Both the position numbers and the translations under genes were made by a program. Below, piece after piece: positions 1 to 64,000 of a stretch of 64,000 nucleotides of DNA (position 1 is its first letter; each line of letters begins with the position of its first letter). Source of the stretch: a virus (taxonomy: Duplodnaviria; Caudoviricetes); IMG/VR virus record IMGVR_UViG_3300005611_001698, positions 1 to 64,000 of that record. The stretch is one strand, 5' to 3'. The notes beneath the pieces were generated by a model that saw only the letters and a list, made by a program, of their open reading frames with translations, did no database searches and was not told the origin of the DNA.

Positions 1-495
1 ATAAGTCTCGTGACACACCATACCCTGGGTAAATAATCCATCAAATGGCTCTGTTAAGTTTAAATTTATATTATTGTAAGAAAGTGCATTCATAAAAAAT
101 CTTGAATAAAGAAGATGCAGTATTGCATGTTCAACTCCACCAATATATTGATCAACAGGCATCCAATATTTTAAATCTTGTAAATCATACCCATAACTAT
201 CTTTATTAGGTGAACAAAACCTTAAAAAATACCAAGATGAGTCCACAAACGTATCAAGTGTATCAGTCTCTCTTACAAGTTTCTTTCCATCTAATGTTAT
301 ACTTTTCCAATTTTCATCAACATCAAGTGGATTTCCCGATGTTTTAAATTTGTCTATTTTGGGCAATTTAACAGGCAACATTTCTTTTGGAATTTTTACA
401 GGATTATTTTTTTCATCATAAGCAATAGGAATTGGACAACCCCAATATCTTTGACGAGAAATACCCCAATCTTTTAATCTAAAATTAATTTTTCT
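1..495 (-). pseudogene. leuS: Internal fragment of bacterial leucyl-tRNA synthetase (no start; runs off the window edge); probably non-phage chimeric DNA
   Basis: Manual minus-strand translation (not in the ORF track): [21 protein letters not shown]...[21 protein letters not shown]...[25 protein letters not shown]...[17 protein letters not shown], all LeuRS signature segments. The DNA is very AT-rich. Confidence 0.9.
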
Positions 496-1156
496 TTTCT
501 TCTTCTGTTCTAGGAATACCTTTATTCCACGGAACAACACCTTTTCTTTTTTCGCTCATAGATTGCAGAGCTTCTTGTGAAAATATCCCCGTCATACCTT
601 TATTCCAAACAACATTATTTTTATGCCATTCTTTATGACCCATTCGCATTTTCATTTTTTCCTCTTCAGTCCTAGGAATACCCTTATTCCAAGGAACTTG
701 TCCTTTATTCTTTTCTTTTAACTTTTGTTTTGTTTCTTCGCTGTGTTTTTTACCAATCCAAGGATGTGGTTGATTCTTCCAAGTTTCTGCTGTCTTTTGC
801 TTTAAAAGTTCTTTTGTTTCTTCTGTGTGAGTTTTTCCATAAAAGGGATTTTTTTCACCTATCATATCATAAAAGATAAATTTTTTAGAAGTTTGTTGTG
901 CTTTATTTGCAAAGTGTGGATTTTTTCCTACTTCATAAAATTCGTGAAGAAGTATTTCATCTGCTATTGCTTCTTCCCTAGTTTTATAGTCACTTCTTAA
1001 AATGATTTTATGAGATGGATTAAAATTTTTATCACTAAAACTTCCAAAGTAATTTACATCTTCTTCTGGTAAGCAATTACAACTTCTGCTACCAAAATAA
1101 CCCATACCCCATTCTTCATAAGAATAGTATGTATAGTGGTACTTCTTGTTAGACAT
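485..1156 (-). CDS. Putative homing endonuclease (GIY-YIG-like N-terminus, NUMOD3-type repeats); C-terminus possibly truncated at the junction
   Basis: [17 protein letters not shown]-terminus; repeats [26 protein letters not shown] and two copies of [13 protein letters not shown]. Confidence 0.75.
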
Positions 1157-1203
1157 TTCTTACTGATTTGGGTTGCATTATTATTTATTCATATTATAGC
1201 ATT

Positions 1204-1228
1204 AAAAAGGAGGGACTTCCACCCTCCT
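1204..1228 (-). terminator. Rho-independent terminator
   Basis: Minus strand AGGAGGG-tggaagt-CCCTCCT followed by a T-tract, downstream of the oxygenase genes. Confidence 0.7.
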
Positions 1229-1267
1229 CCTGAAAAGTGCAACCCAATCAGGTATTTGTATTTATCT

Positions 1268-2005
1268 CTATCTGGACCTATCCATATAGCAGTGTGCCCT
1301 CTGCCCATCAGCCAAAACAAAATGAAAAAAGATTTGATGATAATAAAGTTCAGTTTCTGAAGTCTTTTTACCAAACAGTTTCTTATTCTTCTTCTTTTGT
1401 ACACCAGGCATCGGGTCTCTCCAATGTGGCCTCTCACAACCCTTGTAGACCATTCCATCACCTGGTTTTAAGATGACAGATCTATTTTCTCCAGGAACCA
1501 AAACTTGAGTTTTCTTTTTATCTGTGTATTGGTCTGGAGTTTTTATGTGTATTGGCCAATCAGCATCCTTACCTTCTAGGTTGGTGCTGACATGAACTGA
1601 TACTGAAATCTCACATGCATCACGATCAGCATGACGAGTCAGTTCCTGACCAGGGAAGTAATACCGATCATAGTAGTAAGTATTATACAACTTACGACCG
1701 ATGATTTCCTCCAGTTTCATACGAATACCAGAGTGAATCGCACGATATTGTGGGTGCCAATAACGAGATGTAGAACCTTCAACCTGCTGCTCTACAGGAA
1801 CATGATTAAAGTGTTCTGGGTTCTTATCCCAATAGTTATACTGACCCTTTTGTTCGGGAACTGGGTGATAAAGTTCTTCAGCATCCCAAAGATCTTTAAC
1901 TACCAGATATCCATTCTTATCAAAATCTTCATTACGAGTCCAGGCAGTTCCAGTGTTTTGCCTCTCCTGCATCATCAGTTGCAGTTCGTTCATTTGTTCT
2001 GCCAT
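1268..2005 (-). CDS. 2OG-Fe(II) oxygenase superfamily protein
   Basis: LTRHADRDACEISVS (HxD), LKPGDGMVYKGCERPHWR (distal His), QIFFHF. Confidence 0.75.
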   Translation of the reverse strand: MAEQMNELQLMMQERQNTGTAWTRNEDFDKNGYLVVKDLWDAEELYHPVPEQKGQYNYWDKNPEHFNHVPVEQQVEGSTSRYWHPQYRAIHSGIRMKLEEIIGRKLYNTYYYDRYYFPGQELTRHADRDACEISVSVHVSTNLEGKDADWPIHIKTPDQYTDKKKTQVLVPGENRSVILKPGDGMVYKGCERPHWRDPMPGVQKKKNKKLFGKKTSETELYYHQIFFHFVLADGQRAHCYMDRSR

Positions 2006-2013
2006 TTTCTACC

Positions 2014-2634
2014 TCACTTCCAACGGGGTCCAACAGTCCATCCAACGATAGACTTTCGGGTTCCTTTTGTGACTTTCAAAACTCGGTGTTGTGTGCGGGA
2101 GTCAAACAATACAATCGTGCCACGCTTACGGGGAACAATATAAGAGTTGCCTGCTTCATCCAGCAGTTGCACATTACCACCCTCATAATCATCAGGGTCA
2201 GAGAGTTGCATCGCAAAAGATAGTTTACGAACCATCTCAATATTCTCATTCACAAAATCATTAGCGAGACCTTCTTGACGATTGCCTACTGATTGTGGTT
2301 TGTATTGAGTGGCAAGTCCTGCATCATTGTGCCATCCGTAGAACTGACCTTCACCATATCGGGTGTATTGCATTGATTCTCCATCAATACACCGCAGATC
2401 ATACAAGAAGTTCTCACGGTTTGCTCTTTGAATATAGTGCCACAAGAAACCACCGACCCAATGAGTCGTTGGAATCCAAGCATTTTGTGAGTTACGCTTG
2501 TCTTTATTCAGGGCATCTCCATGAAGTTTGGAGTCTCCCATTTGTTCATCAAACTTTTCCGAAACATCCCGTTCAATAATGTCTACAATATCTTCTGGTA
2601 GATCCGAGTAGTACCACACGCTCTGGAAGGCCAA
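2014..2634 (-). CDS. PKHD-type 2OG-Fe(II) oxygenase / prolyl-hydroxylase-like protein (TTG start)
   Basis: FYGWHND, RKLSF..QLSDPDDYEGG, FDSRTQHRVLKVTKGTRKSIVGW; AGGAGA RBS upstream. Confidence 0.85.
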   Translation of the reverse strand: MAFQSVWYYSDLPEDIVDIIERDVSEKFDEQMGDSKLHGDALNKDKRNSQNAWIPTTHWVGGFLWHYIQRANRENFLYDLRCIDGESMQYTRYGEGQFYGWHNDAGLATQYKPQSVGNRQEGLANDFVNENIEMVRKLSFAMQLSDPDDYEGGNVQLLDEAGNSYIVPRKRGTIVLFDSRTQHRVLKVTKGTRKSIVGWTVGPRWK

Positions 2635-2664
2635 AGTTCAATCTCCTATTATGTGTTCAACGAT

Positions 2665-2693
2665 ATTATATATCAGTTATGAAAGAGTGTCAA
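2665..2693 (-). promoter_or_regulatory. Sigma70-type (early) promoter
   Basis: Perfect TTGACA-17nt-TATAAT upstream of the oxygenase pair. Confidence 0.8.
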
Positions 2694-3647
2694 TTATGGA
2701 GTATATCTGATGACAACTATACCAGATCCGCCATTACCACCGCTACCACTGACATCACCACCACCACCTCCACCACCACCACTATTAGTGGTGCCAGCAG
2801 ATCCATTACCACCACCGCCACCTCCAGTGGCAGCACCGTTACCTCCACCTCCAGAACCTCCAGCTGCAGGACCATTTCTAGATCCACCGCCACCGCCTGC
2901 AAAATATCCGCTTAATGGTGAAAGAGCAGGAACACCAATCAATGAACCAGTATAGGCAGGGAACTGTGATCCAACACCACCGTAAGTGTCAGAACCTGGA
3001 CCACCAGCACCACCGGCACCACCACCGCCGCCACCACCATTGCTCGCTCCGCCACCTCCAGAATTTCCTTGTGCTGTTGGAGATATACCATCCGGAGATG
3101 TAACTGCGGATCCTCCTCCTCTCTCTGTGCCACCACCACATCCACCGCCACCGGAACCACCATTTGCTCCTGGTTGATTAGCAGGCGATACGCTTTCAGA
3201 TCCTCCTCCTCTACCACCACCAGTAGCTACAACTAATGTTCCAATACTACTATCACCACCATTTGTTGCTGTTGATGGCTGCGGAGCACCAGTTCCTCCA
3301 GGACCAACTGTTATTGTATGAGAACCGGTAGGCAATGTTAATGATGAAATATTTCTAACACCTCCGGCACCTCCGCCTCCACCATCATCAGCACCTCCGC
3401 CACCACCACCGGCAACAACAAGAACCTCTACACTTTTTTCCGATCCTATTACAGTAAAAGTTCCAGGTGAAGTAAATGTGTGATATTTATAACCGTTTCC
3501 TGGTTCTAATCCATCAACATTTCCACCAGATGCTGAGGCGGTCACTCTTGAACTCTGAACATCACCTCTTAGGGATAAGTCAGTATCTTTACTAACACCA
3601 AGAAGTTTACTTACAGTTCTTGCGAGTGATGATTTGATTGGAGCCAT
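2694..3647 (-). CDS. Glycine-rich domain protein (putative adhesin/receptor-binding tip), single domain
   Basis: ASGG..YKYHTFTSPGTF..VEVLVVAGGGGGG..YFAGGGGG..GGSGIVVIRY architecture. Confidence 0.75.
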   Translation of the reverse strand: MAPIKSSLARTVSKLLGVSKDTDLSLRGDVQSSRVTASASGGNVDGLEPGNGYKYHTFTSPGTFTVIGSEKSVEVLVVAGGGGGGADDGGGGGAGGVRNISSLTLPTGSHTITVGPGGTGAPQPSTATNGGDSSIGTLVVATGGGRGGGSESVSPANQPGANGGSGGGGCGGGTERGGGSAVTSPDGISPTAQGNSGGGGASNGGGGGGGAGGAGGPGSDTYGGVGSQFPAYTGSLIGVPALSPLSGYFAGGGGGSRNGPAAGGSGGGGNGAATGGGGGGNGSAGTTNSGGGGGGGGDVSGSGGNGGSGIVVIRYTP

Positions 3648-3650
3648 ATA

Positions 3651-4013
3651 TCAAACCTCCTTATCACCAGTTACCATGAAATTAACATGTGTTGCTGCCA
3701 ATCCAGTAACATTTCCTGTTCCTACAACCAACTGATCACCAGTTGATTCCAACACAATCGGATATGATGGTTCTAATAATATCGTCTCACCTGCATTTAC
3801 ATCAACATCAAAGATTTTATTTGTTGGTCCACTCGTAATACCAGAAGGACAATAATACACCTGTGCAGTTCCAGTACCAATACCCGTTCCAGCAGCATGG
3901 CAAATAATAGATTTCACATAAATCTTTTTGTCACTGGTAACCGTAACGATTCCTACGGATGTACCAGCACCAACTTGATGAACATCAGATAATTTTCCTC
4001 TATTAAGTGCCAT
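3651..4013 (-). CDS. Small beta-rich virion protein, putative fibre-adhesin adaptor (family 2)
   Basis: Resembles 9278..9685 (MALNRGKL/MGLKRTKL; ETILLEPSYPIVL/ETFFYEMNYPLVL); has its own late promoter. Confidence 0.6.
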   Translation of the reverse strand: MALNRGKLSDVHQVGAGTSVGIVTVTSDKKIYVKSIICHAAGTGIGTGTAQVYYCPSGITSGPTNKIFDVDVNAGETILLEPSYPIVLESTGDQLVVGTGNVTGLAATHVNFMVTGDKEV

Positions 4014-4042
4014 GACTTATACTTTTTAGTTATTTAGTAAGA

Positions 4043-4432
4043 TTAACCAGCACCATATAACCAGGTGTCAAATTGATTCCAACTCTCAACACCTGTAAGT
4101 GCTGATCCATCACCTTTGAATGATGTGGCGGTTACAACACCAGAAACATTTACACCAAGTGCAGTAACAATACCAACAAACTCAGCTTGACCAGTTGCAG
4201 TAATTGTACCACCAACACCTGATGCACCAAACTCAATTCCAGATCTTGCAGTAATAATACCAACAGAATCAATATTAGTTACATCTTCATAAGTTAAAAC
4301 ACCACCAACAGTCATATTGCCAGTGACATTTGCCGTTGTCGCAGTTAAGACACCAGTGACAACTGCCCCAGTTGGAATACCAATAGGACCACCAGTTCGG
4401 TTTCTTATATTGTCAACGTATAACTGTGACAT
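4043..4432 (-). CDS. Short fibre-like virion protein
   Basis: GVLTYEDVTNIDSVGIITARSG and VVTATSFKGDGSALTG fibre motifs; N-terminus similar to 6979..7245. Confidence 0.7.
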   Translation of the reverse strand: MSQLYVDNIRNRTGGPIGIPTGAVVTGVLTATTANVTGNMTVGGVLTYEDVTNIDSVGIITARSGIEFGASGVGGTITATGQAEFVGIVTALGVNVSGVVTATSFKGDGSALTGVESWNQFDTWLYGAG

Positions 4433-4454
4433 CTTAGATCTTTCTAGTTATTTA

Positions 4455-6524
4455 TTAGGTGGGATATGCGATGAGAACAATACCGGAACCACCAGCACTA
4501 CCATCTATACCATTAGGTCCACTAGAACCACCACCAGATCCTGTGTTTATAATTGCTGCTCGACCTGCATAGTATGTGGGTGCATGAGGAATACCAGCTT
4601 TATTACTTCCACCACGTCCACCTCCTCCATATCCTCCATCTCCACCCCAGGTGTCATATGAAGATCCAGTGTGGGCTGCGTGATATCCAGCACCACCACC
4701 TCCTCCAAGGTATCCTCCACCTGCTGCTGGACCAGGCGTTCCATAAAATATCTCTGCCGCATCATTTCCAGGATCACGGAAAACAGTAGGTATCTGAATT
4801 CCATTTCCACCAGTGCCGTTAGGAGTATTTCCAGCACCACCAGCACCACCGCCCCCGCCGCCAGTGCCACCACCACTATAAACTAGCCCTGTAGCTCCAT
4901 TATTTCCTTGAGGTCCACCGCTGCCTGCGTTTGGACCCGAAAGTCCTGGTTGTATCAGTGCTCCACCACCACCTGATCCAAGAGGAACTGTTGCACCAGA
5001 TCCTAAAGGACTTCCTGGTGGTGGTCCTAAAGACCCACCTCCTCCGCCACCACCACAAGTAACTGTTCCTGTGGGGAAAGCAACTGTTGTACTGCTACCA
5101 TTACCTGGTGATGCATCTTGTCCAGCAAGACTACTTTGTTGGGGAAGACCAGAACCACCCGCAGCAACAGTAACCGCAAAACTAAACGGTCCCGAAAATG
5201 GAGTAGTGCTTGTTACATATCCACCAGCTCCACCGCCACCACCATGTTGGACACCACCTCCTCCTCCACCACCGATTGCGACATAAGTGACGGTTGTGCT
5301 ATCAGACCACTCTGATGTGGAAGCAAAAGTTCCAGTTGCATAAAATGCATGGATTGTATAAGAACCTTGAGTACTTATGACACCACCAGTTGCTTTTTGA
5401 TCATTAACTAGAGATCCACCAGGTCCGGGAACTGCATATCTAATAACAATCGCACCACCACCACCAGATCCCCCACTGAATGAAGCACCATCCCAGGCAC
5501 CTCCACCACCGCCACCACGACTTTGTGCAGCATTTTGACCGTTTCCACCACTACCATCACCGCCAACTGTGTAACCACTGGTAGATGCTGAAGGACCTCC
5601 CTGTCCTTGTCCTCCTACACGGGTTGGATAACCACCCATTCCTCCTCCACCACCGCCGGCAAAAAGAACAGGTAAAGTTGGTCCAAAAATGATTGTATGT
5701 GGATCTGCATTACCACCACTACCACTAGCTGGTGGTGGACCAGCACTACCAGCACTACCAGCGCCACCGCCTCCGGCACCACCATATGGAGATGAATTTG
5801 AACCAGCACCTCCAGCATAACCTTGTGTTGGGGCAGGACTACCGCCAGGAGTCTTATTAGCAGGTCCAGCAGCACCACCGCCAGCACCACCGTTTCCACC
5901 ACCACCAGAACCACCAGATTGACCTGCTCTATCAGTCGCACTGGAACCATTATTTGCTCCTCCTCCACCACCACCTTGAGCAGGTGCTGTTTTTGAACTA
6001 GGTGGTCCTATAAATGATTCTCCACCAGGTGTTCCTGCAGTGGGATTGCTCGATGATCCTGCTCCACCTGCTCCAATTACAATTGGATATGTTGTTCCTT
6101 CACTAACTGGCATAGTGGATTCTGCAGTTCCACCACCACCTGGACCCTCTGGCATGGAAGTTCTGAGGCCTCCTGCACCACCTCCACCACCTCCAAGGGT
6201 CGCACCGCCTCCGCCGCCACCAACGACAAGATAATCAACCGAAGAAATACCTGCGCCTGGCTCTACGACGAAAGATCCACTTGCTGTAAATGTATGACTA
6301 ATATAAGTTTGTGGTCCAACTGCATATTCATGAACAACTCCACCAGTTGCTTTTGTTTGTGGTGGTGGTGGTGTCCCTGGAGCATTGTAAATGTCTCCTT
6401 GTCTCTCAAAATATCCATGAGCAAATAAATCTAATATACCACCACCAACAGCACCATCTGCACCACCAGGAGTAGAATCTCCTTTATCCTGTGATAAACC
6501 TATCCTTCTGCCGAGATATCCCAT
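4455..6524 (-). CDS. Glycine-rich protein with two tandem Gly-rich domains (putative adhesin)
   Basis: Two KATGG..H.F...G.F...Y...GGGGGG units; ends GGSGIVLIAYPT. Confidence 0.75.
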   Translation of the reverse strand: MGYLGRRIGLSQDKGDSTPGGADGAVGGGILDLFAHGYFERQGDIYNAPGTPPPPQTKATGGVVHEYAVGPQTYISHTFTASGSFVVEPGAGISSVDYLVVGGGGGGATLGGGGGGAGGLRTSMPEGPGGGGTAESTMPVSEGTTYPIVIGAGGAGSSSNPTAGTPGGESFIGPPSSKTAPAQGGGGGGANNGSSATDRAGQSGGSGGGGNGGAGGGAAGPANKTPGGSPAPTQGYAGGAGSNSSPYGGAGGGGAGSAGSAGPPPASGSGGNADPHTIIFGPTLPVLFAGGGGGGMGGYPTRVGGQGQGGPSASTSGYTVGGDGSGGNGQNAAQSRGGGGGGAWDGASFSGGSGGGGAIVIRYAVPGPGGSLVNDQKATGGVISTQGSYTIHAFYATGTFASTSEWSDSTTVTYVAIGGGGGGGVQHGGGGGAGGYVTSTTPFSGPFSFAVTVAAGGSGLPQQSSLAGQDASPGNGSSTTVAFPTGTVTCGGGGGGGSLGPPPGSPLGSGATVPLGSGGGGALIQPGLSGPNAGSGGPQGNNGATGLVYSGGGTGGGGGGAGGAGNTPNGTGGNGIQIPTVFRDPGNDAAEIFYGTPGPAAGGGYLGGGGGAGYHAAHTGSSYDTWGGDGGYGGGGRGGSNKAGIPHAPTYYAGRAAIINTGSGGGSSGPNGIDGSAGGSGIVLIAYPT

Positions 6525-6536
6525 TACTTATTCTCC

Positions 6537-6950
6537 TCAGCTAATTTCTTCGTATGCAACAACTACGTTGATACTTCCTGCATTTGGTTGACAATAAACT
6601 CCAAGTGATCGGTCTTCTTCTAAGTATATTGCGTTCTCTTTACCAATAATAACAACAGAGGAGAATGTTGGAACTGCAATCGTTGATGCAATTGAAACTG
6701 TATTTGCTGCTCCAGTTGCAGTTGCTTTGTCGTAAATCTCTACTGTCACTCCTGTGGTATCTCCAACACCAGCAGCAACCAAACTATTAATCTTTAATAC
6801 CTTTCCACTACTAGCAGCATTAGAAACGATGGTGGTTACACCTGAGGTATTTTTGGGAACAGCAACCCCATCACCACCAGTATTGATTCCAGCAATAAAT
6901 GTTGATATGCCCGTGATAGTCGCAACATTTACAATATTCGGTGCAGCCAT
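6537..6950 (-). CDS. Small beta-rich virion protein, putative adaptor (family 1)
   Basis: MAAPNIVNVATITG..KINSLV..VPTFSSVVII..IYLEED..VVAYEEIS; has its own late promoter. Confidence 0.6.
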   Translation of the reverse strand: MAAPNIVNVATITGISTFIAGINTGGDGVAVPKNTSGVTTIVSNAASSGKVLKINSLVAAGVGDTTGVTVEIYDKATATGAANTVSIASTIAVPTFSSVVIIGKENAIYLEEDRSLGVYCQPNAGSINVVVAYEEIS

Positions 6951-6978
6951 TTCCTACAATACCTCTTTTGTTTATTTA

Positions 6979-7245
6979 TCAACCGAACACCATAGACAAA
7001 GCAATTGCCTTGCCTGGTGATGTTTTGCCATCAATCGCAGTTTCTAATGCACTACCAGATGCTGCAGCACTTGCTTCTGATGCAGTTCCTGTTACATTAC
7101 CAGTTACATTACCAGTTACATTACCAGTTAAATCACCACTGAAACTCGTTGCAGTTGCTACACCAGTAACGACGGCTCCTCTGGAAAAACCAACGGAACC
7201 GTCATCATCCTTATTTACAATATCATTAACTTGTAACTTTGACAT
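6979..7245 (-). CDS. Short fibre-like virion protein
   Basis: GAVVTGVATATSFSG, GNVT repeats, C-terminal GKAIALSMVFG. Confidence 0.7.
   Translation of the reverse strand: MSKLQVNDIVNKDDDGSVGFSRGAVVTGVATATSFSGDLTGNVTGNVTGNVTGTASEASAAASGSALETAIDGKTSPGKAIALSMVFG
7091..7126 (+). repeat. 12-bp tandem repeat (gttacattacca x3) encoding GNVT
   Basis: Read directly from the sequence. Confidence 0.85.
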
Positions 7246-7268
7246 GAGTTTATGTTTTTAGGTATTTA

Positions 7269-9266
7269 TCAGGTTGGGTATGCGATGAGAACGAGACCAG
7301 AACCACCACGAGCTCCTCCAAGTGGTGTTGCCGTAGTTCCACCAGCTGCACCACCACCAGTATTTGCCATGCCATTAAAACCATAAACTGGATATCTTGG
7401 ATCAGCAGGGTTTCTACAACCACCACCACCGACACCACCCACACCAGTAGCACTTGCACTATATGGTGTTGGTCCTAATGGAGGAGATGCTTGTGGGAAT
7501 GGAGTATAAACTGTTCCTGCTCCACCACCTGCTACAAAATAACCAGCAGTTGCACTAGGTCTAAATGGGTGATCTGGGAAGTTGTCATATTGGAATCCAT
7601 TTGGATCTCTAAATGTAGTTGGAAGTTGAACACCAGTTCCACCAGTAGAGTTTGGATTGCCCGCACCTCCGGCACCACCACCTCCACCACCAGTTGCATC
7701 ACCTGGTGTTCCATTACCACCTGGATGTCCCCATCCAGAAGTTGGGGTAGCACCTACTGTTCCTGGATATGGAGATCCAGTACCAGAAGCTCCAGTGCTT
7801 CCACCTCCTCCTTGTGTTCCACCAGCACCTGATGCACCAGGTTGAGCACCTCCTTCTGGTCCACTTCTAGAAGAACCACCACCAGGAATAGCAATTGGGA
7901 TTGTACCAATACTTGATGGTGAAGCTATTGGAGATTTTGCATTTCCTCCTGCACCAACAGTTATTGTGTAATTTACACTAGATCCAATGGGGGTAGTTCC
8001 AGTTCTGTATCCACCAGCACCACCTCCACCAGTAAATGCTCCACCACCTCCACCAACTACAACATACTCACATGTTTCTGAGAAAGTGCCTGGTGTTTGG
8101 AATGTACCAGTAGAAGTAAAGGTATGGATTGTCTTACCACCATAGAAACTAATGGCACCACCACTTGCTTTTGCATCTCCTGTGTCTACCGTACCGATTT
8201 GATAACGAACTACTACGATACCGGAACCACCGAATCCTCCACCTCCGTTTGTGTGGGGAGCTCCACCCCCACCGCCACCTGTGCTTGTACCCCCACTTCC
8301 ACCACCAGTTGATGATCCGTTCTCACCACTAAATAAGGCACTTCCTCCTCCGGTTCCAGGAGTGCCTGGTGGTTGTGATCCTGCTCCACCACCACCTCCT
8401 ATTCCTCCATTACCAGCAGTTGCTGCTCCGCCGATACCTGCTGAACCACCGCCACCGCCTGCAAAATAATAGGGACTTCCTAAAATAGTAGATTCAGCTC
8501 CTGGACCACCTGCACCACCTGTAGCAGGAGTTCCACCAGTTCCGTTCGTACCAGCACCGCCAGCTCCTCCTCCACCACCAGCACCATGCTGCCCAGACTC
8601 ACTTCCTGAACCACCTGGAAATCCTTGTGTTATTGGATATGGTGATGGGAGTGGAACAGCAGAGAGAACAGGAGCAGGAGTTGATGGATTATATCCAAAT
8701 CCACCACTACCTCTCAAAGATCCACCACCAGAACCACCAGGTCTTCCATTAACTTCTGGACTACCAGACTGTTCATGAGCACCGGCGCCACCACCATAAG
8801 AAATGACTGTACCAAATACTGACTGATTTCCATTAGTTCCTACTGATGGCGAGGATGGAGCTCCTGCACCACCCCCACCAACAGTGACTGTATAAGAACC
8901 TGGAGATGTGCTTACAGGAAATCCAGTTGCAGTTCTAAATCCACCGCCACCCCCACCACCAGATACTACACTACCTCCACCACCACCGCCAGCAACCACA
9001 AGATACTCAACAGTATCACCAAAAGTACCAGGTTCTGTTACATCAAAAGTTCCTGATGTAGTGAAGATGTGTGCTCTGTAAACATTACCAGGTCCTGGTT
9101 CAGTATAATCACTAACGACACCACCAGTTGCTGTTAGTCCTTGTGTTGGTCCAACATAGTTAGTTCCTCCACCACCAGCACCAAAAGTCTGTCTAAAATA
9201 CTCTAAAAGGTGTCCGTCTGATTTGTTAAGACCTGGACCTCTACTCTGTGATGATCTTGCTCCCAT
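7269..9266 (-). CDS. Glycine-rich protein with two tandem Gly-rich domains (putative adhesin)
   Basis: Same architecture as 4455..6524; ends GGSGLVLIAYPT. Confidence 0.75.
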   Translation of the reverse strand: MGARSSQSRGPGLNKSDGHLLEYFRQTFGAGGGGTNYVGPTQGLTATGGVVSDYTEPGPGNVYRAHIFTTSGTFDVTEPGTFGDTVEYLVVAGGGGGGSVVSGGGGGGGFRTATGFPVSTSPGSYTVTVGGGGAGAPSSPSVGTNGNQSVFGTVISYGGGAGAHEQSGSPEVNGRPGGSGGGSLRGSGGFGYNPSTPAPVLSAVPLPSPYPITQGFPGGSGSESGQHGAGGGGGAGGAGTNGTGGTPATGGAGGPGAESTILGSPYYFAGGGGGSAGIGGAATAGNGGIGGGGGAGSQPPGTPGTGGGSALFSGENGSSTGGGSGGTSTGGGGGGAPHTNGGGGFGGSGIVVVRYQIGTVDTGDAKASGGAISFYGGKTIHTFTSTGTFQTPGTFSETCEYVVVGGGGGAFTGGGGAGGYRTGTTPIGSSVNYTITVGAGGNAKSPIASPSSIGTIPIAIPGGGSSRSGPEGGAQPGASGAGGTQGGGGSTGASGTGSPYPGTVGATPTSGWGHPGGNGTPGDATGGGGGGAGGAGNPNSTGGTGVQLPTTFRDPNGFQYDNFPDHPFRPSATAGYFVAGGGAGTVYTPFPQASPPLGPTPYSASATGVGGVGGGGCRNPADPRYPVYGFNGMANTGGGAAGGTTATPLGGARGGSGLVLIAYPT

Positions 9267-9277
9267 GTCTAATCACC

Positions 9278-9685
9278 TCAAATATCTGTGTCGCCAAGGA
9301 TTTGGTAGTTGATAGCACTACCAATACCTGCTCCTCCAACTTCTGCTGCTGGTTGTGTAACCTCTACAATAATCTTCTCTCCATCAGTCAGCACCAGAGG
9401 ATAATTCATCTCATAGAAGAACGTTTCATTGGATGCAATATCAACTCTTGCTAATCTATATGCCGTCTGTCCTACAGAAATATCACTTACACCATTTGGA
9501 TACACATAAAGTGAGGAGGTTGCGGTTGCTAGTCCAGTATTATGCATCACCACACCACGCAAATAAGTGGTTGATGCAATACCAACACCACCAGCAGTTG
9601 GAGTAGTGCCAACCGTCAAGATACCAACGGTATTAATACCAGTAACTGCTTGAATTCCCAGTAATTTAGTTCTTTTAAGTCCCAT
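9278..9685 (-). CDS. Small beta-rich virion protein, putative adaptor (family 2)
   Basis: YLRGVVMHN..ETFFYEMNYPLVL..ILGDTD, paralogous to 3651..4013. Confidence 0.6.
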   Translation of the reverse strand: MGLKRTKLLGIQAVTGINTVGILTVGTTPTAGGVGIASTTYLRGVVMHNTGLATATSSLYVYPNGVSDISVGQTAYRLARVDIASNETFFYEMNYPLVLTDGEKIIVEVTQPAAEVGGAGIGSAINYQILGDTDI

Positions 9686-9707
9686 TGGTATATACTTTTA
9701 GAGTTAT

Positions 9708-10277
9708 TTAGTTAAACAGAGCTGCATCAAGTTCATTAAAACCTGCTGGAATATTTAATCCTGTCAGTCCTGATCCATCTCCACTAAATGAAGTTGCGGT
9801 AACAACTCCTGCTGTTACGTTACCAAGAGTAGAAATACCAGCAACAACGAGAGAACTGGTGCTGACATCAGCAGTGGTAATACCAGAACTAATAGAAATA
9901 TCAAGTTGATTGCCACCTACATCAGTAACAGCAGCACCAACAAAGTTTAAAACATTAACACCAGTGCTTCTTACTGATGTGCCAGCAGAGGAAATACCAA
10001 GTATTGACTGTCCAATCGTAAAGGCTTTATATGCAACGATTTCAACAGAATCTCCACTTTGTACTGCTGATGTGATTCCAACTACACTGCCATCTGTGGC
10101 ACTATAATCAGAAACATTAAGCAACTTAACACCATTTAAATATACATCCAAATATCCTGGCGTATATCCAACATTAAATGTAAAGTTTGTTTGAACTCCT
10201 GTTGGATTGTAGACCTGACGGGCAATGATAACTGGCGTGTTGTCAGGATTATTGCCAATATATCCGTATTTTGCCAT
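9708..10277 (-). CDS. Fibre-like virion protein with a QT.F..Y..LDVYLNG beta domain
   Basis: GYIGNNP start, QTNFTF..YTPGYLDVYLNGVKL..GDSVEIVAY, VVTATSFSGDGSGLTG; start overlaps the upstream stop. Confidence 0.7.
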   Translation of the reverse strand: MAKYGYIGNNPDNTPVIIARQVYNPTGVQTNFTFNVGYTPGYLDVYLNGVKLLNVSDYSATDGSVVGITSAVQSGDSVEIVAYKAFTIGQSILGISSAGTSVRSTGVNVLNFVGAAVTDVGGNQLDISISSGITTADVSTSSLVVAGISTLGNVTAGVVTATSFSGDGSGLTGLNIPAGFNELDAALFN

Positions 10278-10828
10278 CAGCTAACTCCTCTAAGGAAACT
10301 CAGACTTACGTCAAGTGCATTATCAGTGTTAGTTGAAACGGAAATCGTGCTACCAATTCCAACAACTAACTTACCACCATCAGAAATAACAAGTGATGAA
10401 CCCTCAGGAATAGGTGCATCATGAATGATATTAATATGCTCGTTATTATGTTGAGAAAGAATGACAGATGCTCTTACTTGTCCAGTTGTATTATTGGAAA
10501 GAGTCCCGCCAACAAGAATACTCTTCTCAGTTGGCGTATCAATACTTGTTACAGTATGAAATCCAACGATTTGACCGGTAAGAGCAGTTGTATTAGATGA
10601 AGTTTGATCAACAGTGATTTGACCACTGGTTCCAAAGTTAGAAGCAACGTCAACAGATTTAACTCTCGTACCACCAATAAAGTTTGGATGGTCAACTAAC
10701 ATATCAGCACTTACGTTAAACGTAGAAATGTTAGTAATCGTAGTTGCCTGAGCACCGATTGAAGCAGTGGTGACCGAACTGGTAACACCTATTGCCCTAG
10801 ATGATGCATTTGCAAATGACTCTGCCAT
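10277..10828 (-). CDS. Small beta-rich virion protein, putative adaptor (family 1)
   Basis: IPEGSSLVI..KLVV..LDVSLSFL resembles the C-terminal half of 6537..6950. Confidence 0.6.
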   Translation of the reverse strand: MAESFANASSRAIGVTSSVTTASIGAQATTITNISTFNVSADMLVDHPNFIGGTRVKSVDVASNFGTSGQITVDQTSSNTTALTGQIVGFHTVTSIDTPTEKSILVGGTLSNNTTGQVRASVILSQHNNEHINIIHDAPIPEGSSLVISDGGKLVVGIGSTISVSTNTDNALDVSLSFLRGVS

Positions 10829-10851
10829 TGTTCTTTAATTCCTTTGTGTAT

Positions 10852-11943
10852 TTAGCCGCCAAGGGCAATAGCAAGACCGATTGAAATACCAGGTTGAATT
10901 GTTACTGTTGTGATTCCAGATGTTACGTCAGTAATCGCAGTAATCGCAGTTCCAGTTGTTGATTTAAAATCAATCGTGGAAGTTGCTGTACTAATAACGT
11001 TAGTATCACTTCTAATACCAATCGTGCCACCACCAGAAGCAGTGACTCCTGTTAATCCAGCACCACTACCACTAAATGAAGTTGCAGTAACGATACCAGT
11101 AACATTTAAACCAGCAATAGAAAGAGTCGCAATACCAAGATTAGTAAGAGTATCGCCAGTTCCAACAACAACAAGTTCACCAACATCACCAAGAGTAGAT
11201 ACTGTTGCTAAACCAGATACTGCAAGATTTGTAATGTCAGTGTCAGTTGCATCAAGATATGTAATCGTACCGACGCCAGTAATGTTACCATTTCTAGCAG
11301 TAAACTCATCAAATACTAAGTCATCAGTGACATAAAGATCACCACCAACATAAAGATCACTTTGGAAAGTACCAACACCAACAAAAGTAGATAAACCACC
11401 AACTCTTATATCACCTGAAATGTCTGCAAATGAGTTGATATCTACATTTGAAGCAAAAGTAGAAAATCCACTGACATTAAGATTATCTAACTCAGTATGA
11501 CCATCTACATCAATATCACTGTAAAATGTTGCAATTCCAATAACAGATAAAGAATCATTAAAAGTTGAAACTCCAACAAAAGTAGAGAATCCAGTGACTC
11601 TTACGTCTTTATCAAAAGTTACATTTTCATTAAATGTAGAAACTCCTGTTACCTTAAAGTTGGTAACAGAACTCATTCCAAGAACATTCAGTTCATTAGA
11701 AACAGTGGAAAATCCACTGACATTAATATTGTTATTAACTTGTACTTGGGAAAACGTTGCGTATCCAGTAACTCTTAAAAGAGACGATACAACATCCGTT
11801 GCTGCGATGGCACCTTGTACGTCAAGTTCGACCGTGGGCAGTGTGCTTCCAATACCAACCTTGCCAGTGGCAGAATCAGCAAAGATTTGGTTAGTATTAA
11901 CCTCTAAACCGTTCTTGACAACAAAATTTTTGTTAATTGCCAT
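10852..11943 (-). CDS. Tail/virion fibre protein
   Basis: MAINKNFVVKNGLEV start, repeated V.G.STF units, DVDGHTELDNLNVSG, VTATSFSG, C-terminal IGLAIALGG. Confidence 0.75.
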   Translation of the reverse strand: MAINKNFVVKNGLEVNTNQIFADSATGKVGIGSTLPTVELDVQGAIAATDVVSSLLRVTGYATFSQVQVNNNINVSGFSTVSNELNVLGMSSVTNFKVTGVSTFNENVTFDKDVRVTGFSTFVGVSTFNDSLSVIGIATFYSDIDVDGHTELDNLNVSGFSTFASNVDINSFADISGDIRVGGLSTFVGVGTFQSDLYVGGDLYVTDDLVFDEFTARNGNITGVGTITYLDATDTDITNLAVSGLATVSTLGDVGELVVVGTGDTLTNLGIATLSIAGLNVTGIVTATSFSGSGAGLTGVTASGGGTIGIRSDTNVISTATSTIDFKSTTGTAITAITDVTSGITTVTIQPGISIGLAIALGG

Positions 11944-11976
11944 CGGAGTTCACTATCCCCCCAGTCTATGTTTTAT

Positions 11977-13101
11977 TTATGTCGATGTGACTCTAGAAAT
12001 TTTTATAGATCCATTATTGGGGGAAATGTTTCCACCAAGCTGAGTTGATAACACAGATACTGCTGAACTTGCCCAGCCAGATCCACCAGCACCACCATCA
12101 CGATTAACTGATGCATTTCCTCCCTTTACCCCAGAACCACCAGCTCCGCCTTCCAAGTATCCAAAACCACCATTATTTTGATCACCATCATCACTCAAAT
12201 AAGTTGCACACGATTGCTGTCCCGTTGAATTATTGACACATCTTCCTACAGTTCTCACACCAGTTGTTGGATAATTTGAATTATCTGTTTTATTATCGCC
12301 AATATCTATTGGTGGAACAGACTGAACCGATAATCCACCATTTCTTCCATTTCCTGCCTCACCTGCAACGTTTAATCCACCACCAGATCCACCTGAACTA
12401 TCAATTCCATTTCCACCTCCGCCACCGACAACAGATATCAGTGTTCCGCCTCTATACAATAAAGTAGAACCTCCGCCATATCCTCCCTTGCCAGAAAATA
12501 CTCTTCCACCACCGATACTATTATTTTCTGGATCATCAGCAGTCACTCTTTTTCTACTACCAATTCTAAGAGTATGAATTACACCTTTTTGAAGAGTATA
12601 TCTAATCGTTCCAACTCCACCGTCACCACCACCAGATGATGCAAAGTTATATCCTTGACCAGAGGATCCTTTCATTTCAATATCAACGCTTATATCTTGC
12701 TCTTTAGCATAAACTTGCCAAAGTCCAGAAGACTCTGATTTTGCCTCAAATGCACTAGAGGAGAGATTCCAGTCAAATTGCTCTGATGATGGAAAAGATC
12801 CATTAGAATTAATTGAAGAACCCTTTACCTTGGTTATTCTCAAAATCGGTCTAGCACCCCTTAATAAAATGGTAAAAGATTCTGAAGTGACTGAATCGGC
12901 ATTTGGATGACTTACAACAACATCATATACTCCAGCAGTCAGAGTTGAAAGAGTTGCAGTCCCAGAAGTTGTGATATTTGAGACAACAGTACCATCTTTT
13001 CTCCAAGAATATTGAAGTAACGCAGGATCACCAGAGCTAATATTTGCCTTTGCAGTCAGAATAACAACTGTTCCTGAAGCAAATGTTCTTGATTTTGCCA
13101 T
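11977..13101 (-). CDS. Virion protein with an Ig-like segment and a glycine-rich domain
   Basis: LQYSWRKDG..LT..AGVYDVVVS (Ig-like) followed by a Gly-rich region. Confidence 0.6.
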   Translation of the reverse strand: MAKSRTFASGTVVILTAKANISSGDPALLQYSWRKDGTVVSNITTSGTATLSTLTAGVYDVVVSHPNADSVTSESFTILLRGARPILRITKVKGSSINSNGSFPSSEQFDWNLSSSAFEAKSESSGLWQVYAKEQDISVDIEMKGSSGQGYNFASSGGGDGGVGTIRYTLQKGVIHTLRIGSRKRVTADDPENNSIGGGRVFSGKGGYGGGSTLLYRGGTLISVVGGGGGNGIDSSGGSGGGLNVAGEAGNGRNGGLSVQSVPPIDIGDNKTDNSNYPTTGVRTVGRCVNNSTGQQSCATYLSDDGDQNNGGFGYLEGGAGGSGVKGGNASVNRDGGAGGSGWASSAVSVLSTQLGGNISPNNGSIKISRVTST

Positions 13102-13102
13102 A

Positions 13103-14287
13103 TCAGACCCTCGTTATCGTGAAGTTGCCATTTCCAGTGTTTGATGCTGTTCCGAAAGAACCATTACTGATTTTAGATGGATGTAGATAACCAGATCCAC
13201 CACCACCAGCACCATCAGCACAACAACCATTATAAGGGTTGCCAGCAGCACCACCAAAATATCCACCACCGCCACCGCCAGCACCAGATCCACCTTGTAG
13301 AGCAGAACCGCCTCCAGCACCGCCAGTTCCAGCAGATGTTTGAGTTCCTCCTCCACCACCTCTTCCAGGAGCATTTCCTCCATTTCCACCATTTAGTCCG
13401 CCACCAACACCACCTACAGCAGGATCATTAGCACCACCACCACCGCCACCAGCAATGATAATAGCATTTGCTTGTGCTACTGTAGACTCAAAAAGGCCAG
13501 TAAATCCACCACCACCGCCGCCAGCGCCAGATCCTCCACCACCATTTCCACCACCAGAATAACCACCGGCACCACCAGTTACCCCAGCACCACCTAATCT
13601 TAGTTTATAGGATACCCCAGATTCAAATACAAAATCACCAGTAGCATTACCACCATTTCCACCAGCAACACTTCTTTCTATAGATGAACCACCGCTTGCT
13701 CCATTTGCCGTGAGTTTTGCTACAAAAGTTCCTCTTGGGATTAGAGTATATTCAATTCCAGCTGTAAATGCACTAAACGTAGATTCATCTGCTGACAGAT
13801 TAATTTCTGTAGTTCCATCAGTACCAGCAGGAGATAGATCAATTACAAATTCATCCGCAGGAACACCAGGAGTATCAGTATCTGGTTGAGATGTAATTGA
13901 TATAAGTGATTTTACAGATAATGTAACGGTATCAGAAGATAGAGGAGAATTGAGAGCTTCTGGTTGGAACGTTTGAATTCCAACTCTGGTTGAATCTGGA
14001 TAGAAAATAGCACGTTGAGTTATTTCTCTACCACTATCAGAAATATCGGTTAAGTTGGACAAAGTGAGTTGAGTTCCAACTCCTATTACACCAGTGCTAT
14101 CTCTCCACTCATATCCAAGAGTTCCAATTCCTGGAACGTAATAATTTACCGTAGCAATACCAGTTAAGGTAGTGGATCCAAGGTGGGCAATGGATCCACT
14201 TGATTCTGGTTGAGTTACATATGCAATGAAAGGTGGATTTAACCTTACATTAGTTTGAATCTTTCGGCAAAACGCTAAGGGACTCAT
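13103..14287 (-). CDS. Virion protein with an Ig-like segment and a glycine-rich domain
   Basis: YVTQP..YEW..LTLSNLT, ITSQP; IIIAGGGGGG..GGGGGGYFGG..GGGGSGY. Confidence 0.6.
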   Translation of the reverse strand: MSPLAFCRKIQTNVRLNPPFIAYVTQPESSGSIAHLGSTTLTGIATVNYYVPGIGTLGYEWRDSTGVIGVGTQLTLSNLTDISDSGREITQRAIFYPDSTRVGIQTFQPEALNSPLSSDTVTLSVKSLISITSQPDTDTPGVPADEFVIDLSPAGTDGTTEINLSADESTFSAFTAGIEYTLIPRGTFVAKLTANGASGGSSIERSVAGGNGGNATGDFVFESGVSYKLRLGGAGVTGGAGGYSGGGNGGGGSGAGGGGGGFTGLFESTVAQANAIIIAGGGGGGANDPAVGGVGGGLNGGNGGNAPGRGGGGGTQTSAGTGGAGGGSALQGGSGAGGGGGGYFGGAAGNPYNGCCADGAGGGGSGYLHPSKISNGSFGTASNTGNGNFTITRV

Positions 14288-17200
14288 CCGAAGTTCTGTC
14301 CTCCTGATACACCGTAGAATGATGAACCGCCATCAAAAGTAATAAAGGTGTAAATATCAGTCTTGTCAGCAGTTGTAGTAACAATTGGGATCACAGATCC
14401 TGACCAGTAAACAGGAATGGCAACACCACCACTATCCTTAAATGTATCTATACCAACAGCATAACCGCCAGTTGAATCTTGTGTTACTTTTAAAGTAAAG
14501 GAGGAAGATTCGGAAGGAATATTAGTGATGGTAAATTGAGTGATGATATCATTTACATTAACATCAAAAGTTTGTGCTTGCGAAAGATCAATCGTAACAA
14601 TGTTTGATGATGGGGAAACACTTTGAACTGCTTCAAAATATGTCTTGAATCTGGTGCTGCCATCAACATCAAACGTTGCACGTGGAGTGATTGTTCCAAC
14701 ACCAACTGCGGATCCAGAGGCATGGAAGACTGTTCCACCAACACCAGCACGGAGAGTTGATGTCGCAGTGATGATACCAGCATTGATAGTACCAACACCC
14801 GACAATGCAAACTGATTAGAGATGAACTGTCCGTTAACGTCTAACAATCCAGCAGGTGAAGTGCTATTAATTCCTAATCTGCCCGTTGTAGTAATACCAA
14901 GCAGTTCAGTTCCACCAGAATCTTGAACCTTAAATGCTTTATCTGTGGTAGTTGTACCAACACCAACTGTCAGAAGTGCATCTGGAGTTGTCGTTCCGAT
15001 ACCAACAAAGATATCACTTCCAGCACCGCCAGTGTAAATACCAGACTTAGCACCAGATGCAGTGCTAGTTGAATCCCATTTAGAATCGGTTGGAAGATTT
15101 GTAATGAATCTACCATCACCATAGAGATATGTTCCAGCAGTAATGAATCCAGAGGCATAGATATTCTCTTCAACATGCAAGTCATACTGTGGATTTGTAG
15201 TTCCTACACCAAATGAACCACCCAGAGTTACAACTGCTGTGTCACCAGTATTGATAAAGAGTTCTGAATTACCAGTTGTAGTTGTTCCAATACCAATACG
15301 ATCAAAAATGCCAATACTTTCTGTGGTTGAAGCACTGACATTACCCCATCGATACCAACCGTTATCGGTAGTATAAACCCATCCAATAAATCCACCTTTT
15401 GCAGGATTTGCATTGAATACAACGTCACCAGCATTACCAGCAAGTGTTGGTTGAGAAATACCAACGGTGTAGTTTCTAGAAACTGTGGTTGTTCCTTGCA
15501 GGAAAAGTGAATTAGCTTCAAGTCCACCAGCAGCAGTTGATGTTACTTTGCTGTTAAAAATAACAGGACCATCAAACTCAGAAATGAGATTACCATCAGG
15601 ACCACCTTCAACTTTAATCGATCTTGAAATCGTAACTTCGAGAGGAGTCAGAACGTCAAATCCAATGCTAACTCCGGTATCACCAACCTCTTCACCAACT
15701 ACTGATGGAATAGGAGCATCAAATACTTCCTCTTGTCCAGTAGCAGAACTAACTTTCTTATTGCCGATAAAGAAATCTCCATCGTTATTCATACCAGTAT
15801 AAACGTTGATACCACCGTCATACTTGGTTGATTGACCTAACAGTTCTTCCTGCGGAGAAAGTTTTCTGTCATTTCTCTCTGGTAGAGCAGTTGAATAGTT
15901 ACCAGGACCGAAACCAACATATTCAAATGTATGTCCAGAAGCACGGATGATAGAGTTTCTACGCAGTTCAATTGGGTAACACTTAACTCTCTTAACAACG
16001 CTATTGACAACATGTGATGTTGCTCTGGTTCCAAATATACCTCTGAATACAGAGATTGGATTGGAAGGAGCACCACCAGATCCATCAACACTGCTTGTAG
16101 CAGTTGTTGACTTGATACGCATCAGTTCTTCATCAACTTGGATGAAATCACCAATGTTCAAATCAAGTTGATCAATATCTTGTATTGAAATCGTATCAAT
16201 CGTTGAGTTAGCAATAGCAGCAGATAGAGTTGTTGTAATACCTGCATACTCATAAAGCATACGACCATCAATATTTTCATCATCTGCTGTTACGACTCCA
16301 CCAAAGGAGGATACTGCATGTTTATAAATTCTAGCAGTTCCAGTTGCAGGAGTTGTAGTTCCGACTCCAATAGAAGCAGTAAACGATGTAAGTCCAATAA
16401 TACTCTTAACAACAAAATCACCGTTATAGAGAGAACTTGCTGCCTCAGCAATCCTAATCTTATTGTTTACACTTAGACCGTGACGATCAACACTTGCAAA
16501 AGTAGCAATACCAGAACCAGCATCATAACTGAATCCAGAAATAGCAACACTCAAACCAGAGTTTTTGATGATCGAATCTTCACAAGATGCAGATCCGATT
16601 CCAATAGTTTGTGCTAAACCAACAGTTGTTGAAGAAACAACTTTAATTTCCTTCTCTTGTCCAATGGTGATTCCACTAATCTTATATAAAGTATTGTAAG
16701 ATTGGAGTCCAGTTGATCCGATTCCTTGAACATCTAATACTTCATTAGTTACATCATAAATCTTTTCAACTTGAATCACAGCATCAGTTACACCAGCAAG
16801 TTTTGGAATATTGTTGATGGTCATCGTATTACCGATGGCATACGCGGAACCACCATCAATAATCTTGATATCACTAATACCACCAGCAGGTTCAACTGTA
16901 ACTCTTGCAGTTGCGTTCTTACCAATGGTAGATCCAGCAAATCCCACTAATCTAGCATTATAATAGGTCTCAGTAATACCAGATCCAACACCATAGTTTG
17001 CGCCACTGCTTGCGATACTTACAGAAACGATTCTGTTTAAACCATGATCAATATTAGTAAAGATTGTATGTGCAGTTCCAGCTGGATTTGATTGAATATC
17101 AGTGATACCAAGACCAACAAGAGAACCAAACTCAGAGATTCTTGCAAATTCACTCTCTTTTGTTATGCTATGTTGCGGATCATCAATTGTTATCTCACCA

Positions 17201-20200
17201 ATCGTTGAAGGAAGTGCATGAGATTTTGCTACAATCGCATCAGAAACTGGATTATCTCTATTGGTTTGGGGATAGAAGAACTGAATATTTTGATTGAATC
17301 TATCGCCCCTAAATGGAGCAACAGTTGGTGAAATAGAACTCTTGGTAAACAGAAGATGATATACACCATCTTGTTGACCAGTTTGATATCTCTTGATTTC
17401 CGTGGATCTATAAAGACTTAAAGTTTCACTTGATTTAAACCTCTTAAATCTCGGCAGTTCTGTGGTTCTAACGCTTGTTGTGTTAGTAAACACACCAGGA
17501 GATGTGCTAAGTCCAATAACAAACTGTTTAGCACTTGTAACTCCAACAACAGAGAAGTCTCTATTGAATCCAGTTCCAGCAACACCAGTTGCGTTATTGG
17601 TGCTCCTTACATTGACCAAACTAACTTGCGATCCAACTGTTAAACCATGAGGTTGTTCAGTGTCAATATATGCAAATGGTGAAGAATATGTACACGTTGA
17701 AATATAAGATGGGTTTCTTAATTCACTAACGTTATTAAGAGTTTTTGTGCTATTAGAATATAAAAGTTCTACTTCTGCATCATTTCTAGCACCAGTATCA
17801 TTTGATTCCTGAATCACATATCCATCAACAGGAGGACGGGCAGAGGTGATTCCAGCTGCCGCAGGAATTACATATCTTACTCTATAAATCGTATCAAGTA
17901 ATGCTCTATCATCCTGTTTCCTAGTGATATATGTTCTAGGAGTTGCATCACCAAGATTTGCAGTTCCGAGTCCAACGATTTGACCATGTAATGTATTATC
18001 TGTTGCTGCTGTTGATACGTTTACATACCACTGTCCAACCGTTGAGTCAAACTGAATCGGGTGTCCAAGATCACCGGAGTTTTTATCAGATACTCTGGAT
18101 TCGACTCTCAGACTTCCGCCAAGACTGTTAATTCCAATAGCATCAGCAGCAAGAGCAGCATTTAGGGAAGTTGCAACCTGAATTTGATTGTTACCACTAA
18201 ATCCAGCATTTGCATTCTCTTTGGTAATAACAAAATAAGTTCTGTTTGGTCTCAATCCATCAGGAATCGCACCATTATCAGAAAGAATACGGATTGTCTC
18301 ACCATTGATAAAGTTATGATCACTTGTAAGTGTCATAATGTTGGAACTAATACTGTTAAATCCAACAGCTCTTCCAACATATGCAGTTTTAACTGATGAA
18401 TACTGAGTTGTGGTAATGCCATTGATTGGCATTGTGATTCTTGCTTTATACTCAGTAGCAGTTCCGCTAACACTTAACTGTGCTTTGAGTTCATCATTAA
18501 TCTTTGCACCAAGTCTATAACCTTCGATTACATTATTTGGTTTGCTGTCAAGATTAGTTCTATTGTAAAGATAAAGTCTGCCAGTAGACCCTACACCAAC
18601 AGCAGTTTGATATACATCAATAGCATCAAATTCAACTGAGGTATTTGTTGTTTCAAGTTCTCTTGGAGGAATAATATGAGTGATGTATCCAACATCATCC
18701 TTTGCAAATGTATCTTTCTTAAATCCTTTGGTAACCAGTGATTTTGCACCAAAGTTAGAGTTAGAGTTTGTAACTGATTGGTCACCACCAGATTCCGCAA
18801 CAAAGTGTTGTGCATGACCAATAGCAAAGATAGAAACTAACTGTAAAACAGAGTCGTTAGAGCACTTAATATGGAAGTTTTCATATGCTGGTTTATAAAC
18901 AGCACGGGAGTCACTGGAAAGATTTGTAATTGTTGCTGCATCATCATATGAACCAGTGGTTGAGTTATATTTTACAAATGCATTGTTGTCTTTTTGTAGA
19001 CCAATACCAGTAAACTGAGCAACAACCATGGACTTAAATCCTGTTGCCTTGCTACCATCAGCATGAAGACCGCACATGCCGAAAACAGATCTCAGTGAAA
19101 TATTAAAGATATAAGGAGACGCTGAGGTTACAGTATCAACAACAACATTAACATTAGCATTGGCAGGATTCTCTAATGCAGTGGCAGGAGCATTGGAAAC
19201 ACTGTAAGTAAACTCAGTTGTACTTGTAACGCCAGCACAAACAAAGTTGCCATTATAACCAGATGCAGTAACACCACTAATTCTAATCGGAGTATCTACA
19301 TCAATACCAATGTCTCTGATTGAAGAGTTAGTTTGTACAGTGATTGTGGTAGTAGCAGTTACACCATCACCAGCTTTGATGGAGGAAATACCAACTTCGG
19401 CACCCTTAGAACCAACGATACGATATTCATCAATCTTAGGTTGAATATCAATATTACCAACAGGATAATCTGGCGAAATAGGTCTGCCAGTTGCATCATC
19501 ATATACATCAGAGATCTTTTCATAATACATTTCAAGATCAGTTCTGGTCTCAGCAATGTTCAGGAAACCATCATCAATCACAATATTGTTTACACCATCA
19601 GCATACTCAAAACAAGTAAGTTTGTGGTGTGAAAAGTTAGGAACAAAAACGTTATTTGTATAATCTTTATAACATGTGCTATTTGGATCAGCATCAAAGA
19701 TAGAAAACTGCCAATAATAAGACGCACCAGTTACGCGGAAAATAGCGGATCTTTCAATCGCATCATTTTCTGGATTTGGAACATACTTTGGTCTAATCTT
19801 CGTCTTTCTCAGGTCCATACCCACCAGAGATGTACCTCTGGGGATAATCACACCACCGTAAATTGAGTTTAACTTATAAAGGTCGTTATCAGCAACAGTG
19901 AGATCAAAGTTTGATGTCAAACTAAAAGGAGAAAGGATCAATCCAGAAGATCCGTTTCTATTTCTATATTTTGCGACTCCTGTTCCATCATCATAAGGAA
20001 TCCATCCTGGTCTGTTGTCAACAACATGATCACCAGGATAAATGAGGATTGTGGTCTTGCCGAATCTATCGTTATCTAGACCAGATTGATATGAAAATCT
20101 TGCTGCTTCAATCAGTGCCCTTTGAATCGTTTTAAAGGGGCGAGTGAGTGAATTACCTTGGTTCTCAATACTATCAGTAGCATCAAGATCATTAGGATTT

Positions 20201-20259
20201 ACATATAGAATATTGCCTTTGGCATTCTTTAAAAAGTTTTGAAGTCTACTGAGACCCAT
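14284..20259 (-). CDS. Large virion structural / tail-fibre protein (1991 aa)
   Basis: MGLSRLQNFLKN..ILYVNPNDLDATD..RPFKTIQRALIEAARFSY N-terminus typical of cyanomyovirus fibre proteins; IGIGTT.P repeats near the C-terminus. Confidence 0.8.
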   Translation of the reverse strand: MGLSRLQNFLKNAKGNILYVNPNDLDATDSIENQGNSLTRPFKTIQRALIEAARFSYQSGLDNDRFGKTTILIYPGDHVVDNRPGWIPYDDGTGVAKYRNRNGSSGLILSPFSLTSNFDLTVADNDLYKLNSIYGGVIIPRGTSLVGMDLRKTKIRPKYVPNPENDAIERSAIFRVTGASYYWQFSIFDADPNSTCYKDYTNNVFVPNFSHHKLTCFEYADGVNNIVIDDGFLNIAETRTDLEMYYEKISDVYDDATGRPISPDYPVGNIDIQPKIDEYRIVGSKGAEVGISSIKAGDGVTATTTITVQTNSSIRDIGIDVDTPIRISGVTASGYNGNFVCAGVTSTTEFTYSVSNAPATALENPANANVNVVVDTVTSASPYIFNISLRSVFGMCGLHADGSKATGFKSMVVAQFTGIGLQKDNNAFVKYNSTTGSYDDAATITNLSSDSRAVYKPAYENFHIKCSNDSVLQLVSIFAIGHAQHFVAESGGDQSVTNSNSNFGAKSLVTKGFKKDTFAKDDVGYITHIIPPRELETTNTSVEFDAIDVYQTAVGVGSTGRLYLYNRTNLDSKPNNVIEGYRLGAKINDELKAQLSVSGTATEYKARITMPINGITTTQYSSVKTAYVGRAVGFNSISSNIMTLTSDHNFINGETIRILSDNGAIPDGLRPNRTYFVITKENANAGFSGNNQIQVATSLNAALAADAIGINSLGGSLRVESRVSDKNSGDLGHPIQFDSTVGQWYVNVSTAATDNTLHGQIVGLGTANLGDATPRTYITRKQDDRALLDTIYRVRYVIPAAAGITSARPPVDGYVIQESNDTGARNDAEVELLYSNSTKTLNNVSELRNPSYISTCTYSSPFAYIDTEQPHGLTVGSQVSLVNVRSTNNATGVAGTGFNRDFSVVGVTSAKQFVIGLSTSPGVFTNTTSVRTTELPRFKRFKSSETLSLYRSTEIKRYQTGQQDGVYHLLFTKSSISPTVAPFRGDRFNQNIQFFYPQTNRDNPVSDAIVAKSHALPSTIGEITIDDPQHSITKESEFARISEFGSLVGLGITDIQSNPAGTAHTIFTNIDHGLNRIVSVSIASSGANYGVGSGITETYYNARLVGFAGSTIGKNATARVTVEPAGGISDIKIIDGGSAYAIGNTMTINNIPKLAGVTDAVIQVEKIYDVTNEVLDVQGIGSTGLQSYNTLYKISGITIGQEKEIKVVSSTTVGLAQTIGIGSASCEDSIIKNSGLSVAISGFSYDAGSGIATFASVDRHGLSVNNKIRIAEAASSLYNGDFVVKSIIGLTSFTASIGVGTTTPATGTARIYKHAVSSFGGVVTADDENIDGRMLYEYAGITTTLSAAIANSTIDTISIQDIDQLDLNIGDFIQVDEELMRIKSTTATSSVDGSGGAPSNPISVFRGIFGTRATSHVVNSVVKRVKCYPIELRRNSIIRASGHTFEYVGFGPGNYSTALPERNDRKLSPQEELLGQSTKYDGGINVYTGMNNDGDFFIGNKKVSSATGQEEVFDAPIPSVVGEEVGDTGVSIGFDVLTPLEVTISRSIKVEGGPDGNLISEFDGPVIFNSKVTSTAAGGLEANSLFLQGTTTVSRNYTVGISQPTLAGNAGDVVFNANPAKGGFIGWVYTTDNGWYRWGNVSASTTESIGIFDRIGIGTTTTGNSELFINTGDTAVVTLGGSFGVGTTNPQYDLHVEENIYASGFITAGTYLYGDGRFITNLPTDSKWDSTSTASGAKSGIYTGGAGSDIFVGIGTTTPDALLTVGVGTTTTDKAFKVQDSGGTELLGITTTGRLGINSTSPAGLLDVNGQFISNQFALSGVGTINAGIITATSTLRAGVGGTVFHASGSAVGVGTITPRATFDVDGSTRFKTYFEAVQSVSPSSNIVTIDLSQAQTFDVNVNDIITQFTITNIPSESSSFTLKVTQDSTGGYAVGIDTFKDSGGVAIPVYWSGSVIPIVTTTADKTDIYTFITFDGGSSFYGVSGGQNFG

Positions 20260-20279
20260 TGTATTACGACCAGATTTTT

Positions 20280-20885
20280 CTATATCTTATTTAGCTTCCA
20301 CCTCACATCAAGTGTTCTATCAAAGACCATCATAAATCGATGTTTTCTTGTTCTTTCTCTCCACTCACCTTCAACACCTTTTATGCTACCACGTGAGTGT
20401 TTTGTTCCATCAGCATAATAAAAATCTTTCTTTGGATCAGTTAACCCGTAATAACCGAAATTGCAAGCACGGTATATAGTTCCGTCATGACGAGAACTGT
20501 CAGCGTAGCTAATAATAGCACGAACTGTGGCATCTTTCTTAAACCTCTTAATACATTTACTTACAAACCAAGATGTTATATTATATTCTTCTTTTTGTAT
20601 GTCAGGATGTATACAAAGTCTTGAAAGTTCGTACAATCCGTCTTGTTGATTTCGTTCTAATCCAAAAGCACCTTTTGCTATTTCTGGAACTGGGAGCCCA
20701 GTAAAAATGCAAACACCAAGACACCCGCCAATATTAAGAGGGCATTCCCAGTCAGGACGTTTGAAAAGTCCATAGTTGTACCCAGATTTGAAGTCTTTTG
20801 ATTCGTCTTTTAGGTAATGATGAGTATAAAGTAAGTTTTTAACTTCATTCTTACCAACTCTATTTATGTAAAAATTAGACTTCAC
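20280..20885 (-). CDS. mom: Mom-like (GNAT-fold) DNA adenine modification protein
   Basis: HHYL..YGLF..ELSRLC..SWFVSKCIK..ISYADS..HDGTIYRACNF.YYG match Mu Mom family motifs. Confidence 0.7.
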   Translation of the reverse strand: MKSNFYINRVGKNEVKNLLYTHHYLKDESKDFKSGYNYGLFKRPDWECPLNIGGCLGVCIFTGLPVPEIAKGAFGLERNQQDGLYELSRLCIHPDIQKEEYNITSWFVSKCIKRFKKDATVRAIISYADSSRHDGTIYRACNFGYYGLTDPKKDFYYADGTKHSRGSIKGVEGEWRERTRKHRFMMVFDRTLDVRWKLNKI

Positions 20886-20913
20886 GTGGGTATTTGTGCT
20901 TATTTGCTGATAA

Positions 20914-20984
20914 AGCCCCTATTCAGAATTGAACTGAACTCTGCTGCTTACAAAACAGCTGCATCACCACAATGCTTTAGAGGC
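20914..20984 (-). tRNA. tRNA-Thr(TGT)
   Basis: Cloverleaf folded by hand: acceptor gcctcta/taggggc, anticodon arm gctgt-ttTGTaa-gcagc, T arm ttcag-ttcaatt-ctgaa. Confidence 0.85.
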
Positions 20985-21002
20985 GTGAATAATGTCTTCT
21001 AA

Positions 21003-21077
21003 TAGGCGGAGCGGGATTCGAACCCGCACTGTACAAATTTTAAGTTTGGTGTCTCCTGCCAGTTGGACTACCCGCCC
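21003..21077 (-). tRNA. tRNA-Leu(TAA), short variable loop
   Basis: Acceptor gggcggg/tccgcct, anticodon loop ctTAAaa, T arm gcggg-ttcgaat-cccgc. Confidence 0.85.
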
Positions 21078-21086
21078 AATAAAACC

Positions 21087-21242
21087 TTATTCAGGTTTCC
21101 AAGTTGATGGATGAAAAGCACAATACTCATTAAAGGTGATTTTCATCTCCTTATTGGTCAAATTAGCATGTTTTGCTGCTTTGGGTAAATTCCATTTTGC
21201 AGAAAACAGCATTTCCATCGATTTACGTGTTTCAGGTCTCAT
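21087..21242 (-). CDS. Small hypothetical protein (MRPETRKSMEMLFSAKWNLPKAAKH...)
   Basis: 51-aa ORF below the track cutoff; ATG overlaps the upstream stop. Confidence 0.6.
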   Translation of the reverse strand: MRPETRKSMEMLFSAKWNLPKAAKHANLTNKEMKITFNEYCAFHPSTWKPE

Positions 21243-21457
21243 CAGATATCACAGAGAGTGTCTTCATTATACCAGAAATCATCCCAATCTTTTGATGTTG
21301 CCTCAGTGATGGTTTCAACTGCTTCTTGATATTCTCTGGCAGGCATAATCACAACCGATTTTCCTTCATAATCGATACGAAAGGATTCTCCACCTTCGAC
21401 TCTTTCAATGAGTGAGTCAAAATTTTCTTGGAATTCATTAACAGTGAACTGTTCCAT
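21242..21457 (-). CDS. Phd/YefM antitoxin-like protein
   Basis: FTVNEFQENFDSLIERVEGGESFRI..KSVVIMP fits the Phd/YefM N-terminal pattern. Confidence 0.6.
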   Translation of the reverse strand: MEQFTVNEFQENFDSLIERVEGGESFRIDYEGKSVVIMPAREYQEAVETITEATSKDWDDFWYNEDTLCDI

Positions 21458-21568
21458 TTGTAAAAATCAAGAATTTCTTGGTAAATTTCGGGTTTGTACC
21501 TATTCATGAAAAAGTAATAGGGTAATTTTTTGGTGGAATTTTTTTCCCGCCTTTTTTGGAATTAAAAG

Positions 21569-21769
21569 TCAATTTCCGCTGGCTACAAGAGGTCCAGAGT
21601 ATGCCAACACGTCATCATCAAGAACACTTCGGCAGAATTCTAGCACCCCCATGAACTCATCGATGGTGTCACAGTCAATGATCTTCTCATCACCGTTGTC
21701 ACTATACAAATAGAACTTACGGCAAGAGGTGTCAACAACGACGCGACTCAGGAACTCGTCTTCGTGCAT
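21569..21769 (-). CDS. Hypothetical protein
   Basis: ORF downstream of a perfect sigma70 promoter. Confidence 0.65.
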   Translation of the reverse strand: MHEDEFLSRVVVDTSCRKFYLYSDNGDEKIIDCDTIDEFMGVLEFCRSVLDDDVLAYSGPLVASGN

Positions 21770-21793
21770 GGGGGTGCTTTGCTTTACCTATGT

Positions 21794-21822
21794 ATTATAG
21801 CAGGATCAGCGGAGCATGTCAA
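21794..21822 (-). promoter_or_regulatory. Sigma70-type promoter
   Basis: TTGACA-17nt-TATAAT. Confidence 0.8.
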
Positions 21823-22415
21823 GGGATTACGTCCAACTGCCTTTCAATCTTAACAGTTGTGAACTGACCCTCCGTAAACGGTGATGCCCCACCATATCCA
21901 ACATCCAAATGAGTGTTCATTCCACAATGCTGAATCTCAAAGGTGGTATCAGCATTTACAGAAGTTCTCGCATATCCAACAGAGAGGGATACATTTCCAG
22001 TTGTAAATCCAACTGTTCCAGTTTCTACCTGAACTCCATTTGTTACATCATAAAGACGAGTCTGATGTGTTCCAACACCAATAGCAGGAGAATGCCAATC
22101 AATATAATAGGTGCCGATTCCTAATACAAATTGATTACTTGATACAGTAACAATATCTGCTCGATCACTAATTTCTGTGTTCAAGTCTCTGGTTTGCCAA
22201 ACTGGAACTGTATTGGTGTTCTCACCACCACTTCCATTAAATGTTCCGCCAAGAACGTATTGTGCTTTTCTATCAGCAATAATAGCGATTTCATTAGGTC
22301 CCCCTGCAAATGGAGTTAATCCAACACCCCAAATTGATCCCTGCGTTGAAATACCAGCAATCGCACTGGCACCAAGACCAACAGAATCATCAAGATAAGT
22401 TTGATATCTAGCCAT
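21819..22415 (-). CDS. Hypothetical virion protein
   Basis: Coupled to the upstream baseplate genes; beta-rich W.TRDLNT..GTY domain. Confidence 0.55.
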   Translation of the reverse strand: MARYQTYLDDSVGLGASAIAGISTQGSIWGVGLTPFAGGPNEIAIIADRKAQYVLGGTFNGSGGENTNTVPVWQTRDLNTEISDRADIVTVSSNQFVLGIGTYYIDWHSPAIGVGTHQTRLYDVTNGVQVETGTVGFTTGNVSLSVGYARTSVNADTTFEIQHCGMNTHLDVGYGGASPFTEGQFTTVKIERQLDVIP

Positions 22416-23080
22416 TAAACGTTTCTCCCATAATCGTAACCAGCAATAGAAAACTGTTCAGCGTTACCAGGATAATCAGCTGGCGTCTCACCTTCATACT
22501 CAGGAATCAGTGGTTCGCCATCCTTTCTAGCACCATAAACAGAATAGAAACAATCAATATTAGTTCCACTTTCAGATCTGACTTTGATCTGTGTTCCCCA
22601 TTTGATTTCTTCAACAAAAAGATTTTGATTTGTTCCGATTGGAGTCAAATGAACTGAGATTGTTTCAGTATCAACCAAGTCCCTCCAATAATCTGGAAGG
22701 TGAATTATATTTGTGCCAGTGATTCTTCCTCTGGCATAGACACCAGCTTCTGGACCTTCGAGACAAACATATCTCAATCTGTGACCTTTCTTTGATGGGT
22801 GTTGAATATCAAATCCTTTCCAAGATTGGACATTGATATTTCCAACAAAAGTAGGAGCAGTTACAGTTCCTGTTGCAGTAATGTTTGTAACAGATACAAT
22901 GTCTCCATCAATTTCAAGATCTTCACTGAGGTGTCCATTTGATAACCAAAAAGAAATCAAGTTACAACAATCTTCTTCAAAACCATCAGCACGTCCAAAG
23001 GTTTCATCTTGTTTCCATACACTAGCACCACAGTTTACTTCCTGTTCTGGATATAAACCTTGGCATGTTGTTGGGTGCAT
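22415..23080 (-). CDS. Baseplate/spike-associated protein with a chaperone-like C-terminal domain
   Basis: FDIQHPSKKGHRLRYVCLEGPE..RG..I.LPDYW..LV..I.V.LTP; paralog of 23091..23798. Confidence 0.55.
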   Translation of the reverse strand: MHPTTCQGLYPEQEVNCGASVWKQDETFGRADGFEEDCCNLISFWLSNGHLSEDLEIDGDIVSVTNITATGTVTAPTFVGNINVQSWKGFDIQHPSKKGHRLRYVCLEGPEAGVYARGRITGTNIIHLPDYWRDLVDTETISVHLTPIGTNQNLFVEEIKWGTQIKVRSESGTNIDCFYSVYGARKDGEPLIPEYEGETPADYPGNAEQFSIAGYDYGRNV

Positions 23081-23090
23081 AATTTACCTC

Positions 23091-23798
23091 CTATTGTCCA
23101 ACAAATTTATCAGTTAAAAGATCCTCCGAAGGGAAAACATTTGGTTCCCTTGGAGTATCTGCTCTCTCCCCATAGATTGTATAGTGGCAGTTGATTGGCA
23201 TTGCAGAATGAGATCCAATCTTAACCTCTAAACCTTGAATACCCTTTAAAAACAGAATCTGTGGTGCTCCAACAGGAGTCAGATTCACTGTGATCGAATC
23301 TTTATGGACCAACCACTCCCATTCATCTGGAAGTCTGATGACATCAGTATTAGTTAGTTTACCACGAACAAAGACATCCTTAGTAGGACCTTCAACACAG
23401 GTATAACGAAGTTTATATCCTGGTTTCGTAGCATAATCAATCACAAAGTTACAACTGCCTTTGTTGATTGTGCGAATAAAAGCTTTTCTTACGTTGATCT
23501 TATCAGCAACCAAAGTTTTAGTTTTGGTTTCTTGTTCTACCCAAAGATTGTCACGGATATGTTCATCATCCTTGACTTCAAGAGCAAAAGGACCTTGCTG
23601 TTCTGCACTTTTATTGATCATCACGGTTCCTTCCATGAGACCAAACTTGTCAGGTGCTCCTACATGCATACCATTTTCAACGTATTGAGAACCTAGAATT
23701 TTTTCAGAGTCCGTCTTCCCTACGCATGAGGAAGTTTGTCCTCCGATAACAGATTGCTTATGAACCTGTTCGTCATCAAATGTCCATGCCATGATCAA
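23091..23798 (-). CDS. Baseplate/spike-associated protein, paralog of 22415..23080
   Basis: FVID..KPGYKLRYTCVEGP..RG..IRLPDEW..LV..ITVNLTP. Confidence 0.55.
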   Translation of the reverse strand: MIMAWTFDDEQVHKQSVIGGQTSSCVGKTDSEKILGSQYVENGMHVGAPDKFGLMEGTVMINKSAEQQGPFALEVKDDEHIRDNLWVEQETKTKTLVADKINVRKAFIRTINKGSCNFVIDYATKPGYKLRYTCVEGPTKDVFVRGKLTNTDVIRLPDEWEWLVHKDSITVNLTPVGAPQILFLKGIQGLEVKIGSHSAMPINCHYTIYGERADTPREPNVFPSEDLLTDKFVGQ

Positions 23799-24373
23799 TC
23801 CCCCGTAATTTTTTCTTCTTGTGCTGTTCCACGTTTACCATATCTAGATGATGCAGATTGGCAGGATACTTGTGATCCATACATCCCCATGGTTCCGTTA
23901 GATTTCACAGTGACAGATTGTTCACTATTAATATCACACTTTTGTTTACCGTTTATCTCAACATTCGGTGAGTTGAGTTCGATCTTAGAGTTAGATTTCA
24001 ATGTGATGTTGCCATCATTATTTCCATCACCCTTTGCTTCAATGACAACATTTTTGCCTTGAAGATTAATGTCACCACATTGACAGGTCACAGCAAACTT
24101 ACCATTCTCTACTTGAATATTGAATGTGAGGTCTGCTCTTTCACGATCTTGTCCACATTTTATCACGACTCCACCAGGAGATTCCAGTGTAGTGTGACTA
24201 TGAGTTCCATTACCCTGAGGGCGATCAATACTCATGTAGAATCTATGTCTCGGATCCTGTTTATTGTTTAGATAAACAGCTTCTCTGACATTATCAGGAT
24301 CTAAACGACCAAATTCTAGTTGACCATAGTTATTTTCTGTCCAACTAGTAAAATGATTTGTTTTATCTGCCAT
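23795..24373 (-). CDS. gp5 C-terminal-like beta-helix spike protein
   Basis: Follows gp5; alternating beta-strand repeats (GDINLQGKNVVIEA..GNITLKS). Confidence 0.5.
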   Translation of the reverse strand: MADKTNHFTSWTENNYGQLEFGRLDPDNVREAVYLNNKQDPRHRFYMSIDRPQGNGTHSHTTLESPGGVVIKCGQDRERADLTFNIQVENGKFAVTCQCGDINLQGKNVVIEAKGDGNNDGNITLKSNSKIELNSPNVEINGKQKCDINSEQSVTVKSNGTMGMYGSQVSCQSASSRYGKRGTAQEEKITGD

Positions 24374-26996
24374 TAAACTTTCCTACACAATCAACGACAC
24401 TGATAATCTGATCTGGTGTAACCTCATCAAGTACTTCATTAATGTTGTTTCTTCCTCTATATTTTACACGAAGAAGAGGAGTAAGTAAAGCCCCAGCACC
24501 AGTGGATGTATTTATAGTAAGATCTGGAATGTCAGTAAATCCTTGCCCTCTCTGATCCTCAGGAATTCTAACTCCAAGAATAGATCCATTGGTGGAGAGA
24601 ATGGGTTCTAGTGTAATCTCATTACCGTCTCCACTGATAGTAATTGTGTCACCTTTGTTAAAGGAGACTCCTGCCTTTCTAACTGCAACGTCATCAAGTT
24701 CTAAAATCACAGGGAAAGTTTCAACATCTAATTCCGTTGGTTCTGGAACTGGTGTTCTAAAACTATATTCCTCAGGAACAAAAACTCCACTTCCTTGTGT
24801 CAGTCCTTTCGACGGTGTGAGTCCAGAAACAAGATTGCCTTTTTCATCCTCACTTCCATCAGGAAATACAAGACTAGACCCAGCTGGTGTGTAAACAACA
24901 GTTCCAGCGGGAACAGTTATGTCTCTACCAGGTGCAAATTTTTGGAAATCTCCATCTGGGGTTTGTGTTACCGTCTCATCTTTCTCAGCAAATGTTCCAT
25001 ATGGTCCGCCAATTGATCCATCTGGTGCTGGAAGAAAATCCTTTCCTGGTTCCAAGACAATAATTTTTTGGATTGGGCGAGGATTTGTTTTGAGATTATC
25101 AAATCCAAAACGAGGTCCACCAGTACCACCAGTTCCAGTTCCAGTACCACCAGTTACAGTACCACCTCCACCAGTACCACCTCCTCTACGAGTACCAGGA
25201 GGTTCCATAATCACTTGAAGACCAGCACCACCACCTTTACGTCCTATCTTTCCACTTACATAGACAGATGGAACACTAGTGAACGTTCTATTTTCAATTT
25301 CAGATCCTTCAATATCAACTGCAATAACTTTTCCTTTTTTGTTAGTAATCAAATTAATATCCGTAGGAGTAGTTCCTCCGCCAAAAATTGTAGCAACTGG
25401 TGGCGTATTTAATTCAGCAAAAGGATTACATGCTTCAAGTTGTGCTAGTGCTTGTCCAGGGATTCCGCTAACAGCATCGAAAGCTCCCTTTGCTGTTCCA
25501 ACAAGACCCTGAGCAGCACCTGTTACAGCACCAACGGCACCAGTAATAGATCCAGCAACATCTTTACCTGCGTCTACTAATCCACCAAGTGGTTCTGGAA
25601 GTCCCCCTCCGCCACCAAGTGCTGATCCAATCATACCAAGAAAATCACCAGGTGACTCTGGTGCATTGCCAGAAAGCATATCACCCTGAGCAATTTCCTG
25701 ACACTCAGTCTCACTTTGACAAGTAAAGAGTGCTTTGAGTGATGCCAAGAAACTTTGAGCAGCAGCGAGAGGAAGTTGAACAGCACCCAAAACGCTACCA
25801 AGGGCACCCGTAACACCACTAACTGCACCACTGACTGCACTCATGACACCATCAACTGCTCCCGTGATTCCATCAGCAACACTATTAATAGCACCAAGAG
25901 CACTGTTTAACATGCCACCAATGACATCGTTCACAACACAGTCAAGAGCACCAGTCACTCTCCCCATCATATCTTGAAGAAGGCCACCCATTTGGTCAAC
26001 CAATCCACCAATAATATTCTCAAACAAACAACCCAATCCGTCCAATGCTTTATCCATGGCTTTCTTAAAGTCTTTTGCCATGCCATCGATAGGAAGTTCC
26101 ACCGATATTTTTGCCATTGCCTCTGACATGGTTTGCAGGGCAACACCACGAACTTTGTCCATGATGTCCTTCATGTAGGCAGACACTGCCTGCGAAGCTC
26201 TCTCTACCTCTCCTTGAATGTTTCCTAATTTTTGAGACAGTGGATCTATGAAAAGAGATTGTTGTTGTTGAATAAAAGCAACCTGTGCCTGAACACGTTG
26301 AATAGCGAGTTGAATACCTGCCTGAGGATTATCATCAGCACAACTCTGTGCCGTCTTTACCTTTCCCGTGTTCTTTGCATTTTCATGTGCTGCCTTTGTT
26401 CCATGATCAGGAATATCTTGACGAGGAGATTCTAAATGAGCACCCTCAGTAGCAAGGGTTGGTTTTGTTTTAACGCCACCAGTTCCTTGCTGAACATCTG
26501 CTTGTGTGGGATCAGATTCTCCTGGTGCTCCATCCTTTTTAATATTATGCTGCGATTCTACAAGACCGTTAGTGTATCCACTAAAAGGTTTGAATCCAAT
26601 ATCAGGTATTGACTTTGGAAATGTAAGTTGACTCGACTTATCGAGAACTCCCATGATAATGGGTTGTTGCCCATCCTCACCGTCAAGGAAGAAACCAAAG
26701 ACCCACTCACCACCAGAGAAGTTAACGCTGGCAGACATACCACCCTGATTTCCACCAGCAGTGACAGGCATCATACAATATGCCCAAGGCAAATCATCAT
26801 CAGTGAGGACTCCTGGTGCCGCAGTATGATAACCCATAATGCGAACCTTTACCCTACGCTTCATTCCAGGTAGATCCGCAGTGGGAAGACCAGGTGAGTT
26901 GTCCTTCCATTTCTTGGAGTCAACTACCTGACCTAACCACCAGAAGAATCCATCTCTTCCGACAAATTGTTTTTTAAGAAGTCCTTGTTCTAACAT
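24363..26996 (-). CDS. g5: gp5-like baseplate hub subunit (OB-fold N-terminus, no evident lysozyme domain)
   Basis: GFFWWLGQV..RVKVRIMGYH..DDDLPWA..GEWVFGFFLDGEDGQQPIIMG. Confidence 0.85.
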   Translation of the reverse strand: MLEQGLLKKQFVGRDGFFWWLGQVVDSKKWKDNSPGLPTADLPGMKRRVKVRIMGYHTAAPGVLTDDDLPWAYCMMPVTAGGNQGGMSASVNFSGGEWVFGFFLDGEDGQQPIIMGVLDKSSQLTFPKSIPDIGFKPFSGYTNGLVESQHNIKKDGAPGESDPTQADVQQGTGGVKTKPTLATEGAHLESPRQDIPDHGTKAAHENAKNTGKVKTAQSCADDNPQAGIQLAIQRVQAQVAFIQQQQSLFIDPLSQKLGNIQGEVERASQAVSAYMKDIMDKVRGVALQTMSEAMAKISVELPIDGMAKDFKKAMDKALDGLGCLFENIIGGLVDQMGGLLQDMMGRVTGALDCVVNDVIGGMLNSALGAINSVADGITGAVDGVMSAVSGAVSGVTGALGSVLGAVQLPLAAAQSFLASLKALFTCQSETECQEIAQGDMLSGNAPESPGDFLGMIGSALGGGGGLPEPLGGLVDAGKDVAGSITGAVGAVTGAAQGLVGTAKGAFDAVSGIPGQALAQLEACNPFAELNTPPVATIFGGGTTPTDINLITNKKGKVIAVDIEGSEIENRTFTSVPSVYVSGKIGRKGGGAGLQVIMEPPGTRRGGGTGGGGTVTGGTGTGTGGTGGPRFGFDNLKTNPRPIQKIIVLEPGKDFLPAPDGSIGGPYGTFAEKDETVTQTPDGDFQKFAPGRDITVPAGTVVYTPAGSSLVFPDGSEDEKGNLVSGLTPSKGLTQGSGVFVPEEYSFRTPVPEPTELDVETFPVILELDDVAVRKAGVSFNKGDTITISGDGNEITLEPILSTNGSILGVRIPEDQRGQGFTDIPDLTINTSTGAGALLTPLLRVKYRGRNNINEVLDEVTPDQIISVVDCVGKFNGR

Positions 26997-27208
26997 CAGC
27001 TTTCGTAAATCCTACATTCTTCGGCATCTGGATGAGCATCACAAAAAAGTTCAAGTGGAGTTGGATCATGATGATCCTCTGGATGACGCTCTGCATATGA
27101 TTCCAAGTCAGCCAACTCTTGTTGAGTATGACGACGTTGTTGAGGAGAAATTGTTGGGTTGTCAAGGATTTCTTTATCCTTTTTGATATGTTGTTCGATG
27201 TTTTCCAT
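26996..27208 (-). CDS. cp12: CP12 Calvin-cycle inhibitor
   Basis: C-terminal LELFCDAHPDAEECRIYE signature. Confidence 0.92.
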   Translation of the reverse strand: MENIEQHIKKDKEILDNPTISPQQRRHTQQELADLESYAERHPEDHHDPTPLELFCDAHPDAEECRIYES

Positions 27209-28500
27209 TAGGTGCTTACCTTACCGTATGAATCTCTAATCAATCCTAACTGAGTAAAGCATCTGTTAGGAGTAACGAAGTGGCATAGATTTGATATTAA
27301 GTATTTACCACTTGTTTTCTTATCTATCTCTTTTGTATCACCAGAAACTCTTGGAAAGTCACATTGAATGATGTCACCAGCACGTAAACTAAAATCTCCT
27401 GGTATTGTAATCGAAGTTACAATGGAATACATCTGGTTATAACGCATGACTGATTGAACCATACGTTCCATCACTTTATCATTAGTTTCTGATTTATTTG
27501 AAGCCCATCTTGATAGTTGTGCCTTGCCATCTGCACCAACTGGAAGAGTTCCCACATCAAGAACAGAACTCATCAATCGTGTAGGTGTTTCTGTAAATAG
27601 TGGATTTACAAAATCAAAATCATCTTGTGATCCAGCATGTTTGACACTCTTTTGTTGAGTAATATCATACTCTTTCATCTCATATTTAAACTGATACGGG
27701 TCAAAAAAGATTGTTCTATTTTTAAATGCTCCCAACATCATATTAGATTGAACATCCACAGTTCGATGCAAATCATAGTTTAAGATCTTATCATCATATT
27801 TTTCGGGGATTCTATCACTATCATTGAGAATATATCTCTTCTTAACATCCTGCCCAAGAAGATTATCAACTGACTTGAAGTTCATTCCATCTTGTGTTTG
27901 ATAGAAAAAGAATCCACCAGTTTTACCATAGTTCTCCGTTGGAATTGACTTGGTTCCTAACCACGTACAAATATAAAATGGTTTTCTATCATTTCCAATA
28001 AAGACATACTGATTTGAAGTTTCTTCAATGTTCTCTGGTTTAAAGTCTGCCTTTAATACTTCTCTTAAAATCTTGATTACTGATTCAGATATTTTTCCTT
28101 CATATCTTTTCAGAACACGGGTAGTCTCATTGGAAAAACATTCCTTTGTCACACAATCCATCGTCATACGATCTGATGTTGTGGTTTCATCAAGGTCTCT
28201 CATTTTATTGAGATACATTTCCATCTTCAACTGAACTTTTTTACTATCCTCAATCGTAAATCTAATCTCCTCTCCACCACGAATCGGCAAACCCTCTAAG
28301 ATGCTAACTCTTTTTCCATCACGTTCGATTGAGTTACCACTATCCATCATTTCAAATGATGCTGTCGCATGATTTGATAGAATAGTTTCATAGTATGAGA
28401 AAGAAGTAATACCCTCTTTGATATCAACACCTCTACCAGCATCCTTTGCTGCTTGGATTATGAATTCTTTTATGTTTGCGTCTTGTGCTGTATTTGACAT
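27208..28500 (-). CDS. Baseplate hub protein (gp27-like)
   Basis: YYETI..LPIRGGE..FFFYQT.DG.NFKS..IPGD..LRAGD..SGKYLI..H, plus position next to gp5. Confidence 0.6.
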   Translation of the reverse strand: MSNTAQDANIKEFIIQAAKDAGRGVDIKEGITSFSYYETILSNHATASFEMMDSGNSIERDGKRVSILEGLPIRGGEEIRFTIEDSKKVQLKMEMYLNKMRDLDETTTSDRMTMDCVTKECFSNETTRVLKRYEGKISESVIKILREVLKADFKPENIEETSNQYVFIGNDRKPFYICTWLGTKSIPTENYGKTGGFFFYQTQDGMNFKSVDNLLGQDVKKRYILNDSDRIPEKYDDKILNYDLHRTVDVQSNMMLGAFKNRTIFFDPYQFKYEMKEYDITQQKSVKHAGSQDDFDFVNPLFTETPTRLMSSVLDVGTLPVGADGKAQLSRWASNKSETNDKVMERMVQSVMRYNQMYSIVTSITIPGDFSLRAGDIIQCDFPRVSGDTKEIDKKTSGKYLISNLCHFVTPNRCFTQLGLIRDSYGKVST

Positions 28501-31379
28501 TATCCTTGCTTATATAAGAATCCAAACAGTTGAGATTTATAAAAACTATTTAACGATGCACCACCAGTGTTAACAACAGACATACCACCAGTTGGTGGAG
28601 TTCCAACAGATTGAAGTGGAATTGGTAATGGTATAACTCCTTGTTGTCCAACAGTTGGTGGACCTCCAACACCACTTGAAGGAGAACCAGAAATAGTTTG
28701 TGCAGCACTTGCTACTCTTGGTGCAGTAGGAGCAGTCATGGCAGGACTAGGTGTTGGGCGATATTCTGGTTCTGATGTAGATGGTGCAGGTGCAGGAGCT
28801 GCTGGTGTTGGTGGTGCCGTACCAGTTAATGGTCCTGGTGTGGAACCTGATGATGCCATTTGAATTTTAAATCCCTCACCAGTACCCAAATAGTTTTTGG
28901 CAGCAACACTAAAATCTAACATGTGATTAGATGAATGTCCTTTTACTCCTGGACCAACATCATTAACTCTTACAACTGCTCTCTTCCCTTTACTGTTAGT
29001 CACAATGATATTAAAGGGTCTCTTTAATGTTCTACCACCAGGAAATTTACGAGCAGGAACTGTCATGCTGCTTGGAAGTAATGCAAGTAATGGTGGAAAT
29101 GCAGCAGCAGAAAATACTTCTGGACGATAACCTTCACCAGTGGAAGTAGCAGGAAGTCCTTCGGCAGTTTTATATCCACTTGCATTAATACCACCCAATG
29201 CTGGATCATAATATGTTGTTTTTACATTAGAGACATTCAAGTTACCAGCACCAACAACTGGCGCACCAGATCCAGGACCAGATGGAGTTGGAGTTACACC
29301 TCCACCAGTGGTAGCAGCAGTCATACCAGCAACTGCTTGTCCTGCACCAGCAGCAGCTCCCGTAATAGCACCAGTAACCTCTTGGAATGTGCCCTCTCTT
29401 GTTAAGAAATCCCAGAACTTATCTCTATTGTTCCACAATTTGCTTACATTTTTAAAGAAAGGTTTGATGGCATTTTCCCAGATGAATGCATATGGACCAG
29501 GTGCTATAAACAGTTTACCAAGTTGTTCCACAACAGACTTAAATGCTAGCGCTGCTCCCATAAGATCAAGCTTATTAAGTTTTTCAATACCAACACCCAT
29601 CGCATATTTTAAATCATTAAATGCTTTTCCAATTGCTTTTATGAAGTCCACACCACCCATGAACTTAACCATAGAAGAGATGATATTCCATGCACCATTT
29701 CCTATGTCTCGCATAGTTTTGAGTAACCAATCCACAAATCCCTTACCAATCTTACCCCAGTCTTGTTTGAAGAATTTTTCTATCGCTTTACCAACAGTTT
29801 TACCAACAGCACCAGGACTCTTACCCATCTTTCCACTTAATACATCATAGAAGAATCCACCTAAAAATTCACCACCCATACTTCCAAGCATATTGCCAAG
29901 AAAAGATCCAAGAGGCACTGTGATTGGTGCCAATGGTCCACCAGCAGCACCCAATGCCCCACCAGCCCAAGTTCCGATCATCTGTCCAAGGCCACTGCCA
30001 ACGGCCATTGCACCAGATCTTAAAATAGAATCACCAGATGCCCAGTTCATTCCAAAGACCAGCAATGGTCCAATCACGGGAATTTTGTTCATGATTTTTT
30101 TCAGACCCTGAACACCACCCTTTCCAATCACCTTTAAAAAGAATCTTTGCGTTGCCCTATCAACACCTCTACCAAAAATCTTTGAACCAATAAGATTCTT
30201 AGCAGCAGGACCACCAACTGTTCCTCTGATTCTGTTTGCTCTTGCAGACAGAGTTCCAAGTTGTGGTTTTGATAGTGATGGTTTTCTCTTTAATGCTCTC
30301 TTTACTGCATTGTCAGCACCTTTCTTTGCTTCAAATGCAGACTTACCCTGAGATCTTAGATCATCGTATTTTGCCTCAAAGATTTCTCTGGCAGCATGTC
30401 CATGTTTAATCTGAACTTTTCTTGCCAGTTTTCTCTCTGGTGATCCTATTTTTGTTTTTTGTATTGGACTTGAACCAGTTTTAATCTTTCGATCTGCTGG
30501 TGTTCTGCCACTTAACGTCTTTGATTTCTTTACCCTCTCTGCTTCTTGTTTCAGTTTTTGTTTTTCTTGCTCAGGAAGATCAATATCTTTCTCGCCAAGA
30601 TCTCTCAATGAATTTGCAAGTAAAATGCCACCAACAACCAGAGCAGCATTTAAAAATCCATTGATAGCAGGAAGTAATGCATCTAGTTGTTCTTTAAACT
30701 TTCCAGTAAGACTCCCGTCTTTCCATTCGTTAAATCCATCTGCTATCTTATATCCAAACTCAATGACTCCTGCAAGTATATCAATCGTTGTGACAATAAT
30801 ACTTGATGCAACATCAACAATTCTGGCAATACCTTTATAGATTGAAAGAAATATTTCCGGATTATCAACAGCCCACATTGCAATCTTTGCAACGATAATC
30901 GTTTTGATTGCATTTAAGATGTTATCAAAAACAGATTTGACTGGTGCTACGACTCTATCTCGAATCCCAAGACCAAGTTTCTTTACAAGATTTTCTTTTT
31001 CTTCCTCTTTCTTTTGTCGCTTTCCTGTTTCAGTTTCTTTCTTTTCTTTTTTTCTTTGATCTTTGTCAATCTTATTTCTTTCTCTTGTATATTTGAGAAG
31101 AAGATCAATCTTTTTTGAAATAGATCTTGACTTTGGTTTAGATGGATCTGCCTTTGGAGTTTCTCCAAGTGCTGGAACGACAAGTGCTGGAACGATTGGA
31201 GGTTTTGTTTCTACTCTTGCACGTCTTGTTTCAACTCCTTTCACAAACCCTGACATTGTTGGGCGTTCCTGACGAACAAGAGCACCACCTTTCTTTCTAT
31301 CAGTACGACCTGGAAGAAGTTTGGTTGCTGATTTTACATTACTTGCAGTTCTTGCTGCTCCAATTAATGCTGGTAACAT
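28500..31379 (-). CDS. Tail-associated / tape-measure-like protein with a C-terminal RlpA/3D-like (double-psi barrel) lytic domain
   Basis: Long helical G/A-rich region; TTYYDP..ATSTGE..AA..VRVNDVGP..LDFS..A motif. Confidence 0.55.
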   Translation of the reverse strand: MLPALIGAARTASNVKSATKLLPGRTDRKKGGALVRQERPTMSGFVKGVETRRARVETKPPIVPALVVPALGETPKADPSKPKSRSISKKIDLLLKYTRERNKIDKDQRKKEKKETETGKRQKKEEEKENLVKKLGLGIRDRVVAPVKSVFDNILNAIKTIIVAKIAMWAVDNPEIFLSIYKGIARIVDVASSIIVTTIDILAGVIEFGYKIADGFNEWKDGSLTGKFKEQLDALLPAINGFLNAALVVGGILLANSLRDLGEKDIDLPEQEKQKLKQEAERVKKSKTLSGRTPADRKIKTGSSPIQKTKIGSPERKLARKVQIKHGHAAREIFEAKYDDLRSQGKSAFEAKKGADNAVKRALKRKPSLSKPQLGTLSARANRIRGTVGGPAAKNLIGSKIFGRGVDRATQRFFLKVIGKGGVQGLKKIMNKIPVIGPLLVFGMNWASGDSILRSGAMAVGSGLGQMIGTWAGGALGAAGGPLAPITVPLGSFLGNMLGSMGGEFLGGFFYDVLSGKMGKSPGAVGKTVGKAIEKFFKQDWGKIGKGFVDWLLKTMRDIGNGAWNIISSMVKFMGGVDFIKAIGKAFNDLKYAMGVGIEKLNKLDLMGAALAFKSVVEQLGKLFIAPGPYAFIWENAIKPFFKNVSKLWNNRDKFWDFLTREGTFQEVTGAITGAAAGAGQAVAGMTAATTGGGVTPTPSGPGSGAPVVGAGNLNVSNVKTTYYDPALGGINASGYKTAEGLPATSTGEGYRPEVFSAAAFPPLLALLPSSMTVPARKFPGGRTLKRPFNIIVTNSKGKRAVVRVNDVGPGVKGHSSNHMLDFSVAAKNYLGTGEGFKIQMASSGSTPGPLTGTAPPTPAAPAPAPSTSEPEYRPTPSPAMTAPTAPRVASAAQTISGSPSSGVGGPPTVGQQGVIPLPIPLQSVGTPPTGGMSVVNTGGASLNSFYKSQLFGFLYKQG

Positions 31380-31381
31380 AG

Positions 31382-33847
31382 TTAACTACCCACTATGTTA
31401 TACATTGATTTCATAACGAGAAGACTATTATTATTGGGATCTAAACTACCAAGTTGAGGAACATCACTACCATTTGTTCCGATTGGTTGACTCGTTGCTC
31501 CTATATTTGAAACAGGAGTCATACCTTGCTGACCAACAGATGGCAGTCTACTTAAACGTATGAGATATGACATCAAAGCCTGAGCATTGGCATCGCCAGT
31601 GCTTGAACCGGGAGCAAGAGTTCCTGTTCCGCTGCCAGGAGCAACCTCTGGACCAGGAGTACCAGAAGGAGATCCTCCTGCTTCTGGTATTTCCAAAGCA
31701 CCAGGTTGTCCCATGAACTGTTTAATCTTTTGACGAAGTTTGTCTCCACCAGTTCCAGGAGCATCAGTTACTTTTGTCTTATACCAATCCCAACGTTCTC
31801 CTGTTCCACCCCATGCAACGGGACCATAGTTGTCAGTAGCATAAACTCCATCTTTATTTGATCCTGCCTCAGCATGAGTCATTACACTTTTGATATTGAC
31901 ATCACTAGGACTCCAATTCCACAACTTTGCAATCCTTGCTGCCTCTTTTGCCATGTTATCAATCTGAATCTGCTTAGCTGGATATTGACCAAAGTTATTT
32001 TCTTGTGCCCCAGACATGGCAGCAACGCTCAATCCAACAGAGTTTGTATTTCTACCCTCTGTGTGACCAGTTCTAGTATTATAAGCAGCATGTCTATAAA
32101 CGCTACCATCACCCTGAATCGTTGAGTGATAAGGACCTCCACGATGACTGTATCCACCAGCAGTCCAATGTAAATACATTTTCTTGTTTTGTTTTGCACC
32201 CATTTGACCACCACCGGCAGCATAAGTGATGCCATTCATTATTTTAGGTCTATTAGCATTAGATCCAACGTTAAAATCAAGAGGATCAACACCAGTTGCT
32301 GCGATTTGTCTTTCTCTTGCACCAGGTTGAAGAACAGTTTCTCCTGGCGTTAACATCGCAGGAACGGTGTCTGTTCCCATTGCCTGTACAGGAAATATTG
32401 GCTGGCCACCATTACTAAATCCTTGAATCCCCCTTTGAAGGATGGATTCTCTCATCAACTGTTGCGTTCCTGGTGTTAACATCGCAGGAACGGTGTCTGT
32501 TCCCATTGCCTGTCCACCATTACTAAATCCTTGAATCCCCCTTTGAAGGATGGATTCTCTCATCAACTGTTGCGTTCCTGGTGTTTTACCAGTCTTCTTT
32601 GTTTCCTCAGGAGTAACAGTTGCTTCTGGGGATTCTTTCTTTTCTTTTTTCCTTTGCTCCTCATTTTGCTGAGAAGCAGCATAGGCACCACCAGCAGCAA
32701 GAGCACCGCCAACAACAAGTCCAGTGACCACTGGATTTTTTGCAGCAAATCTAAGTCCTTTTCCTAATCCCCTTCCAGCTAATCTTGCTGCGGCGATTCC
32801 AAGTTTGGCAGTTAATCCAAGAAGTCTCAACACCAGTTTTGCAGTGACTCCCATGATTGAAGTCACCAATCCACCAAGTCCAGATCCAATGATTAAGAAT
32901 CCAGCAATGATTGCAGGCCAAAAATCCTTAATAAATCTCACTATTGTATTAACTTTTTTTTGATTTGATGGATCCGTAAACCAATCAATCAGTTTGATCA
33001 ATGCCTTAGTAAATATTAACTTTAATATACCATCAAATATTTTTTGAAATATATTTCCAATGGGTTGCAGTGCCTTTGTGATAGGTGCAACTAAAAATTT
33101 CTTAGCAGATTCTAAACGATTTTCTTTTTTCTTTCTTCTTTCCCTTTCCTTTTCAACTCTCTTTTTCTCAGTAGACTTTTTCTCCTCTTTATTTTCCTCT
33201 CTAATTTCACTCAATAAAGTATCAAGTTTCTCATCAATATTATCAACGTCCTCTTTTACTTCTGCGGTTTTCTTTTCCTCTTCTTTATCTGGTTTCAAAT
33301 CAGGAACTAAATCAGCAGTTCCTGGTAAAAGTATTTGTTCTGGAACAACAGATTTTCTTGCACCAGGAGCAGCGGCGGTGTCACCATCTCCACCGATAGC
33401 AGCTGCCTCTGCTTTTTTTTCAAGAACTTTATCAACAAAATTCTTAAAATCTATTTTACTCTTTCTCTTTTTAAATGCTTCTTTTCTTTCAGACGGAGTA
33501 AGTAGTTGACCATCTATCGTGCCACTTTCAGTTATTTCTTGTACATACTTTTCATATCTCTCTTCACCAAAAAACTTTGATGGAACAATCGCGGTTACTT
33601 TTGGAGGAGGAGGTGGTGGTGCAACTTCCTCCTCCACTTCCTCCATCATACCTCTTGCCATTTCATGCAAGTCAGTATCAGTATGTCCTTTGAATATTTT
33701 ATTATCTAAATCGCTCTGTTCACTATCACTTAAAGAGTTATAATACTTTGAAAGTATTTTAAGTTGATCATCAGAAAGTTTAGACACAAAAGCTTTGCCG
33801 AGCTTGAACTCATATGCCTTTCTTAATCTTTCTGCTTTGTTAGACAT
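31382..33847 (-). CDS. Tail-associated / tape-measure-like protein with an N-acetylmuramoyl-L-alanine amidase domain
   Basis: GTDTVPAMLTPGE motif; YLHWTAG..YH..I.GDG..HT.GRNTNSVG..VMTHAE amidase_2-like Zn ligands. Confidence 0.7.
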   Translation of the reverse strand: MSNKAERLRKAYEFKLGKAFVSKLSDDQLKILSKYYNSLSDSEQSDLDNKIFKGHTDTDLHEMARGMMEEVEEEVAPPPPPPKVTAIVPSKFFGEERYEKYVQEITESGTIDGQLLTPSERKEAFKKRKSKIDFKNFVDKVLEKKAEAAAIGGDGDTAAAPGARKSVVPEQILLPGTADLVPDLKPDKEEEKKTAEVKEDVDNIDEKLDTLLSEIREENKEEKKSTEKKRVEKERERRKKKENRLESAKKFLVAPITKALQPIGNIFQKIFDGILKLIFTKALIKLIDWFTDPSNQKKVNTIVRFIKDFWPAIIAGFLIIGSGLGGLVTSIMGVTAKLVLRLLGLTAKLGIAAARLAGRGLGKGLRFAAKNPVVTGLVVGGALAAGGAYAASQQNEEQRKKEKKESPEATVTPEETKKTGKTPGTQQLMRESILQRGIQGFSNGGQAMGTDTVPAMLTPGTQQLMRESILQRGIQGFSNGGQPIFPVQAMGTDTVPAMLTPGETVLQPGARERQIAATGVDPLDFNVGSNANRPKIMNGITYAAGGGQMGAKQNKKMYLHWTAGGYSHRGGPYHSTIQGDGSVYRHAAYNTRTGHTEGRNTNSVGLSVAAMSGAQENNFGQYPAKQIQIDNMAKEAARIAKLWNWSPSDVNIKSVMTHAEAGSNKDGVYATDNYGPVAWGGTGERWDWYKTKVTDAPGTGGDKLRQKIKQFMGQPGALEIPEAGGSPSGTPGPEVAPGSGTGTLAPGSSTGDANAQALMSYLIRLSRLPSVGQQGMTPVSNIGATSQPIGTNGSDVPQLGSLDPNNNSLLVMKSMYNIVGS
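32342..32585 (+). repeat. In-frame tandem duplication (126-nt and 108-nt copies)
   Basis: Near-identical copies bounded by tcctgg(c/t)gtt at 32342, 32468 and 32576. Confidence 0.9.
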
Positions 33848-34019
33848 TCTGTTGACGTTGTTGTTCTAACTTTTGCTCCTCAATAAACTGTTTCAAAAGT
33901 TCTACATAAACGTCCCGTTCCCAGGGCATCATGTTTTCAATCTCAGTCAATGAATATTTATGGTGCTGCATGAGAGCGAAGTTAATCTTAAAGTATGCCT
34001 CCAAATTCATGTGGGACAT
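33840..34019 (-). CDS. g51: gp51 baseplate hub assembly catalyst
   Basis: Manual translation NFALMQHHKYSLTEIENMMPWERDVYV; 59 aa, below the track cutoff. Confidence 0.88.
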   Translation of the reverse strand: MSHMNLEAYFKINFALMQHHKYSLTEIENMMPWERDVYVELLKQFIEEQKLEQQRQQNV

Positions 34020-34021
34020 GC

Positions 34022-34741
34022 TTACGCGAAAAAACTTGACAGTCCCTCCAATACGACTTCACTCTTTTTCTTGGTCTTTGGATTGGTAACTTTAATCGTA
34101 TGAGAAAGTTTTGGCATTGTTGAAAAGAACTTTTCAATCTCCTGGAACTGTTTTGTGTTTAGTTGATCCAGGAACTCTTGCAGCTCTTTCTTGCTTACAT
34201 CAGCAGCAGACCATGCTTCCTCTTCATTAAAGATCGTATCAATGCATGATGCAATCAAATCAAATGTTTTTTCTACATTTGATGCATCATCATTGAAGTC
34301 AAAGTTCTCACTAATAAACTGTTCCAATGATGGATATTTCAGACGTAAAACTAAACTCTCATCAAGTTTAATGTCACGATTGTGGTCTTCATTTTTTACA
34401 ACTTTGATATCATCAATATCAATAACCACTGGAATTTCTGTCTCCTCATCATCAGGAGCAATGATTTTCAGTTCAATCTCTTCACCAACTGACTTACCAC
34501 GAATGTTGAGGAAGAGATATTCAATATCAAACGTAGGAAGATCTTCAACCTTAATATCAGTCTTTACGCAAGCTCTGATGACATCTTTGATTGTCTTCGT
34601 GATTTGTTTTTGATCCTGACTTTCCATTGCCAGGACTAAAAGTTTTTCTTCTTTTACAAGGAAAGGTCTAAACTCAATCTTCTCACTTGTTGATGGAAGT
34701 TCTAACACATAATATGGTGTTGCAATCTTTGGTAAAGGCAT
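34022..34741 (-). CDS. g26: gp26 baseplate hub subunit
   Basis: MPLPKIATP.Y.LELPS..FRPFLVKEEK..FDIEYLFLNIRGKSVGE..LEGLSSFF. Confidence 0.9.
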   Translation of the reverse strand: MPLPKIATPYYVLELPSTSEKIEFRPFLVKEEKLLVLAMESQDQKQITKTIKDVIRACVKTDIKVEDLPTFDIEYLFLNIRGKSVGEEIELKIIAPDDEETEIPVVIDIDDIKVVKNEDHNRDIKLDESLVLRLKYPSLEQFISENFDFNDDASNVEKTFDLIASCIDTIFNEEEAWSAADVSKKELQEFLDQLNTKQFQEIEKFFSTMPKLSHTIKVTNPKTKKKSEVVLEGLSSFFA

Positions 34742-34780
34742 AATCTCCTATACAATTCAGTGTCTTTATTTATGGGATTA

Positions 34781-35596
34781 TTAGAAATCTAGTTGACCAT
34801 CATTACCATCAAAAAATGTAACACTGGAACCAAATGGATCAGAAACAGTTGCATATCCTTGCTCTGATAATCCACTCAAAACAGCACTGTTTGGATCAAA
34901 TGTATTACCAGCAGCAGTTGCCTGATTAGTTGGTCCTTTTGGTTCTCCACCAGTTTGAATAGCATTGGATGATCTATTCATAAAGTATCTGTCATACTTA
35001 AAAGTAACACTTAACTTGATGATAGTTGAAGAATCATATGAAACTGGTATTGATGCAATACTTGTTGGATATGCGTTCACAAATGAATACAAAATATCTG
35101 CTCTGTTTATATCATAATCTTTATTGAACTTATGAACATCCAAATCACACTTATAGAATTTTGGATACTTAAATCTATAAAAACTATTTCTCATCTTTGG
35201 TCCACCAGTGCTCACCACAGAATAACTTTCATCTGGACTGGAAATATAATCCATCCAAGTTTCAAAAAACTTCAATGTTCTATATTGAGTGTCAACATAA
35301 AACTCCAAAGTTAAATCATCAAAATCTCTTCTGTATGCAAACGTTTGATTGACGCCATAATAGTCCTGCAAGTTCTCTGTTGTAGAAAAACTTGATCCAG
35401 GAAGAGATGCATTGCTACATAAAATACTCAAATCATCAATGTATCTTGTTTGTGGTGCGAAGTTTTTAGTGAAAGGCAAAGTGCCGATCTGTATCACAGC
35501 ACGAAACTGACTGGACTGAGCCAGATTTGAAAATCTTTTTATAAACTCACTTGTGCTTATAGTCCTGTAAGGAACGTTGCCGCCTCCAAGTGCCAT
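34781..35596 (-). CDS. Tail-tube-family protein (gp54-like tube initiator)
   Basis: C..ASLPG..LEFYVD..FFE.W..I..AYPTSI..V.Y..KLSVTFKY. Confidence 0.6.
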   Translation of the reverse strand: MALGGGNVPYRTISTSEFIKRFSNLAQSSQFRAVIQIGTLPFTKNFAPQTRYIDDLSILCSNASLPGSSFSTTENLQDYYGVNQTFAYRRDFDDLTLEFYVDTQYRTLKFFETWMDYISSPDESYSVVSTGGPKMRNSFYRFKYPKFYKCDLDVHKFNKDYDINRADILYSFVNAYPTSIASIPVSYDSSTIIKLSVTFKYDRYFMNRSSNAIQTGGEPKGPTNQATAAGNTFDPNSAVLSGLSEQGYATVSDPFGSSVTFFDGNDGQLDF

Positions 35597-35627
35597 CTAA
35601 ATACCTATTAGTCCTGCTATACTATGT

Positions 35628-36062
35628 ATGAGTTATAAAGGTAGATTTCGCCCAAGTAACTATCTAAAATACAAAGGTGATCCTACTAACATTGTTTATC
35701 GCTCCCTTTGGGAGTTGAAGTTCATGAATTGGTGTGATAAGAATGAAAATATTCTGGAATGGGGTAGTGAAGAGATTGTTATCCCCTACATCAGCCCTGT
35801 TGATAATCGGATTCACCGCTATTTTCCAGACTTCTACGTCAGAACACGGACCAGGAGTGGAGGGACTCAGAGGTTCGTTGTCGAGGTTAAACCAGCTAAG
35901 CAAACTGTCCCGCCAAAGAAAAGAAAAAAAGTTTCAAGAATATATCTGAATGAAATGAAAACTTATGCTGTCAATGAAGCAAAGTGGAAGGCAGCAAGAG
36001 AATATTGTGCTGATCGTAAGATGGAGTTCAAGATCATCACAGAAAAAGAACTAGGGTTATGA
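35628..36062 (+). CDS. g4: gp4 head completion protein
   Basis: YKGRF.P.N..KYKGDPTNIVYRSLWE..WGSEE..IPY.SP..HRYFPDF..EVKP..N.AKW. Confidence 0.9.
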   Translation: MSYKGRFRPSNYLKYKGDPTNIVYRSLWELKFMNWCDKNENILEWGSEEIVIPYISPVDNRIHRYFPDFYVRTRTRSGGTQRFVVEVKPAKQTVPPKKRKKVSRIYLNEMKTYAVNEAKWKAAREYCADRKMEFKIITEKELGL

Positions 36063-36412
36063 ATCGCCTACTATCATCTACAATCGATCTTTCTGGACTC
36101 AGAAATCCAGATGATTTAATGTTAAACATTATGGAGATTTTAAAGGATGATATTGAATATGCTCCCGATAATGTTGGAGCAATGTACACATTCATTTACC
36201 AACCAAAAACACCTAACATTTTATATGATGAGCATCCTCTTGTAGAGATCACTGAGATTACAAGGTGGGGATTTAGGGGATTCAACTACCACTGGAATGC
36301 AATCAGAAACTACACATTTCCAGAAATCGTTGGTCCCATGCACAGATTATATCCAGAAGAGTTGAAATATCTTCGTGCGATTCCATATAAAAAGATTCGC
36401 TCCACCCGATAA
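36059..36412 (+). CDS. gp2-like (DNA end protector family) protein
   Basis: MYTFIYQPKT..YDEHPLV..GFRGFNYHW; adjacent to g4. Confidence 0.5.
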   Translation: MNRLLSSTIDLSGLRNPDDLMLNIMEILKDDIEYAPDNVGAMYTFIYQPKTPNILYDEHPLVEITEITRWGFRGFNYHWNAIRNYTFPEIVGPMHRLYPEELKYLRAIPYKKIRSTR

Positions 36413-36432
36413 ATAACTAAAAAAGTTTTAAA

Positions 36433-37881
36433 ATGCCTCGCGCAACATACCCTGGATGGAAAGATAATGACGGAAATCTTGAAGCGTCTTTCTCGCAAAA
36501 ATTAACTTCACCTACTGGGAGAACTACTACCGCAGAAGTAGTAGCTGTTGCTAATCCAACAAATGGAAATTATGATCTTTATTTGAATAACAAAAATGCT
36601 TTTGGAATTAGTCTTGGTAGGACACCCATTGCTAGTTACAATGCATCAACAGGAACGGAAGTTATACGAAATAAAACTCTATATAATCAATTTTATGCTC
36701 CTGGATCAAAAAGTGGTGGTCAAGCACAACTAAACAATATAAAATCTTCTGTAAAAAATGGAGTTGTTAATAATCTTAAACTCAACGCAACTGATCCGAT
36801 TGATCAAAGAAATCTAAAATCTATCAGAGACACCCCAGAATATTCTTCTTTCAAGCAAAACGCGCCGGCGCCAGAACAAACCAAAACTCCTACACCGCCA
36901 GCTGGCAATGGCGAAACACAACAACCTGCTGCCACTGCTGCTGACACGGATACTGCTGCTACTGGTGGGGCAGACCAATCACTGATTCAAGATGCAGCTG
37001 GCGGGGCAGATCAACTGGCAAAACTTTCTTTTGGAGATCTCCGTTATCCACTTGAAAGGCAAGAAACAAGAGATTATGATCATGTTCTTTTTTCCGCAGT
37101 GGAATATGTTCCAGCAGGAGCAGAAGGATTTGATGCAATTATATCAGAAGGTGGTGCTGCTACCGGGCGTCCCAGTAATAGAATGAAAAAAGAAAATCGA
37201 GTTGGATCTATAATGTTGCCAATGCCAAGAAACCATAATGATCAAAACTCTGTTGTCTGGGGACAAGATAAGTTAAATGCATTGCAAGCAGCAGGAAATA
37301 CTTTGATACAAGGTATTTTAGGTAGTGGTGATCAAGTAAATCAAGCAGTAGATAACGTAAGATCTGCTGTGGGTACGAATGCTGGACAGTTAAAGGATTA
37401 TCTTAAAGCAGGAGCAGCATCACAGATTCTTGGTGGTGCAAATATTCTTACGAGAACAACTGGTGCTGTGATGAACAGTAATCTTGAACTTCTTTTCACT
37501 GGTCCTGGTTTAAGAACTTTTAATTTCACATATAGAATGACTCCAAGAGAACGTGATGAAGCTATTGTATGCAAAAATATTATTAGATCATTTAAACAAG
37601 CTATGGCAGCAAGAATAAGAAGTGCTTCGTTATTCATGTATACTCCTCACGTATTCTTTATTGACTTCATTCACAAAGGACGACCTCATCCATTTTTTAA
37701 TCGTATCAAACCATGTGCTCTTTTGAATTTTGGTGTCAACTATACACCAGATGGAGCATACATGACTTATGACGATGGATCCCCAATCGCATATGAACTT
37801 ACTTTTAGCTTCCAAGAACTTGAACCTATATACGATGTAGATTATGAAGAGGGTGATGGTGTCAGCGGAATGGGATTCTAA
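36433..37881 (+). CDS. g48: gp48 baseplate tail-tube cap
   Basis: LRYP..I.LPMP..N.NLELLF.GP.LRTFNF....PR..E..L.FQELEPIY. Confidence 0.85.
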   Translation: MPRATYPGWKDNDGNLEASFSQKLTSPTGRTTTAEVVAVANPTNGNYDLYLNNKNAFGISLGRTPIASYNASTGTEVIRNKTLYNQFYAPGSKSGGQAQLNNIKSSVKNGVVNNLKLNATDPIDQRNLKSIRDTPEYSSFKQNAPAPEQTKTPTPPAGNGETQQPAATAADTDTAATGGADQSLIQDAAGGADQLAKLSFGDLRYPLERQETRDYDHVLFSAVEYVPAGAEGFDAIISEGGAATGRPSNRMKKENRVGSIMLPMPRNHNDQNSVVWGQDKLNALQAAGNTLIQGILGSGDQVNQAVDNVRSAVGTNAGQLKDYLKAGAASQILGGANILTRTTGAVMNSNLELLFTGPGLRTFNFTYRMTPRERDEAIVCKNIIRSFKQAMAARIRSASLFMYTPHVFFIDFIHKGRPHPFFNRIKPCALLNFGVNYTPDGAYMTYDDGSPIAYELTFSFQELEPIYDVDYEEGDGVSGMGF

Positions 37882-38540
37882 TGGGATATTTCAGACAACT
37901 TCCCAACTTTAACTACGTTTCCAGACTAGACCAAAAAGTTTCTAGTTCGGATTATGTTGAAGTCAAAAATCTTTTCAAGAGAGCAAAAGTTAGAGAAGAT
38001 TTTTTCCAAAACTTTACTGCCTTTACAAGATACACAATCGTTGGTGATGAAAGACCTGATAATGTTGCAGATAAATTTTATGGTGATCCCCAACTAGATT
38101 GGGTCATTCTTTATATTAATAATATCATCAACGTAAGAGAAGAATGGCCTCTTACAAACATCTCTTTTAAAAATTATCTACTGGATAAGTATGGAAGTAT
38201 TGAAGGGTATAGTGCCATTCATCACTATGAGACCGAAGAAGTAAGAGATCAAGCAGATAATATCATTATTTCAGCAGGATTGCAGGTGGATGAAGATTTT
38301 TCTATTACTTATAGAGATGCTGCTCAGGGAACAGAGGTGATTGCATCTGGTATCACCAATGGTGTGACAAATGAAGAATATGAAACACGTCTTCAAAATG
38401 AAAAAAGGCAGATCTACATTTTGAGATCTGCCTATCTTAACGTTGTATTGGATGATGTTGAGAGAGTTATGACTTACTCTCCTTCCTCTCAATATGTCAA
38501 TGACAAATTAAAGAAAGGAGACAACATCAGGATCAAGTGA
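37881..38540 (+). CDS. g53: gp53 baseplate wedge subunit
   Basis: YFRQLPN..VKNLFKR..ERPD.VA..YGD..DWVIL..N..EWP..IHHYET. Confidence 0.88.
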   Translation: MGYFRQLPNFNYVSRLDQKVSSSDYVEVKNLFKRAKVREDFFQNFTAFTRYTIVGDERPDNVADKFYGDPQLDWVILYINNIINVREEWPLTNISFKNYLLDKYGSIEGYSAIHHYETEEVRDQADNIIISAGLQVDEDFSITYRDAAQGTEVIASGITNGVTNEEYETRLQNEKRQIYILRSAYLNVVLDDVERVMTYSPSSQYVNDKLKKGDNIRIK

Positions 38541-39440
38541 TCATGCCTCAGCGAGTTTCTGGAAGTAACTCAGGGCATCATCTTCATCCTCATCACGTGA
38601 CTCTACAACTGATGCTTCCTTCATGGTAATGTCGGGTGCATTGAAGTCACCGCGATCATTGTCCTCATTATAAGTCTCTTCATCGAAACTACGCTTCGGT
38701 TGAGAAACGCGGAGCACCATGTTCAGACGCTTTTCAAGTTCTTCATAAGACTTGAAACTAGAAGGTGCAGTAAACTCTGTCAAAGAATACTCTCTCTTCC
38801 AGATTGCTTCAAGTGCATCATCGTCATCAAGGAGAGGTGCAGGAGAATCAAACTCTGACTTGTCATAATTCCAGTAGCCATCCACCTTGCGGATTTTGAG
38901 TTTGAAGTTTGCACCTTGCCAGAAATCAAAGGGGTTGATAGGAGTTTCATCTTCAAATTCTGGCTGCATAGCAGCAAGAATCTTGTCGTGAATTTTCTTA
39001 CCATATTTGAACAGGAATACTTTTCCTTCGTTTTCGGGATTGGTAGGGTCCTTTACAACATAAATGTTGCTGTAATAGGACAGTTTACGCTTTTGCTTGC
39101 GGACAGTATCTTTGTCAGCATCACTACCACTGTTCCACAGATCGCGGTTGTACTCAGAGACAGGATCTTTCTGACCAATAGTTGTCAGCGAGTTCTCAAT
39201 GTACCAACCACCAGGACCTTGGAAGGCATGGGAATATACTTTTGCCCAAGGAATATCCTCACTCTCAGGTTGAGGAAGAAAACGAATCACGGCATAACCA
39301 TTACCACTCTTGTCGAGGGATGGTTTCCACAGTCGCTCATCTGCACCACCGCTCTTGACGGCAGTTTTTTCTACCTCAGCAACCAGTTTGGAAGTGAGAG
39401 AACCCAGACGGGACTGTTTTTTAAGATCGGAAAAAGACAT
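38541..39440 (-). CDS. g32: gp32 single-stranded DNA-binding protein
   Basis: DKSGNGYAVIRFLP..HAFQGPGGWYIENSLTT..GANFKLK..NYDKSEF; acidic tail. Confidence 0.95.
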   Translation of the reverse strand: MSFSDLKKQSRLGSLTSKLVAEVEKTAVKSGGADERLWKPSLDKSGNGYAVIRFLPQPESEDIPWAKVYSHAFQGPGGWYIENSLTTIGQKDPVSEYNRDLWNSGSDADKDTVRKQKRKLSYYSNIYVVKDPTNPENEGKVFLFKYGKKIHDKILAAMQPEFEDETPINPFDFWQGANFKLKIRKVDGYWNYDKSEFDSPAPLLDDDDALEAIWKREYSLTEFTAPSSFKSYEELEKRLNMVLRVSQPKRSFDEETYNEDNDRGDFNAPDITMKEASVVESRDEDEDDALSYFQKLAEA

Positions 39441-39479
39441 TTGGATTTGGCTTGTAGTTTGGCTTGTGTGTACTTCGTT

Positions 39480-39509
39480 ATTATAGGACCTAGGTCAGGT
39501 CCCTGTCAA
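39480..39509 (-). promoter_or_regulatory. Sigma70-type promoter of g32
   Basis: TTGACA-18nt-TATAAT. Confidence 0.7.
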
Positions 39510-39828
39510 CCTGTTGGCGCATCGTTTTGAGCATCTTGTCCATATTATTAAACACAACACTCATATCAACATCCGCAGGCATCCCCATCATCCTTGCGGA
39601 CTTGGAGATGTTCTCCTTCATCATCTTTGCCTCAGGATCATCAGAAAGAGATAATCTTGTGTAAAGAACTCTTTGTTTGTCCAGAAGACGTTCAAGAGTT
39701 TTTACATGTTCAATCTTTTCTTCCTTTGTCATCGTTGGAAATTCAAAGACCTTTGTATAAACTTCTTCTTGAAGTTCAGTGATCTCTGTCATTTCTGATC
39801 TAACCACTTCGGAGTCGAAGAAACTCAT
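39490..39828 (-). CDS. DUF1825-like conserved cyanophage protein
   Basis: FFDSEVV..LLDKQRVLYTRLSLSDDPEA. Confidence 0.7.
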   Translation of the reverse strand: MSFFDSEVVRSEMTEITELQEEVYTKVFEFPTMTKEEKIEHVKTLERLLDKQRVLYTRLSLSDDPEAKMMKENISKSARMMGMPADVDMSVVFNNMDKMLKTMRQQVDRDLT

Positions 39829-40415
39829 AAAATTATCTCCTTTAAAATTTTCTTATAACGAAATACATCAATATGTAGGAAGGGAGAATACTTGGTTATA
39901 CGTTTTGATATCAGTACCCAAACTGGATCTGTTAACTTCTTATCGAACTTAGATTTGTATCCAAGTATTCTGTCCAGGATCACCAGAGTTTCAAGTGAAA
40001 TGTTTTGCTTTAAGAATTCCTTGACAATTTGCGGATGTCGATTTTCTTCACTCTTGAAGAAACTATCAAAATCTTTTCCAGAAAAGACGGATCCAATCTC
40101 TCCCTTGAAGATGTATGAGAGTGATTGATTTCTTTTTTGCCAGGCGACATATGTTTTCTCCCCGTTCTTTACAATGTCTGCAATGTAAAGAGATTGTGGA
40201 TCATCACAACTGGCAAAGTTTGCAATAAAAAACTGTTCGATCTCTTCATCACTTTTTTGTCTGGACATTCTTTCAAAGAAATATCTGTCCTTTCTTTTAT
40301 TAAATGCATTGGCAGATGCTTTTACTCTGCCACAATATTTCAAGTAATCATAACTATCTTTCGTGAAGTGTTGCTTCATCGCAAGATAAGTCTTATAGCA
40401 CTCGATTGGCATCAT
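39825..40415 (-). CDS. g59: gp59 helicase loader
   Basis: YKTYLAMKQHFT..YDY.KY.G..F.KRKDRYFF..ISLETL..KYSPF. Confidence 0.88.
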   Translation of the reverse strand: MMPIECYKTYLAMKQHFTKDSYDYLKYCGRVKASANAFNKRKDRYFFERMSRQKSDEEIEQFFIANFASCDDPQSLYIADIVKNGEKTYVAWQKRNQSLSYIFKGEIGSVFSGKDFDSFFKSEENRHPQIVKEFLKQNISLETLVILDRILGYKSKFDKKLTDPVWVLISKRITKYSPFLHIDVFRYKKILKEIIL

Positions 40416-40469
40416 GAAAAAAGTAATAGGTCAAATTTTTACCGGAAAGTTTTTCAGGTAAAAATCAAA

Positions 40470-40727
40470 TCAAAGGGGCAATTTTGCTCTGGAACTTCTC
40501 TTCAAAAAGTTGAGTTCCATAGCATCATACTTCAACTTTTCTTTTAATGGTTTAGATAAAAGTTTAGGTACAGATTCAAGTTCTATTTTGTTTTTATCGC
40601 AGAACACAACGACAGCATCAATATAGTTTAGATCGTCATTTTCATGCACAAGTTTTTCAATTTCTTGTGCGAATTTAGCAGGACCCAAAAACTTTTTTTG
40701 AAAGGCTTCGTCTAGTTCATTTAGCAT
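40470..40727 (-). CDS. g33: gp33 late-transcription coactivator
   Basis: FAQEIEKLV..YIDAVV.FC..IE.ESVPKL.SKPLKEKL..A.ELNFL. Confidence 0.88.
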   Translation of the reverse strand: MLNELDEAFQKKFLGPAKFAQEIEKLVHENDDLNYIDAVVVFCDKNKIELESVPKLLSKPLKEKLKYDAMELNFLKRSSRAKLPL

Positions 40728-41400
40728 TGGTGTAAGATAAATTGTTGGTGACAAATTCTTTAATATAGCGAACTAGTAACTTAATATACTCGTCTTTGTT
40801 TCTTTTGTCAAATACCTTGACCTCTCCACCAGGAGTAACCATTAAAGTAATAAGTTTGGTGACAGGAATGCCCGTCATCTCATAGTACATACATGCGTAT
40901 GCAGTTTCTTGAACAAAATAGTTCTCCAACCACTTCTCTGGTTTGATCTTCTCTGATGTTTTGAAGTCAATGATTGCTAGTTCACCTTCATACTCGCCAA
41001 TACAATCTACTCTACCTGCAAGTCCTAGGTATTCTGAGAAGAGAGTACGTTCAATGGCATGAATATTATTTATCTTATCCAAATATGGCTTGGCATGATG
41101 AAACATAAACTGAGTGGCAGGAAGAAACTCATCCCAATCCAACCGTAAGTTCATGAGATATGCCTGTGCCGCTTCATGAAAATCCGTACCACGTGTGGTT
41201 GCTTTCTTCGTAATTCGATTAGCTTCTTCTTCTCCAATTCTGTTTCGCCACTCAGTAAAAATCTGGCGATTATAAAAAGAAGTGACAGAAGTAATAGAAG
41301 GAACCCAATCACCATTTGGGACTTTATAAAGTCGGCATCCAGGAGTTTCTTTCTTTTCAAGTTCAATGTCACCGAGATAATTATGATGAATAAAATTCAT
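40717..41400 (-). CDS. PD-(D/E)XK exonuclease
   Basis: PSITSV..RGT.FH..LAGRVDCI..IIDFKTS..YFVQ..AYA. Confidence 0.85.
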   Translation of the reverse strand: MNFIHHNYLGDIELEKKETPGCRLYKVPNGDWVPSITSVTSFYNRQIFTEWRNRIGEEEANRITKKATTRGTDFHEAAQAYLMNLRLDWDEFLPATQFMFHHAKPYLDKINNIHAIERTLFSEYLGLAGRVDCIGEYEGELAIIDFKTSEKIKPEKWLENYFVQETAYACMYYEMTGIPVTKLITLMVTPGGEVKVFDKRNKDEYIKLLVRYIKEFVTNNLSYTNAK

Positions 41401-42152
41401 ACCATACCAATTGCGTTCTTTGCAAGAATGTATTCTTTAACAAGACCAGATCGAACAATATCTTCAATACCAAATTCAATCAGTGAGAATGATTCCATCT
41501 TTGTGAGAATGCGGGTGAAATCAGAGATTCCATTCCTTTCAAAGGTTTTTGTCAAATCTGATTGTACTCCATCACCACAGAATACGATGCGGCTATTTTC
41601 ACCAACACGGGTAATGATCGAATCAAGTTCGTGGAAGTTTAGATTCTGACATTCATCGACAATGATGATTGCATTGTCAAGTGTTGTGCCACGAATAAAA
41701 GATGTGGACCAGAAACTAATCGTGCCTTGTGTTTTTAGGTTGCCATACAGCATCTCAAAGTCAGATTCTGTCGGTAACTCAAACATATATTTTACCATAT
41801 TCTTATAAGGAATCTGGTAAAGAGATGACTTGTCCTCATGGTCACCAGGCAGGAAACCAATCTCTCTGGTTGCTACCAGAGATCTAACAATGTAAATCTT
41901 TTCATAGGGTGAGTTGTCAGAAAGAACATCCCTAAGTGCATTGTAAAGGGCAATGAAAGTCTTTCCAGTTCCAGCACACCCATAAGCAAACAAATGTTTT
42001 CCTTCCTTATAATCTTGAAAGAATTTTTCTTGATTATCAGTCAGTGGTTCAATGTCAACCAACAAATCCATGTTGATTGGTTTCTTACGACGCATTTGTT
42101 TTGCAGTGTATCCAACTCCAATCGGGTCGTCGCTCTTTCTCTTTCTAGGCAT
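41397..42152 (-). CDS. phoH: PhoH family ATPase
   Basis: GCAGTGKT, IGFLPG, FIRGTT, IIVDECQN, GD..QSDL, DIVRSGLV. Confidence 0.95.
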   Translation of the reverse strand: MPRKRKSDDPIGVGYTAKQMRRKKPINMDLLVDIEPLTDNQEKFFQDYKEGKHLFAYGCAGTGKTFIALYNALRDVLSDNSPYEKIYIVRSLVATREIGFLPGDHEDKSSLYQIPYKNMVKYMFELPTESDFEMLYGNLKTQGTISFWSTSFIRGTTLDNAIIIVDECQNLNFHELDSIITRVGENSRIVFCGDGVQSDLTKTFERNGISDFTRILTKMESFSLIEFGIEDIVRSGLVKEYILAKNAIGMV

Positions 42153-42155
42153 AAG

Positions 42156-42404
42156 TTAGATCTTAAACTTTTGTCGGGCTGATGGTGCGTTCTGTGCTTT
42201 TTCAAGCACTTCATTCCAACCTGGTTTTGATTTGACGAGTTTGTCTTTCCACTCGCCAACTTCACCAAAACCTGGTGCGTTATCAGGGGTATAGTATCTT
42301 TCCCAATCGGGATTATCTTTACGCCACTGATCCCATTCATGAACGCTCATCACAACATCCTTAGTTTCACCAGTCTCTTTGTGCTTTACGGGGTAAGTTG
42401 CCAT
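42156..42404 (-). CDS. Conserved hypothetical protein (MATYPV...)
   Basis: ORF with an upstream ATAAATA late-promoter motif (42425-42431). Confidence 0.65.
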   Translation of the reverse strand: MATYPVKHKETGETKDVVMSVHEWDQWRKDNPDWERYYTPDNAPGFGEVGEWKDKLVKSKPGWNEVLEKAQNAPSARQKFKI

Positions 42405-42427
42405 ATCAAAACATAATGTGTGTATAT

Positions 42428-43060
42428 TTATGCCCAATCAAGTGCTCTCGCAACTGTGGGATACTGATGTGCAAAGATAGTCTTACACTCCTCTGCAATC
42501 TCCATATGCTCCTTCTGAGTGCCGTTAGCAGACCTCAGAGAGATGTAATGAATCCAACTACGACAAGATCCTGTCATGTAGATTCTAGTGGGTGTAGCAA
42601 GCGGTAGAACAAACCTTGCACATTCCTTAGCAACTCCTGCTTCAAGCATATCTTCATACAGATCTACTGCATGATCAAACTGTAAACGAATACGTTTGCG
42701 GAAAGACTCTGATACATCACGGGGAAGATCATCAATAGAGTTCTGACGATTCTTTGTATCCTGACGACGAAGTTCGGGAATAGAAATCTTACCCAACTCT
42801 GTGCTATCAGCATATCGTTGAGAAAACTCTTGAAACGTAAATGAACGGTGCCGCAAAATTTGTGCCGCAATCGCTCTTGTAGTTTCAATTTGTAGAGTCA
42901 TGTATGCTTGTTCAAACACAGACCAATGCTGATGCTTGATGCAATATTTTAAAAGACCTTCAAAACTTTCATTGTCTTGATTCTTTGGATTGCTCACACG
43001 GGCAATATACGCCATGTTCTGTTCAGGACTTGGTGTTGCCTGAATTAGTTTTACTTTCAT
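42428..43060 (-). CDS. thyX: FAD-dependent thymidylate synthase
   Basis: HWSVFE, RHRSFTFQEFSQRY (RHRx7S motif), KECARFVLP. Confidence 0.95.
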   Translation of the reverse strand: MKVKLIQATPSPEQNMAYIARVSNPKNQDNESFEGLLKYCIKHQHWSVFEQAYMTLQIETTRAIAAQILRHRSFTFQEFSQRYADSTELGKISIPELRRQDTKNRQNSIDDLPRDVSESFRKRIRLQFDHAVDLYEDMLEAGVAKECARFVLPLATPTRIYMTGSCRSWIHYISLRSANGTQKEHMEIAEECKTIFAHQYPTVARALDWA

Positions 43061-43248
43061 CAGCAATCCTCGCAATCCTCTTCTTTATGTTTCTTTCTGA
43101 TCTTTTTAAGTTCTTTCATCTCTTCCTTGATCATTTTGTATGCATCTTCGGAAGAAATCTTTCGTGCCATTTCCATAGCAACGATAATCTCTACTCTCGT
43201 TCCATAATGAGATAGAGCTTTTTCAAAACAGTTTAGTTCTTCGTACAT
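43060..43248 (-). CDS. Hypothetical protein
   Basis: ORF coupled to thyX. Confidence 0.6.
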   Translation of the reverse strand: MYEELNCFEKALSHYGTRVEIIVAMEMARKISSEDAYKMIKEEMKELKKIRKKHKEEDCEDC

Positions 43249-43250
43249 AG

Positions 43251-43433
43251 TTAATCGGGGTAACCATCATCATCGTTAAAGATTTCATCATAACTATCGA
43301 TTGGGACAACTTGATAGTCATCATATTCATCTTTATGTAGATAACTTTCTTCGTCTGAATAAACCTCAGACTTTAAAGATTCGACAAGAAGTTCTAAATT
43401 TTTGACAATCAGTTTGAGCCTGTCTTTGTTCAT
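43251..43433 (-). CDS. Hypothetical protein
   Basis: ORF with an AAGGA RBS behind a sigma70 promoter. Confidence 0.6.
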   Translation of the reverse strand: MNKDRLKLIVKNLELLVESLKSEVYSDEESYLHKDEYDDYQVVPIDSYDEIFNDDDGYPD

Positions 43434-43459
43434 CCTTTCTTGTATGATTTGACAAATTT

Positions 43460-43497
43460 ATTATACACAAAAAAAGAGGGAGTGTCAATCTCCCTCT
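43460..43497 (-). terminator. Terminator with an overlapping sigma70 promoter
   Basis: AGAGGGAG-attgaca-CTCCCTCT-T tract; TTGACA in the loop, 17 nt, then TATAAT. Confidence 0.75.
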
Positions 43498-43505
43498 TTG
43501 ATTAT

Positions 43506-43640
43506 TCACTTTTTGATTTGAGCAAGTTGTGCTTGCTGACGACGCTGTTCTTTTTCAAGTTGATCTTTGATCAGTTGAAGAACATTGATTTTGTGATCTT
43601 CGACATTGTACTTAACACCACGATAAGTTGCGGTAGTCAT
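43506..43640 (-). CDS. DUF4278-like 'downstream peptide' (44 aa)
   Basis: Manual translation MTTATYRGVKYNVEDHKINVLQLIKDQLEKEQRRQQAQLAQIKK; YRGVxY motif; AGGAG RBS. Confidence 0.75.
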   Translation of the reverse strand: MTTATYRGVKYNVEDHKINVLQLIKDQLEKEQRRQQAQLAQIKK

Positions 43641-43699
43641 TTGTTTACTCCTGAATGAATGGGGGGTTTAACCTTTTACCCTTTCGGGTGATCCGTTTC

Positions 43700-43882
43700 C
43701 CGTTCCTTCAATCGTTTGCGTCCCAGTTACAACCTCTTTCTGTTGCGTCTTTAATAGTATTGACAATTTCTACTTTGATTAAATCACTCATGTCTTGATT
43801 AGCCTTTGCCCTAGCAACAAGTTGCTTAGCATCAGCACAAACCAATTCAGCAGAAAGTAAAAATTCTAACATAGGATGAACG
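43700..43882 (-). ncRNA. Glutamine-riboswitch-like aptamer 2, split by an ORF
   Basis: 5' arm CGTTCATCCT (43882-43873) and 3' part GGGACGCAAACGATTGAAGGAACGG (43724-43700), parallel to aptamer 1. Confidence 0.5.
43708..43872 (-). CDS. Small hypothetical protein (54 aa) embedded in the RNA element
   Basis: Manual translation MLEFLLSAELVCADAKQLVARAKANQDMSDLIKVEIVNTIKDATERGCNWDAND. Confidence 0.6.
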   Translation of the reverse strand: MLEFLLSAELVCADAKQLVARAKANQDMSDLIKVEIVNTIKDATERGCNWDAND

Positions 43883-43884
43883 CT

Positions 43885-43925
43885 CCGTTCCGCGATTTAC
43901 TTGCGATCCCAAATGGGATTGAACG
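43885..43925 (-). ncRNA. Glutamine-riboswitch-like aptamer 1 (glnA / Downstream-peptide class)
   Basis: CGTTC-A-ATCCCAttTGGGAT-CGCAAGTAAATCGCG-GAACG: P1 CGUUC/GAACG plus a P2 hairpin, upstream of a YRGVxY peptide. Confidence 0.65.
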
Positions 43926-43932
43926 TAAGGTC

Positions 43933-43984
43933 ATTATAGACCATATGCCTTATATATGCAAGTAGTTTTGTAAAATGTGATACA
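43933..43984 (-). promoter_or_regulatory. Sigma70 promoter with an upstream NtcA-like box
   Basis: TTGCAT-17nt-TATAAT (43961-43933); TGTA-N8-TACA (TGTAAAATGTGATACA) at 43969-43984. Confidence 0.65.
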
Positions 43985-43986
43985 GT

Positions 43987-44145
43987 TTAATCTTCTTCTA
44001 ATAATTTCTTCACACGTGTCTCTGTGCCATCCATCTTTTTGATTTCGTACAGAGGTGACTTCATATATTTTTTGATCTTCTTATACTCTTTGGTCAGTTG
44101 ATTGATGGCATCAAGATCCAAAGTAACTTTATTAAATCCACTCAT
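43987..44145 (-). CDS. Small hypothetical protein
   Basis: 52-aa ORF MSGFNKVTLDLDAINQLTKEYKKIKKYM..., overlapping the upstream stop. Confidence 0.55.
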   Translation of the reverse strand: MSGFNKVTLDLDAINQLTKEYKKIKKYMKSPLYEIKKMDGTETRVKKLLEED

Positions 44146-44405
44146 TTCTTTTTCTTCTTATCTGGTTTCTTGTATCCCCACAGTTTGGGATTTGTTCTAC
44201 CCTCAGTTTGAGTAAACTGAATGAGGTTCTCTCTATACTTGTCCCAGTAATGATCAAAGATATCTACTTTTTTATTGCTCATAACAATATCAAAATGAGT
44301 TGTCTCTCCCTGAACATACTCTACGAGATATGTTGTGTATGGAAGAGACTTATCATCTGATAAAGATGGATCGCAATCTTGATGGATAATTTTGATTGAA
44401 CCCAT
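44142..44405 (-). CDS. Hypothetical protein
   Basis: Tightly packed ORF. Confidence 0.65.
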   Translation of the reverse strand: MGSIKIIHQDCDPSLSDDKSLPYTTYLVEYVQGETTHFDIVMSNKKVDIFDHYWDKYRENLIQFTQTEGRTNPKLWGYKKPDKKKKK

Positions 44406-44893
44406 CAAGAGCGTCCTCCCCATTGAATATCAGGGTAAGCTTCTTCAATGTGACCGCGACTGATATTGTACTTATCAATCAGTTGCTTATCCTTAACAAG
44501 AATCAGGAGATCTGCTTCTTCTGGGTGAAGACCTTCCAGCATCTGAATGAAGATGGTTTCACGACGAGTCTTGGAAAGTTTATCGTTACCACCTTTCACA
44601 AAGTTGTAGAAACTGCGCTGTTCGCTCCTCAGAGACGTGTGCTCAGTTCCTTTGGGGGCTTCATTGGGTTTGTATGGAACAGGACCCTGTGGAAGGGCAG
44701 AGATGACACTATCATCAAAGTTCCAAATCAAAAGAGAAACCAGAGCATCATTACGATACTCTTTCAAAATCTCGATTTTTTTTGCTCTGGTTCTTGCTTT
44801 TGATACCAATTCCAAAATTTCACTTTGAAATGGATTTGGAGGAAGTTCGACTCTTTTAGTCGTCGTCTTCGTAGTCGTCGTAGTCTTCGGCAT
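44405..44893 (-). CDS. Conserved T4-like cyanophage hypothetical protein
   Basis: LPQGPVPY..FVKGGN..RRETIFIQMLEGLHPEEA. Confidence 0.7.
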   Translation of the reverse strand: MPKTTTTTKTTTKRVELPPNPFQSEILELVSKARTRAKKIEILKEYRNDALVSLLIWNFDDSVISALPQGPVPYKPNEAPKGTEHTSLRSEQRSFYNFVKGGNDKLSKTRRETIFIQMLEGLHPEEADLLILVKDKQLIDKYNISRGHIEEAYPDIQWGGRS

Positions 44894-45092
44894 TTTCAAA
44901 TCTCACTGCGAGTACTGTATCGGGAATCACGTTGCCGTCTTCATCAAGGAATTCGGGATGTAGATTCACTGTGTCTGGATGATATGGTGTGGTCTTAATG
45001 ACATGTTCTTTTGCCAACCAACCTACCATACCTCCTACAAAAAAGAACATTATAGAAACTAATGTGCTAATTGTCAAGATCGTTGCGACCAT
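44856..45092 (-). CDS. Small membrane protein
   Basis: N-terminal hydrophobic helix; HPEFLDEDGN; AGGAG RBS. Confidence 0.65.
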   Translation of the reverse strand: MVATILTISTLVSIMFFFVGGMVGWLAKEHVIKTTPYHPDTVNLHPEFLDEDGNVIPDTVLAVRFENAEDYDDYEDDD

Positions 45093-45110
45093 CTTCCTAC
45101 TCCTTGTTTT

Positions 45111-45245
45111 TTAGGGTTTCCTTATATCGAAGGAAAAGTTTAGGAAAATGTGAAACTCTCTTTTCAGGAAAGAAACCATCTTCCCAAACTTGATTTGGAA
45201 TGTTTTTGGTTCCTCCTGTTCTTTTTTTGTTTTCTTTCGGAGCAT
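45111..45245 (-). CDS. Small hypothetical protein
   Basis: ATAAATA motif and GGAG RBS precede the ATG at 45245. Confidence 0.5.
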   Translation of the reverse strand: MLRKKTKKEQEEPKTFQIKFGKMVSFLKREFHIFLNFSFDIRKP

Positions 45246-45273
45246 TAGCTCCACACCTTTATTTATCTGCAAA

Positions 45274-45618
45274 TCAGGATTTTTTCTTTCGTCCTGGTCT
45301 CTTGTTTTTTTCATAACGTGTCGCATCCTCTAAAATACCACAAAGGTAGTTTCTAATCTTACGCGCACGTGGTTTAGGTATGTGTCCATAACCCTCACGT
45401 AGTTGTTTGTGAACATTGTCATTACCACCTTTTAAGTATTCATCCAGTTCAATAATAAGATCACCAAGTTCAGCAGCAACTGAACTCTTAATGAATAATG
45501 TCATATCTTTCTTAGTCATGTTCGATGACTTTGCATATTGATAAAGGTTGAGTACATACTTATCCTCACGGAATGCATAGTCAATAGCAGTTTCGACGAC
45601 GTAAAAAAGATCTTCCAT
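45274..45618 (-). CDS. Hypothetical protein
   Basis: Coupled to nrdC; LREGYGHIPKP.ARKI. Confidence 0.65.
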   Translation of the reverse strand: MEDLFYVVETAIDYAFREDKYVLNLYQYAKSSNMTKKDMTLFIKSSVAAELGDLIIELDEYLKGGNDNVHKQLREGYGHIPKPRARKIRNYLCGILEDATRYEKNKRPGRKKKS

Positions 45619-45860
45619 TAATCGGGCAAGTGTTTTTGTTCTCTTAGAAATCTAATAGTATCAGCACATCCACCAATCTTTTGTTCACCAAAAATTACTT
45701 GTGGAAAAGTGGCACCTTCACCATACTCATCATAGAAAGCTTCTTTGGTAAAGTCTCTATCTAACTTATAAACAACATGTTTTACCTCAGTAAATTGCAT
45801 CAACTGTTCAATCTTAGAGCAATAAGGACAGTTGTCTTTGGAATAAATCGTAAACGTCAT
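45618..45860 (-). CDS. nrdC: Glutaredoxin
   Basis: CPYC, TFPQV, IGG. Confidence 0.9.
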   Translation of the reverse strand: MTFTIYSKDNCPYCSKIEQLMQFTEVKHVVYKLDRDFTKEAFYDEYGEGATFPQVIFGEQKIGGCADTIRFLREQKHLPD

Positions 45861-45888
45861 AATCGATTACAAATTGATTTTATTTATT

Positions 45889-45943
45889 AAAAAAGAGGGT
45901 CACGTGACCCTCTTAGTATATTAGGATTCTTAATAACTGTCAA
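45889..45943 (-). terminator. psbA terminator with a sigma70 promoter immediately upstream
   Basis: AAGAGGGTCACGTGACCCTCTT-T tract; TTGACA-17nt-TATACT at 45943-45915. Confidence 0.7.
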
Positions 45944-45961
45944 GTATTGAGAATCTTAATA

Positions 45962-47041
45962 TCATCCAATCACTGGTGCTTTGAGTGCCACAGGAGTGGA
46001 TTCAACGGAGGCAAGATCCAAGGGGAAGTTGTGAGCATTTCTTTCATGCATAACTTCGAGTCCAAGGTTTGCTCTGTTGAGGATGTCAGCCCAAGTTGGG
46101 ATGACACGGTTCTGACTATCAATAAGAGACTGATTGAAGTTGAAACCATTAAGGTTAAAGGCCATAGTAGACACGCCAAGAGCAGTGAACCAGATGCCAA
46201 TAACAGGCCAAGCAGCCAGAAAAAAGTGAAGGCTACGGGAGTTATTAAACGATGCATATTGGAAGATCAGGCGACCGAAGTATCCATGAGCAGCCACGAT
46301 GTTGTAGGTCTCTTCTTCTTGACCGAACTTGTAACCATAATTCTGACTTACTTCTTCGGTGGTTTCACGGATGAGTGAAGACGTGACCAGACTTCCGTGC
46401 ATAGCACTAAACAGAGCGCCACCAAATACCCCAGCAACCCCAAGCATATGGAACGGATGCATAAGAATGTTGTGTTCTGCTTGGAAGACGAGCATGAAGT
46501 TAAACGTGCCCGAGATTCCAAGAGGCATTCCATCAGAGAAGGAACCTTGACCGAAAGGATAAACAAGGAACACCGCAGAAGCAGCAGCAACAGGAGCAGA
46601 GTAAGCAACAAAAATCCAGGGGCGCATCCCAAGACGATAACTAAGTTCCCATTCACGACCCATGTAGCAGAAAACACCAATCAGGAAGTGGAATACAACC
46701 AGTTGGTAAGGACCACCATTATATAGCCATTCGTCAAGTGATCCAGCTTCCCAGATGGGATAAAGGTGAAGTCCGATAGCGTTAGAAGAAGGAACAACAG
46801 CACCAGAGATGATGTTGTTTCCGTAGAGAAGTGAACCAGCAACAGGTTCACGGATGCCGTCGATGTCCACAGGAGGAGCAGCGACGAAGGCAACGATGAA
46901 ACAGATAGCAGCAGCGAGCAGCGTAGGAATCATCAGTGTGCCAAACCAACCAACATACAAACGGTTATTGGTTGAAGTCACCCAAGAACAAAACTGTTCC
47001 CAGTTAGAAGTAGAACGTTGTTGTGAAAGTGTAGCAGTCAT
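45962..47041 (-). CDS. psbA: Photosystem II D1 protein
   Basis: Full-length D1: [35 protein letters not shown]; phage-type RETTEEVSQ loop. Confidence 0.99.
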
Positions 47042-47059
47042 TGTTTTAACTAGAAAGTA

Positions 47060-47150
47060 AAACCATCAGGGAAATGGTGGTGTTACTATTCCTCAGGCAC
47101 CCTCATCCTGAGGTATGAGAGACGTGTTTATACTCCCCATAGGTCTCGGT
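47060..47150 (-). ncRNA. PhotoRC-II-like structured psbA 5' leader
   Basis: Hairpins GAGAC..GTCTC, CCTCAGG..CCTGAGG and ACCAcCA..TGaTGGT, with complementary loops (GAGGG/TCCCT); the family is known upstream of cyanophage psbA. Confidence 0.7.
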
Positions 47151-47202
47151 TAATGAGAGTTGCAACTGTTTAAGAAACGTTACATTCCTTAACGTGTTGA
47201 TG

Positions 47203-47245
47203 TATTTATAATAACACAAAAAAAACCACCCGTCAAGGGTGGTGG
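47203..47245 (-). promoter_or_regulatory. hli terminator plus a dual psbA promoter (sigma70 and T4 late)
   Basis: ACCACCC-ttgac-GGGTGGT-T tract; TTGACG-17nt-TATTAT overlapping TATAAATA. Confidence 0.7.
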
Positions 47246-47262
47246 ACAGATTTTTTACTAGT

Positions 47263-47481
47263 TCACCAAATTCCAGGAATGATCTGCCCAGTAACAGCAT
47301 AAGCACCAAGAGCAGCAATAATGCCCATCATTGCAAACCGTCCATTCATGCGTTCTGCTTTCTCGTTATGAGTTTCGTATACGTTGTTATCCATTTGTTT
47401 TTTTACCTCAGGGTCAATGTACATTTGGGGTTCGGTAGCGTACATATTAGTACGCCCACCATCTTCGGTTGTTACAGTCAT
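47263..47481 (-). CDS. hli: High-light-inducible protein
   Basis: AERMNGRFAMMG..GQIIPG; TEDGGR.N.YA.EP N-terminus. Confidence 0.95.
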   Translation of the reverse strand: MTVTTEDGGRTNMYATEPQMYIDPEVKKQMDNNVYETHNEKAERMNGRFAMMGIIAALGAYAVTGQIIPGIW

Positions 47482-47506
47482 TTATGATTGTTGTAAATCT
47501 TCACAT

Positions 47507-47544
47507 ATTATAAGACAAAAAAAGGGATGCGTCAAGCATCCCCA
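47507..47544 (-). terminator. Terminator with an overlapping sigma70 promoter for hli
   Basis: GGGATGC-ttgac-GCATCCC-T tract; TTGACG-17nt-TATAAT. Confidence 0.72.
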
Positions 47545-47564
47545 TTTTGATTTAGTAACTTATA

Positions 47565-47930
47565 TCAGAACGCGAACTTGGTTCCGATCTTAGCACCGTA
47601 ACCGTTGTCAGCACCGTCAACGCCAGTGGCGAGGGAAACTTCACCGTAGAAGGAGAGTTTCTCAGTAGCAGCAACGGAACCACCAGCCTTAGCAGTGAAG
47701 ATGGTCTCAGTGTCGCCACCATCGGGAGTCAGGATAGCAGGACCACCCTGGACATAGTAACCAACACGGCCAGTCGAACCCTCATAACCAATATGCAGAT
47801 CAGTTGCAGCACCAGCATAGTCACTGCCAGCCCAACCAGCGTTGGTTTCTACATTGACATAAGGACCTGCAAAAGCAGCACCAGCAGACATGGAGAGAGC
47901 AGCAGTAGCTGCGAATACAGATTTGATCAT
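47565..47930 (-). CDS. Small outer-membrane beta-barrel-like protein
   Basis: Signal peptide ending AFA, GPYVNVE, alternating beta strands, C-terminal Phe (KFAF); GAGG RBS before ATG 47930. Confidence 0.75.
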   Translation of the reverse strand: MIKSVFAATAALSMSAGAAFAGPYVNVETNAGWAGSDYAGAATDLHIGYEGSTGRVGYYVQGGPAILTPDGGDTETIFTAKAGGSVAATEKLSFYGEVSLATGVDGADNGYGAKIGTKFAF

Positions 47931-48064
47931 TTTAGATACCTCGTAGTTTTTACTTGTGGAATGGATACCCACAGATGAAAGAAGACTCGACGTGTCTTCG
48001 TTGTTGTGAACCGTTACATTGTGTATCGGTTCAATATTTATACTAACTTGACATTTGAATTTTG

Positions 48065-48886
48065 TCAAGAGTTGTGAGCAGGATGACCTTCGATCTTCCC
48101 ATTCTCATCATACCCAGGCGGGAGTCTGCCCAGGTATGCATTCCAGTTAAACAGAGACTTCCAATCTTCGATCTTATTAGACTCTGCCCAGAAACTGGAA
48201 ATGCCATTATAACTGTTTCTATGAAAGATGTCAATATGTTCTGGGTGAATTGATGACCCTAGATCCAAACGGTAAAGGAACAGAGGAATGCAATACACTT
48301 TTCCACTTTCAAAGATTACATCTTCTGATGTAGCACGTGGTCTTACATCCTGATCAAGTTTAAACTTATTACCACGAACATGTAAGTTATAAATTTTCTG
48401 TGCGTGTGTGCGCTTCAACACATATACAGCAGCAGAAAAATCATTGATGAATCGATTATGCAACGTTACATAGACCACAGCAGGATTAATTGTAGTCAGT
48501 TGCATTGCATCATAGTTATATGGAAATAATGCTGCTGCTTCTTTATATGAGAAAGGCCAATACCTCACTGGATCAAAGCAAGCATCATCCTCCATAATCA
48601 TAACTTCATCACAATCCATCTCTTCGATGAAGTATTTGATTGCTTTGAGATGTGACATACAACATCCAATCTCATTTGGAATCATTGTGTGTGGAACTGT
48701 GCCACTTAGATGCACACTAGGATCATCTTGACGTGCATCGATACCAGCAATCCTAGTATGATTCTCAATCTCCCAATATTTGAATTGATTCTCCATATGC
48801 TGACGACGTTGCACATCAGAATCAAGATTGATCCAAAGAACAGGAGGAATTCCTTTCAGTTTATATGCAGACTTATTTTTGTCCAT
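48065..48886 (-). CDS. Glycosyltransferase family 25-like
   Basis: WINLD...RR..M, EIGCCMSHLKA, IMEDDA. Confidence 0.8.
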   Translation of the reverse strand: MDKNKSAYKLKGIPPVLWINLDSDVQRRQHMENQFKYWEIENHTRIAGIDARQDDPSVHLSGTVPHTMIPNEIGCCMSHLKAIKYFIEEMDCDEVMIMEDDACFDPVRYWPFSYKEAAALFPYNYDAMQLTTINPAVVYVTLHNRFINDFSAAVYVLKRTHAQKIYNLHVRGNKFKLDQDVRPRATSEDVIFESGKVYCIPLFLYRLDLGSSIHPEHIDIFHRNSYNGISSFWAESNKIEDWKSLFNWNAYLGRLPPGYDENGKIEGHPAHNS

Positions 48887-49733
48887 TTCTCCTCCTCACA
48901 TAATCAATTGTTTCATAATAGATTTTAAGTTCATCGGGAGTCATTCCTTTGAGAGTTTCATAAAGATTTTTGTTATTTTGAATGTGTGGATTAGTAAACC
49001 AAGAATTCATAGTTCTTACATGCTCCATGTGATAGATTGCTTGGTCAACTCTTCCAACTTTATATCCAAGTCTTTCAAATCTTTCAGGTCTTTCATTATC
49101 CTCATAACCGTATGAGATAAAGTTTTCGTTCTCCATTCCACCATCAATGTATGATTGTCGATTAAAGAACTGTGCCCAACCATAATCAGAGGTAGAGTTT
49201 TCTTTGTCGGGATGATTTGCAAATGAGTTTTCACAGAAGTCACTTTCAATCAGACTGTTAATGAGTTCTTGATTGACAGTAACTTTCTCTTGATAGTGAC
49301 CCTGACCATAAGGATAAACTAAATCATATCCTTCTTTCAGAATCATATCATATGCAATATTGTAGCTGCTAGTCGGAAAAATCACATCTGTGTCATAGTT
49401 AATCACAACATCAGTCTTGGATTCCATCAACATATCGTTGAGGATTCTGGTGCGATGAAAGATAGGATCTTTACTTTCTTCATAGATCAAAGTAACCGAA
49501 GACATATCTTCAATCAGGTTCTGCAACTGTGGTGCAGCATAACGTTGAAACTTTGATTCTTCATCTACCTCTTGAATAATAACATTAGTATCGAAATTTT
49601 TCAAGAGGTAAGTCAGACTGAGGACAATGTTACGCAAACGATCTTGACTCTCAATTCTGAGAGGCATAATAAACGTTGCATTTCTCAGATCAAACTTTGT
49701 AATCTCTGGTCTCTCTGTGTTTGTTTGTGACAT
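48873..49733 (-). CDS. GT-A glycosyltransferase (GT2/GT7-like)
   Basis: DRLRN, NYDTDV (DxD), GMENENFISYGYED.E. Confidence 0.75.
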   Translation of the reverse strand: MSQTNTERPEITKFDLRNATFIMPLRIESQDRLRNIVLSLTYLLKNFDTNVIIQEVDEESKFQRYAAPQLQNLIEDMSSVTLIYEESKDPIFHRTRILNDMLMESKTDVVINYDTDVIFPTSSYNIAYDMILKEGYDLVYPYGQGHYQEKVTVNQELINSLIESDFCENSFANHPDKENSTSDYGWAQFFNRQSYIDGGMENENFISYGYEDNERPERFERLGYKVGRVDQAIYHMEHVRTMNSWFTNPHIQNNKNLYETLKGMTPDELKIYYETIDYVRRRNGQK

Positions 49734-50433
49734 ACTCTAACTCTTTGCTGTTTGCTTCCCATGATCCGTCTGGATGCTGGCACACAATATCAAAATCAAG
49801 ATTTGCAGAGATGCGATGGTCACCCTCCCTGCTGGCAACAAGAATATCTTCAATAATTTGTGGCATACCATGATGATACCTCATTCTATGATAGAACTCT
49901 GTGTCCATCAGCATCTTACACTCTGGATCAAAAAGTTCTACTGCTTCTTTTCTCATAGTGACAATAGAAGGACCGCCCATAAAGTTCTGTCCTTCTAGAA
50001 GACGTTCAGACCAACGTGGAACCATTGGTCTGTAAAAATCTTTTCCATTCTGAGTGTGGGAGAATCCAGTGACAACCCAAGATGCATTGGTATCTAAGAA
50101 CCTTTCTCTGATTCTCAGAAGAGCCAGTTCATCAGTAAAAACATCATCCTGAAACATGATCTTAATCAGATCGCCAGTACAGTGTTTGATGGCAACATTA
50201 GTATTGGCAGGACCATTTCCATGGTCATAGAAATTCCTTACATATATTAGGTTAAACCTATCAGAATATGTCTCGCAAAGATCAAGGATCTCGTTATTTT
50301 TTGAGTGATCGGATACAAGAACTTCAATATTTTTATATGACTGCTCTTGAATGCTCTCGAATAATTCTCTCAAATACTTTGAACCACATCCACGCATCTC
50401 ATAAGCAGGAATGACAATAGAAAATTTATTCAT
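49690..50433 (-). CDS. Glycosyltransferase family 2
   Basis: SIVIPAYE..QSYKNIEVLVSD..N.N.AI..G..IKIMFQDD. Confidence 0.85.
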   Translation of the reverse strand: MNKFSIVIPAYEMRGCGSKYLRELFESIQEQSYKNIEVLVSDHSKNNEILDLCETYSDRFNLIYVRNFYDHGNGPANTNVAIKHCTGDLIKIMFQDDVFTDELALLRIRERFLDTNASWVVTGFSHTQNGKDFYRPMVPRWSERLLEGQNFMGGPSIVTMRKEAVELFDPECKMLMDTEFYHRMRYHHGMPQIIEDILVASREGDHRISANLDFDIVCQHPDGSWEANSKELEYVTNKHRETRDYKV

Positions 50434-51314
50434 GTTCTAAAAGCTGCTCCAACACGTTTTGCCATTCTAAGGAAAGTGCTTTGCTTTCCAGTATCAAATG
50501 GTTGAGATAGAGCAAGTAAAAGAAAATCAATCACTGCTTCTTTAACATGTTCTGTTCCACGCTCAACGTTGAATACTGTGTGCCTTCCATCCTCATCAGT
50601 GTACGGATGGTGCCAATCTCCTTCTTCAATAAACTTTTCTGTTTTATATTCTTTTGGATAAGAGAAAGCATTGGGCAGTGTGCTAAATCGTGCCTCGGTT
50701 TCTGGATCATCAGAGCAAATAAAGAATTTGTTTTCCGTGTCTTCTTTGACTACATTGTACCAATGATCAACATCAAAAGACTCAATGCCCTTGAAGTCTG
50801 TCATGCGAAGATGAATACCGTAGTATCCACCTTGAAGATTTTGATCAAGATACTCAGAAACCTTTTTCATGATTTTATCATTAAACAAAAGGTTTCTAAT
50901 AGTATTTCTCACCTCTTGCTCAGGTAACCAATCGTAGATAAGTGGAGTATAGTAAAAAATATTCTTATCACTATTAGCAACGGCAATACATGCCTGTTCC
51001 AAAGTTAAAGAACCAGGATCAACCATCTTCATCGGACCATGTTCTCTAAACAATTGAACATGCTGATCGTTGACTGTCAAGAAATCATACTTATCCACAT
51101 GAGGATAAAACTCTTTGAGTCTCCAATCGACAACGTTCTCAACTGGTGCAAAGATATCATCCCATAAAGCACGACACATATTTGTGCTTGGCCAACTGAT
51201 GGTTGCAGGAAGTCCACACAGTCTTGCTAGTGTAAGACCTCCAATCAAACCACTATATCTGTTGCCAAAACTACCGTCACAACAGATATGAACATGTTTT
51301 ACATTTTCACTCAT
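50430..51314 (-). CDS. GT-B fucosyltransferase-like protein (O-FucT/NodZ-like)
   Basis: GSFGNR, GIHLRMTD, FICSDD, D..LL..S..STF. Confidence 0.6.
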   Translation of the reverse strand: MSENVKHVHICCDGSFGNRYSGLIGGLTLARLCGLPATISWPSTNMCRALWDDIFAPVENVVDWRLKEFYPHVDKYDFLTVNDQHVQLFREHGPMKMVDPGSLTLEQACIAVANSDKNIFYYTPLIYDWLPEQEVRNTIRNLLFNDKIMKKVSEYLDQNLQGGYYGIHLRMTDFKGIESFDVDHWYNVVKEDTENKFFICSDDPETEARFSTLPNAFSYPKEYKTEKFIEEGDWHHPYTDEDGRHTVFNVERGTEHVKEAVIDFLLLALSQPFDTGKQSTFLRMAKRVGAAFRT

Positions 51315-52137
51315 CGTTTCTGATGTCCTCGATTACAAATGCATCTGGTTCTTGTTTGAAGTATCCAACAACTGTATTACGATCTTGGAAAATCTGATCC
51401 CAATCATCAATGTTAGAAATGAAATCTTTCTTTTCTTTAACCTTAACCGTTGTCATACCCCATGATTCTGGGCGATGACGAACACGAATGTAATCATCTT
51501 CATATCTGAATCCTTGATTACCATACTTCTCAAACAGTTCTGTAATACCAAAGAAACGACCAACAGCAACCTCAGGACGATCCCATTTGAGACCTTTCTC
51601 TTGAACCTCAGGATGCCAAGTTAGATCATGCATTCCTTCTGGCCAGTTGGTATCATGGAAGACAATAAATCCACCCTCCTTCACATGAGGATACCAATGA
51701 TAAAGTTCACTTGCAACTTGACATGCAACATGAATAGAATCCACAAAAAGTAAACTCACTTCTCCATATTCATCGGTGTCCCAATACTTTCCAACACTAG
51801 AACTATCGCCTTGAATCAGATTATAGTTTGGAAACTCCCAAAGATCAAATCCTAGACGCCTAAACTGAGTATCTACACCGTAAACTTTATTGTCCCTCTC
51901 AATAGAATCATAGGTCATTGTAAGTGAAGAGACACCATAGTCAACTCCTAAGTCAACAAAGATATTTCCTTCACCACATTGATCTACAACTCTTGCGAGT
52001 TCATAGATGTTAGTTCCAAGATTACTAAATTGAAAGTTTTCTTCGGTGGAAAAGTTCCAACCACCATATTTTCCAGCACGAATACCAATACCAGGTACTA
52101 CTTGTGTATAATGATGTCCAGTCATATCAAAATCCAA
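51307..52137 (-). CDS. Class I SAM-dependent methyltransferase (Methyltransf_24-like)
   Basis: VDLGVDYGVS, GDS, LLFVDSIH, GGFIVFHDT. Confidence 0.8.
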   Translation of the reverse strand: MDFDMTGHHYTQVVPGIGIRAGKYGGWNFSTEENFQFSNLGTNIYELARVVDQCGEGNIFVDLGVDYGVSSLTMTYDSIERDNKVYGVDTQFRRLGFDLWEFPNYNLIQGDSSSVGKYWDTDEYGEVSLLFVDSIHVACQVASELYHWYPHVKEGGFIVFHDTNWPEGMHDLTWHPEVQEKGLKWDRPEVAVGRFFGITELFEKYGNQGFRYEDDYIRVRHRPESWGMTTVKVKEKKDFISNIDDWDQIFQDRNTVVGYFKQEPDAFVIEDIRNDE

Positions 52138-53458
52138 TTTTTTCGTTTTCGCAAAAGGGATAATTGTTTTCAGTCAAATAGTTATAGAGAACTGATTTGT
52201 ACTTTGAATTCTTTAATTCAGGAGTAAGTGAAAGAAACTCCTGTACGACATATTTATCAAGGTATGGGTATCGTGTTTCAATACCAAAAGACCCTGCGAC
52301 GTGTTCTTCTTTGGCGATGTAAGTTTCTTGTGAGCTTCCGTAGAATGATGCCCATGGGAAAATTGTTCTGAGATCATCAGGGAAAATACCACCAAAATTA
52401 CTATGTTGATATTTTTTTACTCCGCCGAATCCATAATCGGAGAAGATTTCGTCGGCACCTGATCCTGAAAGATAGACCTTGTTTCCGTCTCTGGTGGCAT
52501 GGTCACATATAAAAGCGAGAGAACCACCACCGTGATCATCGACAATATCCATTCCGTATTCATTGTAGTCGCTCGATGATGAGTGTATTGTATTTTTGAA
52601 AGGTTCAACGACAGACATAATGTATTGAACAATCATTCCACGATCTTGTTCGGGAAGAGTGTACACTTTATGTATAGAGTTATCATTAAAAATTTGATGG
52701 CGGCGATCAAGCACATCCATATTTTCTGTGCCAGTCAGAGTATATGCAGTATGTGGTACATTTTGTTTACGAAGTTCGCAAGCAATCGATCCACTATCAT
52801 ATCCACTGGACAATCCAATGAAGATTTTCTCTCGACAATTTTGAGTCCTCTTTCTGATTGCCTCAGAGAATGCAGCATTCCAATCATCAAAAGAATCCTT
52901 AGTTTGATTCAAATCAAAATCAAATAGAGTTCCCTGATCCTCGATACAATACTCTCTGGTGTGTGAATCAAATCCAATCAGTAGTCTGGTGTTTGCGGGA
53001 ACTTTCTTTGGATTTTTAAATCCAAGTCCCAAAAGTGCAGACTCGTATGAAGCCACACCAATCTCACCATCTTCAACACACCACCACAGTGGTTTGGTTG
53101 CAAAGACATCAGTTGAGAGAAGAATCTTTTGATTCCTGTAATCAACTAAACAAATAGCAAACTCACCATCTAAATGCCTTGGCATTCTAAATCCATACTG
53201 AAAATAACGAGGAATAATAATCTTCCCGTCACTATCATACCCATCTGCGTTATAAATCTCGCCGTTATATACAACTACAACTTCACGCTCTTCATCAACA
53301 AACGGTTGAGGTGTAAACTCACCAGTAATGCTGAGTAGATTATGCATAAAAAAATAATCTCCAACCTCAATGAGGTTGGTCTTATCAGGACCACGCCTCA
53401 CCATCAAACGGTTGGAGTCTGCATTTGGTTCTTTACTAGAAAAAAGAAAACTACACAT
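52127..53458 (-). CDS. asnB: Asparagine-synthetase-like glutamine amidotransferase
   Basis: Cys2, RGPD, YNGEIYN, LDGEFA, LSSGYDS, SGSGADEIF, E.R.PYLD. Confidence 0.88.
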   Translation of the reverse strand: MCSFLFSSKEPNADSNRLMVRRGPDKTNLIEVGDYFFMHNLLSITGEFTPQPFVDEEREVVVVYNGEIYNADGYDSDGKIIIPRYFQYGFRMPRHLDGEFAICLVDYRNQKILLSTDVFATKPLWWCVEDGEIGVASYESALLGLGFKNPKKVPANTRLLIGFDSHTREYCIEDQGTLFDFDLNQTKDSFDDWNAAFSEAIRKRTQNCREKIFIGLSSGYDSGSIACELRKQNVPHTAYTLTGTENMDVLDRRHQIFNDNSIHKVYTLPEQDRGMIVQYIMSVVEPFKNTIHSSSSDYNEYGMDIVDDHGGGSLAFICDHATRDGNKVYLSGSGADEIFSDYGFGGVKKYQHSNFGGIFPDDLRTIFPWASFYGSSQETYIAKEEHVAGSFGIETRYPYLDKYVVQEFLSLTPELKNSKYKSVLYNYLTENNYPFCENEKIGF

Positions 53459-54164
53459 CTGGGGACAGAAAATTATGTACTCTACTGTGATTTGAGTTTC
53501 TTACCTGAGGAAGAATACTGTTTCTCATGATTCCATTTGCATTACCAGGCATAATAGCAGGTGTGATGCGATGTGCTGTCAAAGCAAAAGGAAGACTCAG
53601 TTGATCACGTGAAGAATACTTACAGATCAACTCCCACCATGTTAGCATAAGTGCTTGGATTTGTGGAGTATTTCTTTGAATTCTGCATGGAAGTTCATAT
53701 AATCCAATTTCCTCAGCATAACCACAAGACTTATAAAAGTTCATCTGAGACTGAACATTATATCCTTTATCAAACTTTGTTGCTAAAATAATATCTGCCT
53801 CTCGATACACACAGTTACGTTCAGGATGTTTGAATAGAGCAATATCAGCATCCTTCAAATACATTTCAATAATCTGTTTTGGATCCATCGCAACCATGTG
53901 AGTTGAATCAATCCAAATATAGTAATCGTATCCAGGAAGAAACAGATGAGGGAGGACTTTAAATATTTTTGCGTGTCTACGATTAGTATAAGTTCTATCA
54001 GTTGTCCATTGAGGAACTGGATGAAACTTCCACATTGATTCAGTGGGACGTTCTAACCCAGAGGTAAAGTCCACAAAGGCATGGTAATCCACACCCTCAA
54101 AAGGATTAGCAGATTCAACGGGAAGACCAGCACCAACAGATGCTGTTACGACTGCGATTTTCAT
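53451..54164 (-). CDS. DUF616/TOD1-MUCI70-like glycosyltransferase
   Basis: KVLPHLFLP.YDY.IWID, HPERNCVY.EA, RDQLS. Confidence 0.75.
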   Translation of the reverse strand: MKIAVVTASVGAGLPVESANPFEGVDYHAFVDFTSGLERPTESMWKFHPVPQWTTDRTYTNRRHAKIFKVLPHLFLPGYDYYIWIDSTHMVAMDPKQIIEMYLKDADIALFKHPERNCVYREADIILATKFDKGYNVQSQMNFYKSCGYAEEIGLYELPCRIQRNTPQIQALMLTWWELICKYSSRDQLSLPFALTAHRITPAIMPGNANGIMRNSILPQVRNSNHSRVHNFLSPDV

Positions 54165-55021
54165 AAACGAATCCAATTACGATTTTCAGGAATCAAATCT
54201 TTGGTATCATGGCTTGCATAAGCAGGACCAAACCACTTCACGGGAGATACCAGAGTACGAGTGCGGTTCTTTTGAAGGAATGCACCCCACCATGATAGCG
54301 AACTATTAGCAGTGATGCCACCATCACACAGAGACATCAGACATAGATCAACAAATGGAACCAAGGCACCATCTTCATGCTTATCAGTAGACTCAGAGAA
54401 GTTGAAACGATCATCAGAGAAGAACTCTTGCTCTTTACACCAATCAATTGAATCGGAAAATACGATTACAGGTACATCATCTGGGAACTGTTTCAGTGCT
54501 TCCTCATAGTATTCCAGAGTCTGTACAGGATGTTGATCTTGTAGATTTACATATGCCCACTTGAATCCACGCTTGTCAGCAAGATTAGGATCACCGCGAC
54601 GAACGTGCAACATGATGGGACGAGTTTCAAAACTCTTCATCATTTCTTGACATGGTTCAAGAATACCTTTCTTGAACTCAAAATCCTGACGGATATCGTT
54701 CTCAATATGTGCCCAATATTTAATGGTCTGATAGAAACCATAAAGGTTTACATTATCTGGACATTTTTCAAACAGCATTTCATTGAAATGAAACTGTCCT
54801 TCCTGCACATATTGCTCTGATGGATAAAATCCAATATTCCTGTCAGCAACATTAGTCAGTTTAAAACAGTCATGAAGACCATAGTTATCTACGCTGTCAT
54901 ACGGTGGTGGAAACATGAAGTCATATTCATGCCGTGCTGCAATGCCACGCAGAGCAGCATACTGGAACATCTGATTACCCAGACGCCCATTGTTTCCCAA
55001 ACCATTATATCCAATACTCAT
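54161..55021 (-). CDS. GT11 alpha-1,2-fucosyl/colitosyl-transferase
   Basis: GRLGNQMFQYA, HVRRGD, FSD, DL.LMS.C..ANSS.SWWGA. Confidence 0.9.
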   Translation of the reverse strand: MSIGYNGLGNNGRLGNQMFQYAALRGIAARHEYDFMFPPPYDSVDNYGLHDCFKLTNVADRNIGFYPSEQYVQEGQFHFNEMLFEKCPDNVNLYGFYQTIKYWAHIENDIRQDFEFKKGILEPCQEMMKSFETRPIMLHVRRGDPNLADKRGFKWAYVNLQDQHPVQTLEYYEEALKQFPDDVPVIVFSDSIDWCKEQEFFSDDRFNFSESTDKHEDGALVPFVDLCLMSLCDGGITANSSLSWWGAFLQKNRTRTLVSPVKWFGPAYASHDTKDLIPENRNWIRL

Positions 55022-55878
55022 CCTCTTTCCTCCTTCATTTGATTGAATACTTTTGCAATACCATCTTGAATATTAGTTTTCGGCATCCACCAACCACTAA
55101 TATAAGTGTCTGCCTCATTCTTTTTATTCTGTTGTACTGTATCTTTTGCCTCTGCTGGCTTAAAGATAACTGTCTTATTGATCAGATTGAACTGTCCAGT
55201 AATTATCTGAGCAATCTCTTTGATCGTTGTTGTGTTAAAAGATGTGATGTGAAGAGGATCATCAATCTTGAAGTCAGTGAAAGAGTTCATCACTTCTTCA
55301 AGTGCCTCACAACAATCCTCAGCATACAAGAACTGACGTTCCTCAGTGCCATCAGTCAGCATCTCAACAGTGCCACCATCCTCAACTTCAAATCCTTTAC
55401 GGATGAAGTCAGTAATGACGTGAGACTTCTCTTCATCATGCTCAATACCATACACGTTCCAGAACTTAACGGTCAGTCCTTTGAGAGCACGGGTATAAAG
55501 TTCACCCACACGTTTCAGAACACCATACGGAGAGTAACTCATGTTGCTCATTTGAGATGATGCAAACACAAACGGTTTCTTATACTTTTCCAAGAACCCA
55601 AACGTTTGTGCCATCAGCCTGGTGTTGTTGTTGATGAAGTCAAACGTGTGTTGATACTTGGCCAGATAACGTGAACCACCAACATCAAATGCAAGGAAGA
55701 ATACAAAGTCACTGTCTTGAATCTTCCTTTCAAGAATCTGATTGGGAAAATAAGTTAGGTCTTCAAGAGGTGATCTAACAATATCAAACTCATAGACCTT
55801 GTAACCTTTGTCACGAAGGTAAGTTGTCAAGTAGGCACCAATCTGCCCACTCGACCCAAGAATAGTTACAGTCTTCAT
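55018..55878 (-). CDS. NAD-dependent nucleotide-sugar epimerase/dehydratase
   Basis: GSSGQIG, YGVLK (YxxxK), NVYG, RQFLY.ED. Confidence 0.85.
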   Translation of the reverse strand: MKTVTILGSSGQIGAYLTTYLRDKGYKVYEFDIVRSPLEDLTYFPNQILERKIQDSDFVFFLAFDVGGSRYLAKYQHTFDFINNNTRLMAQTFGFLEKYKKPFVFASSQMSNMSYSPYGVLKRVGELYTRALKGLTVKFWNVYGIEHDEEKSHVITDFIRKGFEVEDGGTVEMLTDGTEERQFLYAEDCCEALEEVMNSFTDFKIDDPLHITSFNTTTIKEIAQIITGQFNLINKTVIFKPAEAKDTVQQNKKNEADTYISGWWMPKTNIQDGIAKVFNQMKEERG

Positions 55879-56912
55879 TTCTTAGCAGCAATTTGTTCAG
55901 AGATCCATGCGTAAGTTTGTGCAATACCCTCTTCAAGAGTTGTGCTGTAATCCCATTGCAGTTTCTCGCGGATCAGATCATTGTTAGAGTTGCGACCACG
56001 AACACCCAGAGGACCATCAATGTGCTCAATATTGATGGTTTTGCCAGCAACCTTAGCAACAGTTTCCACAAGGCGATTGATCGTCACCATCTCCTCAGAA
56101 CCAATGTTTACAGGACCAAGGAAATCAGATTCCATCAGACGACGGGTGGCTTCAATACACTCATCAATGTAAAGGAATGAACGAGTCTGTTCTCCATCAC
56201 CCCATACTTCAATGGTGCCACCATCCTCAGCATATGCAACCTTACGACACATAGCAGCAGGAGACTTCTCCTTACCACCTTCCCAGGTGCTATCAGGACC
56301 GTAGATGTTATGGAAGCGAGCAATCCTAACAGGAATGCCATGATTACGATTGAACGTCAAATACAGACGCTCAGAGAACAGTTTCTCCCAACCATACTCA
56401 GAGTCAGGACCAGCAGGATATGCATCAGACTCTTTCAGTCCAGGATTGTCTACATCCATCTGAGCATACTCAGGATACATGCAAGCAGAGGATGAATAGA
56501 AGATCTTGGTTTTATTAATTTCTTTTTTCTTATTCAGTTCAAGTTGTGATTTGAGGATGTTAAGGTTGATAGAAGCAGAGTTATACATTACCTCCGAATC
56601 ATTTTCTCCACTGAAAATGTATCCAGCACCACCCATATCAGCAGCATACTGATAGATCTCATTAAAAGGTTGTTGAAATGATTCAGGAGTCTGATGATAA
56701 AAGTTACCTTGCTCACCAGAAAAGCGAATCACACGATCAACAAACTTTTGGTCTGTCAGATTTCCGATGATGAATTCGTCCGCAGCAGACTGCGAATATT
56801 CAGGAAGTTTAACGTCCACTCCACGAACCCAATATCCCTCTTCTTTTAGTCGGCGGACCATGTGACTGCCGATGAAACCACCAGCACCACATACAAGTGC
56901 AGTCTTAGTCAT
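55875..56912 (-). CDS. GDP-mannose 3',5'-epimerase-like protein
   Basis: GAGGFIG, AADMGGAG, YSSSACMYP, YGWEK, RFHNIYGP..W.GG.EKSPAA.CRK, GVRGRNS.N. Confidence 0.85.
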   Translation of the reverse strand: MTKTALVCGAGGFIGSHMVRRLKEEGYWVRGVDVKLPEYSQSAADEFIIGNLTDQKFVDRVIRFSGEQGNFYHQTPESFQQPFNEIYQYAADMGGAGYIFSGENDSEVMYNSASINLNILKSQLELNKKKEINKTKIFYSSSACMYPEYAQMDVDNPGLKESDAYPAGPDSEYGWEKLFSERLYLTFNRNHGIPVRIARFHNIYGPDSTWEGGKEKSPAAMCRKVAYAEDGGTIEVWGDGEQTRSFLYIDECIEATRRLMESDFLGPVNIGSEEMVTINRLVETVAKVAGKTINIEHIDGPLGVRGRNSNNDLIREKLQWDYSTTLEEGIAQTYAWISEQIAAKK

Positions 56913-57672
56913 GATAGTTGATGTAATCCTCAATAGTTGTTCTTACTCTTGCGTGAAAGTCCCAGTATTCTTTGGACCTTTCAAAGTTTTCATTGATAAT
57001 ATCTACACGATCATCATAAAACTTTTCGTCGAGATTGTCAAGAATATCTTTGAGCTCCTCGATAGTATTAAAGATAATCATGCCATCGGTATTAAAGTAT
57101 TCCCCGATGTTTGATGCACCCCAATAAATTGGAATAGTTCTAGTGGCAAGACAATCGATCAGTTTCTCCGTGATCCAATTGTTTCGTTGCTCATTCTCTA
57201 CAACTATGTGGTATTTAGTAACTTCAAACAGGAAGTCCTTTGTCGGTATTCGCGGTGGTGATTTATGTTTGATGATACCAAAACCGTTAAGATCTTCTGC
57301 ATCTTCAAGACCTTCCCAAATTTGCTGGCGAAGTTGGTGACCTGGTGCCCAACCTTTATTACTAGTGTTGAATGAGATATATTTTCCTTTGTTTGGTTCA
57401 AAAGTTTCTTGATCAATCCAACAAGATCCAAACACAAACTTTCTAGCATTAGGAAGATCAAGAAGATCCTCTCGCCAAGTAAGAATTAAATCCCACAGTT
57501 TCCAGTTAGATCTAACTTGTGGAGCAATATCTAAAATCGACGGTGGTTCAATAAGAACTAAAATATTTAAATCACACTCACTTTTATATGAAAGAGAGTC
57601 ATAGGAGATATGAACCTTTTTACTGTATTGTCCCTCAGATGAAAGAGTACCTGAACAAATTACGTCAAACAC
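56905..57672 (-). CDS. GT10-like (alpha-1,3-fucosyltransferase fold) glycosyltransferase
   Basis: YHIVVEN...WITEKL.DC....IPIYWG. Confidence 0.75.
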   Translation of the reverse strand: MFDVICSGTLSSEGQYSKKVHISYDSLSYKSECDLNILVLIEPPSILDIAPQVRSNWKLWDLILTWREDLLDLPNARKFVFGSCWIDQETFEPNKGKYISFNTSNKGWAPGHQLRQQIWEGLEDAEDLNGFGIIKHKSPPRIPTKDFLFEVTKYHIVVENEQRNNWITEKLIDCLATRTIPIYWGASNIGEYFNTDGMIIFNTIEELKDILDNLDEKFYDDRVDIINENFERSKEYWDFHARVRTTIEDYINYHD

Positions 57673-58855
57673 TTGGATAAACCTCCTCCATGATTTCTAA
57701 AAGTCTATCTACTTTTTTCTTAGTTACAAACTGACTGTTACCAACATACAAACCATGTTTGTGCAAAGTTTCTACATTGGGATCACTCCTTTTGGTGCAA
57801 AGTTTATACTCTTTAAAAGCAGGATGACGAAGTAAGTTTCCACTGATGATGGGGCGATATTCAATTTCGTTTTCCTTCAAGGTATTTTTCAAAGTAGAAA
57901 CAACTTGTGAAGGAGAGTTTGGCATCATAATAGGGATGATTGGGAAAGAAAAACTGCTGTTGCCAACTCTATATTCTGGAATCATATAGTTTGGAAGATG
58001 AATGACTCCATCAAAATATCTCTTGTAGTTTTCTCTACGAATCTCAATATTCTTATCAAGTCTCTTGATTTGTGATAGTCCAAGCACGGCACAGATTTCA
58101 TGATTACGGAAGTTATATCCATCAGTCATGAACAAGAATGCAGGATCAATATCTGGATTCTCTTCACTATATTTTTTAAACATATGTGGAGATCCTTCAC
58201 GTGCCATGCCATGGCTACGCTTCATTCTCATTAGTTCATATAGTTCAGTGTTATTGGTGCAAACCATACCACCTTCAATGGTGGTCATGTGATGACCGAA
58301 ATAGAAACTAAAAGTAGATCCAATCGAATTACTGCCACGTTTTGTGCCATCTGGACCTTGAACTCCATGAGATTCACAAACATCTTCAAGAATCAATGCC
58401 TCAGGGAAGATCTCACGAATCCTTTCCACGCGAGCAGATAATCCAATCAAGTGAGTGATGAATACTGCTTTAATATCTGGATGCTGTTCCGCAACATATT
58501 TCAACTCATCAGTGTCAAAAGAAAAATTACGTAGATTAATATCACAAAAGATGGGTTGAAGTCCTGCCTGAATCACAGGAGCAACATTTGTCATCCATGT
58601 TGTGGCAGGAACAAGAACTTTATCACCATTCTCTAATCCATAATGTTCCTTTACAGCAGCAATCAATAAAGAGTTTGCAGTGCTACCACTAGAAACATAC
58701 AGAGAATGTTTAACACCTAACCACTCAGACCACTTTTTTTCAAACTCACGAACCTTAGGTCCATTAGTAAGTCTGCTACTGGTCAGCACAAATGCTGCCA
58801 TCTTCAAACGATCTTTAAATGAAATCGTGTCTTCCATCAAAGGCCAATACATCAC
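57665..58855 (-). CDS. colD: DegT-family PLP enzyme, ColD-like GDP-4-keto-6-deoxymannose 3-dehydratase
   Basis: SSGSTAN, EDVCESHG, SFYFGHHMTTIEGG (His at the usual Schiff-base Lys position), RSHG, GYNFR, RPIISGN. Confidence 0.7.
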   Translation of the reverse strand: MMYWPLMEDTISFKDRLKMAAFVLTSSRLTNGPKVREFEKKWSEWLGVKHSLYVSSGSTANSLLIAAVKEHYGLENGDKVLVPATTWMTNVAPVIQAGLQPIFCDINLRNFSFDTDELKYVAEQHPDIKAVFITHLIGLSARVERIREIFPEALILEDVCESHGVQGPDGTKRGSNSIGSTFSFYFGHHMTTIEGGMVCTNNTELYELMRMKRSHGMAREGSPHMFKKYSEENPDIDPAFLFMTDGYNFRNHEICAVLGLSQIKRLDKNIEIRRENYKRYFDGVIHLPNYMIPEYRVGNSSFSFPIIPIMMPNSPSQVVSTLKNTLKENEIEYRPIISGNLLRHPAFKEYKLCTKRSDPNVETLHKHGLYVGNSQFVTKKKVDRLLEIMEEVYPSV

Positions 58856-59781
58856 TTTTCCTCCAATTTAAAGTATTCATAAGTTAGATGAAGACCAAGA
58901 TCAAGAGTTGTTTGAGGTTTCCATCCCAAATTTTTGAGTTTAGTTGTATCCAATAAACGCTGTTTCATACCCTCAGGTTTAGTTGTATCCCAACCAATTT
59001 CACCTTCATATCCTACCACATCAACAATGTGAGAAACAAGTTCTTTGATTGATACATCACGTCCAACACCAACATTAATGATTTCAGAGTCATCATAGTT
59101 GTTCATCAAGAAGATAAGTGCATCTGCAAGGTCTTCCACATAGATGAACTCACGTCTTGCTGATCCAGTTCCCCAACATTCAATTCTTTCCTTACCGCCA
59201 ACTTTTGCTTCATGAAATCTGCGAATCAATCCAGCAATCACATGACTTGTTTGTGGATTGAAGTTGTCTTTTGGACCATAAACATTTGATGGTTGAGCAC
59301 AAATAAAGTTGGTTCCATACTGTTTGTTATATGCCTGACATAGTTTGATGCCAGTAATCTTAGCAAGAGAGTATGCTTCATTTGTTGGTTCAAGATATCC
59401 AGAAAGAAGATGATCTTCACGAATAGGTTGCTCACATTCTTTTGGATAGATGCAAGCAGAACCAAGAAACAACAGTTTCTTCACACTAATTTTATGTGCA
59501 GCAGAGATAACACTATTTTGAATCTTCAAGTTATCTTCAAGAAACTGAACAGGATGATCGATATTATCTTTGATACCACCACACCTTGCAGCAGCTAGAA
59601 AAACATAATCTGGTTTGGTCTCTTTAAAAAAGTTCAGCGTTGTATCTTCATCACGAAGATCAAGATCTTTTTTAGATGCTAAAATTAGATTAGTATAACC
59701 TTGTTCCCTGAGAGTACGAACAATTGCTGATCCCACAAGACCTTTATGACCAGCAACGAAGATCTTATCATTCGTATGCAT
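58852..59781 (-). CDS. fcl: GDP-L-fucose/colitose synthase (Fcl/WcaG/ColC family)
   Basis: [42 protein letters not shown]. Confidence 0.88.
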
Positions 59782-60838
59782 AACGACTAAATCCTCCCTC
59801 TGCTAGGTATTCATCACGTTGAGCAAACTCAATGTCTTTCTTGACCATCTCTTTGATCATTTCCTCTACTGTTACTTCTGGATACCAACCAAGTTCTTGA
59901 CGTGCCTTAGTGGAATCACCCAACAGAGTTTCTACTTCCGCATCACGGAAGTAGCGAGGACTGACCTCAATCACTTTCTTGCTTGTGATCGAATCAAATC
60001 CATACTCATCAACGCCTTCACCAGACCAAACGATGTTCATGCCCAGTTCTTGTGCTGTTAGTTCACAGAACTTACGGACGGTGATCTGTTGCATGGTAGA
60101 GATCACATAGTCATCAGGTTTATCCTGTTGCATCATCAACCACATAGCACGGACATAATCTTTTGCATGTCCCCAGTCACGTTTAGCATCAAGATTGCCA
60201 AGTTTCAAAGTCTTAGCAAGACCCATCTTGACACGGGTAAGATCACGGGTAATCTTACGGGTCACAAAGGTCTCACCACGACGAGGAGATTCATGATTGA
60301 AAAGGATACCAGAGCAAGTAAACATACCATAGGATTCACGATAGTTCTTTGTGATCCAATGAGCATAAAGTTTTGCCACACCGTAGGGTGAGCGTGGATA
60401 GAACGGTGTAGTTTCTGACTGAGGGTTCTCTTGCACCAAACCATACATCTCAGAGGTGGATGCCTGATAGAACTTCACCCTATCGGACATTCCAAGAATA
60501 CGAATAGCTTCAAGAATGCGAAGAGTTCCCAGAGCATCACTGTTTGCAGTGTACTCAGGAGTTTCAAATGACACCTTCACATGACTCTGTGCTCCAAGAT
60601 TGTAAATCTCATCAGGTTGAACCATCTGAATGATTCGAATGAGATTTGTGGAGTCAGTTAGATCACCATAATGCATGGTGAAGTTTTTATTGTTGTTGAA
60701 GATATGGTTGACTCGATCAGTATTGAAAGAAGAACTTCTCCTCTTGATACCATGAACTTCATATCCCATAGAAAGAAGGAGTTCGGCAAGATAGGAACCA
60801 TCTTGACCCGTAACTCCTGTAATCAATGCACGTTTCAT
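59768..60838 (-). CDS. gmd: GDP-mannose 4,6-dehydratase
   Basis: [52 protein letters not shown]. Confidence 0.97.
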
Positions 60839-61734
60839 ACAATTAGTCTTACGTCTTTGCTGTTGCCTAAACGATTATAGTTTGTTTTGTCTGGAATCAA
60901 ACCATCATCACCGATTCTAGCACAATATCCATGCACATAATCAGTGCCGTCATCTGCTGTTCCCATATTGCAATAGATATTTTCTTCATCAAAGAAAAGA
61001 TCATCGATGGTTTCGATAGTTCTTACACTTTGTCCTTTACCGTAACCAATTCCAGTGTTCAGGTTACTCTTTTCAAAGTGAGCAAATCCATCGTTCTTGT
61101 ATTTACCAGGATCTAAATCGAATACTTTGTAATGGAAGTATGTGGGAATCACACCAGATTTTGTGTTGTGAGAGACTGGTTCAATTCTACCGGCAACAGG
61201 ATTTTCACTTGGAATCTGATGAGTCCAATATTCATTTCCAGTATACTTAAACATGCGTGGTTCAAAACATGTCTTAGTATTATCCCTGAACCAGTAATGT
61301 TTGAATACTTCCGTAGGATTATATGTACCTTTCTCTATACTCTTCAAATACTCTTCCTTTTCGCTGGGATGTGGGAGAACATTGAGTTGATTCCATGAGA
61401 TAACATCTGCCCATGGTTCAACACCTTCAACAACTTTACGGGGATCATGATAGACCCACTCGTCTGCCATAAAACAACCTACCCAATCACCAATTTCAAT
61501 ATAAGGTTTCAAATTATTGAAAGCCGCCTCACGAAGATACTGTTCGTGAAACGGCTTGTCAGTAGGATCTTTTGTGTAAAGGAGTCCATACTCCTCACAC
61601 AGTTTTTTAGTGAAGTCACCATCTGATCCATCTACGACTGAGATCTTATCAAAGACATTGATGTGCTTTTTGACCCAATGTTCAATGATGAGATCATCAT
61701 TGCGAGTCATTACAATACAGTGAACCTTTTGCAT
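60835..61734 (-). CDS. GT2-like glycosyltransferase-fold protein
   Basis: RNDD.II..W..H, VVDGSD, DW...ADEW. Confidence 0.6.
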
Positions 61735-61754
61735 TTTATATTTCAAGGGTTAAT

Positions 61755-61925
61755 ATGCTCGCCACCTGGTTTTTGAAAAGAACCAGGAAACTTTGCGGAT
61801 GTAGCGCACCACTTGCTCTTTATACGGAAGCAAGAAACCGTCGAGGGGTCCCGACCAGTGCTGTTATAGACCATCCGTGTCTTGGGTTTGACTCCACCAC
61901 CTAGTTTCAGGAACTAGGAAACTCA
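61755..61925 (-). ncRNA. manA-like structured RNA (three GUUUC-stem-GUGG hairpins)
   Basis: Three related hairpins visible; lies directly 5' of GDP-mannose genes and near tRNAs, as described for manA RNAs. Family assignment is from memory, not a covariance-model search. Confidence 0.6.
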
Positions 61926-62123
61926 GACTCTTGCTTTTACCGAAAGATACCAATCATAAAGTTCTTCGATTTTAGCAGCGAGATCATCAGAAACTTTACT
62001 ACCACCACCACATTTTTCATGTGCCTGTGCTTCAAGTTTTTTGAGTCTTGCCTCTACTTCAACATCATACTTTGACATTGCTGCTCCGCTTGCTGATTTT
62101 GCTGCCGTACCTTGTGTTGCCAT
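61923..62123 (-). CDS. Conserved hypothetical protein
   Basis: SASGAAMSKYDVEVEARL; CTAAATA motif upstream. Confidence 0.65.
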   Translation of the reverse strand: MATQGTAAKSASGAAMSKYDVEVEARLKKLEAQAHEKCGGGSKVSDDLAAKIEELYDWYLSVKARV

Positions 62124-62146
62124 AATAGAACTGATTGTCTTTTTTT

Positions 62147-62404
62147 TTATTTAGTAACGCAATCTTTGACGTAAGCAGGAACTCTATCTGGATCCAACCA
62201 ACATGTATAATCATGATCTTCCATAGCAGTCATCAACTGCATTTCATTATCACATAGATACATGTCTTTGTATCGTCCCGTGTAAGAATCCATCTTTTGA
62301 ATTCTACAATCTGGTTGACCATTGATTTCCAAAGTGCCACATTGAATGTAGCGATAAGGAAATCTTTCAAGAAGAACAGTTGGTTTCTTGGTAACTTTCA
62401 TCAA
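62147..62404 (-). CDS. Hypothetical protein
   Basis: Coupled ORF. Confidence 0.65.
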   Translation of the reverse strand: MMKVTKKPTVLLERFPYRYIQCGTLEINGQPDCRIQKMDSYTGRYKDMYLCDNEMQLMTAMEDHDYTCWLDPDRVPAYVKDCVTK

Positions 62405-62604
62405 ACTTTTTCCAAATCTTGTGCAAGACAGTTGATAAGTGTGCCATAATCATTGGCATCATTATTAAATTCTACACCCTCATTCGCATAATGTCGAATG
62501 ATTTTTTTGTAGAGTTTAGGATTCTTCAAGTCAAGAAAGATAGATCCTTCAACAGTTTCTTCCAACAGAGGAAGATACTTACGAAACTTTTCCGTGACAG
62601 ACAT
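62401..62604 (-). CDS. Hypothetical protein
   Basis: ORF behind TTGACA-17nt-TACAAT (62655-62627). Confidence 0.6.
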   Translation of the reverse strand: MSVTEKFRKYLPLLEETVEGSIFLDLKNPKLYKKIIRHYANEGVEFNNDANDYGTLINCLAQDLEKV

Positions 62605-62661
62605 TGGACTTTTGATTTACCTTGTTATTGTAGGAGAAAATGGGATTGATGTCAACCCCAA

Positions 62662-62734
62662 TGCTGGTTGCGTGGATCGAACACGCCTTAGGCGAATTAT
62701 GAGTTCGCTGCATTCACCAGATTGCTAAACCAGC
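62662..62734 (-). tRNA. tRNA with CAT anticodon (elongator Met or Ile2)
   Basis: Acceptor gctggtt/aaccagc; gcgaa-ctCATaa-ttcgc; T loop ttcgatc. Confidence 0.85.
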
Positions 62735-62752
62735 AATGCCGTTATTATAGCA

Positions 62753-62929
62753 TCAGAACTTGATTTTTTCTATATCAATCGGTATTCCCCTATTATCTTC
62801 CAATGGATCATAAAGTTTGTTTCTATTTTCTTCCATATCTGTAATGGAAAAGACTTCTCCTGCTGCCATCCTTTCCATATAATAATCATAGTTTGCACGA
62901 AACTCTGCAACTGTAATGTGATTTGACAT
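62753..62929 (-). CDS. Small Phd/YefM-like protein between tRNAs
   Basis: Manual translation MSNHITVAEFRANYDYYMERMAAGEVFSIT..., similar to 21242..21457. Confidence 0.5.
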   Translation of the reverse strand: MSNHITVAEFRANYDYYMERMAAGEVFSITDMEENRNKLYDPLEDNRGIPIDIEKIKF

Positions 62930-62952
62930 TGATAAAGTTTTCTTTTATATAG

Positions 62953-63023
62953 TCGGGGCGGCAAGAATCGAACTTGCACCTCCGCGTCCCAAACGCGGCA
63001 TTCTACCACTATACTACGCCCCG
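62953..63023 (-). tRNA. tRNA-Pro(TGG)
   Basis: cggggcg/cgccccg; ccgcg-ttTGGga-cgcgg. Confidence 0.9.
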
Positions 63024-63112
63024 TGGAGGAAGAAGCGAGATTCGAACTCGCGGAGGCTACTAACCCCATCAGTTTTCAAGGCTGACGCAATCAACCACTC
63101 TGCCATTCTTCC
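63024..63112 (-). tRNA. tRNA-Ser(TGA), long variable arm, encoded CCA
   Basis: ggaagaa/ttcttcc; tcagc-ctTGAaa-actga; gcgag-ttcgaat-ctcgc. Confidence 0.88.
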
Positions 63113-63297
63113 ATATGAACAAACTGTTCTTGCATATTATAAAACAGTTTATGGGTTTCTGTCAAGACATAATACCCAACAATACTTTTACCATCATCTG
63201 TCCAACCATATCCCTTAACCCTCTCACATTTACCATCAATTGTAAAACACTTATCAGTGTGAAGATAACTCTGGTAACGGTCGTCCAGATTAATCAT
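63091..63297 (-). CDS. Hypothetical protein; 3' end overlaps tRNA-Ser
   Basis: Coupled to the upstream ORF; stop codon lies inside the tRNA D arm. Confidence 0.55.
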   Translation of the reverse strand: MINLDDRYQSYLHTDKCFTIDGKCERVKGYGWTDDGKSIVGYYVLTETHKLFYNMQEQFVHMEEWQSG

Positions 63298-63545
63298 TAA
63301 CGTACCTCAAAATCAAGTTTACGAACCTTTCGTTTACGTCGGTTCTCCTGGTATTCTAAGTCCTGTTTTGTTAGAATACCCTGATTATTTACAATCTTTT
63401 CAGAATTCAGTAATACTACTTTACTTAGGTCCGAGGCTGAAACCTTGTCCTCCCTCACCATCATCTGGTTGGGACAACCGCAGCACTGAGTCTTGTTGTT
63501 GCTTGTCAACTCTACATTGCAACTCTTGCATCTGACTGATAACAT
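63297..63545 (-). CDS. Hypothetical Zn-ribbon-like protein
   Basis: CKSC...CCGCPN. Confidence 0.6.
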   Translation of the reverse strand: MLSVRCKSCNVELTSNNKTQCCGCPNQMMVREDKVSASDLSKVVLLNSEKIVNNQGILTKQDLEYQENRRKRKVRKLDFEVR

Positions 63546-63645
63546 CTTTTAACATTCCTTTAATTTCTTCTAGTTCTTCATGAATATCTTGATGATGAAA
63601 CCGAAGAGGTTTCTGAATCATTTCTTTGAGTTTTTTCTTTTTCAT
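63421..63645 (-). CDS. Hypothetical protein
   Basis: ATG after tRNA-Val; long overlap with the next ORF lowers confidence. Confidence 0.4.
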   Translation of the reverse strand: MKKKKLKEMIQKPLRFHHQDIHEELEEIKGMLKDVISQMQELQCRVDKQQQDSVLRLSQPDDGEGGQGFSLGPK

Positions 63646-63661
63646 ATATGTATGTAATAAA

Positions 63662-63733
63662 TGGGAGATACTGGGATCGAACCAGTGACTCATTCCTTGT
63701 AAGGGAATTACTCTACCGCTGAGTTAATCTCCC
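63662..63733 (-). tRNA. tRNA-Val(TAC)
   Basis: gggagat/atctccc; ttccc-tTACa-aggaa region; actgg-ttcgatc-ccagt. Confidence 0.9.
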
Positions 63734-63903
63734 TACTCTGGTGGGGAAATATTTAAAATATATTCCACAGTATTCGCAACATCATTCATAGCATCACGAA
63801 GAAAAGGTTGTTGACCAGCCTCCATTAACATTGGATCTTTATGATCCGTAAGAGTCCATCTCCATTGTTTCATTTCTTCCGAGTACCACAAATTAATTTT
63901 CAT
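63733..63903 (-). CDS. Small hypothetical protein (MKINLWYSEEMKQWRWTL...)
   Basis: 56-aa ORF with an ATAAATA motif upstream. Confidence 0.6.
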   Translation of the reverse strand: MKINLWYSEEMKQWRWTLTDHKDPMLMEAGQQPFLRDAMNDVANTVEYILNISPPE

Positions 63904-63939
63904 AATATGTTTTTTTGGTATTTATGGGCATGTGCCCAG

Positions 63940-64000
63940 AGCGAATGACGGGGATCGAACCCGTGACACCAACTTGGAAGGATGGGATGTTACCGCTACA
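63940..64000 (-). tRNA. tRNA-Gly(TCC), 5' end outside the window
   Basis: ccatc-ctTCCaa-gttgg; acggg-ttcgatc-cccgt. Confidence 0.8.

Follow-up and report, generated by a model that had tools for sequence, protein, structure and literature searches.

We asked what part is played by four small proteins in the fibre locus of a marine phage, each of which is encoded between a fibre gene and a downstream partner gene. A preliminary description of this DNA had proposed that they are adaptors of two families, which join fibre to partner in plug-and-socket fashion and covary with the termini that flank them. The window (the whole stretch of 64,000 nucleotides that was analysed) comes from a complete 194-kb T4-like cyanomyovirus, an ocean cyanophage. 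The locus at positions 2694-11943 holds eleven open reading frames, all on the minus strand, and every coordinate, terminus and motif quoted for them in that description was found in place. From upstream to downstream they are:

10852..11943, minus strand: fibre363 (363 aa), N-terminus like baseplate-wedge/fibre proteins (phrog_8215, phrog_1469 and others), TATSFSG motif, F1-type hydrophobic tail ..IGLAIALGG
10277..10828, minus strand: putative F1 connector, long form (183 aa), phrog_26609 at 1e-35, alignment A2, jelly-roll match of its AF2 model; the gene overlaps the following one, stop to start
9708..10277, minus strand: bridging fibre, fibre189 (189 aa), F1-type start MAKYGYIG, F2-type tail ..FNELDAALFN, also a weak T7-fibre-like N-domain and TATSFSGDGSGLTG
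9278..9685, minus strand: putative F2 connector (135 aa), phrog_20100 at 8e-46, alignment A1, eight-strand jelly roll in its AF2 model
7269..9266, minus strand: adhesin665, Gly-rich adhesin-like protein (665 aa), F2-type start MGARSSQSR, two Gly_rich_2 stretches, PF21722 at 4.5e-19, phrog_2295, weak match to phrog_863 (annotated 'tail fiber assembly')
6979..7245, minus strand: mini-fibre fibre88 (88 aa), F1-type tail ..GKAIALSMVFG, which recurs in related loci
6537..6950, minus strand: putative F1 connector, short form (137 aa), phrog_26609 at 2e-6, own-genome profile match at 4.5e-29
4455..6524, minus strand: adhesin689, Gly-rich adhesin-like protein (689 aa), F1-type start MGYLG, PF21722 at 3.8e-16, phrog_2295
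4043..4432, minus strand: mini-fibre fibre129 (129 aa), F2-type tail variant ..WNQFDTWLYGAG, shared with phage Bellamy (..WEVFDTWLYGGG)
3651..4013, minus strand: putative F2 connector (120 aa), phrog_20100 at 1e-35, own-genome profile match at 1.4e-30
2694..3647, minus strand: adhesin317, Gly-rich adhesin-like protein (317 aa), start MAPIKSSLAR, one Gly_rich_2, PF21722 at 1.1e-14, phrog_2295, phrog_863

The TATSFxG motif is common to all four fibres and corresponds at the DNA level to a 45-nt repeat (D14). The three Gly-rich proteins contain 26-36% glycine and belong to PF21722, with scores of 69.8, 60.2 and 55.5 bits (cut-off 24.3); a PDB sequence search with them returned no match.

The four small proteins fall into two real families with two copies each, as had been proposed. 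F1 is phrog_26609, matched by 10277-10828 at 1.1e-35 over residues 1-183 and by 6537-6950 at 2.2e-6 over residues 5-129, and both copies were recovered from their own genome by the A2 profile. F2 is phrog_20100, matched at full length by 9278-9685 (8.1e-46) and 3651-4013 (9.9e-36); its ET, YP and GD motifs are invariant columns in alignment A1. These two families, both annotated as of unknown function, were the only PHROGs matches (threshold 0.01), and neither Pfam (E up to 0.1) nor NCBIfam (0.01) gave any. A comparison of F1 with F2 by hhalign found no homology between them.

Public data contain more than 6000 relatives of F1, 549 relatives of the short form were found in IMG/VR, and the hosts of the phages concerned include Synechococcus, Prochlorococcus, SAR11 and SAR116. 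The same three-gene arrangement recurs in SAR116 phage HMO-2011 (gp43/gp42/gp41) and pelagiphage HTVC203P (gp44/gp43/gp42), in both of which a tail ..GFA(V/I)AMAIAL is followed by F1 and then by a start MP(Y/F)IG, and in S-TIM5 (gp131/gp130/gp129; ..IIALSIALG, F1, MPHIGN). In S-SCSM1 (gp26/gp27) a tail ..PFILALGGN is again followed by F1. Distant F2 members, at about 30% identity, have upstream tails ..DSFLFG, ..LEMMLFT and ..DIWLFS, and in the two with a readable downstream gene a binding-type protein follows, one of them with Laminin_G_3. The strongest independent support is for F1, from its occurrence in distant phage groups; that for F2 comes from three distant metagenomic members.

The window alone offers two cases per family, which is anecdotal, and the pairing was judged on about 220 related IMG/VR loci together with cultured phages, by counting distinct cases and using other genes as controls. 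If flanking termini covary with the adaptor family, as the preliminary description held, then each family should keep its own tail and its own start across these loci. Independent events are fewer than these counts suggest, since most loci are related phages inheriting the whole cassette, but the pairing was far beyond chance: an F1-type tail (..AIAMAIAL, ..AIAMAIVFG, ..GLAIALGG) lay upstream of F1 in 95/110 cases against 5/1035 controls, and an F2-type tail ..D..LF(x) upstream of F2 in 40/44 against 5/1146. The five control genes with an F1 tail are all linked to F1, three at locus ends and two with a small gene between fibre and F1. Downstream, the start M..(Y/F)IG followed F1 in 83/96 cases (62/1028 controls), and M..(R/K)S.., on Gly-rich adhesins, followed F2 in 42/43 (38/1141 controls); one start downstream of F2, MSIKSTRIIG, matches both N-terminal patterns. 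No tail was paired across families in the roughly 220 loci. The gap between the upstream fibre gene and the connector gene was 18-34 nt in nearly all loci. The bridging fibre at 9708..10277 does combine a family 1 N-terminus with a family 2 C-terminus, and the series F1, bridging fibre, F2 is kept in 13 loci. There were exceptions: F1 in three loci (L009-L011) sits after a ..YNHLFS tail, the gene after S-SCSM1 F1 begins MQARKRFF, and the F1 homologues S-TIM5 gp007 and that of S-CBWM1 have no fibre gene after them.

The terminal peptides and the small proteins stay fixed while their partners vary. The ELDAALF tail is encoded by 20 DNA versions among 31 copies, with every Ala codon and most of the Leu codons in use, and anchored identity is about 0.5 over the terminal 6 residues and about 0.13-0.2 further in. 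Judged from these sequences, selection acts on the tails at the peptide level, and synonymous sites vary. The same last ~10 residues occur on unrelated shaft types, collagen-like ones included. Mean identity to the window copy is 73% for F2, 36% for the upstream fibres and 41% for the downstream proteins, and the F2 partners range from 82 to 854 aa upstream and from 186 to 721 aa downstream. By this comparison the connector is a conserved hub between variable partners.

Structure prediction suggested that F1 and F2 are each a single jelly roll. The AF2 model of F2 (9278-9685; pLDDT 75.6) is an eight-strand jelly roll, and that of F1 (10277-10828) is confident mainly towards the C-terminus (residue blocks 101-180 at 64-82), with low confidence in the N-terminal half. 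The best structural match of both models was 7dou, a trimeric phage cement protein, with Z of 9.4 for F2 and 8.3 for F1, within a range of 7-9.4 to many unrelated jelly rolls that is common among unrelated beta sandwiches.

Our preferred reading, to which we assign a probability of roughly 55%, is that F1 and F2 are stand-alone jelly-roll structural connectors in multi-protein tail fibres. F1 would recognise a hydrophobic A/I/L/M peptide at the C-terminus of the fibre encoded upstream, and F2 an acidic-amphipathic ..D..LF tail at the same place. Each would also offer a docking site to the product of the downstream gene, at its N-terminal region, which starts M..(Y/F)IG for F1 and M..(R/K)S.. 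for F2. What docks would be either a Gly-rich adhesin like gp38 or a further fibre segment. With address systems that are kept apart, the two families could be used in series. In the window phage, this series would run from the baseplate-linked fibre363 through F1, fibre189 and F2 to adhesin665, while fibre88, F1 and adhesin689, and likewise fibre129, F2 and adhesin317, would form separate mini-fibres. From the plug-and-socket description, the conserved three-part junction, the exclusive families and the serial order have stood; its physical side (binding with cognate preference, the match of surface to peptide, the stoichiometry and possible branching) is putative.

The main rival reading, which we consider unlikely but by some way the most serious, is that F1 and F2 are fibre-assembly chaperones which, like lambda Tfa, Mu U, P2 G, T4 gp38 and Pam3 gp25, are dedicated to the fibre of the gene directly upstream, at its C-terminal end, aid its trimerisation or its attachment to the next protein, and are then released or passively carried. 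Gene order and C-terminal-end specificity match the known chaperone pairs, the tight coupling between family and tail motif suits a chaperone equally well, and Pam3 gp25 grips its fibre by a beta-sandwich domain, a likeness to F1 and F2. Yet searches of Pfam, PHROGs and NCBIfam gave no match to chaperone families, and the AF2 models contain strands only, bar one 3-residue turn; the helical oligomerisation domain of Pam3 gp25 and Mu TFA is absent from them, with the F1 N-terminal half at low confidence. What ends the upstream fibres is a peptide of ~10 residues and not a complex distal domain, and a chaperone would not explain why the downstream gene has an N-terminal motif that goes with the family. 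The F1 member S-SCSM1 gp27, which lies between two fibre genes, carries the label 'virion protein' as its product name in the record; the S-SCSM1 paper describes mass spectrometry on CsCl-purified virions, with 45 proteins, 13 of them of unknown function. This label is weakened as evidence because some fibre chaperones, namely those of Mu and Ur-lambda, also stay in virions. Two natural fusions, each from a single contig in which assembly errors are possible, are also at odds with a chaperone: one (P0272) joins a fibre N-part to a C-terminal F1, and the next gene begins MAKGKGGFIG; the other (P0273) joins F1 to Gly_rich_2 in one frame and lacks an MGYLG-type docking region. A third apparent fusion (P0271) proved to be an artefact in which TAG was read as Q. 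One further protein (P0187) consists of F2-F2 and an extra domain. We take the virion label, the two fusions and the family-specific downstream motif to support a structural over a transient role, as far as gene sequences and records can speak to it.

It is less probable still that F1 and F2 form the knobs at the distal ends of the upstream fibres, as separately encoded lectin-like or TNF-like host-binding heads, and that the downstream proteins are independent virion parts sharing the operon. Among the jelly-roll neighbours of the models are ligands of the TNF family, carbohydrate-binding modules and the tip domain of a Bdellovibrio fibre. The annotation 'putative lectin' has been given to two F1 homologues, and the F1 homologues of S-TIM5 gp007 and S-CBWM1 with no fibre gene behind them would suit a knob, although the structural matches reach only middling Z (7-9). 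In a fibre, the receptor-binding tip usually varies most, whereas F2 varies least within its cassette, and both the family-specific downstream motifs and the fusion of F1 to a Gly-rich part speak against a terminal head. Very improbable is the idea that the gene ends are conserved as recombination joints at the DNA level or as expression signals, with the pairing reflecting cassette co-inheritance only and carrying no protein-protein meaning. A 57-nt repeat (D16) does cover, for each large Gly-rich gene, its end and the following spacer ahead of the mini-fibre, but there is no extended DNA identity around the connectors within the window, the F1 triad persists across phage groups that have no detectable DNA similarity, and the preservation of the tails as peptides under free synonymous variation largely refutes this idea.

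More tentatively, and with somewhat less confidence than the connector reading itself, we suggest that marine phages may share a general system of peptide-addressed connectors, to which F1, F2 and probably more sister families belong; it would extend over cyanomyoviruses, the podoviruses of the pelagiphage and SAR116 groups, and S-TIM5-like phages. No more than a C-terminal tail of ~10 residues and a short N-terminal address would then be needed to join any shaft to any cargo via a small jelly-roll hub. In serial or multiple fibres the assembly order would be dictated by orthogonal hubs, and host range could be rewired by swaps of whole proteins and not of domains. The hosts of phages with F1 are among the most abundant in the ocean, yet neither F1 nor F2 has a name, a Pfam entry or a structure. 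If they are connectors with short addresses, this would explain the presence of several different Gly-rich adhesins on interchangeable shafts. Such phages may then build and reshuffle their host-binding fibres from separate parts, a sequence-only rule would predict which fibre genes assemble together, and a compact natural plug-and-socket would be at hand for studying the rewiring of host recognition in laboratory phage-host pairs.

Among known systems, podophages GP4, VP1 and A1002 have chain-like fibres in which many small modules are docked on another protein by beta-sheet augmentation, but they use a long 'rope' protein with many dimers, to which nothing here corresponds in sequence or architecture. 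The T4 long tail fibre (gp34 to gp37, plus the adhesin gp38 in phages of the T2/T6/S16 type) is likewise made of several separately encoded proteins in gene order, with the small gp35 and gp36 at the segment joints and a Gly-rich adhesin at the tip; the downstream proteins here belong to PF21722 and match phrog_863. F1 and F2 resemble no named PHROG, Pfam or NCBIfam family; PHROG and Pfam searches gave no link to gp35 or gp36, though a remote homology may exist. S16 gp38 binds gp37 directly, whereas in the cassettes of the window phage a separate jelly-roll protein is interposed, and two orthogonal families are used several times in one locus. In the K1-5/SP6 adaptor and the anchor or branching receptor-binding proteins of Klebsiella phages, receptor-binding proteins dock non-covalently by short conserved N-termini and the modules are exchangeable. 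Those podovirus adaptors sit at the tail and are domains that resemble the N-domain of T7 gp17 or T4 gp10, whereas F1 and F2 are predicted to be free jelly rolls of ~110-180 aa that would sit at the distal fibre end and be addressed by a C-terminal tail peptide.

The virus record whose first 64 kb form the window is 194,408 bp long and was rated complete by CheckV. Among cultured phages the closest to it is Synechococcus phage Bellamy (Kyanoviridae), the DNA similarity being only patchy. All genes of the fibre region lie on the minus strand. Taken in the order of transcription, they are the gene for a fibre protein of 1991 aa (phrog_529), those for two Gly-rich proteins, the eleven cassette genes and two 2OG-Fe(II) oxygenase-like genes. 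The Bellamy fibre locus has the same layout with more numerous cassettes. A preliminary description had recognised two families of small proteins in the cassettes, and these correspond to phrog_26609 (here F1) and phrog_20100 (F2), PHROG families of unknown function with two window genes each, at 10277-10828 and 6537-6950 for F1 and at 9278-9685 and 3651-4013 for F2; all the termini and motifs it quoted were recovered at their positions. Profile searches recovered these four genes and no further F1 or F2 in the phage's own genome, and neither family has a match in Pfam or NCBIfam. Three large proteins downstream of the small ones carry the glycine-rich domain PF21722 (Pfam), with weak matches to phrog_863 ('tail fiber assembly') as well. 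The surroundings contain the following features.

Features in and around the fibre locus
1-540, minus strand: class I tRNA-synthetase fragment, LeuRS-like from a reading of the translation (PF00133 at positions 228-370, phrog_12710), running off the record start
485-1156, minus strand: NUMOD3 homing-endonuclease-like gene just upstream of the tRNA-synthetase fragment, with a 56-nt overlap
1268-2005, minus strand: neighbour of the 2OG-Fe(II) oxygenase gene, without a Pfam match
2014-2634, minus strand: 2OG-Fe(II) oxygenase, confirmed by Pfam, directly after the last adhesin gene
4438-4494 and 7252-7308: 57-nt direct repeat, 84% identity
11977-13101 and 13103-14287, minus strand: Gly-rich proteins upstream of the cassettes, with the ALK/LTK glycine-rich domain PF12810, not PF21722

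The two Gly-rich genes upstream of the cassettes have no putative connector gene in front of them. In each copy, the 57-nt repeat takes in the final codons of a large Gly-rich gene and the spacer preceding a mini-fibre gene; read on the coding strand, it contains TAATAAATA or GATAAATA. It could serve as a late-promoter-like signal starting each cassette; the T4 late-promoter consensus TATAAATA is not enriched within the window (4 matches found, 2.6 expected). At the far end, no N-terminal half of the tRNA synthetase is visible between the fragment and the oxygenase genes. In Bellamy, three genes with the annotation 2OG-Fe(II) oxygenase and one with that of ferrochelatase occupy the equivalent place (L001:2059-4495), and S-SCSM1 too has one 2OG-Fe(II) oxygenase among its baseplate and fibre genes. 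Such enzymes near fibre loci may modify fibre proteins.

Relatives of F1 number more than 6000. We compared loci from IMG/VR, 60 with F2, 2 with the long form of F1, 80 with its short form and 80 with a 108-aa podovirus form, calling co-directional genes and classing the small proteins by HMMs made from the window's copies.

Pairing of small-protein families with neighbouring termini (distinct 30-residue termini only; control, all other genes)
F1, upstream, hydrophobic tail (..AIAMAIAL, ..AIAMAIVFG, ..GLAIALGG): 95/110; control 5/1035
F1, downstream, start M.{0,7}[FYIV][ILV]G: 83/96; control 62/1028
F2, upstream, D.{2,4}L[FY] plus 1-3 residues: 40/44; control 5/1146
F2, downstream, start M.{2,3}[RK][SAGTN][STLFN]: 42/43; control 38/1141

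The proposal that flanking termini covary with family holds across phages at frequencies far above the controls, in counts that are not independent events, since most counted loci come from related phages; distant F1 triads (upstream tail, small protein, next protein's start) and divergent F2 members therefore weigh more. All five controls with an F1-type tail proved F1-linked, three lying at locus ends and two having a small gene between fibre and F1. In the loci compared the tail motifs never crossed: F2-type tails were not followed by F1, nor F1-type tails by F2. A single start downstream of F2, MSIKSTRIIG, matches both N-terminal patterns. Nearly all proteins downstream of F2 contain 26-36% glycine. 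The two families co-occur in 17 loci, and the series of F1, bridging fibre and F2 that had been pointed out in the window was seen 13 times. In L106 (2507-2998) and L139 (2772-3014) a small extra gene separates a fibre with an F1-type tail from F1, the triad being otherwise intact; the inserted proteins end in ..AIKYLRS and ..AIEYLRSKNGST, and these proteins may be mobile endonucleases.

The F1 triad was found again in phages without detectable DNA similarity to the window's phage. In the SAR116 podovirus HMO-2011, gp43 has the tail ..GFAVAMAIAL, gp42 (labelled 'putative structural protein') is F1-like and gp41 starts MPYIGQ; pelagiphage HTVC203P has a ..GFAIAMAIAL tail, then F1, then an MPFIGNQ start. 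In S-TIM5, a cyanomyovirus that is not T4-like, the tail ..IIALSIALG of gp131 precedes gp130, an F1 member (2.4e-16, HMM), and MPHIGN opens gp129, whose annotation reads 'tail fiber protein'; the 'virion structural protein' labels in S-TIM5 are those of its records. The long tail fibre gp26 of S-SCSM1 ends in ..PFILALGGN and is followed by the F1 member gp27 (3e-14). Even at only about 30% identity to the window's F2, three F2 members follow the tails ..DERDSFLFG, ..DLLEMMLFT and ..VRDIWLFS; where the next gene was readable its product is no Gly-rich protein, being a Laminin_G_3 protein after P0202 and a 241-aa protein without assignment after P0221. Downstream of the F1 triad in HMO-2011 (L064, gp41-gp29) and HTVC203P (L065, gp42-gp36) runs a long series of small fibre-like genes, several starting MPYIG or MAYIG and others M..L(K/N)(A/V)D.I, like the window's mini-fibres. 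The same connector may take their products as alternative cargos.

Some loci depart from these pairings. The F1 of L009-L011 is preceded by a ..YNHLFS tail and followed by an MSKRIASYIG start; the gene after S-SCSM1 gp27 starts MQARKRFF; no fibre gene follows S-TIM5 gp007, an F1 member after ..INSLIFG, and the gene after a weak S-CBWM1 homologue is not a fibre gene. The docking code of two families put forward in the preliminary description therefore stands as a strong tendency with sub-variants and not as a fixed two-letter system. Further connector classes may exist. The observation itself is confirmed, and its reading as a plug-and-socket arrangement is partly supported.

The AlphaFold2 model of F2 (alignment A1; pLDDT 75.6) is an eight-strand sandwich in which the nearly invariant first eight residues come out disordered. 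That of F1 is poor overall (pLDDT 56.9), with a more confident C-terminal half (64-82 in 10-residue blocks from 101 to 180). Structural comparison places both models with single jelly rolls. F2 comes closest to 7dou, the trimeric cement protein of phage KHP40 (Z 9.4; rmsd 3.0 over 109 aligned residues); for F1 this protein is fourth (Z 8.3), less than 1 Z unit behind the first (8.5). Such values are in a range commonly met and give the fold class, not the function. Next come TNF-family ligands, carbohydrate-binding modules and capsid jelly rolls. In the PDB, the F2 model had only weak Foldseek matches, to generic jelly rolls, and sequence searches with both profiles and with Gly-rich317, a downstream protein, gave no meaningful match; ESM Atlas neighbours were all unnamed viral clusters. 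The families share fold class and structural neighbours. Profile comparison by hhalign detected no homology between them (probability 0.75%, 8 columns aligned), but the F2 model matches the S-SCSM1 F1 member in BFVD (5.5e-5), so a distant common origin is possible, though unproven. Among P0254, P0257, P0187 and P0125, F2 is found tandemly duplicated in a single polypeptide and, once, with an insertion of about 90 residues, which may bear on its oligomeric state.

That the cassettes merely reflect DNA joints or co-inheritance we consider very improbable. It is the peptide of the tails that is conserved rather than the DNA: the 31 copies of ELDAALF are written in 20 different DNA sequences and the 44 of AIAMAIVFG in 24, with every Ala codon and most Leu codons in use. 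Identity anchored at the terminus is about 0.5 for F2 and 0.3-0.36 for F1 over the last or first six residues, and 0.11-0.2 further in, and identical final ten residues sit on unlike shafts (collagen-like GPT repeats, GDGSxLTN types and poly-Gly types among them). Relative to the window cassette of fibre189, the 135-aa F2 and adhesin665, F2 identity averages 73% (up to 95%), that of upstream fibres 36% and that of downstream proteins 41%, with partner lengths of 82-854 aa upstream and 186-721 aa downstream. A conserved F2 amid variable partners is what is expected of a connector and the opposite of a receptor-binding tip, which makes it improbable that the small proteins are terminal knobs.

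We favour the reading of F1 and F2 as connectors, at a probability of roughly 55%. A role as fibre-assembly chaperones is the less likely account: gene order alone points that way, and Pam3 gp25 holds its fibre by a beta-sandwich. The family-specific N-terminal address on the downstream gene would, however, be superfluous for a protein that only chaperones the upstream fibre. Against a purely transient chaperone stand also the short peptide, in place of an intertwined distal domain, in which the upstream fibres terminate, and the lack in F1 and F2 of a helical domain or a chaperone-family match. The record names S-SCSM1 gp27 'virion protein', a product name; mass spectrometry of CsCl-purified particles led its authors to 45 virion proteins, of which 13 have no known function, and their supplement, which lists ORF27, gives no peptide evidence for it. 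Fusions point the same way. P0272 joins a fibre N-part to a C-terminal F1, the next gene starting MAKGKGGFIG, and in P0273 F1 runs straight into a Gly_rich_2 domain, the MGYLG-type N-terminal region of adhesin689 being absent; these clean F1 fusions, each from a single contig (one a TARA scaffold in L234, the other a Logan contig in L233), are moderate evidence. P0187 has two F2 domains and one extra domain. A further candidate fusion of F1 and adhesin, P0271, is an artefact, translating only with TAG read as Q, and represents two genes. Co-folding three copies of the C-terminal 90 residues of fibre189 with three of F2, alignments supplied, scored 0.30 and 0.05 (mark 0.32), which leaves binding neither supported nor disfavoured.

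Multi-protein fibres with small joint proteins, such as T4 gp35/gp36, are established, as are Gly-rich tip adhesins such as gp38 of T2, T6 and S16, and receptor-binding proteins docked through an adaptor or anchor, as in K1-5/SP6 and Klebsiella phages. Our literature search, of incomplete coverage, found no description of a connector of the present kind. It differs from all these systems in being a free protein, predicted to be a jelly roll, of an unnamed family; in its putative place at a fibre's distal end; in the conserved addresses that flank it on both partners; in comprising at least two families that do not mix; and in its repeated use, both within a single locus and among marine phages of very different kinds.

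Follow-up and report, generated by a model that had tools for sequence, protein, structure and literature searches.

Riboswitch aptamers are usually treated as compact, non-coding domains that lie upstream of the genes under their control, and both Rfam and the surveys of tandem riboswitches assume that they are organized in this way. Two classes of glutamine riboswitch are relevant for the work described here. In the Glutamine-I class (Gln-I, glnA RNA, RF01739), exemplified by the gifB leader of Synechocystis, a CGUUCA strand is followed by a short, G-C-rich P2 helix, CGCAAGUA, P3 and GAAGGAACG, and the sensor precedes a DUF4278/IF17-like gene (Klahn et al. 2018; PMC6212724). An anti-Shine-Dalgarno pairing that competes with the aptamer was proposed to constitute the gifB ON switch, in which binding of glutamine releases the pairing of the ribosome-binding site (RBS) and translation is turned on (PMC6212724; PMC6698751). 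The Glutamine-II class (Downstream-peptide motif, RF01704) has a CGUUCA..CGCA..GGAACGG core and is found with YRG short peptides of marine picocyanobacteria. Both motifs, as well as tandems, were described by Weinberg (2010), where no ORF is mentioned. Tandem, pseudo-cooperative arrangements of glutamine riboswitches were later surveyed by Sherlock et al. (2022), who reported 157 doublets and 4 triplets, allowing no intervening ORF and dropping gaps of more than 300 nt (PMC9481103).

The DNA that was analyzed here, to which we refer as the window, comprises positions 1 to 64,000 of the 194-kb virus record IMGVR_UViG_3300005611_001698, which is from an ocean cyanophage. The presence of a PhotoRC-II RNA (73 bits, 47078-47172, minus strand) and a wcaG RNA (64 bits, 61751-61842, minus strand), both above the Rfam thresholds, and of several tRNAs indicates a T4-like cyanomyovirus. 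All elements of the sensor unit are on the minus strand as well, and they include two glutamine cores that are separated by a linker of only 2 nt (AG). The compact core 1 (43885..43925) consists of CGUUC (43925-43921; CGUUCA 43925-43920), helix P2a AUCCC/GGGAU (43919-43915/43910-43906) with loop AUUU, the segment CGCAAGUAAAUCGC / CGCAAGUAA on the 3' side of P2a, and GGAACGG (43891-43885); P2a covaries in 93 relatives. After the linker follows CGUUCA-UCCU-AUG (43882-43870), in which the 5' half of core 2 (43872..43882) is formed by CGUUCA (43882-43877) and the 5' arm of P2b, UCCUA (43876-43872), the final A of this arm being the A of a start codon. The 3' half of core 2 (43700..43725) is composed of the 3' arm UGGGA (43725-43721) and CGCAAACGAUUGAAGGAACGG (43720-43700), within which CGCAA (43720-43716), a P3 strand CGAUU (43714-43710), the stop codon UGA (43710-43708) and GAAGGAACGG (43709-43700) can be distinguished. 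The frame between the two halves ends UGG GAC GCA AAC GAU UGA, after which comes AGGAACGG (43725-43700). An initial annotation of this DNA had listed both cores, CGTTCA-TCCT-ATG, the distant GGGA-CGCAA and an ORF ending in WDAND-stop, and all of these are present.

Comparison with the known classes points to Gln-I. The short P2 directly after CGUUCA, followed by CG(G/C)AA, is found in both cores as a helix of 4-5 bp with compensatory changes, and the unit precedes a DUF4278 or YRG 'downstream peptide' gene, as expected for the glutamine riboswitch regulon. Core 1 remains below the Rfam gathering scores, both with the Glutamine-II model (30.1 bits, threshold 33) and with the Glutamine model (28.5 bits, threshold 35), whereas the split core 2 is not detected by Rfam models at all. 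The phage RNA shares the CGUUCA..CGCA..GGAACGG core and the association with YRG peptides with Glutamine-II, but it has no P2 helix flanking GGAACGG: a search for the pseudoknot of this class gave no conserved flanking helix, the second stem of the model being aligned with positions that do not pair. The phage RNA differs from the Glutamine-I leaders described so far in that P2 of core 2 closes a loop of 143-185 nt that is a complete protein gene, in that a second core lies within P3, and in that aptamer strands double as the start region, codons and stop of that gene.

The 54-codon frame is a real gene, and it is located exactly where the initial annotation had placed it, in the P2 loop of the second aptamer. 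It occupies the entire P2b loop (43708..43872), belongs to the T4-GC 430 / phrog_504 family, and encodes a 54-aa product ending in WDAND that matches phrog_504 from end to end (E 1.8e-18). By tblastn the gene was found in 178 cyanophage records, all with less than 60% identity. Interior dN/dS is 0.31 (94 distinct family members), the loop length holds one value modulo 3 in 120 of 130 sequences, Cys12, Glu35 and Cys48 are invariant in the family, and an AlphaFold2 model gives a confident two-helix hairpin (pLDDT 85), confidence being lowest for the C-terminal tail that is dictated by the RNA. A Foldseek comparison of this model with the PDB gave nothing at E <= 0.001, Pfam gave no match, and a structure search of the Atlas produced only unnamed viral clusters; a search for homologous proteins returned only the cluster of the window itself, and a single-protein locus search gave four loci. 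HHalign joins the protein to a 64-aa family starting MLSLALIFFSH.. at 94.5%, part of which is due to the RNA-imposed DAND tail that both have in common. Several further and very divergent two-cysteine families occur in the second loop, some with N-termini that resemble signal peptides (MKFLLPLLLLTSPTYA..). The conserved junction also occurs in metatranscriptome contigs, one of which (218 nt) is nearly identical to the window over the stretch that comprises core 1, the ORF and core 2; such contigs from RNA libraries are no measure of transcription, transcript ends or expression level.

Evidence for pairing of the distant P2b arms was obtained from 132 distinct sequences, derived from 29 loci that were selected by protein similarity alone and 120 IMG/VR contigs that were selected by a 15-nt junction. 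The layout is present in 29/29 of the protein-selected loci and in about 105 of the 120 junction-selected contigs, the latter having been picked by a pattern that includes the AG linker and the P1 strands, and this is far beyond chance. Arm pairs 1-4 can form in 99-100% of the 132 sequences and pair 5 in 85%, while positions 6-8 are at the chance level of about 45%. When the arms are in register, 96.5-96.8% of the cells are paired, as compared to 20-63% in slid registers. In a MAFFT alignment, four of the five pairs have changed on both sides, which applies to 32 cells, and 96.5% of the cells are paired, against 36-62% in slid registers. Shuffling reproduced the observed values in 0/500 and 0/2000 cases, the former in the MAFFT count. 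The compensatory variants comprise replacements of U-A by C-G (6) and of C-G by U-A (20), as well as UCUAU/AUAGA (TCTAT/ATAGA) and UCCUC/GAGGA (TCCTC/GAGGA). The effect on the encoded protein is visible in the variant CCCCA/UGGGG, with which the protein ends WGAND, and in UCCUA/UAGGA, which places a UAG stop codon within the stem. One-sided changes from C to U give G-U pairs, and the arms of the window are among these cases.

It has to be considered that the two halves do not fold together, being a recombination scar or a decoy, or that the frame is an untranslated RNA expansion segment. The 5' halves of both cores are nearly identical, which makes mispairing conceivable, and in T4-like phages repeated regulatory sequences are sites at which small genes are shuffled. 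This explanation is nevertheless extremely improbable. A scar or decoy is contradicted by the compensatory changes in four of five arm pairs and by the preference for cognate arms, since all four Watson-Crick pairs are formed in 82/93 loci with the cognate arms and in only 5-11/93 with those of the other core. The absence of translation is contradicted by the dN/dS value, the indels in threes, the three invariant residues and the confident predicted fold. The comparison of relatives thus shows UCCUA/UGGGA, 150 nt apart, to be a true helix.

The last codons are also conserved at the nucleotide level. In the last four codons the number of synonymous differences per site is 0.061, against 0.69 in the interior, an 11-fold suppression. 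The terminal Asp codon is GAC in 88/88 cases, although some 92% of the interior Asp codons are GAT, and GCA is used for Ala in 94/94 and AAC for Asn in 79/81 cases. Both expectations that the initial annotation had attached to an alignment of homologues, i.e. covariation of the distant arms and conservation of the WDAND codons at the nucleotide level, are borne out by these data. The same 20 nucleotides at the end of the nested gene serve as protein code, as P2 arm and conserved CGCA strand, as a strand of the inter-core helix P3, and as the anti-Shine-Dalgarno sequence of the downstream DUF4278/IF17-like gene, which is an unusually dense overlap of functions. In solved glutamine riboswitches, the CGCA strand lines the ligand pocket.

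The two cores are connected by a second covarying helix. Its 5' strand, AAUCG (43893..43897, minus strand), directly follows AAGUA in core 1 and pairs with CGAUU (43714-43710) in the Asn-Asp-stop region of core 2; in relatives these strands are commonly AGUCG and CGACU, and one pair differs in the window. Among the 132 sequences, 98.3% of the P3 cells are paired, whereas flanking positions reach 0-1.5% and slid registers 1-40%. Compensatory variants (AAUCG/CGAUU, AGUCA/UGACU, AGACU/AGUCU) involve three of the five pairs and were matched by 0/2000 shuffles, and they derive from few lineages, about 10 sequences. When the cores are read together, the order CGUUCA(1)-P2a-CGCAAGUA-P3-GAAGGAACG(2) corresponds to the Gln-I consensus of Rfam, and P3 then encloses the second core. 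It is also only in this combined reading that the three-way junction AAGUA...P3...GAAGGAACG, with the loop E region, is found, since a single core carries only half of it. The covarying 5-bp helix between the cores therefore leads us to read them as one interlocked Gln-I-type junction. P3 suggests a nested topology; alternatively, P3 could be a pseudoknot between two aptamers that lie side by side. The P1 strands CGUUC and GAACG are present and invariant, so that the pairings CGUUC(1)-GAACG(1) and CGUUC(1)-GAACG(2) are equally compatible with the alignment. The minimum-free-energy fold of the whole leader of the window includes the long-range arm pairing, yet it is not better than that of shuffled sequences (z -1.34).

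The 3' end of the sensor can also pair with the leader of the next gene. The sequence CGAUUGAAG (43706..43714, minus strand), which overlaps with the final two codons of the nested gene as well as with its stop codon, is the candidate anti-Shine-Dalgarno element, and its partner is CAUUCAGGAG (43648..43657, minus strand), which includes the Shine-Dalgarno sequence GGAG (43651-43648) of the downstream gene. Both RNAalifold, applied to relatives after in silico removal of the ORF, and the minimum-free-energy fold of the Bellamy leader pair C-GA-CUGAAG with CUUCAG-GA-G, and 97.7% of the cells are paired in register. The middle base of the stop codon (UGA or UAA) covaries with its partner (C or U): G occurs with C in 57 and with U in 30 sequences, A with U in 31, and A with C in none (Fisher 9e-12). 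The same position in ORF-less loci shows 35 A-U, 20 G-C, 5 G-U and 0 A-C combinations (Fisher 1.3e-11). Since the covariation does not depend on the presence of the ORF, the anti-Shine-Dalgarno helix belongs to the riboswitch, and the nested gene borrows it as a stop.

Downstream of core 2, a spacer of 59 nt and AGGAG are followed by a 44-codon gene (43506..43640, minus strand) encoding MTTATYRGVKY.., which has the YRG motif of the downstream peptides described by Weinberg (2010) and is IF17-like in the sense of Klahn et al. (2018; PMC6212724). It matches phrog_5049, and Pfam gives a weak match to DUF4278 that does not reach the cut-off (E 0.043; S-RIM2 homologue, 0.0031); in S-SSM5 the homologue carries a DUF4278 annotation. 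Between the sensor and the downstream RBS, the leader of the window carries a small covarying hairpin module, AAC..GGAUC-ACCC-GAAA-GGGU-AAAAG-GUU (43670..43697, minus strand), which is present in about one-fifth of the relatives and has no Rfam match. Its stem varies between ACCC/GGGU, CAGC/GCUG, CUGC/GCAG and CACC/GGUG, its loop is of the GNRA or UUCG type, and its closing helix is AAC/GUU or CUC/GAG. Another observation on the leader is that CGUUCAU is complementary to the AUGAAC with which the common MNTL.. version of the downstream gene begins, and the two are paired in the minimum-free-energy fold of the Bellamy leader (L030:563-712). In the window this gene starts with AUGACU, which makes the pairing weaker, and it may be due to chance.

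The initiation region of the nested gene likewise lies in the sensor. A GGAG (43883..43886, minus strand) at 10 nt before the AUG is its probable Shine-Dalgarno sequence, which agrees with the proposal in the initial annotation of an RBS that overlaps the 3' end of core 1; the same GGAG could also provide the loop and edge of a GAACG-GAG-CGUUC hairpin. In 29/29 protein-selected loci that bear the ORF, GGAACGG is followed by a linker AG, AGC or AGG, whereas ORF-less second aptamers have AU, GUA, AUUU, etc. in this place, with AG in 0/65 (Fisher 7e-25), and thus GGAG is kept only where a gene starts 10-11 nt downstream. The start codon follows CGUUCA after 4-5 nt, and the stop codon is within the aptamer in 128/129 sequences. 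According to the comparative model, the initiation region (GGAG, CGUUCAUCCU and AUG) consists wholly of strands that are paired in the folded sensor.

These results bear on the serial arrangement that was originally proposed, in which an independent aptamer 1 gates the RBS of the ORF, and ribosomes in transit do no more than destroy an independent aptamer 2 that gates the downstream peptide. The GGAG that overlaps the 3' end of core 1 and tracks the presence of the ORF is in line with such a relay, and the 3' half of core 2 has to open when a ribosome reads the last codons. However, the AAUCG/CGAUU bridge ties the cores together, which speaks against two independent switches in series, and ORFs nested in core 1 (see below) have no upstream aptamer that could gate them. 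The idea that ribosome transit disrupts aptamer 2 survives in part, as the last codons indeed lie in core 2, but disruption is not the only consequence: the end of the ORF is the anti-Shine-Dalgarno sequence, and a ribosome at that position would open the downstream RBS instead of merely inactivating a sensor. We consider the serial relay quite unlikely, and prefer the interlocked double aptamer.

Natural variants illustrate the modular nature of the arrangement. In phage Bellamy, which is without the nested gene, core 2 is CGUUCAUCCC-UUCG-GGGACGCAAACGACUGAAGGAACGG, with both halves joined by a tetraloop, and this ORF-less core scores 34.5 bits (E 4.7e-6) across the full RF01739 model, for which the gathering score is 35. 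The 3' half of core 2 in the window is identical in sequence to this compact aptamer. A pattern scan of IMG/VR gave 66 further ORF-less variants. Core 1 can enclose a gene as well, as found in 33 of 127 loci and also in phage records. This gene encodes a 66-aa two-cysteine family (MLSILLALTLAHH..WHMSCERF..GQCEG), which is unannotated in Sf-FS3; its kinship with the 54-aa protein was considered and is not convincing (HHalign only 20%). The core-1-nested gene has its stop codon, UAG, UAA or UGA, within the 3' arm, and this codon changes in concert with the 5' arm, which is UCCUA, UCUUA or UCUCA. In loci with this gene the -10 box ends 6-8 nt before CGUUCA, so that the 5' untranslated region would consist only of the P1 and P2 strands, without a Shine-Dalgarno sequence. 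All four states occur, with loci that have no nested gene, one in either core 1 or core 2, or one in each core.

A scan of genome contigs with the 15-nt junction gave at least 120 matches, and these are uninformative with respect to hosts because they are mostly chance matches in unrelated bacteria, with no cyanobacterial sequence among the matches listed. Twelve of the 120 bacterial matches listed for GGAACGGAGCGTTCA also have CGCA..GGAACGG just upstream. Many of these 12 are from Sphingomonas, Sphingomicrobium and other alphaproteobacterial metagenome-assembled genomes, and they might be glutamine-riboswitch-like tandems outside the cyanobacteria.

The variants could also be explained by assuming that the P2 loop takes up any insert and that a small gene has settled there as a passenger. 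The sensor would then control the DUF4278 gene only, and translation of the passenger would be without regulatory meaning. The tolerance of the P2 loop of core 1, which ranges from 2 to 37 nt among relatives, the existence of all four states, and the fact that the ORF makes no difference to the anti-Shine-Dalgarno pairing or to the aptamer cores are compatible with this explanation. It does not account for a start codon that always abuts the stem, for a stop codon that is inside the aptamer in all but one of the sequences, leaving zero non-coding nucleotides in the loop, or for a linker GGAG that arises only when an ORF follows. Moreover, since the initiation region of the ORF is made of sensor strands, folding and initiation cannot be independent. 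A purely passive passenger is therefore unlikely in our opinion.

Transcription of the unit probably starts from a promoter that can be read from the sequence at 43933..43961 (minus strand), with TTGCAT (43961-43956), a spacer of 17 nt and TATAAT (43938-43933), leaving 7 nt between the end of the -10 box and CGUUCA of core 1. It is absent from the list produced by a consensus scan because its -35 box matches at only 3/6 positions. Relatives have TTGACT-N17-TATAAT, or a late-type TATAAATA with a hairpin, at the same place. The T4-late-type TATAAATA box plus hairpin heads the leader in 12 of the loci, and a sigma-70-type promoter is found in other phages, so that the sensor unit seems to be under early or late control, depending on the phage. 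An NtcA-type box, GTATCACATTTTAC (GTA-N8-TAC; 43970-43983, minus strand), precedes the -35-like hexamer, the distance between them being 8 nt. Its centre is located some 51 nt before the likely transcription start, which is one helical turn beyond the classical -41.5, and such a box also occurs in Bellamy, Sf-FS3, S-H9-2 and one further locus (L002). The unit is closed by an intrinsic terminator with a 10-bp stem and a T run (43473..43499, minus strand). At 43460-43499 (minus strand) the terminator hairpin overlaps with a perfect TTGACA-17-TATAAT promoter of the next gene, the -35 box lying in the hairpin loop, an arrangement that resembles the promoter-early stem-loop cassettes of T4-type phages. 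A ThyX-like gene (42428-43075, minus strand) is located two genes downstream of the sensor unit.

We regard it as fairly probable that the phage RNA is an interlocked double Gln-I (glnA RNA) aptamer in which a 54-codon gene is looped out from P2 of core 2, and that by means of this one RNA a choice or a coupling between two small proteins is made according to nitrogen status and translation. There is probably competition on this RNA between the sensing of nitrogen, the translation of the nested gene and the expression of the gene that follows. By analogy with gifB, a fold stabilized by glutamine would draw CGAUUGAAGGAACG into P3, loop E and P1, which would free the RBS of the DUF4278 gene and turn this gene on. 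Judging from the anatomy, the same fold would pair GGAG-CGUUCAUCCU-A, whereby the start of the nested gene would be buried and its translation turned off. Conversely, ribosomes on the nested gene would be expected to unfold the arms and to hold the sensor open, while those terminating at its stop codon may cover the anti-Shine-Dalgarno sequence and expose the downstream RBS, resulting in translational coupling. Because the last codons of the nested gene are themselves the anti-Shine-Dalgarno sequence, a terminating ribosome would melt both the aptamer and the OFF helix. On balance, the system could work as a reciprocal toggle, by coupling, or in both ways, since terminating ribosomes that open the downstream RBS make a simple reciprocal logic ambiguous. 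A more specific proposal, which we put forward tentatively and with slightly less than even confidence, is that the cyanophage glutamine riboswitch is a two-way translational toggle that encloses one of the genes it controls: ligand-induced closure would silence the gene in the loop and free the next RBS, and ribosomes in the loop would keep the sensor from closing and link their termination to initiation at the downstream gene.

Separate elements of this scheme have precedents. In the 'Min Jou' interaction between the MS2 coat and replicase genes and in the trp and ermC leader-peptide attenuators, ribosomes on an upstream frame melt a pairing that hides an RBS or choose between RNA folds. The phage system is different in that the competing fold is a candidate metabolite sensor and the upstream frame encodes a conserved 54-aa protein instead of a mere sensor peptide. 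ORFs are also looped out of structured RNAs in group I introns, and HEARO RNAs house an ORF in a loop, but in neither case is the host RNA a metabolite sensor. A small ORF is wired to a riboswitch in the B12 (PMC11260477) and Mbox (PMC12810186) systems of Mycobacterium tuberculosis, where it is downstream of the aptamer and not inside it. As in the tandem glutamine riboswitches (PMC9481103), there are two glutamine cores per leader, but in the phage a covarying helix connects them, so that they are not independent units, and the second one contains an ORF.

The architecture has good support from the comparison of relatives, and it seems that no description of it has been published. A literature search for an ORF inside an aptamer found no description, the work of Ames and Breaker (2011), which may treat long P2 inserts, being outside its coverage, and cyanophage papers name only the riboswitch, without the nested-gene layout. 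A known aptamer that is interrupted by a whole gene escapes Rfam and tandem searches, and the survey of Sherlock et al. (2022) would miss the phage layout because no ORF was allowed between aptamers and gaps of more than 300 nt were dropped. If the toggle proposal is correct, the phage RNA would represent a new class of expression platform, in which translation of a gene starts and stops on the strands of the aptamer itself and which is modular, with zero, one or two nested genes. The layout predicts that metabolite sensing and translation compete on a single mRNA. It also points to the two small two-cysteine phage proteins and the IF17-like peptide as a nitrogen-responsive module, which, being carried by abundant ocean viruses, bears on the way in which phages read and rewire the nitrogen status of their hosts.
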